Shown in pieces: positions 1 through 64,000 of a stretch of 64,000 bases of DNA. The DNA comes from Mayamaea pseudoterrestris. Taxonomy: Eukaryota. A program made the position numbers and the translations under genes. Within the stretch, counting starts at the first letter, position 1. Every line of letters begins with the position of its first letter. The notes under the pieces were generated by a model. The model made no database searches. It was given only the letters and a program-made list of their open reading frames with translations, and was not told the DNA's origin. The stretch is taken from positions 930,001 to 994,000 of the forward strand of contig BROI01000005.1 in the NCBI GenBank assembly GCA_027923505.1. Direction: 5' to 3'.

Positions 1-310
1 TCGACGCTCGGTAACACTGTAGAGCCTAGTAGAATCAAGTCTGCATATATATGTGGCATTTACTCGTGCATATGTTATAATAGACTGCATGTCAAAGTAG
101 CGGGGCTGCGTCAAGAATTTTTATGCTGCATGCATGCAACCTGAATTTTACGTCGCACTGTAGTCGTGAGTACTGTTCTGCTATGTCACTACAAACATTA
201 ATGGACTATCAACAAAAACACTCGTTCACGCGGTATTATACTGCCCTACGTGAAGCATCTGCAGGCTGACAGCCCGAACAAGGTATACGCCACATCGGCG
301 AACGCCATTG

Positions 311-1990
311 TCAAGTATGCTGAGCGTCGTCAACCTTTAATCTCTCGTTAGCTGGATCATCTTCATCATCGGATAAGGCGGACGGCACAGTGTCCGTCAT
401 CTCCAACTCAGTATCACCTTCTCCCGATAATGGAAGCTCCATTGCAAAAGCATATTCCTTGGCGGAAGGGTTTGGTTTCCACAAAAAGGCGATGCCGGAG
501 AGCACCACAAAGAATTTGAGTTCAGCTGCAGCCTCGACAATCCACTCATGCTCCTCTCTTACGATACCGTCCTCGTTGTATGCATCAACCAAGCTAAAAA
601 CTGCCATGAATGTCGAGAACAAGACGCCAAAAAGGAAGATCATTCGCAGCTTTAGATATCGTGCAAGCTTGCGACTCTGGCGCATGCCCTCTAAATACTG
701 CATGGTACCATCTAACGCAACCAAGATCCAAATGACAAAGATGATATCAATGGCGGCTACGACAAAAGTCAGAATGGTGGCAGCATCAAATAATTTGACC
801 TCTGTTTGGAACGACAAGGTTTGCATGTCTTGGACAGCAAAGAGAATGACGAGTCCGCGACTAGCGACAACTCCCACGTATACGACAGCCAGGCTAATGA
901 TCTTCTTCGTAGCGGTCCCGAGTGAGTCTCGAATGACGCCCCACCCTAATGCGACCATGACTAGGAGAGCTCGCGCAGAGCCGTGCTTCATGCTTCCCAA
1001 GATAATGCCAAGGTACGTCAAGTATTCCTTCCTCTCACCAACCCAATTCCATGTATGGTAGTCAACGCCTCGAACTGTGACTTCGATCAAACCAAGAAGA
1101 ATGGTGATAAAGACGAAATTTTCAATGTCAATGCGACTGGATTCGTTCTGCTTCATGAGGAAGGCATACCACATAATTAAAGCAAGATATCCGGCCAGAA
1201 GCAGCGTATAAAAGTGCATGAACTGAAAAAGCTCGCCAGGCAAATTTCCGTGCCTTGACTTCCAAATAGCCTTTCCTGTAACCATAATATCCCGGCCTTC
1301 CTCGTCGCAATTAGCAAAAAGAATCACATAGCGTCCAGTTTGGTCCAGTTCCAGTTCTCCTGACCGAAGCTTCTTGGACATGCCTCCTTCCCTTGGTACG
1401 GTAATGGATCGAGTGGTCCCTTCAAACAGAGTTTGATTAATAATGAGTCGCTGCCATTGCCTGTAGTCGGATCCATCGCACAGTCCGGCATCAACAGCAC
1501 CCTGACTGCAGCACCAACGCAGACCACCACTACTATTCTCCGTCTCCAAAATGCCTCCAACGCCAATTTTAGTCCAGTCGCAACCTTCTCTACTATTTGC
1601 GCATTGTTCTGGTTGCTTAAAGACAACAATATCAAGGTAGCTCGCATCGACTTCGACTCCTCCATCCAGTGTTCGATGGTGCCGTTCCCTATCGGACCCC
1701 TTGTCATCATTATCAGCGAGACTTGCATCGTCTCCCATCACGGCATCTCTTGCATCATCGTCTTGTTTGTTGTTTGTATATGCTCCGCTGACGGCTACAA
1801 ATTTGAGGGATGACAGATCGACCGATGCGTCCGGGCCAACGACATATCCATCAGCGTAGTGAACGTATAGATCGGTCGGCGGCATAAGAATCTCAAAATT
1901 TTGAGTTTCTGCCTGCACTCGGTATTTTACGAGCAGTATACCGAGCAGCCACGTTTTGGAACGACTCTTGATAGGCACACAAGCCGCCAT
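311..1990 (-). CDS. TMEM87/GPR107-GPR108 (lung seven-transmembrane receptor, GOST family) protein
   Basis: Single long ORF with N-terminal signal-like segment, lumenal domain (WCC...AVDAGLC, TGRYVILFANC, WKSRHGNLPGELF), seven hydrophobic helices and C-terminal LWKPNPSAKEYA. ATG placed at 1990 (MAACVP). Confidence 0.85.
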   Translation of the reverse strand: MAACVPIKSRSKTWLLGILLVKYRVQAETQNFEILMPPTDLYVHYADGYVVGPDASVDLSSLKFVAVSGAYTNNKQDDDARDAVMGDDASLADNDDKGSDRERHHRTLDGGVEVDASYLDIVVFKQPEQCANSREGCDWTKIGVGGILETENSSGGLRWCCSQGAVDAGLCDGSDYRQWQRLIINQTLFEGTTRSITVPREGGMSKKLRSGELELDQTGRYVILFANCDEEGRDIMVTGKAIWKSRHGNLPGELFQFMHFYTLLLAGYLALIMWYAFLMKQNESSRIDIENFVFITILLGLIEVTVRGVDYHTWNWVGERKEYLTYLGIILGSMKHGSARALLVMVALGWGVIRDSLGTATKKIISLAVVYVGVVASRGLVILFAVQDMQTLSFQTEVKLFDAATILTFVVAAIDIIFVIWILVALDGTMQYLEGMRQSRKLARYLKLRMIFLFGVLFSTFMAVFSLVDAYNEDGIVREEHEWIVEAAAELKFFVVLSGIAFLWKPNPSAKEYAFAMELPLSGEGDTELEMTDTVPSALSDDEDDPANERLKVDDAQHT

Positions 1991-2053
1991 GGTCGAAATG
2001 TTTGTCTGGGTGATTCGAAACGAGTGGCAGTGTGAATTACTACTGTCTGTCAC

Positions 2054-2221
2054 AAGGCAATTGTACGAAACGAGTGCCAGTGTCAATTACGTCATAAGGC
2101 AATAGTATGAAACGAGTGCCAGTGTCACTTACGTCATTAGGCAATATTGTAAAACAAGTGCCAGTGTCTATTACGTCATGAGGCAATATTGCGAAACAAG
2201 TGCCAGTGAAAACTACGTCAT
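2054..2221. repeat. Tandem array of 4 x 42-bp imperfect repeats in the divergent promoter region
   Basis: Units start at 2054, 2096, 2138 and 2180 (consensus aggcaatwktrygaaacragtgccagtgtcwmttacgtcat); each ends in TACGTCAT. Confidence 0.95.
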
Positions 2222-2667
2222 ATAGTTCCTGTGAGATTCGACCGATGATGTCATGTGATGCGAGGCGAGCAACCATGGGAAATTCCGCATTCCGTTTCTT
2301 CGCGCCAAAAGTGGCGCGCTCATCGGCCACGAAAGCGGTTGTCGATCAGCTCACTTCTTTAGGTGCGTCTTCGGTGAAGCCATGATGTTGTCCATGCTTG
2401 CTGCAATTTAAAGTTGCCTTGTTATACAGTTTGCATTAGCGCTGAAACATCAAAGGGGACGATTGTCCATGATCAATTCTTGGATTTGAGAGCAGGCTTC
2501 GAAAGTGGCAGCATGAATGCGTGACACAAATGTTAGTAAACACCGGTATCAGGTAACAGCCATCCTCACCTTCCATTCTCTTGCTTGTTTGGACCCAACA
2601 GGAGGAGAGGATAGTTATCTGTTCTCGATCATTCATTACTCGGAAGAATTTTTTTCACGAAAGCACC

Positions 2668-3456
2668 ATGTCCAAACTCAACGCCGATCTCCTTCAAGAG
2701 GCTGTCGAAACGTAAGTCCCTCGAGAGTCATTCTTCTTTCACCTGTTGAGACAAGAAGTGTCAAGTTATGCGATATTACTCACTGTCGAACCATTGTCAC
2801 TTTATTCCAGCGTCATGAAGTTCTCTAGCGGAGAGGACGTCGAAGTCAACGGCATCGAAAAGAAGGGGAAGAAACGCAACTTTACGGAAACGATTGAAGC
2901 GCAAATCACACTCAAGAACTACGATCCCGTCCGCGACAAGCGTTTCAGCGGAACATTTAAGTTACCTGCCATTCCTCGTCCCCAGCTCAAATGCTGCGTG
3001 TTGGGAAACGCGGCGCATTGCGAGCAAGCTGAGCGCATTGGAGTCGATCACATGAGTGTTGAGGATTTGAAGAAACTTAACAAGAACAAGAAACTCGTCA
3101 AGAAACTTTCCAAGCAGTACGACTTTTTCTTGTCGTCCAACAACTTGATCAAGCAGATCCCCCGTCTACTTGGACCTGGTTTAACCAAGGCTGGAAAGTT
3201 TCCCACCTTGCTTGGACCCTCGGATGACATGCAAGAGAAGATTGACGAGCTCAAAGCCACGATCAAATTTCAGATGAAGAAGGTCATGTGCTTGAACGTT
3301 GCAGTTGGCAACATTACCATGGACGCTCGTGAAGTTTGCGTCAACACGCAGCTCGCGTCCAATTTTTTGGCTTCGCTTCTCAAAAAGCAGTGGCAGAATA
3401 TTGGACAAATCTACCTCAAGTCCACCATGGGACCATCGGTTCAGATTTACTTTTAA
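2668..3456 (+). CDS. RPL10A: 60S ribosomal protein L10a (uL1), 2 exons: 2668-2711, 2811-3456
   Basis: [14 protein letters not shown], then intron gtaagt...ttccag (2712-2810), then [28 protein letters not shown]...[13 protein letters not shown]. Confidence 0.97.
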
Positions 3457-3832
3457 GAGAATTAGTTGGTGGAGCGTGCTGTATTGTTGTGGAATCGGTT
3501 TGTTGGATGGGGATGGTGCGAGTTGGCGTATGGCGTAGATAGGTTAACGGAAAATGTTAGTCACAGTGTTGCTGTGCAATGTTAGCAGTCAACAGTAGGT
3601 ACTCTATATGATGTAATGATACACATTGAATACAACGTCCATTCGCCGTCTCGACGTCCATGGCCCTGCTGAAACTTGAAAGTGTCGCAGCTACAGGTAG
3701 TAGCTAAACGTTCCAAAGCGGACGTCGCATCGCGACTCGTGTCCAGGCAGATGCGGCCATGGATCATTCTGCAACGCGGACCTTGAAATCCTTCGGGCTA
3801 CCGGTAGTTGCTGTCGTTATCATAGCGTATTC

Positions 3833-6800
3833 ATGATAGACCTACATAATTTCAAGCGCGCTCGATCGCAAGATAGCGACGATGCCGCAGCGTCGGTAAA
3901 CTTGTTACAGAGCAGTCCAGAGCAAGCGACGGACGAGGACGAGGACGAGGGGGACGACGAACAAGGGTCGCAGTCGCAGCAACCTTCACCAACCACACGT
4001 ACGCTCGAGATGCTATCGTCGCAGCAGCTTTCTCAGGATGATCTCATGTATGATCATTCGCAGCGACATGTTGACGCAACTCGCGTTCAGCAAGAACAAA
4101 ATAGTTTGAGCAATAGTCAGAATGAACACCGAACATTCATTTCGACGACGGACGCTGTTGAAGCTCAACCAATGACAATGGGGCGATCCATGCAACATAT
4201 TGAAGCCGCGGAAAATAAACAAGCGTCACACCGAGCGAGTCGAGAGATTATTGTCACGAAGCAATGCTCACCGGGTAAACGTTCGACGGAGGGCAAAGAA
4301 ACGGACGCAGACGCAGCGATCGATTCGGACGATGAAACAGTCGATCCTGACGAGCTGGTTGCAGCGAACCTCCCGATTAGCCGCTGGACATCGCCACGCA
4401 AGACAAGCGCCATTCTAACCTTTGAAAATGAAAAGGAGGCTAACTTACTGCTGCAAGACGAAAGCAAACAACTCGAAAAAGATTTTTCCAATCATCATCG
4501 TAGCAGGCGCGTTGCGCAAATGGATCCAGCGACGAAACAAATCATTGCCAAATTTCCTTCCTTCGCCAAAGCTGCCGAACAAGTGGAAAAGAACCCTTCA
4601 CAAATCTCTTCATATCGTTCCGCCATCGGAAGAGTTGCTGCTGCAGGTATTGGAGTTTGTCGCAAAGGATTTGCTTGGAAGTATGTGGACGGTGACGAGG
4701 ACTTGAGCAGTCGACCCGTACCTGTGCCAAACCCACCCACAATTACTTCAACGCAATGTATTACGAAACAAGCACCTGTAAATCAGCGAAACGACCAACA
4801 AAAGACTGGCTATTCGTGGAAACAGGTCGCTCATGTCGACGAAAATGGCAACATTATTGAAGTCTTTTCGTCATACGCGCAGGCTGCCAAGGCCCACGAG
4901 CTCAAGACGGCTCGCCAAAACGCTTATGCAGTATCCATTGGACGGGCGGCGACGGGAAAGCGAGTCACTTGCTGCAAGGGCATGTCGTGGAAGTTGATTG
5001 TCGACAAGATGATCCACCAACCTTACGTCAACGCACCCGAGCAATCTCCTTCTGATGTTGACCGACTTGTTGCCACCACGTCACAACTAACGACACCATC
5101 TGATTTCTCTTTGGTATCGATGGCTTTGTCGACAAAGTCGGACCGACAGAGCCGCTCAGAAACTACCGGTCGAGCCATTGCCCAACTTGACACCTCTGGC
5201 GCCATATTAGACACCTTTGCAAGCTGTGCCAATGCCGCCAGAGCGCTGGAACCGATTGTGGCGATGCGAACGAGGTACCGCAAAGAGATCGGTGAGGTTC
5301 TCGCTCAGAAAAAACAGAAGTGCCGCAAAGGCTATGGGTGGCAACGATGTGATAATCACAGCACCACTTCCAACATACCATATCGAACGACAGCAGTGAG
5401 ATGCGTCATGAATGCACCAAGAAAGAAAAGTCAAAAGCTCTCGAGATCAAAAGGTGTTGCCAAGCACGTCTCTTTCGCTGCATGTGCGAAACTGCGACAG
5501 AGCTCTGCTACAGCTTCACAAGCTGTCACGCCGCCCTGCAGAACACCCTCTAAGACACCTTCATTGTCAACCGCCGACGCACCGAGGGGCTACAAGTATA
5601 GCCTCAACACTGTCACTATAACCATGGAAGGATCGCTTGACATGCTCGTCACTCAATATGATAGCCCAATGGATTTGAAAGAAATTATAAATACGGAACA
5701 ACTTATTTGTTGTAAAGCTCACCAGATTAACCAATCTGGAATCGGTGCCAAGTCTGGCTTCTGTGAGGAGGATGTGCTATTGCAAAAAGTAGGCGACACT
5801 CTTCGATTCTGGGAGTATGAATCTTTTCGGAAGGTTGCTCGACACTGGCCACGGCCTCTGCAAGTTTTGGTTGCACGGAAACTAAACAAAGCGGACGTTG
5901 AAAGCGCATCAGCGTTACTCGCCCTGCAGGTTCACCTGCCACTGATAAAGCCCACGTCCCTAAACCCCAATATTTTATCGCCTAACAAATCAAGAGCTAT
6001 TGGTCAAATGCCGATGGCTCAAGCGGTCGACTGCTGTACAAATGTGGGAATGGATAATGGCGTCGTCCCTTTCTGCAAGCTTTGCAACGGTGGTCACTTT
6101 CGCGAGCATCATGCATGGTGCCCCGAGCACCCTCATTTCCACCACAACAATGCAGAGAAAATCCTTAATCGCATTCGACGTGGCATAATGCTCAAGTGCG
6201 CTACATGCGCTGAAGAGTACACAACTGGCAAAATCGTACCATCCACAATTCATTCGGAAATCTGTCGAAGCGACCAGGCCAAGACGAATAGGGCAGAAAA
6301 GGCAACGGGTGGTAGTAAACGGAAACTCGAGTCAAACAAAGAGACGGAACTATTGTCCGTTGGGACTGGAGCCAAAGCTCTTGAACAAATGAAAAAGCGA
6401 AAACCTTTGGTCATGTCCATTACTAAAAGAACGAATCACGACAGCTCGACAAATCAGTTGAAGCCGACCATCCACAATCCATCCTGTGCTGTCGTCGGAG
6501 TCGTCCAACCAAATGGTCATGTTTTGACACCCCAACTGCCTCAACAGCAGCGGCAGATGTCATATTGGGATATGAATTCGACACTAGATACTAAACTAGC
6601 GACCATTGATTGGGTATCGAGCAATGCTGATTTTTGGGGCTTTGAGGGTTACAAGGAAGACGACGTATTAGTCTGGTCCATATGTGGTGGTATAGGCCAT
6701 CTTGAAACTTTACTGCCATCAGAAAGATTCGTTGTCGATCCGTTTGCATCAAGTCGAGGCTACAAGCATTCTCATACTACTCCAGGCGAAGGCTTTCACA

Positions 6801-8209
6801 ACCTCCTTTTACGTCGCGATCCCTTTGGGAAGCTACCGTGGGGTTTCGATTGGGAGCGGCATACATTAGGAGGAGCGTGCCTCGTAACGAGAGTGGATAC
6901 GTGCACCCCGGCGAGTGTTGCGGTACGTAACCTCTACTTCTCTCCTGTTTTATTAATCATATCGTGTCTCATTACCGACGCTATCGTTCTATTCATAAAG
7001 ACATTTCTCGGCGATCCGTCCCGGAGTGATGCCAGCAAACTGCGAGGGAACGATATGCTTCTCGCCATCAACGGGCTAGCAATCGGCGGTATGACCAGCG
7101 AAGACTTGCAATGTGAGCTCGAATTATCTGGGCAGAACTTGCAGCTCGTGGTCTCGCGAAGCAAACAATCACTGCACGAGGAGAGTTGCAATCTACTTGC
7201 TCAAGAGGCTTTGAATACTGCTTTTGATGAAGCCTCGTCCAAAATACAAAGTGACAATGCGTTTGCGCGGCAAACTTCTCCTTTGAGATTGCAATCGCAC
7301 CGTCTTTTGGATATTTATCAGGAAGACACAGAATTAAATAGCGAAACACACCAGTCCATCGCATTGCAAACTGGCGCAGTCGACGATACGCCCTGCGTTA
7401 TTGTTCAAACAGACAAAACGGGCGCATCAGCTTTTACGACTACATCCACACGTGATGCAATTAACTCCGGTCCGATCAGTGAGGACGGATCACCATTTCA
7501 AACCAAAGCAAAAGACGTTGATGGTTCAGAAGGCAGCATCATTGAGGACGAAGCATCCCACGAAAGTCAGTACGTTTCAAATGGATGCATTTGCGGCGTA
7601 ACTCATACGCGACTTGAAGTATTTTGGATTCGTTGCGATGGTTGCGACTCGTGGTATTGCATTGCGGAAAGGTGCGCTGGCATGACAAAGGCCGAAGCCG
7701 AGGCTCTGCAAACGTGGTTGTGTCTCGCCTGCGACGAATGTCCGCCCAATGGCGCTGAACCAGGTCAGAAAGCACGTCCAATTAGCGCTGCTGCTGTCGC
7801 ATTCGACGTTGCAGCAGTAGGACTGGATGCGCTTGGTATAAATGCTTCCGAGTCTAATGAAATCGTGTCGGCTTTAAATGCATTCGATGGCGCGATATGC
7901 CAGTCGGACCAAGCGGATCATGTTGTAGGCTTAAAAAGCTGGGCACAATCTGACGATTTTGATCAAAATTGCGAGGCGAATTTGCACTCAGAAGTGGAAG
8001 TATTTCCGAAGGACCTTGTCGTGTACATCACTCAGCATGCGTGGGTTGGAGTGGATAATCCAGCTGGGATCGCCAAGGTTCTAGCCTCTCGAATTGACGA
8101 GGATGGCGATCGTGTATATGACATTCGCTATGTCGTTGGTGGCAGTCGCAAGAATGTCTTGGCAAAATACGTTAGCCGCCACAGCTGGACGCATCCTGCG
8201 GGCTGGTGA
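3833..8209 (+). CDS. Large putative nuclear protein: 3 NUMOD1/IENR1-like repeats, PDZ-like domains, Cys/His cluster, PHD finger, C-terminal Tudor-like domain
   Basis: Three repeats of VAQxD..G.II..F.S...AA...I......CxKG(F/Y/M).W at 4499-5353; PDZ-like PWGF...LRGNDMLLAING; PHD CICG...WIRCDGCDSWY...C...WLCLAC; GIAKVLASRIDEDGDRVYDIRYVVG. Probable in-frame intron 6923-7000. Confidence 0.75.
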   Translation: MIDLHNFKRARSQDSDDAAASVNLLQSSPEQATDEDEDEGDDEQGSQSQQPSPTTRTLEMLSSQQLSQDDLMYDHSQRHVDATRVQQEQNSLSNSQNEHRTFISTTDAVEAQPMTMGRSMQHIEAAENKQASHRASREIIVTKQCSPGKRSTEGKETDADAAIDSDDETVDPDELVAANLPISRWTSPRKTSAILTFENEKEANLLLQDESKQLEKDFSNHHRSRRVAQMDPATKQIIAKFPSFAKAAEQVEKNPSQISSYRSAIGRVAAAGIGVCRKGFAWKYVDGDEDLSSRPVPVPNPPTITSTQCITKQAPVNQRNDQQKTGYSWKQVAHVDENGNIIEVFSSYAQAAKAHELKTARQNAYAVSIGRAATGKRVTCCKGMSWKLIVDKMIHQPYVNAPEQSPSDVDRLVATTSQLTTPSDFSLVSMALSTKSDRQSRSETTGRAIAQLDTSGAILDTFASCANAARALEPIVAMRTRYRKEIGEVLAQKKQKCRKGYGWQRCDNHSTTSNIPYRTTAVRCVMNAPRKKSQKLSRSKGVAKHVSFAACAKLRQSSATASQAVTPPCRTPSKTPSLSTADAPRGYKYSLNTVTITMEGSLDMLVTQYDSPMDLKEIINTEQLICCKAHQINQSGIGAKSGFCEEDVLLQKVGDTLRFWEYESFRKVARHWPRPLQVLVARKLNKADVESASALLALQVHLPLIKPTSLNPNILSPNKSRAIGQMPMAQAVDCCTNVGMDNGVVPFCKLCNGGHFREHHAWCPEHPHFHHNNAEKILNRIRRGIMLKCATCAEEYTTGKIVPSTIHSEICRSDQAKTNRAEKATGGSKRKLESNKETELLSVGTGAKALEQMKKRKPLVMSITKRTNHDSSTNQLKPTIHNPSCAVVGVVQPNGHVLTPQLPQQQRQMSYWDMNSTLDTKLATIDWVSSNADFWGFEGYKEDDVLVWSICGGIGHLETLLPSERFVVDPFASSRGYKHSHTTPGEGFHNLLLRRDPFGKLPWGFDWERHTLGGACLVTRVDTCTPASVAVRNLYFSPVLLIISCLITDAIVLFIKTFLGDPSRSDASKLRGNDMLLAINGLAIGGMTSEDLQCELELSGQNLQLVVSRSKQSLHEESCNLLAQEALNTAFDEASSKIQSDNAFARQTSPLRLQSHRLLDIYQEDTELNSETHQSIALQTGAVDDTPCVIVQTDKTGASAFTTTSTRDAINSGPISEDGSPFQTKAKDVDGSEGSIIEDEASHESQYVSNGCICGVTHTRLEVFWIRCDGCDSWYCIAERCAGMTKAEAEALQTWLCLACDECPPNGAEPGQKARPISAAAVAFDVAAVGLDALGINASESNEIVSALNAFDGAICQSDQADHVVGLKSWAQSDDFDQNCEANLHSEVEVFPKDLVVYITQHAWVGVDNPAGIAKVLASRIDEDGDRVYDIRYVVGGSRKNVLAKYVSRHSWTHPAGW

Positions 8210-8422
8210 TGTAGAGGTTGCGCAACCTTCACGGGGAAGGGTTGAAGGCGTCGATTTCTAGTGTCTATAAATCCATAGCGTTTTTATTATGTGTTTATCG
8301 AGAAGTACTATGTAAATTTCGTAAAAGATCATGCACGAAACTATTCTCAATCATTGCCACAAACACCAACGCTGACTACCGGCAATTCAAACTTTTAGTT
8401 CGTAATCACTACAATACCATAC

Positions 8423-9164
8423 TCATCCTCGTGGTGTAGCAAGTGGATTGACCCGACGAAGAATGGGCTGTCCTCGAGCGACGTGCAGTCCAGCCGCACC
8501 TACGTGCAAGGGCACAAGATACTTGCCGTAGACGCCAAGGTTTTTGTGAATGGCAAAAGCGTTCTTGGCTATAGATCCGTTTGGAGTGTCCGATCCTGCA
8601 AACGTCTTGTAAAAGAATGGAAGCCCTTTACCACCATAGTATCCCATGGCGATGCCGCTGGCTACAACGCAAGAGAGGCAAAACGAAGGTGAGCCAATCT
8701 TCGCTCGGGCAGCATTTTACAATTAGTTTGTAAGTACCGTCTTCCTGGGAGTACTGACTTACCAGGCATAATAACCATGAATGCATAGAGGAGCTTATGT
8801 GTAAAAGACCCAAGTGAATTTTCCACTCGGCTATTCCCAATCAACGGCATGATTCTGTAGCTGCCCATGGAAAGGACTCGGTAAGCTACGCGAGGAAAGA
8901 CAATCATACCCGACAGTAAGCCCAAAGACTTATGGCGATACATCCACAGACCCTTCTCCTCCTTGGGGGATTGCTGCGCCTTGAGAACGGCGCCAATACT
9001 GCCAATCTGTGAGATGAGAGTGTGAGCGTTTCGTGCAATTGTGACGATGCCCATACCCATACCGGTATTATACCATATCATCATATTCATACCATTGGCA
9101 CCGCTGCACACCAATGGAACAACGATGCAGCCTTTGTGTACGTCGTTCTTGTAGCAACCGACAT
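8423..9164 (-). CDS. Di-haem cytochrome b561 (bacterial CybB/YceJ type), 3 exons: 9164-9093, 9006-8763, 8661-8423
   Basis: Spliced product MSVATRTTYTKAASLFHW...YRHKSLG...THKLLYAFMVIMPASGIAMGYYGGKGLPFF...IHK...LHVGAAGLH. Haem-ligand histidines are present, and both GT-AG introns restore the frame. Confidence 0.85.
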
Positions 9165-10458
9165 GACTGAATATGAGGCCGGTTGATGCAGTGATATGTA
9201 TGTGTAGCAATGGTCGTCTAGGCAGGCACATCACTGCGCACTGCGCAGCGTCCAAATCTGTGAAGCTCGCAAGATCGTCGGGCGTGAGAGCGGCATTGAA
9301 AAGACATTTTGCCGCGCCGATGGGACGACGATCAGTGAGACGATGACTCGACATGGCCATGGGGGATTGCGGAGAGCACGACGAGCTTGGGCAGCAGCAC
9401 TGCTCCATCGAAACGACGCTCTTTTTATCCAAGCTACCGTAGCTACTTGGCGAGGTGCATCGCAGCGAGACTAGTCAAGTCGGACAAAATAATTCATCCG
9501 AGTCTGCTTTCAACTCCAAACTACACTCGTCGAAAGATTTGCGGAACAAAGCGCTGCGATGAGGCAATCCTTTGGATCAGTGGCCCACATCCTGCCTCAA
9601 AGAATGATATTGACATTTTCGCGAGGGGCTGAAGCTCTTGGTGCTACCAGGAAAACGAGGCATTGCTGACAATGGGTATGTTTGCGAGGCAGGGACCCTC
9701 AGTACTGTACACCAAATTTTTATCACGATCCCAAAGTACGTACGTCCATGAGTCGACTGCGCGCTCGGCAGGAGTATAAGTGCCTCAGTGGAACGTTTCG
9801 GCATGGAGCTGACGTACGTATTGTTGGTTTAGATGCTGTTTGTGTCATCTTGCAGTATGAGATGCAATATCGCATATCGCCCCTTGTTTGCTGTTGTTGA
9901 AACGATTTGATACAACAAGTTGACCAGTGAGTTTAACGAACGTGACGAATATTAAATACAGTAGATATGTTATATTACCTTCTACTTTGATGCGCAGGTA
10001 ACAGCAGTGCCCTTGCGAAAAAGGCAGCAACCTTGACACTGTATGAGAAGTGCCGGATCAGATAGAATGCAGTTGGCTGCCTCCGCGCTTACTACCATTC
10101 CGAGGAGTACGTGGGATTTCAAGGACAGCACCACTCACCGCTTCATCAACCCTTCACCAGCGCACAACTCAACCAAAAACAGCTGTCATAAAGTCAACTC
10201 TCAGCTCGTCAATGTATCTGCAAAAACCATGGCTTTGTCCCCAGCCCCGATTGCTGTACTTTCTTGAAACATGGTTTTAGTACCTAGTGGTATGGCTGCA
10301 CATTGTACATAATACTAGAGAAAATCGATTTTTATTGTTATAGGTGTTCCAACCTCTGTTTGGATCAGACGCCGGAAACCTCACAGTTCAGCATTCAATA
10401 CCAAATTGACGACGTTGAGTTTACAACGATGTACCACAGAGTATATTGTTACTGCGCC

Positions 10459-13400
10459 CTAACGGTTCGCGGCCATCTTCTGCTGGATCATTTCACAGAG
10501 TTTCTTAATAAAGAGCTCTTTGTATTGGGCACGACCAGTAGGGGCATCCACGAGATGAACTAAAACGTTGTTCTGAATGTCATCAGCAGTAATGCCCAAT
10601 TGCATGAAGCGCAAGCAGATCCGTTCGTTCATCTGAGACATGATTTGCTTATTAAGTTGCGCCAAAGGGCCGTCGAGGGTCTTGATAACCGTCTTTCGCT
10701 TAGGATTGTCGAAGAGCTTCTTGCACGTTAAAAGTCCCATAATCTTCTCCTCTTCATCGACTTGCTCGTTTGCCTGTTGCAAAACATCCACTACTGCGGC
10801 AATGCCATTCTGCAATTCGTCCGCCAATTCGTTAAGCTGATCTTGGTGATTTTGCGCCGCTTCGTCGAGACCATGCTGTACCTCCTCAGTGACGGCAGTG
10901 AGATTCTGCTGAATGTCCTCTACTGTTTGGGAAAGTCCACTGCGAGTGGTAGCGACAATTGATTCAAATTGAGTCGCCAGTTCGTTGATCTGCAATCCGT
11001 CCGCCAGTTCGTTAAGCTGATCTTGGTGACTTTGCGCCGCTTCGTCGAGACCATGCTGTACCTCCTCAGTGACGGCAGTGAGATTCTGCTGAATGTCCTC
11101 TACTGTTTGGGAAAGTCCACTGCGAGTGGTAGCGACAATTGATTCAAATTGAGTCGCCAATTCGTTGATCTGACCATCCTCCGCAGTCGACTTGTCATTC
11201 AACTTGCTCTCTAAGATGTCAAAACGATTGGCGTTGTCGCTCGCCACTTTCTGGGCGACCGCTGTGGCGACTTCGTTCACTTGCTCTTTGGTTAATCCTT
11301 GGTTGGTAACGTAGGAGTTGTATTGATCGCCGTGAACGGATTGGTCACGGTTGTCGGCGTGGACGGAATGGTCGTTGTTGTTCATCACCACTGGGCCATG
11401 GTAGGGAAACTGGCCAGGCGGTGCTTGCAGCTGACCGTGATGATCATGGCTCGGATAGGGACCAAATTGTGGCGGATTCATCATGGGTGGGATGGGGAAG
11501 CGAAACTGACCGTGATGACTAAAGCTCGAATTGGAAGGTTGGTGGGGACCATATGGTGGCGGCGGTTGGTGGTGTTGTGCTGCCTGGATCTGTAAAGCTT
11601 GTCCACGCGGTTGCGTACGCAATCGCAGCTTGGTCTTATAGGTGTCCGATCGCGCAAGTTCAAGCTGCTGATCCTTGACGTTCTCCTTGGCCGCCTTGTT
11701 TCGTTCGTTGCGCTTGATTTTTGCACTCCATATGTTCCATTTAAATACTTTTAAGAGACCCGGCCAAATCTGTTTGAGAAATTGTGTCTTATTACTGACT
11801 CCAAATTTGTAATCATGTAAAAGCGCCTCAAGGAACAAACTGTTAAGACTTTTGCTTTCATAAAGGCGGTGCTCTGCTTCGTAGTAAGCAAGAAAGTCAA
11901 GAAAGGCTTTCTGTACAAGAAGAAACCAGTTTTCCGTCGTTACAATAAGATTTCCACCTCGTGCCAAGCACGTCAGACCCTCCCACTGTTTCACCGTAAA
12001 GATGCTGTATGCAACTTTTTCGCCGCTTTCCTTGGTATAAAGGCGCCCTTGCAAATGCAATACTTCTTGAATTCCCTTTGCGATTTGATCAGCGTCGCTT
12101 TGGAGCAGCACATATTTGTCCCGATCGCGAGGGGTGATCAATGCCAAATCACCGGGAAGAGAAGTCGAATGAACACTCAAGCCAGCCCGATTTAAGGTAC
12201 TTGGCACATCATTTGGTGCGTCTGAGGCGCTGGAGTCTGGCAACGACAGCAAAGCTGTACTGGTTACTGAACTTGTAATGGAAAGAGACGTGGCGTCATG
12301 ATTCGGCGCGGCATTGGCACCGTCATTCGTATGGAGTGTCAGTCCACCTTCCGTTCCAGAAGCCGTACTCAAGCCAGGCATGTTGCTCTCCATATGCGAA
12401 GCAGGGTCCAACAAGTTTCGCTCCGTCGGCACACTTGGAGGTACGTCGAAAGCACTGAGGGAAGCGACAGAGCCATCAGCAGTGGACTGGAAGGATGTTT
12501 CGCTGTCGAACAATGCCGGTGATCGATCGAACGCATCATTTTGGCATGTTGTCATCGAGACGGAGTTCATACTAAATGGACGAGCTACAACCGTCGTTGT
12601 CGTCGTCATCGCCGTGCCCGGAGGACAAGGACTTTGACCCATGGAATCATCCGGCGTGTCTTCCAAGGGCTGACCACTTTCGGAGGAAGACTCAGTGGTT
12701 GTCTTCGGGGAGACATCAGCAAACGTCGTAGTCAGGTCTGACGTTGACTGCCCAAGCGCGACGGCCGCATCGGTGGCTTTCGTCTGCGTCAAAATCAGCG
12801 TGCTTGCGTCCGTCGAACATTTTTGTGCATTATGGTCGCTCGCAAGGTCAGTCGCAGCAGAACCGAATGGCCGACGAGTGCCGCTGTCATATGAGGCGAT
12901 GCTTGTTCCAATGTTCTTCGGAGTAGTTGGCTGGCTGAACCCCAGAACATCATCGCCAAGCGACGCATTTAAGTCACGTTTGTCAACCAATTCTACCGTG
13001 CTCTTGCTGAATTTGTTGGCAGTACGATTAGCAGGAGCGATTGTGGACGCGTCGGCACATGCGTTCGTTGGTGCAGTTGTCTTGCTTGAAGCAATCTCCG
13101 GCATCTGCATATTGTCGTCCTTGCCAAGGACCTCCTCTGTCAAGCCTGATCCCTTTTCTCCAGTCGTCGCTTCCATGTGCTTGTCAATGTTTTCGGAAAA
13201 TGCATCTGCGGACATTGCAATATTTGAAGTGGTGGTTGGTGCAGCCGACACGGAGTTCAACGTAGACGTCGTATTGTTTTCCTTTCCATTGCCATCCAGT
13301 TGCGACGGCTGAGAAACTTTGCTTGTAACTGCAGTCTCGAGCATTGTATTTGTGATGCTTCCTTGTCGCGCATGAGAAGGCGCGTGCGAGACAGAAGCTG

Positions 13401-14007
13401 CGCGCAATGGGATCGCTGCGTCCGTAGTTTCCGTCAGCGCATTCATGTCCTTTCCGATGACATTATTTGAAGATGCTTGAAAAGCTCCGCGTGAATTTTT
13501 TAGATCAATTGAAACACTTGCATCCATCTTGCGTTGCGGAGACTGGTTGATCGGCGGCGTTGAAGGTTCGTGTGTACCAATGCCAAGTGCGAATTCGCTG
13601 CTAACGGTAGTTGAGCAACCGATGCCGTCAGTAGAAGTCGTCGTCGTTTGATGCGTCAATTTGCCGTGGCCGCCGTCGAGTAGACTGCGCTGCTGGGGGA
13701 TAGAAGCGTCAAAAGAGTGACTAGACGCAACGGTAGTGTTTGATAAATGGGACAAGTTGAGTGTATCGTCTTCCAGCTGTTTCTCAGTATCGACTGGCGG
13801 CGCTGGAGAGGAATTAATTGCTGCAGCAGCGCCTGCAGGATCATTCGCGGGTTCCGTCGGCTCATTGTTGTTGCTGTTTTTTCCAACGAACGCATGGACA
13901 GCGGCCTTGATCGTTGCTAAGCCTGGAAGAGAAGGCGCAGCGTGGACTTCTTCCGGCGGTTCGTCCGTGATCCAAGCCGTGAACGTAGAGACGAAATTGC
14001 TTGCCAT
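10459..14007 (-). CDS. Orphan 1182-aa protein: Ser/Thr-rich disordered N-terminal half, central helical region, Pro/Gln/His-rich linker, duplicated 60-aa coiled-coil
   Basis: Uninterrupted 3.5-kb ORF with ATG; no family recognised. Confidence 0.7.
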   Translation of the reverse strand: MASNFVSTFTAWITDEPPEEVHAAPSLPGLATIKAAVHAFVGKNSNNNEPTEPANDPAGAAAAINSSPAPPVDTEKQLEDDTLNLSHLSNTTVASSHSFDASIPQQRSLLDGGHGKLTHQTTTTSTDGIGCSTTVSSEFALGIGTHEPSTPPINQSPQRKMDASVSIDLKNSRGAFQASSNNVIGKDMNALTETTDAAIPLRAASVSHAPSHARQGSITNTMLETAVTSKVSQPSQLDGNGKENNTTSTLNSVSAAPTTTSNIAMSADAFSENIDKHMEATTGEKGSGLTEEVLGKDDNMQMPEIASSKTTAPTNACADASTIAPANRTANKFSKSTVELVDKRDLNASLGDDVLGFSQPTTPKNIGTSIASYDSGTRRPFGSAATDLASDHNAQKCSTDASTLILTQTKATDAAVALGQSTSDLTTTFADVSPKTTTESSSESGQPLEDTPDDSMGQSPCPPGTAMTTTTTVVARPFSMNSVSMTTCQNDAFDRSPALFDSETSFQSTADGSVASLSAFDVPPSVPTERNLLDPASHMESNMPGLSTASGTEGGLTLHTNDGANAAPNHDATSLSITSSVTSTALLSLPDSSASDAPNDVPSTLNRAGLSVHSTSLPGDLALITPRDRDKYVLLQSDADQIAKGIQEVLHLQGRLYTKESGEKVAYSIFTVKQWEGLTCLARGGNLIVTTENWFLLVQKAFLDFLAYYEAEHRLYESKSLNSLFLEALLHDYKFGVSNKTQFLKQIWPGLLKVFKWNIWSAKIKRNERNKAAKENVKDQQLELARSDTYKTKLRLRTQPRGQALQIQAAQHHQPPPPYGPHQPSNSSFSHHGQFRFPIPPMMNPPQFGPYPSHDHHGQLQAPPGQFPYHGPVVMNNNDHSVHADNRDQSVHGDQYNSYVTNQGLTKEQVNEVATAVAQKVASDNANRFDILESKLNDKSTAEDGQINELATQFESIVATTRSGLSQTVEDIQQNLTAVTEEVQHGLDEAAQSHQDQLNELADGLQINELATQFESIVATTRSGLSQTVEDIQQNLTAVTEEVQHGLDEAAQNHQDQLNELADELQNGIAAVVDVLQQANEQVDEEEKIMGLLTCKKLFDNPKRKTVIKTLDGPLAQLNKQIMSQMNERICLRFMQLGITADDIQNNVLVHLVDAPTGRAQYKELFIKKLCEMIQQKMAANR
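10809..11172. repeat. Near-perfect 180-bp tandem duplication inside the orphan ORF
   Basis: Lines 10861/11041 and 10921/11101 are essentially identical; encodes QINELATQFESIVATTRSGLSQTVEDIQQNLTAVTEEVQHGLDEAAQ twice. Confidence 0.95.
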
Positions 14008-15059
14008 GATTCACTACGTAGGCTTGCTCGACGCGATCGTTAATAAGGCTCTTTGCTTCTTCCGCGTAAATGTCGTTTACGCAATGTAAAAGTGCGATGA
14101 TAAGAATGTTCGCTGGATTGTTGGTCTGTACTTTAATGACAATTGCTGCGATATGGTACCGTAGGGCATGCGGCTGTTGCGAAAGCGATGCGCGCCGACC
14201 ATTCTCGAGTGAAAGTATCTTGAACGTCACTCGCGCGTGCCTTCACATGACGGTGCGACACGAGTACCGTTGTGAGTCCCCGTAAATCAACTTACGATTT
14301 CAGAAAGTTGAATTGCCGCCAATACGGATCGGATCGCCTCCAACGATCTTGTTGTTTAGCAGTAACAGTAAGTCACGTTCCCAGCTGTGCTGAAAGGTTC
14401 TCGCTGATTTGAGTGCACCAGATCATCGGGAGGTATAGTGCTGATTGTGGAGGCATCCGCAGTCAGTGTTATACCAAACAACTCGTAACAAACCCTTTAT
14501 CTCAGCCGATCGGTTCTGGCAAGCAGCGACGCGTGTCATCGGCAACGATCGCTGCACCTATTTACAAGACCTTTAGACAGCTTCATTGCTGCTTCTGATA
14601 AGGTGGCTTTGAGTCCTGAGTTCTTCAGGCATGGAGTCGGGTATAGTCCATTGGGGAACAGTCCAGTCGTCACGAATGTGACAGGTGTCCGGGTCGGCGT
14701 CGACGAATCGACGAATGCAAGCGCCAATGAGGCGTTTCCTTTGCAATCTTCTCCTGGTGATGCACTGGTGAGTCTCACATCGGCGAGTATGCATGGTTAC
14801 GTGTTTGTCAAAAGCGTTGTGGTGTTTACCCATTACAATCATTGGCAGTTTGCAGGTTGCTCCAACGATGGCAGAAGTGTTGCTTTTGTTGTGACGTTTG
14901 TGTGTATGGAGTGGAATACTTTTTCTTTCAAACAATTGTTTTTACCTCTTCACAGAAACCTTTTTGGTCATTGCGATGAGGTTGTTCGAGCATCAATCAC
15001 TGACCCATGCACGGTTTGACGGTACGTCGTGCCTGCTGCTGTTGCTAGTTGCTAAACTA

Positions 15060-16040
15060 CTTTCCCGCGCCAATCTTGGCTTCTTTAACACAGATGCTCC
15101 CTCGCCGAGAATGCTGTCTGCTGATTGTCGATACATTATTTGGCTCTTCAAGTCAAGTCGCACGGTTATTACCGCTGAAACAAAACTGTTGCAGGTTGCA
15201 GTTACGATAGCCTTTTCTACTTGCGGTGAGTGAATGTAATCACAGAATGCAACTGGAACTACTACTAGAAAAGACCTATTATAGACCTTGTCGACTTGTC
15301 GAAGGTGTTGTATCCAATATGCTTTACGTATATGCCGACGGAGCGCTTGCCAGGATCTGTGAGCTGAGTCGTCGGCGGAAAGAGAAGAAACCCTTCCATT
15401 GTAGCATTTTCGATGTACACCAATAAGTGACGGACTGGGCAAAGGTGGGGATACAGGCTGTCCAACACGCCGCAAGTGCAAACCTCCATCGCCTTGCCCG
15501 ACATGCCGAGTGCATCCTTGGAAGTATGGCCAATCTGAAAAGCATCGATGCACTCCGGGCAACGATCCTGGTCAACTCGATTCAACTCGATTGCCTTGGA
15601 AGCCATTGTTAATGTGAAGACAAGTCACTGCCGAAGAAACCTGGCGCATGCGCTTGTTACAATTCCATCCACCATCGCATTTTAGAACGACTCGCGCCTG
15701 CACTACTCCATCAACTCTAGTGGCTGCACTGATGTATGGCACGCCGTCATCTTCGTCTGTCTAAATCTACCGACGAATCTAGCTTCTTGTAGCGCAGATA
15801 TCCTGTAAAGTCTCGCGCTTCATTGCAATCGCCCGGCCCTCAGTAAATGGTCTATATCTTGCTAGAAACAAGGGAAGCTTAGATTCCCAGGTGCTTCTCA
15901 TAGCAAAAATTTGCCACACATGTTTGTAGTGCTGCTTGTAGGTGTTAGCAGTGGTTGTACGAGGGATTTTGGCCCCGGAAAGAATTGTTGCCCGACAAAT
16001 CCAGTCGACAGGGCTTCTGTTGTCCTTTAGGCCAGGCAAT
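15060..16040 (-). pseudogene. Degenerate tyrosine-recombinase gene, Crypton (CryptonS-like) transposon relic
   Basis: Colinear fragments in shifting frames: TYKQHYKHVWQIFAMRSTWES; VLKCDGGWN...QVSSAVTCLH...G; CPEC; GCTRH...LRRVGQP; LCPVRHLLVYI; HSLTASRKGY; VRLDLKSQIMYRQSA. Several stops, and a 10-bp duplication (15573-15592) that causes a frameshift. Family assignment rests on recalled motifs. Confidence 0.6.
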
Positions 16041-17246
16041 GCCCCATTTGGAGGCAGCTATAGGTAGCTGATCATCCCCTAGGTCTTGAAGAGGCGTGCT
16101 TAGAGCGACAACCTCATTAATTTCCCGCACCTGCCTCGGCATCCTGCAACTTTGGAACCGGCAGATGTTTGCGCTCAAGGAACATTGGAACTAATCGTCC
16201 TATCCTAAAAATTGTTATACCCATTCGTAGTTGGGGTTGCACTTGCGCACCTTCACGCCAGGGCTGCTATAGTAGAACGAGTCAAGCTCGTCGAAAGATA
16301 TTTAGCCTTTCGCAGGTCCATCAATAGTACAGTTCAATAGTTACACAGATCAACAGAGTATCGATACGTACTTGCGGGGCTTCGAAGTGTGTCTGTTTAA
16401 GATGTTTTTGTTTGAGCCGCAGCGACTCATTTTGATGAAAGGCATGCCAATGGCCTGCTCGTCGGTTACTTGGCGTACAACGAGCAGCAGTACAATGACA
16501 TGGAATGCATTGACTTGAACACTATCGTGTCTTGCAAGTATAGCAGTTGCCAAAAGAAAGAGTTGTTTCGAATTGAGTGCGCGTCGCTTGGAGAAATTTG
16601 TTCACTCAACTCGATGTCATCATTTTGTTTCCATGTTAGTGCGGGTTACAGGTTGCAGGATAATACAGAATGCGGTTGGTTCGTCATTTCGTCAAGTTTT
16701 TCGATACAATACCAGCCTCCGTCTTTGTCCTGGTTTCGCAGTTCCTGTGCAATGTCCAATGGCATGAGATTCGAGATTCGAGTAGGTGCGGAGACACAAG
16801 CGCCACTCAAACATTATTACCAGTAAGGTCAACGAGACAAAATCATTTCAGAGATTCCACACCTGATTCAGACTGAGACGCAAACAACCAAACAACATCG
16901 TGGATCAGCAAATCAGCATGGTCATCAGCTTCGTCGCGCAGCGGAGGCTTGTGCGACGACGAGCGACGGATGGAACGACTCAACGCAAATCGAGGAAGTG
17001 CACCATGTGATCCATATCCACTGCTGCCATATAGCGTTAGTTCGCTTCTAAGTATTAATTGTTGGTAAACTCTGGGAGAATGTGGATGGTGGTCGAGCGT
17101 CGATGGTCGATGGTCGAGCAGATCGCGTCTCGAATGTTGACTCGTCGGATGTCACTTTTTGTCGCACCGTTAATGACTTCGACTTCGACGAAGAGCCATC
17201 AAAACCAAAATCCGTCGTCCATCCACAAATTGCTAAGATTCGCACC

Positions 17247-18374
17247 ATGACAAAGCCGCTTTTCACCGCGTGTTTGTTGACCGCAAGCATTTATCTATCA
17301 GTAACATGTGATAAAGTAGATGGATGGGTATCATCTTCTCGTCCACTTCATCAAGACGGATTTCTGCGCCAATTTGCCACCGGTAGGAAGCGACAGCCGA
17401 TTGTCGATGCGGAGTTTGAACGCGTTCAACTTATTGCCGAGCGAGCAGACGATGCACAAGCATTTGAAAAGACAGGCGAGGCGTCGCAATCCAAGTCGCT
17501 GATTGAAATGTCTCTGGAGGCGGATTCCGATTTTAACAACACACGAGTTCCTTTCATCGACGTCGGCGGCACAAGCCAGCGCTACATTGATGTAAGACTC
17601 GCATTCATGGTCGCATGTGACGGCGTTGAATATGGTATTGGAATTCCATTCGATCATACAGCGGCCATTACTGTCGAAAGCAACGACAATGGCTCTGTTC
17701 AGTACATTTCGCCTGACGATGACGACAATGAGGAGATCATGCAGATTTTTGCCGCGCAGCTGCAGACGCAAGTCGGTGAGGATCTGACACTGAAACGAAC
17801 ACCACGAGTTTTGACGATTGCTGGGCCACTGGAAACATGCACGAACGATTGGATGGAGAACATATTACCAAAGCCTGTAGATATCGACGACCTCATGAAG
17901 GAGGAATCTGACGAAAATTCTGAGTTCATTCATACGTTTATGAAGGAAGAACTTGGACAAGACCTTTATCAAAGTGTGATGGATGAGGAAGCATCGGACG
18001 ACTTGTCGGAAGACATTCAAAGCTTGTTCAATGTTCCAGGTTTAGGCGACCAAGCAGATGACAGCGAAGGAATGAAGGAGCTCATTGAATCGATGCGAGA
18101 GGAACATGACGTTCAAACGAGCAAAAAGCTGACCGAGATAGGCAGGGACCTCGACCACGATGGCGTCGCACTCAAGTTGGTTAGCTATCTTTTTCCTGGT
18201 GGAAAGGAGTACTCACTAGTGTATTTGCTCAAGCCATACATATTGATTGCCAGATCCGCTCGCAGCGACGACGATCTTCAATTCAACTTGCTGACGCGCG
18301 ACGAGGAAAAGATTGTCGCTCCACGGATAGAAGCATTATGTAAAGATGACCTTGACAGACTTATAGCTAATTAA
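17247..18374 (+). CDS. Plastid-targeted DUF3727/DUF1292-like protein
   Basis: Signal peptide ending VDG-W; LTLKRTPRVLTIAG, acidic linker, then LVSYLFPGGKEYSLVYLLKPYILIAR resemble the cyanobacterial/plant DUF3727 family. Confidence 0.65.
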   Translation: MTKPLFTACLLTASIYLSVTCDKVDGWVSSSRPLHQDGFLRQFATGRKRQPIVDAEFERVQLIAERADDAQAFEKTGEASQSKSLIEMSLEADSDFNNTRVPFIDVGGTSQRYIDVRLAFMVACDGVEYGIGIPFDHTAAITVESNDNGSVQYISPDDDDNEEIMQIFAAQLQTQVGEDLTLKRTPRVLTIAGPLETCTNDWMENILPKPVDIDDLMKEESDENSEFIHTFMKEELGQDLYQSVMDEEASDDLSEDIQSLFNVPGLGDQADDSEGMKELIESMREEHDVQTSKKLTEIGRDLDHDGVALKLVSYLFPGGKEYSLVYLLKPYILIARSARSDDDLQFNLLTRDEEKIVAPRIEALCKDDLDRLIAN

Positions 18375-18935
18375 GTAACCGATTAAATGTAAGTAACAGT
18401 TACCATTGCAAATATAAAATTATCAACATGGCTTTGTCGGCCATCCTGACCGTTGCAGAGACTGCACGTCCAACACAGCTTTCCAGGCGCTGCTTGTCAT
18501 CCCGACAAACATACTCTACAGCGTCCAGCTCCCGTAAGCCACCCAGCTCGCCATATTGAAAGCTATTGCGATCGGTCCAGCAGTTTGTGTGTTGTTTCCA
18601 TTGGCCATCACCGCACGTAGCATATGCAAATGACATACGATAGGCAATCGATGTATTTCTTGTGGGAAAGCATTATTTCGTCAACGTTCTTTTATTGGTG
18701 CAACTTTTCCTGAGCTTGTCGGCTCATCCCATCACATTAAGTGATTGCTTTTGCAATCTTCGACCACACACTAATTCCGCCACGGCTCGTTGTTCGTCAG
18801 TCGTCACACACTGATTTATAAAGTATTTTGCTACTCATACCGTTGCACAGCGTTGCGACAAGCTCATATAAACTTACGCTTCGGAATAACGCTGAGAAAA
18901 GGTCATGTCCTTGCATGCTGTCTATTGTATGTTAC

Positions 18936-20216
18936 TTATTTCGCTACTATATAGACAGCCATTGCAATCAACGCGCCTCCTGCAAACCCAGCAGGTGCCA
19001 AAGTTTCACCGAGAACCAACCAAGCAGTAATCGCCGTGCAAACAGGCTGAATGGTGTATATCAGATTAGCCGTCACAGGTGCCACTCGGCTTTGTCCGTA
19101 GCTCTGAGCGTATATAGTGTATCCGCAGGTAATCAAACCAGTCCATAGAATAGCTAACACAACTGGAATGAGTGATGATACAGGACGATGACCGCTGGAA
19201 ATGCCATTGATAGTCAACTCGAAGAAGCCGACTATTTCCTGACCCGCATCTTGAGAAGAGGCGAGAAACGACGTACCGGTAACCGCTGCAGCGGCTTTTG
19301 CTTCAACCCCGCGTCCCTCGGTAATGATAGTTGAAAGCACCACGAACGCCGCGACCAACGCGCTGAGAAGTGTTTCAACCGATGCCTTGCACGCGGCCAG
19401 CCGAAGTGCCGAAGTTGACTTGGCGTACCCCTCCAGCCGGATGCAATGAAAGCTGTACATGACGGCAGCAGCGGCAACATAAAGGTCGCCAACAGATAAG
19501 GATGGCACTAAGAATTCCAGCGCGAGGTCGTCACTACTCGTCATTGTTGGAAATTGGTGGTCGATGACCATTCGTCGCGCAGCGTCGATAGCTGAGTCCT
19601 CGGTGCCTTCTAAACCCATGACCGCGACACCCGCGAGCGCAAGCAAGCATGATCCCCATATTTTACATCCAACTTTTCGTTGCAGAAGCGGTACAAAGAG
19701 TGTCGTGAGCTGTAGCATGAAAGCTGCACGATCGGCTTCAATCGTTTTTAGTCCGATCACTTGAAGTGAATTGCCAAGAAACAGATAGAGTCCAAGTTCG
19801 AAACCACCAAGAACCGGCCAAGATGATGGTGATGCACGCTGCACTTCAGTCAGCGTTGCAACATTCTGTCGCCATGTATTTTCGGATACAATGGCAGCCG
19901 TCACAAGCGCACTCGCAGCGACCAGGTAGTACAACGTGGAGAATACAAACCCAGGAATCGGAGGATCCATGGCATAGACATATCGAACAGCCGGCTCAAA
20001 AGTACCCCAGGCGAAGGGAACAGTAGCCAATACCACGAGTCCATTTCGTCGTTCATGTTGGAGAGACAATGATTCGTCTTGATCCGGCAGTGACGCCTTG
20101 ATCTTGGTGACAAATGATTGCCGCCTCACGGAAGCTCTAGTCGTTGAGAGGAACCCTTCTACGAGTTGAGTGTAGCCAATTGCACGGAAGAGAATCCAGT
20201 AGAATGAGCGCCGCAT
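18936..20216 (-). CDS. EamA/DMT-family transporter, probably plastid-targeted
   Basis: Presequence VEG-FL; GGFELGLYLFLGNSLQVIGLKTIEADRAAF and QSYGQSRVAPVTANLIYTIQPV...LVLGETL show two EamA repeats. Confidence 0.85.
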   Translation of the reverse strand: MRRSFYWILFRAIGYTQLVEGFLSTTRASVRRQSFVTKIKASLPDQDESLSLQHERRNGLVVLATVPFAWGTFEPAVRYVYAMDPPIPGFVFSTLYYLVAASALVTAAIVSENTWRQNVATLTEVQRASPSSWPVLGGFELGLYLFLGNSLQVIGLKTIEADRAAFMLQLTTLFVPLLQRKVGCKIWGSCLLALAGVAVMGLEGTEDSAIDAARRMVIDHQFPTMTSSDDLALEFLVPSLSVGDLYVAAAAVMYSFHCIRLEGYAKSTSALRLAACKASVETLLSALVAAFVVLSTIITEGRGVEAKAAAAVTGTSFLASSQDAGQEIVGFFELTINGISSGHRPVSSLIPVVLAILWTGLITCGYTIYAQSYGQSRVAPVTANLIYTIQPVCTAITAWLVLGETLAPAGFAGGALIAMAVYIVAK

Positions 20217-20668
20217 GACAAGCTGGATCCTCGTGCATCATGTCGATCGACAGTGAAAGTGTCGTGATTTCGACGATCCCCGATCAATCGTGTGCTGGAG
20301 CGATAATTACTCCCGTGCATGCGGCTTAAAGATTCATAGGGGTACTCAGCGACTGACAAGACGGCTGAGTGCGCCAAGGAGTGAAGTGACGTACGTACGG
20401 ATGCTTCACCACGGATGGAACCTCGTCTTGCCTTGATCCCGCAACAAGGGCGCTTATCCATGGATAGGCTCTAACTATGAAATGCATCGTGACTGTAGGA
20501 GAGGAGAGCTTGTTAAGTCTAGTCTTGAGACGGAAGATGATGATTTGCCAACGAAAAAAGAGTGCTGATAAATCTGGCATAACACAAAGATTTATAGCTT
20601 GTACTTTAAAGTTATCTTCATGTCAGTGATCCTCCTCTTGCGCGAATAAAATGCTGTAGACAGTCAGT

Positions 20669-21004
20669 TTAGAGCTTGACAACGTAGTCAATGACTTCTT
20701 GGACTGTCGAGATGTTGGCAGCCTCTTCCTCAGGAATCTCGCAGTCGAACTCCTCTTCAATGGCCATGATGAGCTCGACAGTGTCAAGGGAATCGGCACC
20801 GAGGTCATCAACGAAGGTAGCAGCGTTTGTAACCTTGTCAGCATCAACTCCAAGTTGGGAAACAATAATTTCCTTGACCTTCGCCTCAACCTCGGCGCTC
20901 ATGAAAAGGGCGCTGCTTGCGAATCGCTGCGAGACGAAGGCTGGCGTCGTGAAAGCAACGGCCGACGCAGCGACAAGGGCAAGGATTGTGGATCGGAACA
21001 TCAT
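20669..21004 (-). CDS. ACP: Plastid acyl carrier protein
   Basis: Bipartite presequence (ASAVA-FTT); [20 protein letters not shown] phosphopantetheine motif. Confidence 0.95.
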
Positions 21005-21290
21005 CTTGTAGGTAAATGGAAGGGGAGTAGGTTGGGCTCGCAACGAAAGATTGTGAGAGGGTTGCCTGGCCGATGGATCGTTAGCGACGTCGCCTATACG
21101 TCCAAGCAGCATACGCACGCGACGACTTTTGAGTTGTTGACGTAACTTTAGTGTCGTACCGTGACTGACGAAACGAATGAATGTGTCTTTCGTCCAGCAT
21201 CATTTCGACGAACACTTCTTCTTCGCCCTTTACCGTTGCACCTCCGATTAGATGGCAAGAAAATTCCACATTATTGTTGAAACGAGTATA

Positions 21291-21968
21291 ATGGCCTCCG
21301 TTTGGTGGCCCAAAAGTGCGAAAATGCTCTTGCTCGTGCTCTTGCTAGCCGGGCCAACCGTCTGCTTCCAGTCGCTTCGTTATTCTCCATCGGCAATTTC
21401 AGCAAAAGGTTTCTGGCTCTTGAAATCTGCTCCATTATTCAAACGATCGCCAATGAACTCATGCCGTCGCGTTTTTTGTGGGTTGGGCGCCAATTTACAG
21501 GACGAATTTTGCCTGCATGATCGATTCGATCGATGGCGGTGGCTGCAGCGACTTCTTGATGGCGAGACCAATGCGTCTGACACAAATAAGCTCCTCTATC
21601 AAGTACTGGCGACGTATGTCAAAAGCCCTGGCGAAGAATATGGTGAATCTACGGAGTTGATTGCCCCGAAAAGGAACGAAACGGAAACAGTTTTACGCGA
21701 CGCCTGCGATGGAATGATTTTAGCATTCATGGACGATGGGGGATCTGTAACGGAGGCCGTCTATGATCAGTTAGAGCGACTTCTTCCAGATCCCGATAAA
21801 GATGAAGATGCCTTTAAAAGTTTGTGGGACATTGTAATGGAGATACATGGACGAGAGTCGGTGAAGCTCAACGAACGAGATGGACGCATGGAGTGGAAGA
21901 TGCGTTGCCTTGTGGCGCGTGTCTTGTTGTACTATGATTTTCTTACGCGTGGTATACCAACTTTATAA
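21291..21968 (+). CDS. Hypothetical protein with plastid-type presequence
   Basis: Hydrophobic signal ending TVC-FQ; globular region DRFDRWRWLQRLLD...WDIVMEIHGRESVK. Confidence 0.65.
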   Translation: MASVWWPKSAKMLLLVLLLAGPTVCFQSLRYSPSAISAKGFWLLKSAPLFKRSPMNSCRRVFCGLGANLQDEFCLHDRFDRWRWLQRLLDGETNASDTNKLLYQVLATYVKSPGEEYGESTELIAPKRNETETVLRDACDGMILAFMDDGGSVTEAVYDQLERLLPDPDKDEDAFKSLWDIVMEIHGRESVKLNERDGRMEWKMRCLVARVLLYYDFLTRGIPTL

Positions 21969-22038
21969 AAACGCGTTAACGTCCGTTCGTATAGCTTGCC
22001 TGCCTTTCCTGTCACACCGGCCATTCGTGGCATTGCCT

Positions 22039-22952
22039 TTAACAATCGGGCTGAAGAGGCACTGATCCCGGAATAAGGGCTTGGCAATAAAGTCCCATAA
22101 ATCCAATCATTGCCTGCGCAACGAGAAGGAAGCAGTTGTAAGTGTGATGTGTGATGAATAACTTGATCGGCAAAAAGTAATTTTACACGTACAAGACGGC
22201 CATTCTTGATCTCGGAATCGCGTCCACGAGCCAGCTGATCCGGTGATTTGTTCTTGGAAAGACCTAGAGGATCGTAGAGTCCTGGAACCATGTTTTTGCC
22301 TGGCACACCCCCTTTCAAATAGTGTGTGCCGCGCTTGCTGAAGAATAGCTCGTCGTGAAACTCAATAAGACCGGCAAAGAGAAGCAATTGTGCCTTGCCC
22401 CAGCCAGGAACAGCCGCCCAAGCATCTAGTCCTTTGCTTGGGACATCGCCAAACGCAAGGTCGTGGGCAAGCTCGCCAGGTAGATGAATGCCAGCAGCGA
22501 CAGCTGACCAGCCAACAAACTATTCACAGTGACGAGTGAGAGGGGAACCTTTGCATGAAAAACTTAAATGTAAAGAATCAAAACTTCTGCTTGTGTGATG
22601 ACTTACAGCTGCCATGGCCTAACGGTAGATGACATATATATGCAAAATGTGAGCCATGACGATGCACAAGAAAGAGTGATATGTTCATGACTACAATCGA
22701 ACTCACAATGCGTCCATGCTTAATTTCGCTGTGCCGAAACCAGGCCAACGTCTCGTCGGATCCAAAGTCGGCGAGACCACAAGGGTCCCAGATTTTGCCC
22801 ATCTCCGTCGTGTCCGGTGACTTGAGAATCTCTGCCTTGGATACGCAAGCATCCATGGACGAAAGGTCAACTCTCGCCGATGTCGGAGACAAAGGAGCAA
22901 ATGCACTCGCCGAGGCGAGCATCGCAGCCAACAACGCAGTGGAGAGCTTCAT
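22039..22952 (-). CDS. Fucoxanthin-chlorophyll light-harvesting protein (LHC/FCP, Lhcq-like), 4 exons: 22952-22707, 22618-22607, 22519-22193, 22113-22039
   Basis: ASASA-FAP presequence; WDPCG...FRHSEIKHGRI|AMAA|FVG; YDPLG...SEIKNGRL|AMIG; all three introns are GT-AG and keep the frame. Confidence 0.93.
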
Positions 22953-23192
22953 GCTGTCGAGTGCAAGATGGTCGCAGAAAGAATTAATGTGAGCATTGTT
23001 GCAAGACGAGACCGAAAGATCGCGAGTTCAAGAGCGACATCATATCCATGACCATCCGGTACTGAACTGATCCGTTTCTACGCTGATAACCCGTTTCGAC
23101 CGCGACCATCGAAAAAACACGACAACTTCCGCTCGACCTATTTTTCCGAACAACAGCACAAGTACCATATAAGAAGCAGAAGGAGAGCAACA

Positions 23193-24178
23193 ATGGGCTT
23201 GGAGGATATGGAAATCGACGAAGGGACGCCATCGGTGCAGATAGGCGTCTTCAACGCGACGAGTACTGTTGACCCATCCGTCATTTCATCGCGAATTCTT
23301 CAGAGCGCATCGCTTCAAAAAGACGCTCAAGTAGTCGATGGCGAGCAAGACGAACAGCCGCATTTTCCTCAAGTATCGGCGCTACAAGCAAACAACAGCC
23401 GCTCCGAGTACAGACGTGTTCGATGTCCGCCGCATCGCTACACAAAGCTTCGCGAGCATTGGGAATCGATTCTCACGCCGCTTGTGGAATACCTCAAGCT
23501 GCAGGTGCGTTTTTTCTGTTAAAATTGAACTGAAATGCCGCAAGCGATGACCTCTCCCGACATTCAGACTCTCTCGTGTTGTTCCTGTCTAATGCAAACC
23601 CATTCTGGCACGGAAGCCTCGATTGAGATGATGACTGGGGCCGACAACATGTCGCTGTCTGATGCAGATTATCTGAACATGGTTTTGGTCTTTTCAATTA
23701 GTCTTGTCTGACGCTCCTTTTCCACTTTCTTGCTCAGGTGCGATTTAATACCAAGACGCGAAGTGTGGAGATGAAGACCTCTAAACATACTATTGATACG
23801 GGGGCATTGCAAAAGGGCGCTGATTTTGTGTCGGCGTTTATGCTTGGCTTTGAGGTTCAAGACGCCGTCGCACTGCTCCGGATGGATGATCTATATGTGG
23901 AAAGCTTTCAGGTCACTGACGTTAAGTATTTGCATGGAGATCACCTGTCACGAGCGATTGGTCGTATTGCTGGCCAAGATGGAAAGACGAGATTTGCTAT
24001 TGAGAATGCAACACGAACGCGGATAGTAGTCGCTGATCAACGCATTCATTTGCTTGGAAGTTACGCGAATTTACGGGTTGCAAGGAACGCTATTTGCGAT
24101 TTGATCTTAGGAGCTCCTCCAGGAAAAGTCTACAATAAAATGCGGAACGTGGCGAAGCGAATGAGCGAGCGATATTAG
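23193..24178 (+). CDS. PNO1: Pre-rRNA processing KH-domain protein PNO1/DIM2, 2 exons: 23193-23504, 23738-24178
   Basis: RRVRCPPHRYTKLREHW...LKLQ|VRFN; GDHLSRAIGRIAGQDGKTRFAIENATRTRIV; LILGAPPGKVY. Confidence 0.95.
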
Positions 24179-24275
24179 TTGCTGATGAATAATTCGTATA
24201 ATCGCCAATTGTGCATCAATCGAAAATATTCTACCGGTAGTCTGCCTGCTGTGGTAAATATATAGGCTACTTACT

Positions 24276-24320
24276 TGTTTTGGCCACACCATCTAATGTT
24301 TTGGCCACACCATCTAATGT
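24276..24320. repeat. Perfect 21-bp tandem duplication between convergent genes
   Basis: tgttttggccacaccatctaa x2 plus tgt. Confidence 0.9.
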
Positions 24321-24436
24321 AAAGACAGCCATTTTAAATGTCGCAATTACATCGACACTCAACTATGAAGTTATTGTACGTGTACATACAGGTTGTCCAT
24401 GGAAGGAGCGTGTGGCTCGTCATGATCCGCCGGTTG

Positions 24437-25964
24437 TCACATGTTAGACGGCGCCAAATGAGGTTGTTGGTAAGGACTTGCCCGTGGGAGCATGCCACTC
24501 CCATGCATGACCGATGAGTCTCGGGGAATGTACGAGACATGAAATTTCTTGACATTCCCTGTAGGAACCTGCGCGGCCAGAATGCGGCCAGGTTCGTCCG
24601 GGACAGATATATGAAGTGTTGTACCCGGCAGCGTGCCCGGAGGAACTCGAACCGACAAGAGCTTCTCTCGTCCGACCTGAGGCTGTTTTTTCGTCATATC
24701 ACCGCCAGCCATCATAGGTGGAAGCGCTGTTTGTGTCAACGGCTGCTGGGGTACGTAGGCAACATGAAACGAAGTTACTCCAGTTGGCACCTGCGCAGCA
24801 ACTGTGCGATTCTCTCCTGGAATTTCGACATAGATGGTTGTCCCAGGAAGTAGTTCGGGAGGTACATGAACAAAGATGAGCTTCTGATTGGGAGTAGTTT
24901 GTAGCTGAACAAACGATGGGCCGTCAGATAGTTCCTTTGTGGTATCGGGATCAGCCTTTTCTGGCGAAGACGGATCATTGGGCTTGGGAGTGAAAAAGTC
25001 TTCCATGCTCTTGACAAACGAAGATGACGAGTGAAGTTGATTTGTTGCTAATTTGTCTTCCAAAACTGTGTCTCTTCGGTGGTCTTGGTTTTGGTCTGGT
25101 TCTAACTGGGCAGAAACGCGAGTGACAGATGCTTGCATAGCTTCGCCTTCGACCTTTTTTATTTGTGAGGATATGACGCTTTTGGCAGGTTTGGAGGCTT
25201 GAGACTGTTCGCCGTAGGAATCAATTTGACGAATTTCATCTCGATCGGAGCCGCATGTCGCATCCCGATGCTCCTCTTGATCGCGAAAGGCCGTTCTTAC
25301 AAGATCAGATGTTGGGCTTTCAAAAGCTCGTGCTGCCTCTGCCACGTCCTTTTTTGCCTTCTCCATTGCAGCAAGAACATCTGGGTCGGGCTTGGGGGTT
25401 AGAAAGTCTTCAATTACTTGAACAAAAGATGGCGATTGGTCAACGGCTTCGACGGTTTCGCGGTTGCTCAATGCCGAGCTCGTCCCTTCGCCGCATAGTT
25501 TCTCTGTTGGTGTATATTTGCAGATGGGCGCGAATGAGCCTTGTAATGTCAAAGTCATCTTGGGAACCGGCGGAAACTTGACGAGGAAGGCTTGGCCAGG
25601 ATGCAGTCCAATAGGAATGACAGTGTCGACCGTTCGACTGCCATCCGGCGATCGGACTTCAATCTTCTGTCCTGCGCAGACACCGGGAGGCAAAATAACT
25701 GGCGAAATAGAAATGAGTCAGCTCATAAAGAACACAATCTTTAAGGTTATGATGGTCCTGAAAGCCGCACTTACCGGAAACAAGAAGCTCTTCCATTTCA
25801 ACGGAGATTTCCTCCTCGTTGCCGACGACAGCTGCATCGCAGCTTTGAGTCGGGGCGGCAGATGCTGGCTTAGCCTTCTCGTCAATTTTATGCTTAATCA
25901 TTTCAGCTGAATCCTGCATCTCCTCTGCACTCAGAGGTTCGAAGGGATCGCAGCAGCAAATCAT
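24437..25964 (-). CDS. Hypothetical protein with three V.VP.G..PG..V..P repeats and N-terminal CCC, 2 exons: 25964-25775, 25698-24437
   Basis: Intron gtaagt...cag (25774-25699) joins MICCCDPF...LLVS to VILPPGV; repeats ILPPGVCAGQKIEV, VHVPPELLPGTTIYV, VRVPPGTLPGTTLHI. Confidence 0.7.
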
Positions 25965-26424
25965 GGCGCTTAATATTTGTGTTCGACTGATGATGGAGGA
26001 GATGAGGCGACGAGCGAGGACTTGCTTAGCTGTTGTGTCGTCCGAGTGATGTGCTTCTCTCACGAATGATAACTTTTAGGTGTACATATCAGCCGCAAGA
26101 AATGAAACGCAGGGTGCATTCCGCGAGTCCTCTATATAACGCAAAGAAACGGATCTCGGCGACAAGATCGTGCGCGTTCAACGACATGGAATGTTTGTCG
26201 AACATCGCCAATAAAATGTGAGGCACGGCTGGCGCGATGTGTCGGATACTTAGCGAAAAGAGTGGAATCGGCACGCGCTACGGATGAGTATCGGTACCAG
26301 TACGACATGTGAGCGACGTTTGGCCCTCATCTCAAGCTCATTATGACTGTGACCAAGATTCGCTGCGCGACTACCGAATATTGACCATATCTTTCATCAT
26401 CACTCTACCCATTATAGTTAGTGC

Positions 26425-27072
26425 ATGATAGCCATGTCATCACAAGCAGCTCGAAAGGCTTGGAACGAGGCAATGAAGGCGACAGCCGGATCGGCTCTAT
26501 CACCCGCCCTCCAGCAGCATGCAACGAAACGTCGATCTGGTCGCACTACTAAACAGAAGCGCCGAGCGAAAGCACGACGGGTCACTGTGCATGATGAAGG
26601 AAATTCAGAATATCGAGCTGCAATTTGGATGGATGCATTGGAGGAAGCTGATCTGATGGCGAATGCAGAAATGGACGACGATGAGTTTGACGAACTTGAG
26701 GAACTTCAAGGCGGTACCAAACGGAGCAAGAAAAAAGTTAAATTACTCAAGAAGGGCGTCATTCCGAAGAGATTTGTCGCTCGTTCCCTTGCTGCAATCC
26801 TTTTGGACGATGCAAGCAAGGACGATGGACCTGCCCGAGACTTTATGAAAGCGGAAGCCATGTTACCAAAGGATCGGCAGGTGCCTGCTCGTAAATTCTG
26901 TCCAGTCACAGGGCTGGGAGCAAACTATCGGGAACCGAAGAGCAGCATTTACTTTGCGAGTATGGAAGCATTGGTGCAGATTCGTGAGCGTAGCCCTCCT
27001 TGGATACACATCGGAGGATGTGCTGCGTATCATGATTGCACAAAATGCCTTGTCGACGACGGCGAAGGATAG
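26425..27072 (+). CDS. YL1-C domain protein (SWR1/INO80 subunit-like; N-terminus resembles Vps71/SWC6)
   Basis: Basic N-terminus, WMDALEE, RSLAAILLDD, then PARKFCPVTGLGANYREPKS (YL1-C-type C.VTG..A.Y..P). Confidence 0.65.
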   Translation: MIAMSSQAARKAWNEAMKATAGSALSPALQQHATKRRSGRTTKQKRRAKARRVTVHDEGNSEYRAAIWMDALEEADLMANAEMDDDEFDELEELQGGTKRSKKKVKLLKKGVIPKRFVARSLAAILLDDASKDDGPARDFMKAEAMLPKDRQVPARKFCPVTGLGANYREPKSSIYFASMEALVQIRERSPPWIHIGGCAAYHDCTKCLVDDGEG

Positions 27073-27414
27073 CATTTTTTTACACAACTATTCTTTGCGC
27101 TAGAATCGATACCTGCGGAAGCTTCTTTTGTCTATTCGAGTTACTGGTGGAAGGTTGATTGTGTTGACAGGCATCCGCATTGTGGTTGTATGCTGATGTT
27201 GCCATCTTGTCGACGTCAAACATGATGGCTATGACACGTAAGATTCCGGAAATTTTAGTAATGTCTGACATGGAACCTATATTCCAATGGAATGATGAGC
27301 CTGATAAGTTGGTAAAGTCAGCTCTCTTTCGTGCAAAGCTTACCAAAAAAAATATGTAGCAATTACACCACGTAATGATGACAGTTTTCAAAATCTAACT
27401 TAGCATTGGGGACC

Positions 27415-28893
27415 TCATTTTTGATACACACCTGCATGCGCTACCGGTACAAGCAATGTCTTCATTGCCATGAAATCCGTCAAACATTCTAATAGCCACC
27501 TTAAATCCGACGTCATGTAGTGGATCGCTCGGGACCATCCAGCATCATCGTTTCCGCTTAGCTGCTCCAGATCAATATCCCCAACCTTCGTTGGTGATAT
27601 ATCGTAATATAGAGGGGATACGGCCACATTATTGATTAAGCCTGAGCCAACCGCGTCATGGACTATAATCATAACGTGCTGAACAACCGCGTGCAATAAT
27701 GCATTCCATGTCATGAGGGACTTACTTTCCTTCGCTTCTTCTCCAAGAGTATGTGCCTCGAACAATCGCCCTTCACTTCCATCGCATGCGCCAGCACTTC
27801 CGCTCGCGAGTGGGTAATAAAGAATTTTTGCGCAATGCGACAGCGGGACGATTCGCCAGTGCGTCGACTGAAAGCTAAACGACGTGGCGATGGCGAGAAG
27901 TAACTGTGCCGCTAACGACCAACCCGCTCGAATCTCCTCACGTTTCACGTCCCCTTTCGGTCTATAGACTAAACGCAATTCATTAATAAGAGGATACCGT
28001 AAACCTCTCTGATTGTCAGTCTGTAGTCGATACATGACAGGAAGCAGTTGCACCTGGGTCGAACAAAGGCGTCGCACTCTGTCTTGCCGATCCGCAAGCG
28101 TTCGAACGAGCAGCTCCTGGTCAATGTTGAAGACTCGAACCTGCAGCTCCAGCGTGCTGAAATCCTCGTCAATCGCACATACCAGGTCGTCTAGCTGGTT
28201 TTCCAAAAGAGCTTGGTCTTTAAGAACGATTGTCAGACGGGTTGCTTCTTCTTCGTGCAATCGACAGGCTTCGTGGAGCATGTGAATTTCAGTTGCCAGT
28301 GCATTTCGTCTTGTTTCCACGGCTACTTCAAGTCGATTAAAAGATTGTTGATTGGTCGTGATAAAGTGTTCATCTGCCATCTGTATAGCGAGTTTCCAGT
28401 GCGCCTCGATCCACTCTTCGTTCTGATTGGCGGTGGCATACTGGTTCGTTTCGTTTGTAATACGTTGAATATCTGTCACCATGGCTCGGCTGACCCTGAA
28501 TAGACGTCAGTTGAAGAAAAATAAAGAGGATTCAGCGCAGTGGCAGTACACGCGATGCCACTTTATCGCAACATGGAGTCCGACTCACCGTTCCACGCAG
28601 TCGCTGCACAACTGTGGCGGGTCGAGAGAATGATTAGCTGCGGTTCCTAACAACTGCAGCAACCGATAGTTATTCTCAAGACTCCCTTCGTGTTTACGAT
28701 TAAAGAGTAACGGCTTGATGAATGCAGGCGACTCGTTGACATGATGGAGCGGCAAATGAACGAACGAGTCTCCGAAGTGTCGTAACGTCGACGTTGCCGT
28801 CAGCGAAGAGTTTGCCTCGTTTAAGCAGTAATGATTTCCACAAGAGCAATCATTTCCGCTCGATTCTCCAACAACTGGCAAAGTTCGTGACAT
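27415..28893 (-). CDS. ATG6: Beclin-1/Vps30 (divergent), 2 exons: 28893-28589, 28495-27415
   Basis: DSFVHL, PPQLCSDC, coiled coil, then BARA-like PLINELRL...EEIRAGWSLAAQLL and WSRAIHYMTSDLRWL. Intron gtgagt...ttcag. Confidence 0.8.
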
Positions 28894-29078
28894 AATTAGT
28901 GGTGATGCAATATGTTCGTAATATATGTTCAGTATGAACTATCAGCTGCAACCCATCACATCAGACTCGATTGAAAGATTTTTCCAGGCCGCGTCGCTCC
29001 GGTTCTCTTTTAGCTATGACAGCACGTCTAAGTCACGCGTCTGTCGTCGAAGCGATATTCATTAGATTGGTACCTGTG

Positions 29079-29405
29079 TGTTGCAAACCATGTTAGCTTA
29101 GTGGAATCGAGGATGACACCGAAGATGACATCTATTGAAGATGACGATGATTGGACCGAGGTACAATCAAAGGAGAGGAAGGCTAATAGAAGGGCTTCCT
29201 ACAAGTGTCAAGAAGGGCAGATGCTCCGAGTGAAGGCCCTGGGATAGGACCAGAGGAGGCATCTGATTGTGGCTCTTCACTTGTATCAACGATCAAGGAT
29301 CGTTGACACCAGTCAAGTAGCAAGTAGTGCTCACAAAGCAGTAGAAGAGTCGGTTTAAAGTAATCAGTACGGTTACCACCAGATTCGTTTTGTAGTTATT
29401 CGACA
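29079..29405 (+). repeat. 5' LTR
   Basis: tgttgcaaacc...ttattcgaca; differs from the 3' LTR at 5 of 327 positions. Confidence 0.97.
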
Positions 29406-29456
29406 CGTTAATTAACGTTCACTTCGATCAACAAGAGCTAGCAAGCAACAGACATC

Positions 29457-32400
29457 ATGACGGCCGACACGAGAGAGATTCGAACCAACAAGATGAAGGG
29501 CGTCCCGTTCAAGGGAGAGACGCGAGAGCAGTTTGAGCAGTTCAAGATTATGATCCTCAGAGAAGCCAAGCAAAGCGGCTGCATCCCTTTCCTCATAAGT
29601 GATATGACAAAGGACGTCAACGGAAACCCAACTCCCTTCCTCACGGACATGGAATACGCCCGTCGTCAGATCTGGACGACAGCGGCCACGACAGCAACGT
29701 CGACGCTTCCACGCCCGCCACCCGCTTCGCCAAGTACGACGTTGCCAACAGAGGTTGGAGAGACGGCAGCTACGCCAAGAACCCTGTTTACTTCCTTCCG
29801 CGAGCCAACGTCGCACGAGCTTCTGATGTACCAGAAGGATGCGGAAGCAGGAAACGCCTTGATGGCGAGCGCCGAGAACCCGGGCCTTCGTCAACGCCTC
29901 AACGATAAGAAGACGGCGCATGAGATGTGGTTGATGCTGAACGTCGAGTTTGGCTCTACTCACCTCGTTACCAACCTTGGTAAGCTCAAGAAGAAGCTCA
30001 TCCAAACGACTCCGAGAGACTACGACAAGCCCGAAGAGTTCTTCAGTGTGATCGACTTGAGGAACGGCAACCTTGGCCTCATCGACAACGGCAAGTACAA
30101 GTTCGATGACATCGAGTTGACAATCTTGATGTACGAGAGCATCCCCGATAAAGGAGACCCCAAGTGGGAGGCTTTCAAAGTGGTCCATTCGCCCAACTTG
30201 ACCACGCTGACAGGACTGCAGTTCCGCGAGCTCCTGAAGGACAGCTGGGATCACTTCGGCAATCCTTGCGGCAGCAAGAAGACTGGCAGGGACAAGGATC
30301 ATGCGCTCGCCTTCACGAGCGGCAAGAAAGGTGGATCTGGAAAAGGATACAAGGGCAAGGGTGAGTTCAAAGGCAAGGGAGGCGGCGACACCGCTACCAA
30401 GGCCAACAAACCCAAGAAATTCCGAGAAGACATCACCTGCTTCAACTGCGATAAGGTTGGACACTTTGCAAGCGACTGCAAAGAGCCAAAGAAGGAGAAA
30501 CAAGTCCAGTTTGCAGCATCTGTTAGCTCAACAAGCTCAAAGAAACACACGAAGAGCAGCAAAAAGGACTACGCGTTTGCAATAATGAGCGTTGAAGGGG
30601 TGACGCCAGCAGGCACGCTGGCTCCCACGGTGAAGCAATCTAGCTATGACTCCTTCTTCGATCCAGCCTCCCTCTCGAGTTCACTACCTACACCTACCAT
30701 TCACGCCTTCTACAACCAAGTTTCTGGTAAACAGGCATCATGGGGTTCAGTTTGTGACTCCCAAGCCGATGACGACGACTTCGTTCGTTCGAACATAAGC
30801 CTTGGTGATGGTTCGTTAGCTAGATACGAGATGGAGGAAGCCGAAAGCGAATGGGAAGCAATTGAAGAAGCAGCTGACAACCTTGCGGATACCAATGGTT
30901 ATCAGGACAATGAAGCCAGTGAGGGGTATGTCGCGGCGAGCAACGCCAGCGCCTTTGTGGTAGTTGACTCCACTGTCCCGATCTGGATTGGTAATCCACT
31001 GTTAGCTGGAATTGGTGCGAGCGGCCCTCCCGATGGAAGCGACCATGGGGATGACAGCACCTCTGGCGACGGATGGTCTCCAAGCATCAGCAGTGAATCA
31101 AGCGATGATACAAACGTCACGCTTTCAGAGCTCTATACATGGGAAGAGGCTATGCTCATGTCAGAGAATAAGCACTCGAAGCCGCGCTCAGCCAAAGGCA
31201 TGAAGTTTACCGACAAGCGCAGCGAGATTGAGAAGCTCAACACTCTTCATAAAGAAGTGCAGAAGCAACTTGCAGTGACTGAAAGGCTTGGTAATAGACC
31301 TCCTGACGACTTGTTCATGCAGGTCTTGAAGACTCGATGGTTGAATCGCCCTGACGACGCGCCACTCGATCTGCTCACCAAGTACAAAGTCTTCTGCTAC
31401 TTGAGAGACGAGGAAAGCTCAATGGCAAGCAGCGTCAACAGCTACTATGCTCTCTCAGGAGAGATGATCCAGCGGAACATCACTGAGTACCATCATACAG
31501 CAATGAGGACGACGATGCAGGAGGAGCGAGCTCGACTCGCGGAGGGACAGATCTGTTACCCCGACCCCGGCCAATTCTGGGACCACGTCGTGTGCGATCC
31601 TAGATACAACAATCTACAAGCGTGTACCACTGAAGCAGAGCGACAGTGTGCTAGAGAGTATTTCCGGAATCAAGAGCGAGCAATCCAGCTTGCTGCCGAA
31701 GAAAACTGGAGCGGTCCATACAGCTTCGACGGAATCCGGTCCAACTTCTTTATACCAGTCAGGTTGATGGATGGAAGTGAACTGGAGTATCAGCAGCGAG
31801 CCGAGGCGTATTTTCGCACACCCGCGAACCAAAGGGTTGTTAGCAACTTCCCTATGCGTTTTAATGGTGGCGAAGAAGAGAGCAGCAACGAGCCGAGCGC
31901 ACTCGTCCGTGGAAGAGCTGCCGAAGAAGAGAGCAGCAGCATACCAACGGAGGTCACCGTTGCGCTTGGACACCTTGACTTTGCAGAACAATGGGAATGG
32001 TTCATGAACATTCGCCGACGTGAACAGTATGTGCACGAGCAATTGATGTGTGATATTCGCTGCAGCGTTCAGTGGATCCCGGAGTTCGATTGCGTTGTTG
32101 TTCCAATCGACTACGTCGCAGCAGTTATGGCTGCGACAGACGGCCACACCAACCACACGAACAAGTATCTTCTCGACTCAGGAGCTACTCAACACGTCTC
32201 TTCCTCCGACATGGGAATGAGTTATCTCCAAGCTTGTCCGCTGATTTTGACGGCGGCGAATGGAGAGCCGATGTACACGCCAGTGATGGGAGACTTGCCA
32301 TTACAGACGAAGACGGGGATTCGACTCACGTTGACGGGCGTTCCCGTCGTGCCTACAGCACCGATGAATATAATCAGCATGTCAAAGCTACTTGATGCTG

Positions 32401-33254
32401 GTTGCGAGGTTGCAGAATTTGGGCCGGAACGAGTCCTCCTTCGATGCAATCCAGAGGACCCGACGGACGTACTTGAATTCCTTCGCGAGGAGGGATCGAC
32501 CCTTTACTTCCTTGAAGCCTTTCGTCGACCAGAAAGCATTAATGCGATTGACGATGAATCAAGAGAGGAGGATCGAGACGACGAAGATTTAAATGAGGAG
32601 GACGACGAGGGCGACGATCCTGCAGACGAGGCAATCAATAAGCCTCCGCAGCGCGTCGAGATTAACCAAGCTCATCAAATCCTTGGGCATCCTGGAAAGA
32701 ATCAATTGCAGCAGTACGCAACGCAGTTCAATTGGAAGCTTTACGGCAACTTGGATCAATGCGCTCCTTGCGAGAAAGGCAAGATGACGGCAAAGAAGAC
32801 GGCCAAGTCTACCGCTGTGACAGCTCTGCGACCTGGAGAGCGCATCTTTGTTGACTCGAGTGGTCCTTACGATGAGACACAAGGAAAGAATAAGTATTGG
32901 TTAATGATGGTAGACGATCATACCAGCAGAAAATGGTGCCATTTCACTCGATACAAGTCACAAATGGCCGACGTTGTTATGGAGGAGCTCACGTCGTTGC
33001 GAGCGCGCAACTTCCCTTGCCTCTATCTTCGCCTTGATAACGCTCCAGAATGGCTACCGCTTGAAAAGTATTGCAAGCAGTGGGGCATTCAGATGGAATA
33101 TACCGCCCCGTATACGCCTCAATGGAACGGAAAAGTGGAACGAGCGTTCCCTTATTTGCGCGACAGAGCGTACGCAATGATGAACGCAGCCGCCTTCGCG
33201 ACGAGTCTACAGTTACAAATGACAAAGGAATTGAAGTTAAACAAGTTCCTTTAA
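29457..33254 (+). CDS. Copia ORF part 1: Gag (CCHC knuckle), unknown ~560-aa insert, aspartic protease, integrase N-terminal and core
   Basis: CFNCDKVGHFASDC; LLDSGATQH; HQILGH...CAPC; IFVDSSGP, LRLDNAPE, PQWNGKVER. Confidence 0.9.
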   Translation: MTADTREIRTNKMKGVPFKGETREQFEQFKIMILREAKQSGCIPFLISDMTKDVNGNPTPFLTDMEYARRQIWTTAATTATSTLPRPPPASPSTTLPTEVGETAATPRTLFTSFREPTSHELLMYQKDAEAGNALMASAENPGLRQRLNDKKTAHEMWLMLNVEFGSTHLVTNLGKLKKKLIQTTPRDYDKPEEFFSVIDLRNGNLGLIDNGKYKFDDIELTILMYESIPDKGDPKWEAFKVVHSPNLTTLTGLQFRELLKDSWDHFGNPCGSKKTGRDKDHALAFTSGKKGGSGKGYKGKGEFKGKGGGDTATKANKPKKFREDITCFNCDKVGHFASDCKEPKKEKQVQFAASVSSTSSKKHTKSSKKDYAFAIMSVEGVTPAGTLAPTVKQSSYDSFFDPASLSSSLPTPTIHAFYNQVSGKQASWGSVCDSQADDDDFVRSNISLGDGSLARYEMEEAESEWEAIEEAADNLADTNGYQDNEASEGYVAASNASAFVVVDSTVPIWIGNPLLAGIGASGPPDGSDHGDDSTSGDGWSPSISSESSDDTNVTLSELYTWEEAMLMSENKHSKPRSAKGMKFTDKRSEIEKLNTLHKEVQKQLAVTERLGNRPPDDLFMQVLKTRWLNRPDDAPLDLLTKYKVFCYLRDEESSMASSVNSYYALSGEMIQRNITEYHHTAMRTTMQEERARLAEGQICYPDPGQFWDHVVCDPRYNNLQACTTEAERQCAREYFRNQERAIQLAAEENWSGPYSFDGIRSNFFIPVRLMDGSELEYQQRAEAYFRTPANQRVVSNFPMRFNGGEEESSNEPSALVRGRAAEEESSSIPTEVTVALGHLDFAEQWEWFMNIRRREQYVHEQLMCDIRCSVQWIPEFDCVVVPIDYVAAVMAATDGHTNHTNKYLLDSGATQHVSSSDMGMSYLQACPLILTAANGEPMYTPVMGDLPLQTKTGIRLTLTGVPVVPTAPMNIISMSKLLDAGCEVAEFGPERVLLRCNPEDPTDVLEFLREEGSTLYFLEAFRRPESINAIDDESREEDRDDEDLNEEDDEGDDPADEAINKPPQRVEINQAHQILGHPGKNQLQQYATQFNWKLYGNLDQCAPCEKGKMTAKKTAKSTAVTALRPGERIFVDSSGPYDETQGKNKYWLMMVDDHTSRKWCHFTRYKSQMADVVMEELTSLRARNFPCLYLRLDNAPEWLPLEKYCKQWGIQMEYTAPYTPQWNGKVERAFPYLRDRAYAMMNAAAFATSLQLQMTKELKLNKFL

Positions 33255-35782
33255 AGCTTTGGGCGCACAGCGTGCATACTGCAGTGGTCCTCGACAATTT
33301 ACTCGCTCGAGGCAAGTACAGCAACGCGTACGCCGCGTTCAAGGAGCACCCGTTGGTCCGTTCAACGGATCTCGTCCCTTGGGGAAACCAAGGATGGATG
33401 AAGAAACCAGGAAAGCAAAAGCATTTTGTTTCTAAAGCGGAGCTTGTTTACTTCGTCGGGTACGCCGACTTGCACTCGTCCGACACCTTCCTCGTTTGGA
33501 AACCGTCCACGGGTCAAGTCATTGTCACTAGAAACGTCAAGTTTGCACACCCAGACCATCAGCAAAGGATTGTTAATGAAGGAACGACGAGCGACAGCGA
33601 TTCTGACCGCTCGAGCGATGGCCACAAGGAGGATTCAAGTGATGGAGACTCGCTCCCTCAAGATGCGCCGCCCGAATCGAGCGACGATGAATCGGTCATC
33701 CAATCAGGGAGGGATACAGCTCCTAGAGTCAATCATTTGCCTCTTCCATTGCCGCCTGTTAACAGTCGTCTGCAAAGAGAGCTACGCAGATTGGATTCCG
33801 ATTACAATCCATCGTCTGTTGAAGAAGAAAGAAGAACGCGAGCGTCGGTGCGACAGTCGGAACCAGTCGAGCGTGACACCGTTCCATCACCAATCCCCAC
33901 GGTACCTCAAGTGGCCAGCGTGGCTGCCATTGCAACAAGTAAAGCAAAACGCCCTCCTTTGCCTACTAATGCTAAAGAAGCTTATCTAAAGGAGAACAAG
34001 CTTGTATGGGGACCCGCTACGTTCGAGGAATATGACAAGTTCATGAAGCGCGAGGCCTGGGTTGTCGAGGATCGACCAAAGGATCGCAAGCTGCTTCGAA
34101 TGAAGAACGTTTTCACGTATAAGGAGAATGCCATTACGAGGATCTACGAGGCAAGATGCCGCAACGTTATACTTGGCTACAACATGCGAGAAGGAATCGA
34201 CTATAACGAGTCGTTCTCGCCAACGCCAGTGGATCAAACAATTCGCACCCACCTCACCGTCTCCCTGTTCATTCGACAGGAGATAGAGGATCGAGACGGC
34301 CCCGAGGCAGCAGAAGCTAACTGGAGATGCTGCGATGTGTTCGATATAGACGCTGCGTTCCTCAATACGCCAGTCGCGACAGACTTGTGGATCGAGGCGC
34401 CACCGTTGTTTGAAGAATATTGCAAGTCGAGAGGAATCCCGTTCGATCCGACCAAGCAATGCTTGCGACTCGCCAACACGCAATACGGGCAAGTCGATGC
34501 CTCAGCACTGTGGCTAAAGCACTTCGCAAAGATCCTACACGCTGCAGGAATGACGCGGATGAAGAGCGATCCGTGTATGTTCTTCAAGAGGTCGCCAGAC
34601 GGCACGCTTCTTCTACTCGTTACAATCTACGTTGACGATGCTGCAGTTAGTGGAGTCCCTCGAGAGGTTGAGGAACTCAAACGCAAAGTTAAAGAGTACG
34701 TTGACATAAAGGATCTTGGACCAATCAGGAAGCATCTTGGCATCCATTACAAGCTCCTGCGTGACAAGGTCGGCGTGTACTACGAGTGCACGATGACGAC
34801 GTACAAGAACGATATAATCTCTGAGTTTAAACGATACACAAACCAGACGACTCTAAAGGACGTACAAACGCCAGCGCCAGGAGGATCTTCGCTACTCAAG
34901 AACGAAGGCGAGCCGATCGATTCAACTGGATACAGATCGTTCAAAGGGAAGGTACTCTTTGGCGACAGAAAGGTCTGGCCCGATATTAGCAACGCCGTAA
35001 GAGACGGATGCTCCCACGTTAACAATCCTAGCGAGGAAGCGTGGAAGCAGCTCACGAGAATCATGAGTTATTTGGAGCATCACGAGCAGCCGTTGAAACT
35101 TCGCACGCCGAACTCTTTGCAGTCGTTTGCTATATCAGATACAGACTGGGCGACGGACAAGAATGACCGCCGCAGCACGACGAGTAACCTCACGTTGCTT
35201 GGAGGAAACGCGCTCGTCAACTGGGTATCTCGAAAGCAGAAGACCGTGGCTCTATCAAGTACTGAAGCAGAGACTTACGGAATGACGGACGCCGTCAAGG
35301 ATCTAGTCTTTCAAGAGAATCTTGTGAGCGAGATACTGGGATTCCAAGCGCCTGGACCAATGATAGCATACTGCGACAACACTGGAGCGATCTTTCTTGC
35401 AACGAACAATCAAGTTAGCCAGCGCACGAAGCACATTGATATAAGACACAGGTTCATCAGCGAGCTAGTCGAGAGCGGCAAACTCGAGTTGCGCTACATC
35501 AAGACTGATGAGAATCCAGCAGATATCCTTTCAAAGAATTGCAAGGAGGAGATTCATCTAAAACATGCCGATGCCATTTACGATGGATTCGCCGCATCAC
35601 CGATTCAGGAGGATGTTGCAAACCACGTTAGCTTAGTGGAATCGAGGATGACACCGAAGATGACATCTATTGAAGATGATGACGATTGGACCGAGGTACA
35701 ATCAAAGGAGAGGAAGACTAATAGAAGGGCTTCCTACAAGTGTCAAGAAGGGCAGATGCTCCGAGTGAAGGCCCTGGGATAG
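33254..35782 (+). CDS. Copia ORF part 2 (-1 frame): integrase C-terminus, SH3-like, reverse transcriptase, RNase H
   Basis: KLWAHSVHTAVVLDN; YFVGY; ESFSPT, DIDAAFLN, YGQVDAS, IYVDD; SDTDWATD, SSTEAE, CDNTGAI, KHIDIRHRFI, ENPADILSK. Confidence 0.9.
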   Translation, partial: KLWAHSVHTAVVLDNLLARGKYSNAYAAFKEHPLVRSTDLVPWGNQGWMKKPGKQKHFVSKAELVYFVGYADLHSSDTFLVWKPSTGQVIVTRNVKFAHPDHQQRIVNEGTTSDSDSDRSSDGHKEDSSDGDSLPQDAPPESSDDESVIQSGRDTAPRVNHLPLPLPPVNSRLQRELRRLDSDYNPSSVEEERRTRASVRQSEPVERDTVPSPIPTVPQVASVAAIATSKAKRPPLPTNAKEAYLKENKLVWGPATFEEYDKFMKREAWVVEDRPKDRKLLRMKNVFTYKENAITRIYEARCRNVILGYNMREGIDYNESFSPTPVDQTIRTHLTVSLFIRQEIEDRDGPEAAEANWRCCDVFDIDAAFLNTPVATDLWIEAPPLFEEYCKSRGIPFDPTKQCLRLANTQYGQVDASALWLKHFAKILHAAGMTRMKSDPCMFFKRSPDGTLLLLVTIYVDDAAVSGVPREVEELKRKVKEYVDIKDLGPIRKHLGIHYKLLRDKVGVYYECTMTTYKNDIISEFKRYTNQTTLKDVQTPAPGGSSLLKNEGEPIDSTGYRSFKGKVLFGDRKVWPDISNAVRDGCSHVNNPSEEAWKQLTRIMSYLEHHEQPLKLRTPNSLQSFAISDTDWATDKNDRRSTTSNLTLLGGNALVNWVSRKQKTVALSSTEAETYGMTDAVKDLVFQENLVSEILGFQAPGPMIAYCDNTGAIFLATNNQVSQRTKHIDIRHRFISELVESGKLELRYIKTDENPADILSKNCKEEIHLKHADAIYDGFAASPIQEDVANHVSLVESRMTPKMTSIEDDDDWTEVQSKERKTNRRASYKCQEGQMLRVKALG

Positions 35783-35940
35783 GACCAGAGGAGGCATCTG
35801 ATTGTGGCTCTTCACTTGTATCAACGATCAAGGATCGTTGACACCAGTCAAGTAGCAAGTAGTGCTCACAAAGCAGTAGAAGAGTTGGTTTAAAGTAATC
35901 AGTACGGTTACCACCAGATTCGTTTTGTAGTTATTCGACA
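35614..35940 (+). repeat. 3' LTR
   Basis: Direct repeat of 29079-29405. Confidence 0.97.
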
Positions 35941-36001
35941 CCTGTGGTCATCAACAAGACTTGTATAATCTGAAAATCATCTCCGCAACACAAGTTACTA
36001 A

Positions 36002-37309
36002 TTATAGTGCTGCGGGAACGATGCCATTGATATTATCGACGCGAAAGACCGCGCTTCCGAAAGGCTTTGAGCCGACATGTCGCTCCATTGTAGCCTCGAT
36101 TAATGTCGCCTCGTTTGTTATTGGCCCACGTGGTTGGGGAGTATGTGGATTATGCTGCCGCTCCAGTCGTATATGAATATCTGCCACTCGAATCCAAGCC
36201 TGTCCAAGAGCTGGTTTCCAATCGCGCAGGAAAGGAATCGCCATTGGTGCTCCGCGACCAGCACTCACATTTAGTTGAGGTATTCTTTCCTGCGTCGTGC
36301 CATTTGTCAAAACAATCGCCATGCTATGCTGACGAGCCATGCGTTTCAAAGTAATACCGACCGTGGCGAGCAGGTTCGTCCCTGCGCCACTTAAACAGCC
36401 AGAAGCAGAATCTAGAATGATGAGAACCGGTAAAGCCACGTCACCATCAGAACTACGCTTTTGTGTCTCTTGCGAAGACATGAATGTGGATTCAATTTGA
36501 TGCAGGACCCGCAAAACGGAATATGCGTTTGATGCGGAGAGTGTAACAAAGTGCGTTGATTGGAGCGCCGCAATGTATCGAAGCGATTTGTCACTCTTCC
36601 CTCGGCTTCGCGCCAGTGTCGACAGCCGGTTGGCCAGACAGGATACCGCGCCCAAGCTTGAAAGGTAGTAGGTGGTAGTTTGTGTCAGAGCATTTGCAGC
36701 TAGCTGCAAACAAAGTTGCGTCTTGCCGCAGGCGGGTTTCCCGCAAAACTGCGTCACGTAGCCAAATGGAACGCCAAGTCCAAATGTGCTCTTTTCATTC
36801 AGCAAAGGTGTATTGCCAAGTTGATCAGATTGATGCTCAAAAGGTGACGAGAGTAGCTGATCAAGTGCTGGACAATTGGTGGAGATTGCATTATTGTTAT
36901 AATTCTTTTGGTTTTGGTACGTTATCGCCTCCAGAGCTGAAACAGTTCCAGGAATCCAAATTCGACTAGCTTGTCTTGCACTATACTGACTAGTTGCGTC
37001 CGTAGCAATAACTTGGGCATGTCGGTGGACCAATTTCGCTCGTTTGCCGGGTCTCGAGTGCTCGCTGATTGCTAGAGCAACATCATGTCGAAGCTTTTTC
37101 ATTTGCGGCAATTTGAGAAGCATGACGTCTTTTGTGTGATCAGAAATGTGACCTATAATCGATGGGTGGCGAGAGAGAAGAGCGACGGGCGTTGCAACGG
37201 GGTGATGATGATAATCGTCGTCGTCGTCGGACTTTGGAAGCTTGGAGACGGATACAAGAAGTCCCGACCGAAGCTTTATATCGATGTCTAAGGCAGCAAA
37301 TGTAGGCAT
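36002..37309 (-). CDS. RAD51 paralog (RAD51D-like RecA-fold ATPase)
   Basis: ISTNCPALDQLL, Walker A GKPACGKTQLC, Walker B LIILDS, LKRMAR...IVLTN, KPALGQAW. Confidence 0.8.
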   Translation of the reverse strand: MPTFAALDIDIKLRSGLLVSVSKLPKSDDDDDYHHHPVATPVALLSRHPSIIGHISDHTKDVMLLKLPQMKKLRHDVALAISEHSRPGKRAKLVHRHAQVIATDATSQYSARQASRIWIPGTVSALEAITYQNQKNYNNNAISTNCPALDQLLSSPFEHQSDQLGNTPLLNEKSTFGLGVPFGYVTQFCGKPACGKTQLCLQLAANALTQTTTYYLSSLGAVSCLANRLSTLARSRGKSDKSLRYIAALQSTHFVTLSASNAYSVLRVLHQIESTFMSSQETQKRSSDGDVALPVLIILDSASGCLSGAGTNLLATVGITLKRMARQHSMAIVLTNGTTQERIPQLNVSAGRGAPMAIPFLRDWKPALGQAWIRVADIHIRLERQHNPHTPQPRGPITNEATLIEATMERHVGSKPFGSAVFRVDNINGIVPAAL

Positions 37310-37613
37310 GAAGCTGTAAATGTGTGTTTGTGTAAAATGAACGGTCGGTCTGTCAGAAAAGGGCTTCTGCTTCGATGGTACAGGTTTCTTTCATTGCTGT
37401 GAGACTGTGGATGAACATCCTTTGCGCATAGCGACGACTGCGAGAGGACGGCGCGCCAAAATATGTCTTAGCGGTACTCTACAGTTGACAGTGCGACGCA
37501 AGATTGAAACGCATGGCGGCGAGTTGGATGATCGCACAAAAAAGGCATCGGCGGCCATCATGCTAACTTCATTACTATACAGTCTTTACCGGTAGGCTCA
37601 GTCATCTCCTAGA

Positions 37614-40270
37614 ATGAATCAACCAGCCGTCTATCAACCACACCCGTCCCATCAGCAGCAACAAAATACACCTCCTCCTCCTCATGCCATCGCTCGACGT
37701 TCGGGGCCTGCTCCCCCGCCTCGCGTTCCAAAACAGAAGAAGAAGCAGATTGACGACGACATTATCGTGACACAGTCGCCAGATCAAGAGACTGAGGATG
37801 GGAGAATTGTGAACCGACAGGTACGTGTCAGAGTACGATCACAACGGTGACGATGGATCTTGTTAATGTTGAACTTGACTTTGCTGTGCTATGCTCACAT
37901 GCTCACCCAAATTTTATGGCTGCTGTACAACTCCACATTGACTATCACCACCAGGCGGTGAAAGCGATTATCGACACATGGATTTACAAGCAAGTGCGAC
38001 AGCGACAGGCAGAATTTACGCAATACAAGCAGGTACGTTTGTTGTTGCTTTGGAGCCGGCAAGCTCCAACTACCGGTGACCAAGGCACCGTCTACGTCCT
38101 GCAACATTCATCTCATTTCTTATATACTTATGGATCTATAAATCTTATATCAAAACAGGCGTCACTATTCCTTGGAACCTGGAATGTAAATGCCAAGGGC
38201 AAGAGCGACGAGCGTCTTGATGAGTGGCTATGCGCCGACTGGCAAACAGCAACGCCCGATATTGTCGCAGTCGGATTTCAAGAAATTGTCGACTTGAACG
38301 CTGTCAATGTTGCTGTTGACAACAAGACACAGCAAAGGTCGCAGTTCTGGGTGGAGCAGCTAACGCAGACGCTCAATCGACGTGCTGGTAGTTCACAACC
38401 CTATGTTCTTGTTGCCAGCAAGAGTATGGTTGGATTGCTCATTGTTATCTTTGTCAAAGCGGTTCATCAGCATCGGGTTCAGTATGTTAGTGCAGCGAGC
38501 GTTGGAGTGGGTGTCATGGGCATGATGGGTAACAAGGGCGGTGTGAGCATTCGCTTACACTTTTACGACACGACGCTCTGCTTTGTTTGTTCGCATTTGG
38601 CGGCTCATCGAGAGAATGTCACGGGGAGAAACCAAGACTTTAGTAACGTTTACAGCAAGATGGTATTTGATGTCGGTGAAAGGGCTATTCAGGAGTTTAT
38701 TCGGTCCGGATCGCTTTCACACTGGTCTATTGGAAAAACTGAGGTTGGAATTGCTGACCATGACATGATTTTCTTCATTGGAGATTTGAACTATCGAATA
38801 GACGAGTCCATGATGACAGAAAAGGTGTTGCAGCTATCGGAGAAGAATATTCTCGACGAGTTGCGGACGCTGGATCAGCTGAATGTGGAGCGAGCGGCCG
38901 GGAGGGCCTTTTCAGACTTTTTTGAAGGCATTTTAAACTTTCCACCAACCTACAAATACCAACCAGGCACGGAAACGTATGACCAGAGGCCAGATAAAAA
39001 AGTTCGAGCACCTGCATGGTGCGACCGAATACTTTGGAGTGCCCAACAGCCTGAGCATGTCCAGCAGATCACATATGGTCGCAGCGAAAAGCCAAACATA
39101 TCGGACCACAAGGCAGTTTATTCGACTATGCGTGTGACGATCAAGGATGTCATTCAATCTAAGCGTGAAGCTATTTACGAACAGCTCATGAAACTAGTGG
39201 ATACGGTCGAGAACCGGACGTTGCCGGTGATCAAACTGGATCGCGTTAAGTTGGACTTTGGACTCGTTCACTATGAGCAAAGTGCATCTCTTTCAATTAA
39301 CATTACCAATTTTGGCGGCGTTGTGGCGCATTGGCGTCTGATCCCAAAGCTTGATGAGGTGCGTGTTGCCAATTGCGTCCTCTGTCGGCTTGTAAGCTGG
39401 TTGAGTTTCTAACGCACTCCGTTTTCATTACAGAATGTCGTGAGCAAGCCGTGGATTACTGTAGCCCCGGCTCATGGACTGATAATTCCAGGTAGTAGCC
39501 CATCCTGTATCGTCTGTACTGTGACCATAACTAAGGATACGGCGCACATGTTAAACTCAGGGCGGGAAGTTCTCAGTGATGTTCTTGTACTGCGCCTGGA
39601 AAATGGACGCGACTATTACATCACCGTCGAGGCAACTTATGCGCGCTCATGTTTCGGCATGTCTGCAGAAGAGCTCGTCGTATACTCAGATCCTGTCCGA
39701 AACGTGCCGCTCGACTCGATTAAGCGGTCAAAGGGTATTGACCCTCGTGCGCCCGCCACTTTGTGTATTCCCAAGGAACTGTGGCGAATTATCGACGCAA
39801 TATACGAAAATGGACTTTATACGCCACATTTGTTCACAGAAGTCGGAATTCTAGAAGAAATCGCACAGATTCGAGAATGTCTAGACACTGGTACTCGATT
39901 TGGTGAATTTTGCATCCACTCCTACGCAGAAACGCTGACGACCTTTTTGGAGAGTCTTTCGGCACCGATTGTCCCAGGCAATCTATTCCCTTCTCAAGAA
40001 ATAGACTCGCTGAGCATACAGTCATGTGCACGTCGGTTACTGGAAGAGCTACCTCCCGTTCATTACAACATCTTTGTATATGTCATATCGTTTTTTCGAG
40101 AAGTTCTCATCCATCGAGATAACAATTTGCTTTCAGCAGCTAAAATTGCCCGAGTTTGCTGCAGCGCTATGGCAGCCGGTGCTGATATCGTCGGCTTTGG
40201 AACCTCTGCGGCAAGAAGGCATGGCATGCAGCTAATAATTTTACATTTGCTGGAGACCAGCTCGATATGA
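37614..40270 (+). CDS. OCRL: OCRL/INPP5B-type inositol polyphosphate 5-phosphatase with ASH and RhoGAP-like domains, 4 exons: 37614-37820, 37955-38032, 38159-39358, 39434-40270
   Basis: GTWNVN, VGFQEIV, MGNKGGV, FIGDLNYRI, PPTYKY, PAWCDRIL, SDHKAV; LRLENGRDYYI, IPKELWRIID. Confidence 0.9.
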
Positions 40271-40476
40271 GCTTTGCATTTATAGCACTACCGGTAAAAG
40301 GCTATATAATTTTAATAATATATTTATATAAAAACCGGGTAGCTTTGCCAGTGCTTCGCCATGAGCTACGCTATCGAACGTCCTGCCAATCACATCGACC
40401 ATTTCGCCGAAAGTTGTACTTACGATATCATATCATATTTGCGCTTGCGGCTCAGCTTTGCGCCCAACGCTAGTTT

Positions 40477-42057
40477 TTAAGCGGATCGGTGGGTTCGAAT
40501 AATCGACAAAAGCCCCATCTCGTTGCGGCGCATGAACTCCATCAAACTGGCGACATTTTCAATGGCTTGTAGTGCCGCATGCAGTTGCAAAGATCGTCCT
40601 ACTTCATCGACTAGCTCCCTGGCCGCGGCGAACATGGGGCTCACCAAACGTCGCTGACGATTTAATGCAACAATGAACGCCATTTGTTTGCTCCAAGTGG
40701 CGTCCCACATTACATGTACTGACTGTGTCGAACTCCACCATTCCTCCCATTCCACAGCTTGAAATGAAATGTGTTCCAGACATCGAGGTTCAGTATCAAT
40801 CGCTTCCAATAAGGCGTTAGAGCAAACTCCCTTGCTGCCACAAGAATCTGTAACAATAACGTCAAGTTTGCGTAAAAATCCATTTCCCTTGATGTACCGA
40901 GTCAATGCGTTCTCTAAATCTGCACTCCATATGTCGACATGAAGCTTTAGCTTCTTCAGAGTACTACCACCAGCTTCGTTCAAAAATGTCACAAGAGTTT
41001 TCTCCGATACGCTGTGAAGTACAAGAGAGTCAATATCTAAACCGTGTCGCAAGCGCAGACTCAGTGCTCCCAAAAGTGTTCGGAAATTGGCGACGAGGTA
41101 ATGTGCAAAGCAGCCTAGCTCAATGGTCTTAGTTCCAGCGATTGAATCTATCAAATTCGAGTGAAAACCATCTGGTAAAGTAAGATCATATCCTTCAAAA
41201 TGCTGGAGTCGAGATGCTGCCAGCCCGTTGCATGCAATAGCTGCAGCCTCTTCATTGCCAAAATTAACATGCATAAGCTTTAAGCTTGTCAAATGTGGAC
41301 ATAGCGTAATATTTCGCATGACGTTTGCTGTTTGGGGAGTCGAAATATTCAGAGAAACAATCTCAACCGACTCAAGCGCACTCATCGTCGGCAGAGCAAG
41401 ACCGATAATGTCAAATGATGCGGATCCTTCTAAAATCGCATTGACAAGTTTGAAGCTTTTTAGGTTCGGGTGATTCCAAAGGCTATCTCGCACGGCTTCA
41501 AAGCAAGGAACTGGGTCAAAGAAAGGATGCAGAAAGGGCCGTACAATCCAATCGTCTATCCACAATTCGAATTCCGTGAGCTGTCGACAGGCACGTAGGA
41601 ATGACGCGACCATACACAGTTGAGGAGCTGCCGTTTGCCGAAACCAAAATTTTGTTAGCTGAGGCAATCGTCCAAGGTTTTCGCCAATTTCCTGTATACT
41701 TCGGACCACATCGTGCGGCGTGGCAAGGCCAGCTTCGGTGACAGCGACAAATGAGTGATGAATGTCAACATCAAAATTCACACCAGCTGGAACAAGGAGA
41801 TGCCCATCGCCAAATGCTCGTACGCATGACTGCCAAAGGTCTCGGTCCAGCACGAATGTCATTAGCTCAAAGGATTCAATGTGATAAAATTCCTGGACTT
41901 GCAAGTGACACTTTTTCAAAAGCCACACAATGTGGCTGCGGCTGCCGTCGAGTTGAGTCCATACTGTCATAGACGCATCATCGTTCACGCTACTTTCTTC
42001 ATCATCGTCTGCCGGTGCATTTATGATACCATTGACAGGTGCAGCTGGCGGATCCAT
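40477..42057 (-). CDS. RNI-like/leucine-rich-repeat hypothetical protein
   Basis: Intronless 526-aa ORF with LxxLxL repeats (LPQLTKF, HPNLKSFKL, PHLTSLKL, LKKLKL) and C-terminal LNRQRR typical of expanded diatom LRR families. Confidence 0.65.
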   Translation of the reverse strand: MDPPAAPVNGIINAPADDDEESSVNDDASMTVWTQLDGSRSHIVWLLKKCHLQVQEFYHIESFELMTFVLDRDLWQSCVRAFGDGHLLVPAGVNFDVDIHHSFVAVTEAGLATPHDVVRSIQEIGENLGRLPQLTKFWFRQTAAPQLCMVASFLRACRQLTEFELWIDDWIVRPFLHPFFDPVPCFEAVRDSLWNHPNLKSFKLVNAILEGSASFDIIGLALPTMSALESVEIVSLNISTPQTANVMRNITLCPHLTSLKLMHVNFGNEEAAAIACNGLAASRLQHFEGYDLTLPDGFHSNLIDSIAGTKTIELGCFAHYLVANFRTLLGALSLRLRHGLDIDSLVLHSVSEKTLVTFLNEAGGSTLKKLKLHVDIWSADLENALTRYIKGNGFLRKLDVIVTDSCGSKGVCSNALLEAIDTEPRCLEHISFQAVEWEEWWSSTQSVHVMWDATWSKQMAFIVALNRQRRLVSPMFAAARELVDEVGRSLQLHAALQAIENVASLMEFMRRNEMGLLSIIRTHRSA

Positions 42058-42354
42058 GTTAATTGTGCGAGTGCGTGGTCAAGGACGAGTGATCGAAATG
42101 AAGTGCTGCAGTATACCGGTACGTAGTGTTGATTGTCGTTGCTCGTTGCATCTGTTCAACGGTATCACAGCGGCACCACTATTACCGATAAGACACATGT
42201 TTATTTCAGTTGCGGTACGACAATCTGCTCGCAGTGGATGCCAATGACCAGAGACGACATCATCATGATAGCATTAACAAGTTGTAGACACTGAAACTGA
42301 CCCATCGGCAGCTGCTGCATCAAGGATACTATCAACGAGTCAACCTTAGTTATA

Positions 42355-43396
42355 ATGAAGCGAGTGACTGACGCCTCGGCTTCAAGAAGAATGAGTCGAA
42401 ACATATGCATTTCAGATACCAACGAGGACATGGGTGGCTCAAGGCAATCGTCAATCACAACCTTTTTCGATCCAAAACCAAAGCAACAAAGACGCAAGTC
42501 CATGGCATCGAATGAAAATATCAAGCTGCACGTTGCAAAGCTTCACTCTAAAACGCCGCCGCGGCAAATCGCAACTGATTACTCGTCACCCTCATTTACT
42601 AATTCCAACCAGCACGCGCCGAAACGACGCAACCTGCAGCAACAAACGTATCTGGACTTTGGCCAAAAGAGTTTCGGCAAAAAGACATTATGTCAGTTAT
42701 GCGGAATGCTGTTTGATGAAAGATTGCCGGAGGATGCCAAGCAGCACTCCTGGGTGTGCAAAGAGTTTGTCCAGGGCGTTCCCTTTCAAGCGGAAGCTGC
42801 TCGAGTCGTTTCATCTATAAATGAAAACGCAACCATTATTGAAGTGAGTGTGCCATGTCGTGTGCGCTTCGTCGTGAGTTTCGATGCATCTCACATGTCG
42901 TTGGATGTTGGCTCGGCCAACGATCATCCATTGCTACTTCCAGATTCGACCTAGCGACGGCAACAGTTTGCACAACAAAGTTACTCAGGTGCGAGCCATT
43001 GTCGACAACGAACTTGGATTTGTACAGTCGGAAGAGGTTGAGAAGGAGGCCAAGCGATGGATTTATTTTTACATTATCACCAAGCGCATCGTTGGCATGG
43101 CGAGTGCAGAAAGAATACAGTACGCGTACGAGCTACTCGAAAACAATGTTGATCGCGCCCAAGAGAAGCAAAAAGCCATGGTTGGAATTCATCAGATATG
43201 GGTACATTCAAAGTTTCGTGGGCAAAAGATAGCGTCTCGTCTCGTCGATGCGATCCGCGAAAAGGCAATGTATGGATGCGTCATTCCTCGCAGCCAAGTC
43301 GCTTTTTCTAGCCCAACACTGGCTGGAGCAACTTTTGCAAGAAGCTATAATGCAGCTGATGCTGATAGCAAGGTTCTAGTCTACGATTGTAAATGA
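42355..43396 (+). CDS. ECO1: Cohesin acetyltransferase ECO1/ESCO, 2 exons: 42355-42843, 42944-43396
   Basis: PIP box QSSITTFF, QTYLDFGQKSFG, CQLCGM...H...C zinc finger, VGIHQIWVHSKFRGQKIASRLVD, AFSSPT. Start codon uncertain. Confidence 0.92.
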
Positions 43397-44186
43397 TACA
43401 AGCCGACAGAGTGAGTCTTTCCTCTATTTCTTCTGTGAGTAACTGGTAGCTACACTACGTCGGTTTGCATCACTTCGCACTATACTATTTGGCATGCTAA
43501 CCAAGTAAGACGTGACCGGCAACAGTCGATGGTATAGTAATTATTCTGAGTACTACCGGTAGATTGTAAATAATGACGATAGCGATGCCATGCGAGGCTA
43601 CCCGGTACTGTGCTTACACCGATACGACATTAGGGACAAAATTGGCGTTTTTATTGCAACAGCGGGAGAGCACCCATTGAGCGCATGCCGGAAAAGAACA
43701 TGATACCGTTCGGCAAAGAACAATATCCGCGAGCCAATGAGCCTTGCTTAAAGTGAGTCAGACACCGTTTCTTCAACATTCGTTCAGATGGTCGTGAATT
43801 GACTCTCAAACTCCTGTCGTGATGGGAGACACTCTAAGCCTGAGGCATAAATAGTACCACGCCAGGAATAAATGGATCAATGACACTTTCCAGCTGCTTG
43901 GGTTAAGTAGTTAAGTTTAAGAAGCGAGGGCACTAATAATGTGTCAAGCCTTCTTCAACCGTAGAACAAGGATTACTTACGAAGCTCTCACTGGACCAGT
44001 TCCTCGGTGGACGCGAAGGCGATTCCACTCAAAACCTGGAGCTTGTGCCAGGAAACCAACCGAAGCGAGCACACATCAAGTGTTCGATCATTCCCAAGCT
44101 CTTTATACTACAAGGCTTCCTTGCAATTCTTTATCAAGCACTAGAGAGCCGCGCAATATATTCGTGATAACGACAACAAGCTGGCC

Positions 44187-45419
44187 ATGTCTCAAGACCA
44201 TCCTCTCCATCAACCAGGCGATAATGCCAGTCTGTCCGGATCACTTGACTTGAATCACAGCAACACCATGGCGATTCTCAAAGCTGTGCAGCAGCAGCAG
44301 GGTCAAGATGTGCAAGGGTTAAACTTCGGTGGAGGCAGCAATACGACGTTTGGTTTTCCATCGCAACAGCAAATGAACTCCATGTTTGGTAATGGCATTG
44401 GAGGTAATGATCAGAGTCAGCAGCAACAGCTGCAGCAGCAGCCACCAGACTTTCAATTGGAGCTCAAGCGACTTAACGATCAACTCAACAATGCCTCTGG
44501 ACCTCCATCTAATGCGTTGCTGCTGACGGGAAACAATAGTCAGCAGAGCAGCAATGGTGGCAGTGGCAATTTGAGCGCAACGGCCCTCTTTCAGTCGTTG
44601 ATGCTCGAGCAGCAACGCGCCATGGGTATGCCGCAGCAGCAGCAACACGCCCCGCAATCACCTCGTCCGCAGCATAGTGTTTCTGGAAGCAATCTGTCGA
44701 CCAATAACACGATGCAACCAGGATTCTTTCAGGACCCGCGCGTCATGATTGCTCAGAACCAGTTGGCGTCATTTCAGCGACAGTTGGACGTTCCGTTGCC
44801 ATCGCCGCACTCGCTGTTTCATCGGGACGGAAGTCGTCGTATGCGAGGAGGTGAGTTGATTGTGACTGTACTAGCGAGTATTATGTCGGCGATCACTGAA
44901 ACTCGTTTTCCTTCTTCCATTTGGTCTTGTCCACATTCATTGATCGCAGGCGTAATCGAACCCTTCCCGGAGAAGTTGATGCGACTTTTGAATGAATGCG
45001 AGGCAGCTGGTCGTACCGACGTTGTCTCGTGGATCGCCAATGGCCGCGCCTTCGCAATTCACAAGCCAGACAAGTTTTTTAAAGAGATTGTTCCGCTCTA
45101 CTTTCGCCAAAGTCGCCTAAGTTCTTTCAAACGGCAGCTCAACCTGTACAACTATGAATTGATCAATAGCGGACCAGCGCGGGGTGGCTATTTTAATGAA
45201 TTATTCGTTCGAGACCATCCAGAGCTGTGCCGACGAATGCGGCGAGTGGCTGTTAAGGTTGGCGGGCACAAGGAGAGGGACGGTGGTGCTCGAGTCGATC
45301 ACCGCGAGCAGCCGCATCAATCGCAGGCGCCGGTTGGTAGAAAGAGCAGCAGCAAGACAGTATCCGTCGAGGGTACCATATTTGACTTGTCTGAGGACAC
45401 TGGCAACGATAATGCATAA
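44187..45419 (+). CDS. Heat-shock-factor family transcription factor; intron 44851-44949
   Basis: Gln-rich N-terminus; RGG|VIEPFPEKL...VSWIANGRAFAIHKPDKF...YFRQSRLSSFKRQLNLY...MRR. Confidence 0.92.
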   Translation: MSQDHPLHQPGDNASLSGSLDLNHSNTMAILKAVQQQQGQDVQGLNFGGGSNTTFGFPSQQQMNSMFGNGIGGNDQSQQQQLQQQPPDFQLELKRLNDQLNNASGPPSNALLLTGNNSQQSSNGGSGNLSATALFQSLMLEQQRAMGMPQQQQHAPQSPRPQHSVSGSNLSTNNTMQPGFFQDPRVMIAQNQLASFQRQLDVPLPSPHSLFHRDGSRRMRGGELIVTVLASIMSAITETRFPSSIWSCPHSLIAGVIEPFPEKLMRLLNECEAAGRTDVVSWIANGRAFAIHKPDKFFKEIVPLYFRQSRLSSFKRQLNLYNYELINSGPARGGYFNELFVRDHPELCRRMRRVAVKVGGHKERDGGARVDHREQPHQSQAPVGRKSSSKTVSVEGTIFDLSEDTGNDNA

Positions 45420-46019
45420 TCGATACTGCCGGAAGTTGGCTGTCGAGCAGCATTTTGTGTAGTAAGAATTCATTTAGCTTCACAATAATGTACGGATTTG
45501 TTGAGCGATCGAGGGGTGCTACTAGAGTAAACTTTATTATTTTCCGAGGCTAACATGATAAAGTCACAGTCAGAGGAACTTCACAAACGTATGTTCTCAA
45601 TACTACTAACATTGCGTGTAACGTTGACCGTGCGTGCCTAAAGTGCTGCATAAAGGGCAATGACTGTTACATGGCCTGGATAACGAGGGTAAGATTCCAG
45701 ATGGAATCAAAGGTAACGGCTTGGGCACTTGGCCTTCCACAATGGTAGCATTCGCCTACTCTTGGAAAAGCCGTACTATTTTCGCAACTGGCAGCGACAA
45801 GGCAATGATGTAAAAAGTCGCGTTGCCCGCTGCCCGCGAGCTTGTTCCTGTCTTGCTTTAGCTGTAGTGTTTAGCTGTAGTGCGCCTGTTATGGGCTACC
45901 AGTGGGTCAAGTAGCTTCATTTGCTTGAAATGTTCATCGACTTTTCGCATCAGACTCACCCCTTCTGCGTCGGGGGTCCTCACAACAAAAATGCTTCGGA
46001 AGCACTTGCTCGAGTCAAG

Positions 46020-46435
46020 GGCGCGGAGGAGTCATGCAGCCATTTCCCGCCAAGCACCATTGATTGCTCGCTGAAACTGGGCGAGAGGGCAAAGGTCAAG
46101 ATGTATTAGCTCTCTAACGGACACGCGTTTGCCATACATAAAGTGGATCGTTTTGTCGAGGAAATCATGCCACTGTGGCGAGAGGGCAAAGGTCAAGATG
46201 TATTAGCTCTCTAACGGACACGCGTTTGCCATACATAAAGTGGATCGTTTTGTCGAGGAAATCATGCCACTGTACATTAGACGGAACAAAAGGAGCTCTT
46301 TTGCGCGACAGCTGTGCTTGTACGAACACTCGCTGCAGTACTTCGATTCCCTGCGTCTAATCTCAAGAACTTTACCGCAGCGGCCCCAATCGGCGACCGC
46401 CCCGATTGGTCACTTACATGCGACGAGTCTGGGTT
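46020..46435 (+). pseudogene. Decayed HSF DNA-binding-domain copy containing a 97-bp tandem duplication (46080-46273)
   Basis: RGGVMQPFPAKHH*LLAE...NGHAFAIHKVDRFVEEIMPLY...SSFARQLCLY...LVTYMRR, with a stop, frameshifts and a duplicated segment. Confidence 0.8.
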
Positions 46436-46660
46436 TTGGGAATTTTCGATCGTCGCAAAGACAAAATAAGAGTGTTGTGCTCGATCCGGATTTTGGATCC
46501 ATACGGAATAATGGGCACTTCTCGTCGAGATGAACATCACACGCGGCGTGCGCAACCACTTTGTGTATACAAACAATCAAGAGCATCATGGTATAGCATT
46601 AGTTGTTCAACCCAAGGTCCAGTGCAGGATCGAGACTAATGCACATTTGCTCGGGTAGCC

Positions 46661-47845
46661 TCATCTGTCTTGGTTTGGCCCAGGTGCAAAATTGCTTCCA
46701 CGATCACTAATCTCGCGAAGAAGCTGTTGTAGCTGAGTCGAAGTAAGTTGTTGCAGCAAATCTCGAGAAATGCTGTTTACATGGTTTAAGGGGTCGGACA
46801 AACCCACATGGTTCAAATCGCCTACTCCGACACCTTGGCCAAGACCGCCAGACCCAAAAATGACAGGAGGAAGCGCTCGATTGGAATGAAGCAGTGATAG
46901 CATGTCATTGGGCAAAAAAGCCAATCCTTGTGAGTCAATTGATTGATTTAACACAGCTGGTCTGCCAGCATCGTTGGATGGAAACAAGTTATACCCGCCA
47001 GTACCTTGTAGGAAATGGCGCTGCGCTGCAAGTCGACTGAGAACGACATCCTGCTGTGCTCGCTCCGCCACCAGTCGATTTATGCTATCCTCAGTGCCAG
47101 TGGCGCCCATAGATGGAACTGGGATTCTCATCTGGGGTTTGTGGGAACGTTGGGTGTGAGGAAGTAGGCTCGTCAACGCAGGAACTACGGTAAAAGTACC
47201 GCTTTGCCGTATTGACCATGACGAGTAGATGCAACTTACCTCTGCGCGCCTCCATACTAGGGAGTCGCTCCTGTTCGACTCCTGGATTAGCTGACCAATA
47301 ATGAGTTTGCGTTGCTCGTTCTCTTCGTGCAAGCGTCGCATTACGGTGACTGTCCGTGAGATTAGGTCAACTCGACTAAGCAAGTTGTCGTCCTGCGGGG
47401 CGGCAGTCCCTTTCCATTGGCCACGTCGAGCCCGATCCTCCGCTTCTGCTCTCACTTCTGGATCAACTTCAAGGAGCAAAGTCATGAGATCCTCGAAACC
47501 CCTATTAACGTCGCTGCGTCGCTTCTTTTCGCGGTATCGTTTGCGCTCCGACCGGCTCAGCGAGGCTAGCTTGGAAGGAGTCATGTCAGTATCCATCACG
47601 CAATCATCGTCTTCCTCGTCATCAATATCATCCCCATCGTCATCTTCACGTTGCTGGGAACGCGGGTAGGCTTTCCTACTCTCATTTGTACTGTTTGTAT
47701 TTTCCGACACGTCCACTAATGAGGCTGGACGTTTTACTCCATGACGGGCAACACCGACAGGACCAATGAGTATCTTTTGTTCTAGGCCATCACTGCCGTC
47801 GTTATCCTTGGGATGATCTGGTATTCCAAATTGCTGGGCCTCCAT
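46661..47845 (-). CDS. bHLH transcription factor; probable in-frame intron 47239-47132
   Basis: LSRSERKRYREKKRRSDVNRGFEDLMTLL...LSRVDLISRTVTVMRRLHEENE; gtaagt...cag intron. Confidence 0.85.
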   Translation of the reverse strand: MEAQQFGIPDHPKDNDGSDGLEQKILIGPVGVARHGVKRPASLVDVSENTNSTNESRKAYPRSQQREDDDGDDIDDEEDDDCVMDTDMTPSKLASLSRSERKRYREKKRRSDVNRGFEDLMTLLLEVDPEVRAEAEDRARRGQWKGTAAPQDDNLLSRVDLISRTVTVMRRLHEENEQRKLIIGQLIQESNRSDSLVWRRAEVSCIYSSWSIRQSGTFTVVPALTSLLPHTQRSHKPQMRIPVPSMGATGTEDSINRLVAERAQQDVVLSRLAAQRHFLQGTGGYNLFPSNDAGRPAVLNQSIDSQGLAFLPNDMLSLLHSNRALPPVIFGSGGLGQGVGVGDLNHVGLSDPLNHVNSISRDLLQQLTSTQLQQLLREISDRGSNFAPGPNQDR

Positions 47846-48847
47846 CTTTGTCGTATCTTGCTGCTGCGTGACAGTCGATCGTCCAGAGATGCAGATTAAT
47901 GTGAGAAAGCGGAGGGCGGGCGATTGTGAGGCTTGTGTCGAACGGGCGAACGCGAGGTGCGGCAGTCGATGTCCAGCGTGACATATAAGTTGAAGGCATG
48001 TGGCTGGGGATCGCATTTTGCAGCGTTCATCAAGCAACTTCAACATAATGACACGCGTTCGATTGTCATCTAAGTCATCTGTTTGTCATTTGAAAGACTT
48101 TTTAATATGCCACATATGTCTCAATGACTCTTGATACTTTGTTAATATATCAATCATTGACAGTGATTCAACACGAGAGAACCCTGGCGCTTTAGTTCCT
48201 ACTGGTACCACTACCACTACTCTACGGAGTGAGTACTCCGCAATTGGACCTTAATTGCTCGCAGCATCAACACCTTTTCTGACGAGCCTTGGTTCTACCG
48301 GTACCGGTACTTGTATATATGGCAGTGAGCCATACCGGTACCGTAGTCGAAAGTGCAAGGCGGCAAGCGCCTCTGTCATGCGCTAGAAATTACATCTTAG
48401 CTTGGCGCAGGCTCTTCTTTTCCCGGGCATCGCGCGGAGACAGTTTCAAAGTACCAGCATATACAAGTGCTGTATCGTGGCGTGAGCATTTTTATCCTTG
48501 CAAACACTTCCACGAGGACACTCGAGTATAAAATAGTGCAAGCCGAATAGACTGTGTGGCCTCCGCCCTCGTCAGCCTCGAAACCTTTTCATATAGGCCA
48601 ATAATGGTACGATAGCTAAAATTGTGGAGCACATAGAGGGTCGGAATTGGCTCCTGCACTTGTTTCATGCATCTTTTCACTTTGTTGCGCGATGTCGCGA
48701 GCACATCATTCGATTTTCACGACCTTTCCTTGTTACTTCACTCTGATCATAACTAGAGTAGCCGATTTATATTGCTGTTGCAAGACGATTTGCGATATAG
48801 CCTGCAACGAACTCTTTGCTATCTAGGAGCCGCAAGTGTTGAAAAGA

Positions 48848-49231
48848 ATGTCTGGAGCAGGTTCGAAACTTGGATCGAAACTTGTGGTTGTTGCGGTTGG
48901 TGGCACACTAGCTGCCTTAGGTAAGTTTTTTGAATAAATAGCTAATGAGTAAATGTATCTGTTATAATGGGTCCACCCTTTGACTTTTGACAACTCGACA
49001 GGCATCGGAACGATTTATCTTCCATTCTTCGCTGACAAGGACAAGGTGCGAGGCTTGCACGAGGAGAGTGAACTGAGCTTTGCCGAAAGGGCAGAATATG
49101 AACGAGTGATGCGAGAAATTAAGGCGTCCGAAGATGATCATGAGCAACAGCAGAAGCGTGGAGGTCTTCCGAGCAGCAGCAACAGCATGTGGTCGCGCAT
49201 AAATCAAGCGGCAAGTGGCCAACCAAAGTAG
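48848..49231 (+). CDS. Small (~100 aa) single-pass membrane protein, 2 exons: 48848-48920, 49002-49231
   Basis: MSGAGSKLGSKLVVVAVGGTLAALG|IGTIYLPFFADKD...SMWSRIN; intron gtaagt...cag joins the frames. Confidence 0.7.
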
Positions 49232-49420
49232 TCTTGGAAAAGATTCAGACGTGAGACATGCATTACTAACTTGGCATAAGTCGTTACATGAAAAATAATG
49301 TCAGTTTATATTATCATGTTACAAAATAAGGTGTTAATGCACACGAACATTGCGATACGCCCTCCGCGTCCCACTTCGACGTCCGTCTGCGCACGCACAA
49401 ATTCTCTTCCATTAATTAGC

Positions 49421-50011
49421 CTAAAGAACACTCATGGATATGACTTCGAACGACTGAACCTCGTCCTCCATACCAAGGATCTTTTCCTCGACCTCGTCGG
49501 CCGAGTTGTTGGCTCCCATGACGAAAGTGGTGCAAATCTTCTTAATGCCATATGCAACATCCATCAACTGGCAGTTCTCACCCCAACGGAGCCCGTCCTG
49601 CGTTACTTCCGTGGTAATCTTTCTCCAAAGCGCCATCAAGTCTTGCTCAACGTCCCAAGGCTTGATTTCAACCGAAACCAGCGTGCGCTGCTTCTTCTCT
49701 TTGGAGGCAGCGCGGGCCTCGGCTTCACTCTTCAGTCGGGCTAGCATGTCGGCGCGAGATTCCTTGGGTTCGTCATCGGCGTCGTCGTCATCACCAAAGA
49801 CATCGAAATCATCGTCATTGTCATCAACGGCAGCCTTTTTGGCTGCGGGGGCAACGGCAGTGGAAGAAGTCTTGGTAGGTGCGGAAGGTGCAGAGTCAGG
49901 CTTCTTTGATGGCACGTCAATTTGAATTGGCTTCAGCACAATCTCACTGTTGCAAAAACTGAGAGCCACTCTTAGCTCATCGACCGATATGTCGTATGCA
50001 GGTAGCGACAT
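49421..50011 (-). CDS. Translation elongation factor 1-beta/delta (eEF1B GEF subunit)
   Basis: DDFDVFGDDD acidic linker; EIKPWDVEQDL...DGLRWG...VAYGIKK...EDEVQS. Confidence 0.93.
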   Translation of the reverse strand: MSLPAYDISVDELRVALSFCNSEIVLKPIQIDVPSKKPDSAPSAPTKTSSTAVAPAAKKAAVDDNDDDFDVFGDDDDADDEPKESRADMLARLKSEAEARAASKEKKQRTLVSVEIKPWDVEQDLMALWRKITTEVTQDGLRWGENCQLMDVAYGIKKICTTFVMGANNSADEVEEKILGMEDEVQSFEVISMSVL

Positions 50012-50275
50012 AGTGATGTGCACGAAGAGGTGAAGAGTTTAGGAAAGGAAAAAGTTGTGCGGTCGAAATGTCGTCGACAGAGAGCAAACGGGTGGCTCAT
50101 GACGAGTGAGAGTGCGACGCGACAAACGACATTCAGCTGCCATACAAGCACCAGTAGACGTAGGTTAAACGAGTATCTAAGCTACCGGTAGAAACCGTAT
50201 ACAACCAAAGTCATTAACCTCCACCATTAGCATCTATGCCTAATAGCAAGCAATAGATACTTTTCCAGAAAACAT

Positions 50276-51832
50276 CTACATGTCCACATGCTCGTGCCAC
50301 TCTTGAACCAATTCCACCGCCTTTTCGTCATCTTCCATCCCCTGCCACTTGATCAGTTGCGACCCTTGTGCCTTGCGACGAATCCTGTAAATGACTGCTG
50401 CCATGACAAGTATCAAACCAAAAAAGCCAGTGGCTGAGACCTCATGCCCGTACAAGACGCAAGAAAGTGCGATGCTTAAAAGAATGCGACACGTCATGAT
50501 TAAAGTGAAGACGACAGCTCCAAAGTTCTTGACGGTAAAGAAAATACACAACTGCCCAATTGTCGATGACATCGAGAAGAGGAAAAAGTGCAAATGTATC
50601 TCCGAGTGTGTCGATACAAACTTTAAAGCCGGATAGAGTTCCTTGGTATGCACCAACGTAACAAACGAAAGGACCGTCGAGTATGCCGAGGTGGCAAACA
50701 TCATTTCCACCATGGATAAATCGCGGTGTCGCTGAAACATGCGCGACTGAAACTGACTGGTAAAGCTGTCAAACAAGAGATACAAGCAAAGTAGCATGAC
50801 GCCCGTCCAGGCCGAGCTGACTTCTCCACCGAGGTAGTCGTGCCCAAAGCTCAAGTCGTCCGTCGATGTCATGAACATGGTAATACCAATTCCAATCAAC
50901 AAGGCGACAAGGTAGTCGTATGCCGGATAACTCTTGTTGCCAAGTAGCTTGCCCATGAGCATGACAGGTGCCAGTTTGAATGATTTAAAGAGCGTCGTTG
51001 CTGGAAAGGAAACGTAGCGAAGAGCTTCATACTGGCACCAACTGGAAAGCATGTTCGAAATGGACGGAAATGAATACTCGTAGACAATCGTCGATGTGCT
51101 GAATCGCGGTTTTAAGTACATGAGCAGCATGCCCGACATGATGACTGTCCAAAAGCGGTTGGTAAAAACCAAAGCGTAGCTGTAGGTGAAGTACTCTCCA
51201 GTGAATCGAGGGTACCGTCTAGTCAACATGCGCTCCTGCAAGACACCCCAAAGAACAAAGGTCATATTCAACATTAATGAGCAAAAGACCAATCGACGAA
51301 TGACTTGTAGACGACTGAGCGTTCCTTGTTGAAGATCGAGGAAATTAGTGTTCTCTCTAGCTTGCTCCTTGGTGGTTGCGCTGACAGTTTTCTCTTGTTG
51401 CCGCTGCTGTTGAGCTAGACGTTCACTCGGATCGTCGTCGCTGTCTAGAATGTCATCGTCATCGTCTTCAACATCCGATCCATAGAAGCTGGAATCCTCT
51501 TGATCCTCGTCATCCTGCGACCGAGCCATGCGGTAAGAGTAGCTTCGAGTCCTTGGTGCATTGGATGTTCCTCTTTCCAATGACTCGGGAAAATAAATCT
51601 TGGCAACGATAATAGAAACAATAACCAGTGAAACGTATAGCAAAAAGTTGGTAGCCAGAAGATAAAGTTCGGCTTCGGCAGTCTTGGAAAAGAGGGGCCG
51701 CTGCTGCGTATTCAATTCATTGCTGGTAATCGCATCATTGTAGTGATGGGAAACATTGTCGCCGTCATCGTCCAAGACTTGGTCGAGAAACCTCGACGGA
51801 TGAAAGTTGTCCGCCAGTGACAGAAAATCCAT
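50276..51832 (-). CDS. PAPS transporter 1 / SLC35B2-like nucleotide-sugar transporter
   Basis: WGVLQERMLT, LVFTNR, SSWCQYEALRYVSFPATTLFKSFKLAPVMLMG, FDSFTSQFQ, GQLCIFFTVKNFGAVVF. Confidence 0.9.
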   Translation of the reverse strand: MDFLSLADNFHPSRFLDQVLDDDGDNVSHHYNDAITSNELNTQQRPLFSKTAEAELYLLATNFLLYVSLVIVSIIVAKIYFPESLERGTSNAPRTRSYSYRMARSQDDEDQEDSSFYGSDVEDDDDDILDSDDDPSERLAQQQRQQEKTVSATTKEQARENTNFLDLQQGTLSRLQVIRRLVFCSLMLNMTFVLWGVLQERMLTRRYPRFTGEYFTYSYALVFTNRFWTVIMSGMLLMYLKPRFSTSTIVYEYSFPSISNMLSSWCQYEALRYVSFPATTLFKSFKLAPVMLMGKLLGNKSYPAYDYLVALLIGIGITMFMTSTDDLSFGHDYLGGEVSSAWTGVMLLCLYLLFDSFTSQFQSRMFQRHRDLSMVEMMFATSAYSTVLSFVTLVHTKELYPALKFVSTHSEIHLHFFLFSMSSTIGQLCIFFTVKNFGAVVFTLIMTCRILLSIALSCVLYGHEVSATGFFGLILVMAAVIYRIRRKAQGSQLIKWQGMEDDEKAVELVQEWHEHVDM

Positions 51833-52896
51833 TGCTGAATCAGTATCGTGCTGATGTGATACAAAAATGATCAGATGAATGGCTCTGCAATGATCGACAC
51901 GATCCGCTTGTTAAGGTGACTGAAACGATTGTTTGAAGATGTAAATGAGTATAGGGGACTTGCACAATCGAGGCAACTTTGAGTCATGCGGCGTCTGCTC
52001 CCGTCTGCGTCCATGGTGGGTTGCTCGTCGCTTCGTGACGCTGCAGTTTAACCTTGACCTTTTCTTTCATGGCTTCATGGTCCCAACCGTCTCGTCTTTC
52101 CGGTACTCACAGAAAGCCAAGGAACAACCATTTCACAATTTCAGTCTCGACGTCTCGAGTCTCGACTGTCGATGACTTTCAACATCAATTTTTGTCTCTT
52201 CCTCCAGGTGATGACGTGACGATTGTACCTTTTCTCGTCATTATGATCGCTAAATCGACGAACACAATCGCATCCTTTCCACAGCGGCCAACCGACGACG
52301 CTGTCGGCACGGGTCGTCTGATTGGCATTTTGGCATTCGGGAAGAAATCTGGGGCTGATCGTTAGCAAGTTTGGACGGCCAAGTGTTGCATGGATCGCAT
52401 GCGACGAGCAACTGGAGTACCTGTATACTGCTTGGAGCTTGTGAATCACTATTAGTCAGTGACGGAAACTTCGGAAGGAGGTTGTCGAGGTGGCGAATCG
52501 TTTCGGAAAGAACATATTCATTTTTACGCTAAACATATGAATCCCAAGTTATTGCTCTTCTTGATTCTACGTGCTGTAAATTGTCGGCAACATCCACGTA
52601 TGATACGACGAACGGGACATTAGCCGAGCTTGCCGACTGGCTATTACCTGTTGCCACTTGCTTGGCGTTACACTTTGATTCAACAGCTTGTGGTAATGCT
52701 TGCGCGGCATTTGGATCGTCACTTCGTCTTGGTGCTTGATGGAGCTGCTGGTGGCAACGTGACAACCATGGACGGTGAGCAATGAGTAGGCGCAGCCGAT
52801 GTCTGGTGCCAGTGCAAGGTGCTATCAATGGCAATGTCAATGTTATAGTCACCGCCAATATATTGCTTTAAAGAAATAATATGATTGTTTTGGTGC

Positions 52897-53646
52897 TTAT
52901 TTAACCAGTTGCTGGTAAATGGTGTTCATGAGCCCAGCAACGAAATGCAGTTGCTCCGCTTCCGATGCCACCGTGAGGGGAGGAACGTGCAGAAAGAGGG
53001 ACCGAAAGGAGCACACTCTTGTACCGGTAGTCACTTCACCCGTTTGGAACCTTTCTAGACTATAGTAGTAGGCATAGTTGCAGACGAAACGACCTGGGTC
53101 GATACTTTGAATGGCGTTTGTGGAACGGCCAACCGACGCAGCAGTAGTCACATTCATTGACTCGACTAGATCGGATACATCCAACAGGCTTTCCAAGCAG
53201 CACTCAAAGCTGTGTCTGTCTATAATGCACTGTCCTTGTGGTTTATAGTTTTGCTCGTCGGGGACTCGAAAGGTGGCGTTATTGTATGCTCGACGTTCCA
53301 GTTGAAAAAACGTGCCGCAGTAGTTAACGCCAAGATGAAGCAGGACAGTAGTTTTTGGTTCGGAAACTGATGATTCGGTGGTGAATGAGGTCAATTCTTG
53401 ATGGAGTCGATCCAGTTCCTCTGTGACAGCCATCGCCGACGTTTCAAAAAGAAGAGTGCGAGTCGAGTTTGCCAAATACCTGCATGACGAGGGAGCGTCC
53501 GTTTTCAAGTAATCAACAAGTCGACTCACAACAATTTGCGTTGGGTTGGTTTGAACACCATGAAACGGTCCAAAACCAGTGACGATGAAGGATACTTTAT
53601 TAAGCAGCTTGTCCCTCTCCTGCTGCTGGACGGACGGCTGCTCCAT
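52897..53646 (-). CDS. Pyroglutamyl-peptidase I (peptidase C15)
   Basis: VTGFGPFHGVQTNPT, LHLGV, LERRAYN, SIDPGRFVCNYAYY, FLHVP. Confidence 0.92.
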   Translation of the reverse strand: MEQPSVQQQERDKLLNKVSFIVTGFGPFHGVQTNPTQIVVSRLVDYLKTDAPSSCRYLANSTRTLLFETSAMAVTEELDRLHQELTSFTTESSVSEPKTTVLLHLGVNYCGTFFQLERRAYNNATFRVPDEQNYKPQGQCIIDRHSFECCLESLLDVSDLVESMNVTTAASVGRSTNAIQSIDPGRFVCNYAYYYSLERFQTGEVTTGTRVCSFRSLFLHVPPLTVASEAEQLHFVAGLMNTIYQQLVK

Positions 53647-53681
53647 TTTCGCTTTGTGAATGCAAACGAAGATTGCGTGAC

Positions 53682-53717
53682 AGAACCGATGTGACATGAG
53701 GAGAACCGATGTGACAT
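53682..53717. repeat. 16-bp direct repeat (20-bp period) in a short divergent promoter
   Basis: agaaccgatgtgacat at 53682 and 53702. Confidence 0.8.
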
Positions 53718-53801
53718 TAATCTTTTTTTCGACGCACGATGAAGATGAAGTAAGAAGTGGACTGCATTGTCATTATCGTCCACTACACTGCATGGTCAAC
53801 G

Positions 53802-54854
53802 ATGGAGCTTCGTACAACAGAGAAAGAGGTCAATGAGACTCGATGTGTCTACAATTTGCTTCGAGAAAGACACTCCGATTGGAACTTTCCTCCGCTTGCA
53901 ATCGTCGAGTCATCGGTCACATCAACCGCACTCGATGGTGCTAGTGGCCGCGATATGGCAACTGTTCCCGACGATCCGAAATCAGTATTGAACGTTTTGA
54001 AAGGCTTACGGAATAAACTATCTATTATGGGGCCAAACATTTTAAAGTTCCAGGCGCGTAGCCACCTTATGGATCCAATCACTGGCGAACCTAGATATGG
54101 ACCAGCCACGCAAACTCGCGTCTTGAAGCTTTTACAGATGTACGACGATGTGAACAAGTGCTTGATCGCGGTCTTTGGAGAAGATGCCGACAGGTGTGGT
54201 TTGCCAGCAATAGAGCAAGTTCGTTTGCTTGCGCAGCAGCAGGAACAACACGAGCAATTAAGACTTCAACAAGAACAGCAGCAACGAGAACTTGAGCATT
54301 TCGCTAAGCAAGAAGAAAGGGAAAGACATTTACGGGAAGCGAGTCGAAAGCAGCGCGAGCGACAAGAGGCAGAGGAGCGACAGCGTCAGGAACGGGCCCG
54401 GCAATATGAGGAAGGCCGGCTCGTCGAGCAACGAGCAAGGGAAGCAACGGAGCAAGCGGATCGAGATTGGCTAGCAAGCATCACAAAAGGGCCCGACGGG
54501 GTACGAGAGCAATTCTGTATCCTACTTGAAGCTACCAAAGATGATCCTGTTGCGCAAAAAGTAGCAGTCAAATCGCTGCACACCATTTTTAAGCAAATCA
54601 CATCCAAACCAGAGGAGGTCAATTTTCGACGCATACGACGCGACCACGAAAGGTTTAACGAGGATGTTGGCCGGCATGCTGGTGGAAAGGAAATATTGGT
54701 TGCTGCTGGTTTTGAACTTGGTGCGATTGACGATGTATCAAGCTTCATTTCCAAGGAACCTGACATTGAGCGTGACATGAATGGTTGGTCCGGCTGGTTC
54801 GAGTTGCTCAAGGAAACCTTGCGAATTATCGAAGAGCAGTTGATGGATTCGTAG
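53802..54854 (+). CDS. PUB-domain protein with coiled coil
   Basis: Q/E/R-rich coiled coil, then LHTIFKQITSKPEEVNFRRIR...GGKEILVAAGF. Start may be 53955 instead. Confidence 0.8.
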   Translation: MELRTTEKEVNETRCVYNLLRERHSDWNFPPLAIVESSVTSTALDGASGRDMATVPDDPKSVLNVLKGLRNKLSIMGPNILKFQARSHLMDPITGEPRYGPATQTRVLKLLQMYDDVNKCLIAVFGEDADRCGLPAIEQVRLLAQQQEQHEQLRLQQEQQQRELEHFAKQEERERHLREASRKQRERQEAEERQRQERARQYEEGRLVEQRAREATEQADRDWLASITKGPDGVREQFCILLEATKDDPVAQKVAVKSLHTIFKQITSKPEEVNFRRIRRDHERFNEDVGRHAGGKEILVAAGFELGAIDDVSSFISKEPDIERDMNGWSGWFELLKETLRIIEEQLMDS

Positions 54855-55081
54855 ATTAAACTAGCTAGTGAAACAACTTATTGTAGCTGATTCTATACGT
54901 ATGTTGCTCGATGAACTTTTGTGTGCGTCGACATATACAACTAGACCAATCGATTGCAAACGCAAAGCCGTCGTTGCCTCCGCCACTAGTGAGCCGCACT
55001 CGTGAGCAGCGAATCATATACTGTTTTATCGTCGCCTTGGCATAGATACCGGAACTTTAATTCGCGCACGACATCATGAAA

Positions 55082-55246
55082 CATTCACTCGTCAAAATGG
55101 TCTATCCAGCATGACTGGCTTCTGCTGCATCTATGGTGCTTGTTAAATAAAGGGCTGCAACATTTACTCGCCAAAATGGTCTACGCTACCCATGTGGCAT
55201 GACTGGCTTCCGCTGCATCTATGGAGCTCGTTGAATAAAGAGCTGC
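55082..55246. repeat. Imperfect ~80-bp tandem duplication
   Basis: cattyactcgycaaaatggtcta...gcatgactggcttcygctgcatctatgg...aataaagrgctgc occurs twice (55082, 55161). Confidence 0.85.
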
Positions 55247-55649
55247 TTGCCTGTCTTTAGGCGTTCGAGTTATCAGGCGTCGACAATGCTACCCGTGCAA
55301 ACAAGAAGCCAGCAATGAAGGCCGTACCAATGCTGATTCATAAAAAAACGTCATTCTATAGTTCATGCGTCGAACCACGTAACCGCTTGTGTCGCAAAAC
55401 TCGGCGAATGACTTGAACTATTTGTCCACATGACATTACAACATCAGTCCTGTGCAACAAACAATTGTTGACAGTACGCACTCTCGTTTCCGTGTAGCCA
55501 CTCGTAAAGCATCGTCGAGTAAGTGTTTGCTTGTCGCGTGGCATAGAGGTCATTGCATCCGAGTGCAATTCGAAAGTAATTTTTCCTGCTGGGCGCGCCG
55601 TATTAACGTCCAGCGAGCCGTGTTCAAGTGGTAGCAGGCCATCTGTCGC

Positions 55650-56360
55650 TCACTCAAACGTTCATAATGCTGATTGTTTACCATAATTCAATAAAATCTT
55701 TGCGGCTATTCCATTATGCATCGGACGCACCGGTCTACCGGGTGCACGAAGCCAGCAAAGGCATCCGCTGCGATTATTCGTCGTAACATTTGCTAATCAC
55801 CAGCGCTCGCGCGTTCGAACCAATATGTAAGACACAATCACAGAGCTTTGCCGCTGATTTGGTGTATCTTAGCCAATATTGTAACGACGAGTGTTTAATG
55901 CAGGATTGCTAGTAACGATCATCAGAACCGCCGCCATAATTGTCGCAGGTGTCATACAAAGCGTGAATTTGCCGCCAGTCTCTTGATGATCAATTATTCG
56001 CTCCAGTGTACAAGACACTTGCGCAATCCCTCTCATTAACTTGAATGTTCCATCTGATATCCGGAATTGCTCGGGGCGACAAAAAGCTCCGTCCAAAGTC
56101 GTCAAATTGCTTGAGCAGGCCACACCTCGTCATCATGAGCTGTCGCATCCTCCTCGGCTTAAGTTGTCGCATTCTCGATAGCGACAGCAATTGCTTGAGC
56201 TGTCGCTTCCTGGTCGGCTTGAAGAGTCGTAACCTGGTTGAATCGAACGTTCGTATTGTCATCGGCACGAACAATAGCATTGTCATCGGTTCGAACGGTC
56301 GTAATGTCATCGGCTCGAACTATCGTATTGTCGACTTCTTGAAGCGAATTCTTGACAACT
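55650..56360 (-). pseudogene. Possible decayed gene with a 24-nt (8-aa) repeat region
   Basis: The minus frame reads VRADDITT-VRTDDNAI-VRADDNTN...AQAIAVAIENATT*AEED..., then protein-like text broken by several TAA/TGA stops. Confidence 0.4.
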
Positions 56361-56812
56361 GAGGTTTATTAAACTAGAGCATGCACACCATACTTGTCGA
56401 ATGAAGCAGGCGCAATATCTTCGGTTAAATGGTCGTAAATTTTTCAAAACGTTCTTCTAGCGAAACCGACGTCAACATGAATCTTCAACTCGAAAAGCAA
56501 CTGATGCAGATGAATGTCGTCGTCATCACCAGCCTTGTGATTCGAATGTGGTTCCAATTCAGTCGAAGACAAGACTCCTCCTTGGACAGGCTTACAAATT
56601 CGGTAGGCGATTGGCGCGTCACGGTTAAGTGCAGAGCATGACGGCCCCAGCCGATTGAGTAAATTGGTTTCATACTCAAACAATATCTGCGTACAATGTG
56701 TAAAATGTGTAAACTGTTGCGCTGAACCATAAATCGTGTGAGTTCTTGTGTTGCTCACTCATTGTTGATCGGGTTACGTCTGCATTCGTGCCTAAACAAA
56801 ACCACGCATCCA

Positions 56813-58825
56813 CTATGCAATGCCTAGTCGCTTTTTTTGTTCATTAATCATCGTCTGCTGCTGAATATGATTCATCATGTTGGTCGCTTGTTGAATGGCA
56901 TACTCGTTGGATGGATCAACCTGGACGGCATCGTACATAATTTTTCCGGCTAGCGGCAAATCTTTGGTGCAAAAGGATCGGGCCACCATAAGGTTGCTCT
57001 CTACGCGATTAAGACTCTTGTCCGTGTTTCGTGGGCCTCCAATCTTGCGTTTCTCTTCCAAAACATCAATGGCACTGTCAATGAGGTCGTTGGCTTCGTC
57101 ACAGCGGTTGAGATTGTAAAGAACCATGGCATAAACGAAAGTATTTGACGGCCCATCGACGTGCGGATTACCAATCGGTCGTAGTACCTGCTCAGCTTCA
57201 TCGTATCGCTTCTTTAACGAGAGTTCGTAACCGCAATTGTACATGGTATGGGAGCTTTTGGGATTGATTCTATAGGCCCGCATCCAAAGATTGAGAGAGT
57301 CGCTCCAAGCAAGGTTGCGCTCGTGCACATTGGCGGCAAAAAAGCCCATCTGCAGTAGGTACAACATGTAGCCCAACCAATATCTTGACTTTCCAGTGAC
57401 GGTCCTTTGTTCCTTTAAGGATACATTCACCATGTATTCGCAAAGAGACCTTATTAGCAATGCTTCGAGTACGCAAAAGCCCATGAGCGGACTGTACAAG
57501 ACGCGATCAGCTTTCATAAGTCCAACCACAACCAAAAGGTTGGAACTCAGCAAAAATGGACAAAATGTAAACGACCAAAAGCCAATCAATCCAACTTTTC
57601 GCGATTGCACTTGTTGTCTAGTTGCAGTAGAGGACGGCCCGATGCACAAAGACCAAGCAGCAGCCGCCACTAGCGCCCAAAGCAGCATGACGATAAAAAC
57701 GCGCTTGTCGCGTATACTTTCAATTAAAGGTATGCTCACTCCTGACCAATCGGGACTCAAGTGGATTGGCATTAGTATGTCCCAAATATATAAACAGTAG
57801 ACCCAGCTGACGCTGAATACTCGTGTAAATCTATCTTTCGCAAAGCCGGCTGGATTCTGGTCCGAGACAAAGTCGGGCGTGGTTTCGCCGTTGAGCCAGT
57901 AGCGGAGGGCGCAAACGCTGATTGTCTGTACTGCTAAAATTAGGGTGCGTTTGACAAATTGCATGGCTCGCGAATCTCCTCGTCGTAACGCCTTGCAGAG
58001 TTGTACAAAATCCGAGTGGTTGTGCACATAATCGTAAACGACCAAGGACATTAATGTCGTCGCCCCTTGTTCCTTACAAAAGAGTGAGAGTATCATGCAT
58101 ATCCACGGTATGACGTAAACGCCGAGAATGCGACTTGCTGTTGTAAATTGCTGCATTATGTTTGGTTGATGAACATGCTTGGCAAATGATATAAAGGCCG
58201 CCAGCGAGAAAAGCATCATTAACATTTCGCCTCGACTCGTCAAATTGCTCACAACTTCTGCGTGAACTGGATGCAGTCCAAACAATAAGCCGGTAATTAG
58301 TTGCGCGAGTAAGTCCGCTTGTGTGTTGCCATGAAACATGTAGGTGGTTGCATGCGTGACTAGTCCAGTGACAATTCCATGCAAGCCAGTGTTGACGATA
58401 TGGAAACCGTATGTGTGATGATCCGTTGCATTCGTCCCGAGCTGCTCGCTAACGATCCAGTTCAAACGAAATGTCGCTGTAGTGATGGGGCGAAAACTCT
58501 TGTGCGATTGAATGTCCGCCATTGGCGAGCCCCAATAGTCGCGCGTGAGTATCTAGTGAATCACAGTGTGATAACGCCGTGTGAGAACGAGAAAGGCTTG
58601 CCAAACAATAAACCGAATATAGATAATCACTACATCATTGTATAAACTTACTTCGTTAAAGGGTACGTTGCCATTGACAACAACATTGCTCTTGATGCTT
58701 CCATTATCGTCATAGACGAACCCTCCATGAAGCGCATCCTTGTCGTAATAGGCCACGACGGCGACGACTGCAGTCCACAACCATGGCTGTAGTAGAAAGA
58801 TTCGAAGCGACTTTGTAACTAACAT
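56813..58825 (-). CDS. TMTC: TMTC-type protein O-mannosyltransferase (GT-C, DUF1736, TPR), 2 exons: 58825-58652, 58552-56813
   Basis: FVYDD, DYWG...SHKSFRP, LHPVHAEVV, CKEQG, NPA, LSPDWS, ADRVLY, C-terminal TPR. Confidence 0.9.
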
Positions 58826-59077
58826 GTGTTTCTGGAAACCAGATGGATCTTATACAAGCGGTCGGTTGTTGGGGTGCATGAGATTGTAGTTGCATGGCAT
58901 GATGCATGCGCACCGCTGAGAAATCGTGTCACAACGGTTGTAACTTAAAACCGATGCGATGCCTACTAATTGCCTGGAGGATCCATGTAGCGCATGGTCA
59001 GATTCTCAACTCACACCCATCCGTTCCCTACCAAAGAGAATCTCACGAGGCCATGACACTTTAGCAACGGAGGAAAC

Positions 59078-60799
59078 ATGAGTAATTCACATCTTCCAGA
59101 TGCTTTTTCGGCGGCGTTAAATAAATCCTTCCTCTACCAGGAAGCGTCAACTGGAAATCCATCGACAACGAGTCTGACGGTGCGTCAACTTGTTCGCATA
59201 CTTTGTCCTGCGGTGCAGCTACCCCAGCATGTTACACCAGACACTAATCTACTGGAGATTATACAGTTTCAAGAAGAACAATCTACTGGTAGCGCTAATG
59301 ATGGTCTCTCCACAGTGCGTCAAGCACCATCGGTTTCCTACGCGTCGTCCTGGCAACCAGCACGACTTGTTCCCATTCTTCAGCAAGCTCTCGCGACTTG
59401 GTTTTATCAGGATACAGAATCTGGAGATGTCAGAGGACCAGTGTCCTGTCGGCAGTTAGTTGACTTGGATCCATTGTCTGTCAGGGTTTACTGTGCAGCG
59501 ACTGCGGCAACTGCCAAAGAGGATGATGCGAACGGATGGAAACTTATTGCCGACATTCCTAATCTTCTCTTGGCGCTGGAATGCTTTCGCATGCCTCTCG
59601 CTACAGAAACTACCAGGGCTGCTGATGAGGATGCTGCTGCTGCTCCCCCCCTAGACGCACATGTGCAGAATGAGCTCGAAGCCTTTCTCTTGAATGAATC
59701 CATCAAGGGAAACACTGACGACGGGAACAACCACGACGAAGCGTACGAGTCTGACGGAGGAACTCGCTATGTCAAGCATGAGCACACTGGGCGCTGGATA
59801 CATGAGAAACTGGCATCGTCGAGGTCGGCTGACGAGTCGAATACGATTATCAGCAGCAGCAATACGCAACCTGGCTTAATCAAGCCGTTGAAAAAGAGGA
59901 AAAAGACATTCTCTGCCAAGAATGCCCGCTGCTGGATTTATATGTCCGGCTTGCCGTTGGATACCACTTTGCCCGAACTGGAGAGATTTTGCGCCAAGGC
60001 TGGCTTATTAGATTTGGATCCAGAGACACAAAAGCCACGGATCAAATTATACAGAGACAAGGACACCGGTGTTGGCAAGGGTGATGCCTCGGTTTGCTAC
60101 GCCAGGCCAGAATCGGTTGATTTGGCATTGATGCTGTTAGATGATGTGCCGTTTCGACCAAATGTTGCAGGGACATTAGCTAACAAAAGTTTGATCATCT
60201 GCGTCGTCGCGCCATCACACGACCAAATTGTAGTTCGCGTAGAGCGCGCCAAGTTTCAGCAGCATGGACAAGTGTACGAAGCGAGCGAGCTCCCAAGTCG
60301 AGCCAAGCGAAAGGTGGCCAAATTGGCGACGCAACAGGCACTTGAATGGGACGAGGGTGAGATCAATGGACGATTGACGGGGGGACGAAAGGGACTATGC
60401 ATTGTTGTGTTGAAGCATGTATTCGAACCGTCGCGCGTTGATCCAGCGACGGAAGATGTTTATTTCGCCAAACTGGAGCAAGAATTGCGAACGGAATGTG
60501 AACAATTTGGTGACGTCCAAAAGATAACATTCTTCTCGAAGAATCCAGCGGGCGTTGTGATTGTTAAATATGCCCAGCCAGGAGCGGCCAGCGACGCCGT
60601 CAAACATTTTCAAGGTTTGCAAAGAAACGAGCATTTCAGTTATGCGGTGGAAGCAAGCTTTTGGGACGGGGTCACGGATTACACGATGCGCGATGAAGCA
60701 AAGGATGAGGCTGAATCTCTTCAGCGACAGGAAGAGTTTGGAAGATGGATTGAAAGTCAAAATCTTCCGCAGGAATTTCGTCTGCAAATAAACGAATGA
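59078..60799 (+). CDS. HTATSF1: HTATSF1/Cus2 U2 snRNP splicing factor with N-terminal GYF_2-like motif
   Basis: WFY...VRGP; IYMSGLPLD...KPRIKLYRD...KGDASVCYARPESVDLA; VERAKF; IVVLKHVF...ECEQFGDV...FWDGVTDY. Confidence 0.88.
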   Translation: MSNSHLPDAFSAALNKSFLYQEASTGNPSTTSLTVRQLVRILCPAVQLPQHVTPDTNLLEIIQFQEEQSTGSANDGLSTVRQAPSVSYASSWQPARLVPILQQALATWFYQDTESGDVRGPVSCRQLVDLDPLSVRVYCAATAATAKEDDANGWKLIADIPNLLLALECFRMPLATETTRAADEDAAAAPPLDAHVQNELEAFLLNESIKGNTDDGNNHDEAYESDGGTRYVKHEHTGRWIHEKLASSRSADESNTIISSSNTQPGLIKPLKKRKKTFSAKNARCWIYMSGLPLDTTLPELERFCAKAGLLDLDPETQKPRIKLYRDKDTGVGKGDASVCYARPESVDLALMLLDDVPFRPNVAGTLANKSLIICVVAPSHDQIVVRVERAKFQQHGQVYEASELPSRAKRKVAKLATQQALEWDEGEINGRLTGGRKGLCIVVLKHVFEPSRVDPATEDVYFAKLEQELRTECEQFGDVQKITFFSKNPAGVVIVKYAQPGAASDAVKHFQGLQRNEHFSYAVEASFWDGVTDYTMRDEAKDEAESLQRQEEFGRWIESQNLPQEFRLQINE

Positions 60800-60829
60800 A
60801 AATGTAGGTTGATTCAAGTAGATACTTTG

Positions 60830-61561
60830 TTAATGATATGCCTGCGTTAGCAAATGCTGATATATCTTTGCTGGAATTGCCATGCCGACCGCCGCTAGTA
60901 CCATTGATAGCCAGCTCAGCAGATGCAAAAGCTTCGGATGAGGGTCAACTGACCCATTGGCAATCAACAACTGCATCCAGTCACTCGTTGCACAAGGATG
61001 AAGAAAAAAGGAGGGCGTGCCAGTCACTGGATGCTGGTCCACTGACACAAAGTCCCATGGGTCTTCGACGCTGTTTTGGTGATGGGCTTGATGCAGGTGC
61101 GCGACTACTGCATCACGTGAGCATGGCGAACCGTCCAAGTATTGTACCGAAAAGTATAGAACAGGGACATGGAACGTATGACTGTAAATCACGCTAAAAT
61201 GCCATATTGTCTCCGCCACCTCTGACTCGTAATTTTTTTCAATCCAGACAGTCTCATCGACCATAACGGTTTCGTCATCGACGAACGTCATGCAATCATC
61301 ATCTGGAAGCATTGGAACTAAAGGAGAACCTTGAGCACGGACATGCATGCGTATCGTCATGGGAGTTTCATGAACCATATAGCTTCCTTGGGAGTCGCGT
61401 TGCCGCAGCTTCCAATCTAAGAGAGCATATTGTTGTTGGCTTTCACTATCGTGTCGAAACGCGTCAAGAATTTCAGTTAATTGTTCCGCGCTAGAATCAA
61501 AAACTGTTTGTGTCCATTTTCCGTCCACGCTTTGTCTCCCGGCTTGATTGTCATTCATCAT
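60830..61561 (-). CDS. ATG10: Autophagy E2-like enzyme ATG10
   Basis: IYSHTFHVPVLYF, DQHPVTGTPSFFLHPC (catalytic HPC), LLSWLS. Confidence 0.88.
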   Translation of the reverse strand: MMNDNQAGRQSVDGKWTQTVFDSSAEQLTEILDAFRHDSESQQQYALLDWKLRQRDSQGSYMVHETPMTIRMHVRAQGSPLVPMLPDDDCMTFVDDETVMVDETVWIEKNYESEVAETIWHFSVIYSHTFHVPVLYFSVQYLDGSPCSRDAVVAHLHQAHHQNSVEDPWDFVSVDQHPVTGTPSFFLHPCATSDWMQLLIANGSVDPHPKLLHLLSWLSMVLAAVGMAIPAKIYQHLLTQAYH

Positions 61562-63014
61562 TCATGCCTGCATTCGTATGCACATTGTGATGGTCAAAAT
61601 GATCATGGTAGTCCAAATACCGTAGCACCAACAAACATGCATGCGACGCGCGAGGCTCCGAGTTGCAGCGTATGTATATATAACCGGTAGGGTCATTGTG
61701 AGTGCCTATAAAACATCTGTAAGTGGAAAACGAACTCTCTCTATTATAGCCCTGATTATTGCCGAAATGTTTCTTGAAGTACCACTCACATAGTGGAGTA
61801 CTCCGTATACCGCTAGTATGATGTGTATCATATCATAACATTATGTATGACACGGATGATCTCTATCATACCGATTGACTACCTGTACGTAGTAGCATTA
61901 TTGTGCTAGAGTGGGATATATCCGGACATGCTTCACGACATTAATTACTGTAAGACTTTATGACGTTTCGTCTTGACAGTGAGCGCATGCGATGACCTCT
62001 CACAATGACCGTGTTAGCTATGTGGCTTCACTTCCGTAGTATGCTCTCAAATTGCCTTTGATTACCACGCAATTAGTGCAATATCCAGCCTCTCCTTTGG
62101 TCCATATAGACAAGAAATGTTGGCATCAACCATCAAATTGTTGCTGTGAGAGAGAGTGTCAACAATACTGTCTTTGTTTGACAGTGTTTGTGCGCGCGAA
62201 GCGCGCAAAATCTTTGCAGGCTTTGTGAAACCATTGATCCTACCACCTCCCCACCCCGCGAATGTGTTTGACCTCCACAAAAACAAATTGCTTGTAGGAG
62301 TAATAGTTTTAGATCGTAAGCAAATTTCGACAATATAGTATGGGAGCTGACTGGACAGAGATATTTATTTCACAAACCATTGTCAGTGACTGTTAGCTGC
62401 CTCCCTGCTCCATGTCGCTAGCAGTGTAATCACCGATCATATCAAAAAGCAGCTAGACCATCGACGCTGGAAATCGACTCTCATATCGACTGCGACGCAA
62501 GAAGTAGCATTGTCTCGCCCGATGAAGAGAAGCTAGCTTCGCCACAGCCGTGAGGGAAGTGTGCGTTTACATCAAGCTATGGTACGCCGCTGTTGCCATG
62601 CTACCTTCCTCAATTTCGTTGCCATTTCTAGAACGGTTGATTATGATAAGGCTGATGTGGTTATTATGACTACCCCTACCCCTTCACTTATGCACGGCCC
62701 GAAATTCGGAGTTTCCATAGTCGTTTCTACCGATGATGTCCTCTTGTGCCCGCGACTTTAGTGATGGAGCCTCGTTAGTTACTTCATGTGTCATGGTGTG
62801 CTTCCCGTGATGAAGTATCGAGAGATACATTGAGAGCATCAGGCAGGCTTGGGCTTCGTCGATGCCGCGCAACGCGCGACTGTGCAGCCCATGCTGTCGG
62901 GCACACGCAGCCGACGTTACCGTAAGCGAAAGACGACGTTGCACGAAAGTCAAAATATTTGGCTAAATCTAATTTACCTTATACCCTCAATAAACAATCT
63001 ACTAGTAGATGAAA

Positions 63015-63503
63015 TCACTTTCGACTCAATGAATCCTGCAGGAAGTTAATTCCTCGATTCCACGTCTTTCGGAGCGAAGTGCTAGAGCCTTCAAACTAAA
63101 CAAGTGGGGGTTAAGAGATGAAACGAATCTCGGAAATGAGAGATGTTGAAGACAGGTAAAACAATCGCAGTTTCGTATATGTATACAGTAGACGACACGC
63201 CACCCTCGCCAGCCGCCAGCCCAAGTGTCTCTCACTTACATTCTTCTCTTGTGTTTGTGCTCCGGCGGAAGGTCTCATTGATTCGTACTGCGCCTCGAGA
63301 GACTCTGTAGCAAAGCAAAATAAAGCACAAGAATTAGTTATATTCAGACAGTTGATAAGTCAAGAGGCTCATTATGTGTTCGCACCTCGTAACTTCCATT
63401 TCCACGAGAGCCGTTCTCGGTATGATAACTGCTGATGAACAAGAAGAAAGGACGTGCCAGCAAATGCAACGCCTACAAAGAGGGATGGCATGTGAATAGC
63501 CAT
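63015..63503 (-). CDS. Small membrane protein, possibly MICOS Mic12/MIC13(QIL1)-like, 3 exons: 63503-63386, 63304-63240, 63095-63015
   Basis: Spliced product MAIHMPSLFVGVAFAGTSFLLVHQQL...RE...EKN|FEGSSTSLRKTWNRGINFLQ; N-terminal helix plus a C-terminal K.WN.G motif; GT-AG introns keep the frame. Confidence 0.55.
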
Positions 63504-64000
63504 TGAATTACTGAACGATAGATGAATAGACAAGTTGTAAAGCTGGCGATGATCGACCAACGCGTCGTGGTCGAAGTCGAAATCGATGGAACGCGATTGC
63601 AACATCGTACCGGTATCAACATTCATTTTCAGTGCCGCTTTCTCACTGTCATTTTTATTGGCGCGCCAACTGCGGTATCTTGCGGCGGATGGTTTTTCTT
63701 TGATACTACGAATTCGAGAACAATTGACACGTCAACGGCTTTTCAATGACGCTCAAAGGAGTCTCAAGGCTTCGCCAACCAATCTCGTTGAGCGTCAAAA
63801 AACAGTTTCGCCGCCATCACCATGGCGGAGCATCGTCTTTAACTATATTTAACAACCATTACCTCGGTTTTTAGAGCGTAAGTAGAGCAATTAGAGCAAG
63901 ACGAATCCATCTGTGCTATTTGTTTTGACGCGGCGCATCAGGAATGCTCCCGATCAGTGCGTCATGATTCGTCGTCGCAGCATGCAGCTTGACGCCTCCG

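Follow-up and report, generated by a model that had tools for sequence, protein, structure and literature searches.

A long, family-specific open linker between nucleocapsid and protease in a Ty1/copia retrotransposon of Mayamaea pseudoterrestris

Results

A complete Ty1/copia element with an open spacer after its zinc knuckle

The polyprotein of a recently mobile Ty1/copia retrotransposon in Mayamaea pseudoterrestris carries a long stop-free spacer between its nucleocapsid and its protease. An orphan block of ~310 residues within it looks like the family-specific, coding-type and apparently constrained part of an extreme linker, in a lineage in which linkers are often long. Tentatively, we read this nucleocapsid-protease linker as a family expansion to 565 aa that would be translated, held under constraint and cleavable, serving in cis as a pro-region, and we give this reading a probability of about 0.45. 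The element lies in the window, by which we mean the whole stretch of DNA analysed (64,000 nt, positions 930,001 to 994,000 of contig BROI01000005.1, forward strand); all coordinates refer to the window, and residues are counted along the first open reading frame (ORF) of the element unless stated otherwise.

The spacer belongs to a complete LTR retrotransposon with two LTRs of 328 nt each, which differ at 5 of 328 positions, and a 5-bp target duplication. ORF 29457–33254 (1265 aa) comprises the CCHC knuckle, the protease barrel and the integrase core. The element shows the marks of Ty1/copia: a Gag with a CCHC knuckle (zf-CCHC at aa 327–343, Pfam E 3.9e-06, with Retrotran_gag_2 weak in gag at E 0.037), and a pol that runs in the order protease, integrase, reverse transcriptase (RVT_2 type). 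The copia-type protease barrel is recognised as Pol_BBD at aa 904–983 (Pfam E 3.5e-08). The integrase core (rve, aa 1125–1221) scores 25.2 bits, below the cut-off of 32.6, yet it is 43% identical to the integrase of P0002, the closest relative in our set. The final 169 nt of the second frame, ORF 33071–35782, lie inside the 3' LTR. The features, all on the plus strand, are as follows:

29079..29406, +, 5' LTR of 328 nt, matching 35614–35941 with 5 mismatches; CTGTG precedes it at 29074–29078
29457..30479, +, gag, ending in a single CCHC zinc knuckle (30438–30479); zf-CCHC, weak Retrotran_gag_2, and BLASTP alignment to P0002
30480..30668, +, post-nucleocapsid stretch, alignable with P0002, containing DYAFAIMSV (30567–30593)
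30669..31166, +, variable Ser/Asp/Glu/Ala-rich half, probably disordered, as judged from composition and copy length differences
31167..32096, +, orphan block of ~310 aa (aa 571–880), of globular-type composition, helix-rich in a low-confidence model, no homologue
32097..32405, +, protease, with DYVAAVMAA at 32109–32135, DSG at 32175–32183 and Pol_BBD at aa 904–983
33071..35782, +, remaining pol in the -1 frame: integrase SH3-like domain (SH3_retrovirus, 4.8e-08), reverse transcriptase (RVT_2, 2.9e-26) and RNase H
33185..33186, +, frame break in the integrase of the window copy: one G absent relative to other copies, present in X1, X2 and X3 contigs
35614..35941, +, 3' LTR; CTGTG follows at 35942–35946

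The spacer proper (30480–32165) is part of the first frame and consists of 562 codons without a stop. It is placed between the knuckle (C..C....H....C, 30438–30479) and the protease DSG (D at 32175), and the knuckle-to-DSG length is 565 aa. The preliminary description of this DNA had delimited the stop-free region correctly, and every peptide quoted there is present in the translation of 30480–32165. None of 20,000 mononucleotide shuffles of the 1686 nt was stop-free (in-frame stops: mean 26, minimum 9). In-frame openness is nevertheless no proof of function by itself, because any sequence at this position must stay open for pol. No Pfam family stands in the knuckle-protease interval at E≤0.1 once a chance match has been set aside, namely Endotoxin_N (E 0.071; its 13.3 bits fall short of the 21.3 required), the sole match at E≤10. 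An antisense ORF at 31614–32156 matches no Pfam family and was also taken as chance. Elsewhere in the same polyprotein, a further acidic linker separates the protease from the integrase (aa 1021–1062, net charge -0.39 per residue), and at the IN-RT junction there is a Ser/Asp run just after the SH3-like domain of the integrase.

A young element in a multi-copy family

DNA of the spacer was found in six of the seven public sequencing runs listed, none of which is recorded as RNA, and four of these runs were compared with 29000–36000 contig by contig. In run X1, 139 contigs fit this region, 59 of them at ≥99% identity, 26 at 95–99%, 24 at 90–95% and 30 at lower values; the identity profile of the X2 contigs is similar. 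Contigs of both X1 and X2 also join 29073 to 35942 with 5 letters in common, which is the empty target site and means that the insertion is either not fixed or heterozygous. The element is young and has been recently mobile, and its family is multi-copy.

The same contigs bear on the state of the window copy. Contigs with a G behind 33185 make up 27.2 of a summed depth of 110.8 in X1; in X2 they make up 185.3 of 558.3, and in X3 all 3.33 of 3.33. When this G is restored the two frames merge (ORF1 stops at 33254, and the frame of ORF2 is already open from 33071), and the restored reading, SRLRDES, is similar to ARLSLET in the integrase of P0004. The window copy is probably crippled, or else mis-assembled at the missing G, and because of this break in the integrase frame it is probably not autonomous. 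To judge from the contig sequences, the family has open-frame members beside it.

Long acidic linkers are found at the same junction in relatives

Relatives were collected by a search with the PR-IN part, which gave 9 proteins, and by a search with a six-sequence alignment, which gave 26 (35 in all, among which some plant records may be chimeric predictions). The distance from the knuckle to a downstream D[ST]G pattern was measurable in 15 of the 35 and spans 71–405 aa, with a median of 160. This distribution speaks against the preliminary statement that the spacer is normally short in Ty1/copia, and the 565 aa of the window element are the longest of those measured.

Five closer relatives (P0002, P0007, P0008, P0013 and P0015), which probably belong to the CoDi-like branch of diatom copia elements (PMC2806351; PMC2774666), share the domain order of the window element: a CCHC knuckle, then an acidic or Ser-rich stretch, then the protease. 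Their linkers, of 194–405 aa, are acidic, Ser-rich or repetitive and have a low-complexity or repetitive look (short repeats are visible in P0008, and D+E makes up 22–27% of the linkers of P0002, P0007 and P0008), whereas the ~310-aa block is present in none of them. Since the relatives have long linkers too, a long linker would seem to be a habit of the lineage, with the window element at its extreme. P0002 is 43% identical over PR-IN, where it aligns from aa 902, and its gag aligns by BLASTP over aa 114–404 (E 6e-23), but there is no alignment to the window element between aa 404 and aa 902. The gag alignment thus extends 63 residues past the knuckle, and KKDYAFAI-MSVEGVTP pairs with EEEMAFAVRVEAKEVAP. 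By these comparisons the junction is hypervariable in the lineage, its family-specific part in the window element being approximately aa 405–880.

The published descriptions of such elements touch little on this junction. In the passages of Maumus et al. 2009 that were available the word "spacer" is absent, and those on gag name CCHC fingers only (PMC2806351); the CoDi passages of Llorens et al. 2009 deal with the chromodomain and leave the knuckle-protease junction undiscussed (PMC2774666). The words gag, protease and polyprotein are likewise absent from the available portion of a 2025 preprint on diatom elements, and among the titles and abstract openings returned by a literature search none dealt with this junction in the copia elements of diatoms.

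The spacer consists of a variable acidic half and an orphan block

The two halves of the spacer differ in character. The first is rich in Ser and acidic residues (aa 344–570: S 17.2, A 10.6, D 8.8, E 7.5 and K+R 5.3%), and it is here that most of the length variation is located. Six joints that change the length of the spacer between copies are listed, all at 30518–31377: four at 30518–30900, one of which starts in the preceding part, and two at 31160–31377. A seventh listed length difference lies in gag just upstream of the knuckle (30151–30338). Among the joints listed, none falls within 31378–32165 (the table holds three further joints).

The second half has a globular-type composition, as the preliminary description had proposed together with the Ser-rich and acidic flanks; its additional characterisation as Trp/Cys/Tyr-rich does not stand, since the block (aa 571–890) contains W 1.9, C 2.5 and Y 4.1% and PR-IN W 1.7, C 2.3 and Y 4.3%. 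At the level of DNA the block resembles the enzymes of the element. The GC contents of the three codon positions are 0.56/0.40/0.59 in the block, 0.57/0.41/0.56 in PR-IN and 0.55/0.41/0.56 in RT-RH, and the heterogeneity among positions, expressed as chi2 per 100 codons, is 11.4, 12.6 and 10.6 respectively, as against 4.8 in the intergenic flank. The block looks like real coding sequence.

Structure prediction and homology searches leave it an orphan. AlphaFold2, run on the single sequence without an alignment, gave a mean pLDDT of 35.1 and a pTM of 0.22, with no residue at ≥70, and this low-confidence model draws about half of the residues as helices. In an exhaustive HMMER search none of 1,835,955,588 representative proteins matched the last 338 aa (spacer aa 225–562) at E≤0.001, and the ESM Atlas held no usable match for the same residues; their "recognition" value there, 1422, is exceeded by 91 of 100 proteins from known families. 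No PDB sequence matched the whole spacer at E≤10, and a word-based search of longer proteins with the same query yielded none among 8000 candidates. A scan of metagenomes gave 66 pattern matches, of which the only one to pass tblastn proved false (L001, a prokaryote-type contig with the peptide pattern in an unused frame opposite housekeeping genes), and of four pattern matches in viral contigs none was confirmed.

Sources nearer at hand were equally unproductive. Against the gag and pol of the element, the 35 relatives and the rest of the window, the block showed no similarity (best E 1.4), and the best value for the low-complexity N-terminal half was 0.013. A search for internal repeats in the spacer protein returned the self-match only. 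No membrane-type helix was detected in the spacer, the top 19-residue Kyte-Doolittle mean (1.45) falling at the protease N-terminal strand; a hydrophobic patch at aa 496–526 has a mean hydropathy of 0.71 over 31 residues. The idea of a captured domain, raised at the outset, therefore finds no support, because representative proteins, PDB sequences, the ESM Atlas and Pfam offer no homologue and because the closest relative, which aligns on either side only, lacks the block. The broader claim of a long open polypeptide between nucleocapsid and protease that is specific to the family is borne out.

Differences between copies hint at constraint

Of 413 single-base differences between copies, the 40 listed were all classified; 3 were non-coding. 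Synonymous changes account for 8 of the 14 listed variants in the spacer (5 of 8 in the block, and 3:3 in the N-terminal half) and for 12 of 23 elsewhere in the coding sequence (12:11), while the observed mutation spectrum predicts ~27–28% under neutrality. The binomial P of this excess is 0.017 in the spacer and 0.0135 elsewhere, and between the two shares there is no difference (Fisher P 1.0). The spacer may thus be constrained about as much as gag and pol, a hint that comes from a small sample whose variants are partly non-independent, several of those listed deriving from one diverged contig. This contig, X2 record 11 (31486–31960), has 27 gapped letters, with 450 bases of its own over 475 bases of the window; as the difference cannot be divided by three, the block may be decayed in one copy or more.

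Ala-rich motifs at the two ends of the linker

Inspection by eye revealed an Ala-rich hydrophobic motif after the basic nucleocapsid, which reads DYAFAIMSV here, MAFAVRVEA in P0002, MAMFVGV in P0004 and AVAVADI in P0013. A second motif, DYVAAVMAA, is situated ~20 residues ahead of DSG, where the N-terminal strand of a retropepsin is expected, and we infer that it represents this strand. In P0005, a relative with a short linker, only some ten residues separate the two motifs, and it is this proximity that would place the variable material between them; the bracketing, seen by eye, is weakly suggested. The possibility that the insert was born with a duplication of the AFA motif was considered and rejected, the DNA around the two motifs agreeing at 34 of 111 positions.

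Discussion

What is new here, as far as the sequences go, appears to be the longest linker of its kind together with an orphan block of ~310 aa, whereas long acidic linkers would already be a habit of the lineage. In the reading that we prefer, the spacer would be translated within a single Gag-Pol polyprotein. Its first ~225 aa would constitute an acidic, Ser-rich linker of variable length, of the kind present at the same junction in relatives, and its last ~310 aa would have arisen de novo inside the element lineage, rather than through the capture of a host domain, and would now be under purifying selection. The acidic half could offset the basic nucleocapsid, and the pro-region as a whole may delay the dimerisation or activation of the protease until the particle has assembled, after which it would be excised near the two bracketing hydrophobic Ala-rich motifs.

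The evidence can be arranged in other ways. The block might, as the preliminary description had suggested, be a new accessory protein that the protease cuts out and that works on the host in trans, for instance against silencing, in targeting or as a particle scaffold. We regard this as unlikely, although the enzyme-like codon-position signature, the 5 synonymous variants among the 8 listed and the lack of any listed length variation at 31378–32165 would all fit, and a precedent exists in the betaretrovirus dUTPase, made as a nucleocapsid-dUTPase fusion according to the passages available of one report (PMC1802613). The block has no homologue, recognisable motif or confident fold that would identify such a protein, and since it is missing in the closest relative any function would be limited to one family. 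The opposite extreme, in which the spacer is tolerated filler, accumulated by slippage and insertions in a linker that needs only to keep its frame, with a block that does nothing in its own right, seems to us doubtful. The junction does vary between 71 and 405 aa in relatives with no conservation of sequence, indels distinguish the copies in the first half, and the want of a homologue or a confident fold, together with the low ESM Atlas recognition value, is what filler would produce; yet synonymous changes are as much in excess in the spacer as in gag and pol, the block is globular in composition with a codon-position chi2 of 11.4 against 4.8 in the intergenic flank, and internal repeats that would point to slippage are lacking.

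A more general version of the accessory idea, in which the junction is a general cargo slot of these protist copia elements, located between the two Ala-rich motifs, where different families would evolve or take up different modules, and occupied here by a selected, protease-released accessory domain of de novo origin that serves the particle or counters host control, we consider quite improbable. Less probable still is a role of the extra DNA as nucleic acid, with signals for an antisense or subgenomic regulatory transcript and a protein sequence of secondary importance. It was suggested by one X3 contig, which joins 30336 to 30437 and thereby omits 100 nt that on the minus strand have the form of a canonical intron (CAG/GTGATG...TCCTTTTCCAG/ATCC); the contig extends into the spacer as far as 30591, and its depth is fourfold that of the X3 contigs lying farther downstream. 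It is, however, a single contig from a run whose type is not on record, the end of a contig is not that of a transcript, and no more than the first ~110 nt of the spacer are covered by it; moreover, a nucleic-acid role would leave both the synonymous excess and the 310-aa block unexplained. A constrained, cleavable pro-region in cis remains the reading that we favour.

The usual picture of a retroelement polyprotein is one of known domains strung together in a set order. If the nucleocapsid-protease junction can grow a constrained segment of 300 residues without relatives, it would offer a tractable case of protein birth in a mobile element and a possible handle on the timing of protease activation in single-frame copia elements. 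As it stands, the spacer is an extreme member of a long-acidic-linker habit with a small-sample hint of constraint, which makes it a moderate lead and not a discovery.

Two retroviral arrangements invite comparison. The dUTPase of betaretroviruses is encoded between nucleocapsid and protease, at the position that the spacer occupies. In Mason-Pfizer monkey virus, as described in the passages available of one report, this folded accessory domain is joined to the nucleocapsid (PMC1802613). The nucleocapsid-dUTPase contains a recognisable captured enzyme, in contrast to the spacer of the window element, which matches no Pfam family, dUTPase included. The p6* region of HIV-1, about a tenth of the length of the spacer, derives from a frameshift overlap. 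It bears no sequence relation to the spacer, and the likeness is one of position and, by analogy, of possible working: in HIV-1 Gag-Pol, p6* likewise comes after the nucleocapsid and directly N-terminal of the protease. The pro-region envisaged here would work like p6*, which the available part of one report places directly upstream of PR and for which it relates a proposed role in modulating PR activation (PMC4451514).

Insertion state and variation among element copies

Public sequencing runs X1 and X2 contain contigs of the empty site at 29073/35942 (a 6868-nt skip in which five letters are shared), which show that the insertion of the copia element is polymorphic or heterozygous, despite a divergence between its LTRs of 5 in 328 positions. 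The pol frame extends 169 nt into the 3' LTR (35614-35782), so the LTR supplies the coding sequence for the polyprotein's C-terminal 56 residues; the same pol-coding stretch is also found in the 5' LTR. Across 29000-36000, the differences between copies in X1 and X2 are mostly C>T (76, 77) and G>A (78, 83), with every other type numbering 9-39 each, the pattern that a silenced repeat should show when its methylated cytosines deaminate.

The integrase of the window copy is split over two frames by the absence of one G, present in other copies, at 33185-33186. Because the majority of the summed depth in the DNA-like runs likewise lacks this G, the frame break may be common to several copies. Run X6, which belongs to the same study as X2 and is labelled as another organism, also contains a small number of nearly identical element fragments (31885-35835, depth 2-4); these could be library-to-library carry-over or a shared element.

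A putative spliced antisense transcript across gag

In a single contig of run X3, position 30336 is joined directly to 30437. The 100 nt skipped in this way have, on the minus strand, the form of a canonical intron (CAG/GTGATG...TCCTTTTCCAG/ATCC, slashes marking the junctions):

30337-30436, minus strand, putative intron, from one X3 contig, with the surrounding stretch 29357-30591

The type of run X3 is not on record, and it behaves like RNA, since it has no depth over 29000-29233 and yields no empty-site contig. Taken together, the canonical minus-strand intron and the RNA-like behaviour of X3 suggest a spliced antisense transcript that crosses gag and extends into the start of the spacer between the gag zinc knuckle and the protease.

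The same strand carries a long reading frame opposite gag:

29412-30503, minus strand, antisense ORF of 363 codons, spanning the whole of gag in the codon-aligned frame

No stops occur in the codon-aligned antisense frame of gag, and the GC3 of gag is 0.71, versus 0.52-0.59 in the remaining element. This ORF could be a side effect of codon bias, or it may be a genuine gene overlapping gag; in the putatively spliced transcript its frame is reached only on the downstream side of the junction.

Comparison with other copia elements

Antisense RNAs exist in Ty1, of which the putative antisense transcript over gag is reminiscent. Where a tRNA primer-binding site would be expected lies a palindrome:

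29405-29418, perfect 14-nt palindrome, ACGTTAATTAACGT, spanning the end of the 5' LTR

In fungal GalEa copia elements, the Conserved Hairpin Site offers a comparison for this palindrome (PMC5445492).

Follow-up and report, generated by a model that had tools for sequence, protein, structure and literature searches.

An AT-rich patch and a single-base frame difference in the integrase of a Ty1/copia retrotransposon family

The window, a 64-kb stretch of DNA analysed as a whole, contains a Ty1/copia LTR retrotransposon at 29079-35941, a partly decayed copy whose pol reading frame is interrupted inside the integrase. An AT-rich patch at the interruption is extra relative to the proteins of the element's own clade, is retained in sister contigs from public sequencing runs, and lies a short way downstream of a site at which some of these contigs carry one more G than the window. 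We consider it probable that the family as a whole acquired an in-frame insertion in the integrase linker and that a single base was subsequently lost in the lineage of this copy. Under this history, the integrase of a copia family would have been extended by some 39 nt of AT-rich sequence (13 codons), placed between the end of the Pfam rve core match and the C-terminal SH3-like domain, and in members with GG at 33185/33186 the polyprotein would pass through the patch in a single frame. In the lineage of the window copy one G would have been lost, so that ORF1 would meet the stop at 33252, and the rest of the integrase, the reverse transcriptase (RT) and RNase H would be left untranslated in the -1 frame. 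Recoding would not be involved, and the hairpin and slippery heptamer found in the patch would be incidental to its insertion. An earlier note on this DNA had named an ordinary mutational origin as the simplest explanation of the break, and we retain this as the best reading.

Anatomy of the element and its host setting

The element is bounded by direct LTRs that are 98.5% identical (5 differing positions) and flanked by a target-site duplication, CTGTG, of 5 bp, or of 6 bp if the LTR end is set one base earlier (Table 1). Direct LTRs with a short target-site duplication characterize Ty1/copia elements, as does an integrase upstream of an RVT_2-type RT, and here rve/rve_3 was found in ORF1, followed by SH3_retrovirus and RVT_2 in the -1 frame. 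The element thus shares with Ty1/copia its LTRs, its 5-bp duplication and the order gag zinc knuckle, protease, integrase and RVT_2. Domain matches in ORF1 were zf-CCHC (332-348), Pol_BBD (909-988) and rve (1130-1226), the last with a score of 25.2 bits, below the Pfam cut-off of 32.6; a profile of the element's clade scored 141 bits on ORF1. ORF2 matched SH3_retrovirus (39-98) and RVT_2 (267-530). The annotation of the source genome gives ORF2 as a separate 886-aa protein (P0003) starting at 33122, and this gene model was without companions in its 90% identity cluster. We found no second copy of the element within the 64-kb window.

Table 1. Coordinates of the element's features in the window
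Feature	Position	Strand	Remarks
5' LTR	29079..29406	+	328 nt; CTGTG precedes at 29074-29078
ORF1	29457..33254	+	ATG at 29457, open 29442-33254 with codons starting at multiples of 3, TAA at 33252-33254; gag (zinc knuckle), Pol beta-barrel, protease region, integrase core
Extra-G site	33185..33186	+	window ACGCAG; sister contigs with one more G
AT-rich patch without counterpart in relatives	33216..33253	+	38 nt; boundaries uncertain by several bases
Imperfect inverted repeat (hairpin)	33224..33252	+	9-bp stem, 11-nt loop holding GTTAAAC
-1 frame (ORF2)	33254..35782	+	open from 33065; integrase C-terminal SH3-like domain, RVT_2, C-terminal region
Predicted long irregular stem-loop	33257..33344	+	begins 14 nt after the heptamer, just past the ORF1 stop
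3' LTR	35614..35941	+	328 nt; CTGTG after at 35942-35946

The pol frame enters the 3' LTR (35614-35782, 169 nt), so that its final ~55 residues are LTR-encoded, and the coding piece from the 3' LTR recurs in the 5' LTR at 29080-29244. The genes flanking the element encode ribosomal protein L1, Beclin/Apg6, an HSF-type factor, a DUF3727 protein and an OCRL-like phosphatase, all in long eukaryotic ORFs that are nearly without introns, which suggests that the host is a gene-dense, alga-like organism or protist. The gene for the OCRL-like inositol 5-phosphatase/RhoGAP protein (37796-40267) is interrupted, within its ASH domain, by a single in-frame TAA (39410-39412). The 42-nt stretch 39392-39433 that holds this TAA starts with GTAAGC, contains CTAAC and ends in ACAG, and is probably a very short intron with a length that is a multiple of three. 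Very short introns such as this putative one seem to be used by the host.

The element may resemble the CoDi copia lineages of diatoms, both being copia elements in a gene-dense, intron-poor genome of algal type. However, the break in the window lies inside the integrase and not between gag and pol, where the elements selected by Maumus et al. 2009 mostly have one or no stop or frameshift (PMC2806351).

Integrase spacing in the clade and the composition of the patch

We measured integrase spacing as the number of residues from the catalytic Glu to the conserved Trp in 64 integrase motifs from proteins returned by homology searches. Spacing was 25 in 50 of the 64 motifs and 29 in 12; one further motif had 26, the distance was undefined in another, and none exceeded 29. 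The motifs with a spacing of 29 represent the element's own clade, including its nearest relatives P0030 and P0001, which are 42-43% identical to the window element. Once the 38 nt of the patch are removed, the window element also has a spacing of 29, as do 12/12 clade relatives. The earlier note had stated that deletion of 38 nt restores the usual copia spacing. This holds for the clade value of 29, but the commonest value among copia motifs is 25 (50/64).

All 12 clade proteins are continuous across the break site. When the two frames were compared with a profile of the 12 relatives, the match to ORF1 (141 bits) ended at node 112 and that to the -1 frame (55 bits) began at node 110; therefore about 38 nt are without a counterpart. 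By these alignments every one of the 12 clade relatives lacks the patch, which supports its reading as an insertion, and a 38/39-nt AT-rich patch was present in none of the 64 integrase motifs compared. Since 12/12 relatives hold exactly 29 residues and none of the 64 motifs is longer, a 13-residue insertion at this position may not be harmless. With the clade of P0001, P0030 and P0009, which are metagenome or protist polyproteins, the window element shares the spacing of 29 once the patch is discounted. It differs from them in carrying the 38/39-nt patch, in being frameshifted and in having a pol frame that ends inside the 3' LTR.

The patch begins approximately 30 residues past the end of the Pfam rve match (1226) and approximately 40 ahead of the SH3-like domain. 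Its GC content is 29%, against 51.5 +/- 7.3% for the element, and only 0.3% of the element's 38-nt windows are as low. The 38-mer occurs once in the 64-kb window, with no further match at up to 3 mismatches, and comparison with the rest of the window by blastn returned only short matches at chance level. TTA stands at 33213-33215 and again at 33251-33253, 38 nt apart. The hairpin has a predicted folding energy of -7.7 kcal/mol (z -2.4), and 4-6 of 200 shuffled sequences folded equally well. The heptamer GTTAAAC (33236-33242) is in phase with ORF1 and lies 10 nt upstream of the ORF1 stop; it was observed 8 times in the window against 6.3 expected, and is not enriched.

The features to which the earlier note had drawn attention, namely TTA on both sides, a foldable hairpin, an in-phase G_TTA_AAC and an ORF1 stop at the end of the patch, are thus all present. 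Its description of the patch as an insert bounded by TTA is correct in that both copies of TTA exist, but the boundaries of the patch are uncertain by several bases, and with them any 'duplication' of TTA. The origin from a PIF/Harbinger element that it had raised found no support beyond the TTA itself: the inverted repeat at 33224-33252 is internal and not terminal, and as the repeat falls short of the 5' end of the patch, the terminal inverted repeats of a PIF/Harbinger element or MITE were not found.

Sister contigs, the extra G and the order of events

Five public runs from two studies contained 62-66% of the sampled words of 32500-34000, and contigs from four of these runs (X1, X2, X4 and X5) were aligned to 29450-35600 at 85% likeness. 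The contigs are unphased and may have dropped rare variants, their library types are not on record, and one run may be the source of the window itself. Searches of other kinds returned little: an integrase-region protein query for sisters gave 2 distant matches among 794 candidates, none of the 9 candidates from a 150-aa query spanning the junction scored, an exact 29-base pattern allowing for G or no G had 0 matches in metagenome contigs, and a protein-guided metagenome scan matched 241 stretches with 0 confirmed.

No contig of the four runs skipped the patch: none of the 12 joints listed for them was at 33215/33254, where a skip would show. X4 record 20, a contig of 3163 nt that is 98.9% alike (33 differences, net 3 inserted letters) and spans 32697-35600, keeps the patch and is unchanged at 33185, without the extra G. 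The suggestion of the earlier note that the insert could be a one-off private mutation was therefore not borne out, as contigs of four runs never skip the patch and one of this length and likeness spans it. Other copies do carry the insert, and the patch is not private to the window.

Behind 33185, an extra G accounted for a depth of 3.3 out of 13.6 in X1, 4.45 out of 4.45 in X2, 0 out of 7.33 in X4 and 185.3 out of 459 in X5. G-bearing contigs were present in three of the four runs (X1, X2 and X5) and contigs without the G in X1, X4 and X5, with the no-G form accounting for the larger share of depth in X1 and X5. In X2 record 14 (1596 nt, 99.2% alike, 12 differences, 1 gap) the extra G is the sole indel; this contig ends at 33229, 14 nt into the patch and at low coverage there, and among the pieces listed the G-bearing contigs reach only part of the patch. 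Because the -1 frame is without a stop from 33065, one extra G leads ORF1 straight into the frame of ORF2. The resulting reading is AMMN, one Gly codon, the -1 frame residues SRLRDESTVTNDKGIEVKQVPL, and then KLW. In the G-bearing part of the family the patch is then simply 13 extra codons read in frame, and these copies would otherwise be intact. The frame break can equally be put, and is best placed, at the single-base difference at 33185/33186, approximately 30 nt upstream of the patch.

We compared the ten codons at 33186-33215, which follow AMMN, in both frames, using 9052 10-mers as the null for the profile. On the clade profile the ORF1 frame scored 4.9 bits (top 0.4%) and the +G frame 3.9 bits (top 0.9%), whereas the BLOSUM62 sum over the 12 relatives was 42 for the ORF1 frame and 49 for the +G frame; the two tests point in opposite directions, and both are weak. 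In pairwise comparisons the +G frame was better for 8 of the 12 relatives, including the two nearest, and the ORF1 frame for 4, most strongly for P0009 (5/10 identities, including a conserved Leu-Gln). Codon-usage log-odds for the ten codons were -1.0 in the ORF1 frame and +1.3 in the +G frame, compared with 2.9 +/- 2.5 for in-frame windows of the element, a slight lean towards the +G frame that does not separate the two. As the ORF1 frame fits the profile as well as the +G frame does, homology leaves the ancestral frame undecided, and we prefer the history in which the in-frame insertion came first because it needs fewer unlikely steps.

The differences between the contigs and the window bear on the coding status of the family. 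Forty of 288 differences were listed, not a random sample, of which 23 were synonymous and 17 non-synonymous, and this suggests some coding constraint on the family as a whole. Among the listed differences in ORF2 at which all four runs disagreed with the window (n=8, small numbers), 6 were non-synonymous, which fits neutral drift of an untranslated ORF2. Six differences fall within the 107 nt of 34042-34148, where the four runs agree against the window and 4 of the changes are non-synonymous; this may be a patch of changes private to the window copy, or a recombination tract.

The reverse order of events is unlikely, although it is the alternative that we take most seriously. Here the 38-nt insertion would have broken an ancestral ORF1-frame reading, AAAFATSLQL followed by KLW; the frameshifted form would have spread, mobilised in trans or simply inherited; and the +G would be a later insertion that saved the frame, giving a single frame back at the cost of 10 changed and 13 added residues. 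Consistent with this, the alignments of ORF1 and the -1 frame to the clade profile meet without leaving out a node, and the residues of the ORF1 frame reach 4.9 bits on that profile and match P0009 at 5/10 positions. Removal of exactly 38 nt gives the clade spacing of 29, and copies without the G are found on two sequence backgrounds and have the majority of depth in X1 and X5. The two backgrounds are seen at 32828, 32873 and 32897, where X4 record 20 departs from the window but the G-bearing X2 contig is identical to it; a history in which the G came first therefore needs two losses or recombination between copies. However, the reversed order requires that a dead element persisted and that a +1 insertion, a rare event, arose within about 190 nt and went on to spread, and it would make the profile match of the +G frame (top 0.9%) and its 8/12 pairwise wins a coincidence. 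An error in the window assembly, with the real copy intact, would also explain the missing G, since this is a one-base change in a GG run and contigs of 3/4 runs carry the G. We regard such an error as very improbable, as contigs without the G were found in X1, X4 and X5, including the one of 3163 nt, although the assembly may itself derive from one of these runs.

In the gag region, exactly 100 nt (30337-30436) are skipped in contigs of X1, X2 and X4 but not of X5, and in X2 the unskipped form is also present. The skipped segment ends in CT..AC, which on the minus strand corresponds to GT..AG with the acceptor CCTTTTCCAG, and an antisense ORF of 371 aa occupies 29412-30527. This looks like a spliced antisense transcript, and suggests that runs X1, X2 and X4 are RNA.

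Recoding, splicing and the meaning of the break

Compared with an in-frame insertion followed by the loss of a base, we see only a slim chance that the break is a site of programmed -1 ribosomal frameshifting at G_UUA_AAC (33236-33242), by which copies without the G would make the full integrase and RT at a low rate. The two frames are offset by -1, the heptamer is in the phase of ORF1, and the no-G form is common to several contigs. The X_XX part of the heptamer is non-canonical but known from equine arteritis virus, for which one review gives G_UU(A) as the shift site (PMC5009743), and the G_UUA_AAC of the viral ORF1a/1b signal is likewise in phase. A -1 signal is described, in the relevant passage of a review, as a slippery site plus a structure 5-9 nt downstream (PMC7026636). 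No stimulatory structure was found at this distance past the heptamer of the window: the small hairpin encloses the heptamer, which is a further difference from the arterivirus signal, and would be melted while the site is decoded, and the large predicted fold begins only 14 nt downstream. The segments 33243-33330 (z +1.16) and 33247-33300 (z +0.61) folded no better than shuffled sequences. The fold starting at 33257 is one of the most stable predicted in the element. Its surrounding segment, 33247-33370 (124 nt), has a predicted energy of -44 kcal/mol (z -2.81) that 0/200 shuffles matched, and it was equalled by 3/620 windows of the element, or 1.6% after adjustment for GC.

It is accordingly conceivable, but very unlikely, that the no-G form is a maintained variant in which the integrase C-terminus, RT and RNase H would be made by -1 frameshifting with the aid of the predicted 88-nt stem-loop at 33257-33344. 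If this were true, the patch would have created a recoding site inside the integrase, and the no-G and in-frame forms would jointly set the ratio of structural to enzymatic products. However, the frequency of the heptamer is that expected by chance, a two-frame layout was found in none of the 12 clade proteins, all of them continuous here, and the G-bearing sister contigs need no shift. In addition, the changes in ORF2 that are private to the window are mostly non-synonymous (6/8), and a shift within the integrase would presumably leave the Gag:Pol ratio unset.

Translational bypassing from the TTA at 33213 to that at 33251, or excision of the patch as a very small intron, deserves still less credence. 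The matched TTA codons, 38 nt apart with a hairpin in between, recall the short inserts of phage T4 gene 60 and yeast mitochondria, which also lie between matched codons and contain a hairpin. In gene 60, according to the same review passage, bypassing involves matched codons, a stop that immediately follows the take-off codon, a stem-loop at take-off and a signal in the nascent peptide (PMC7026636). At the take-off TTA of the window (33213-33215), neither the stop nor the take-off stem-loop was found: CAA follows directly, and the stem lies 9 nt further on, beginning at 33224, so that the take-off codon is outside it. Moreover, phage T4 gene 60 and yeast mitochondria are the sole cases of bypassing given in that passage, whereas the window element is nuclear by its flanking genes, its translation would be nuclear-cytosolic, and in-frame sister copies exist. 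Of the defining features tested for the frameshifting or hopping that the earlier note had thought possible, most failed, the exceptions being the phase of the heptamer and the matched TTA codons.

For splicing, a point in favour is that the host seems to have very short introns (the putative GTAAG...CTAAC...CAG one of 42 nt at 39392-39433). The earlier note had found no GT-AG intron that restores the frame. As worded this is too strong, since several GT-AG pairs of 23-59 nt around the break open the frame, for example 33205-33245 (41 nt), but none of the GT-AG pairs near the break is 38 nt long and none retains both KLW and the spacing of 29. These frame-opening pairs either alter the conserved spacing or remove KLW. 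No 38-nt intron of the GT-AG, GC-AG or AT-AC type fits the patch; the only 38-nt GC-AG pair, 33168-33205, lies upstream of it and would delete conserved residues. The 3163-nt contig, of a library type not on record, retains the patch. In the Ogre LTR retrotransposons of legumes the pol frames are joined only once an intron has been spliced out, and there, as in the window, the pol frame is interrupted by a removable segment, but the window patch is without splice signals.

With an in-frame insertion followed by a one-base loss as the preferred history, the window element represents a case of routine retrotransposon decay, and it would be of wider importance only should translation across the break be demonstrated for the frameshifted form. 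It carries a caution: what looks like a tidy insert with a hairpin and a slippery site may be incidental coding sequence, with a single base 30 nt upstream deciding its reading frame. The G and no-G forms exist side by side on more than one sequence background, which may be a sign that copies have recombined. For the family itself, the finding means that a patch of 13 codons is either tolerated, or was followed by a rescue, in an integrase segment that is otherwise of invariant length in the clade.
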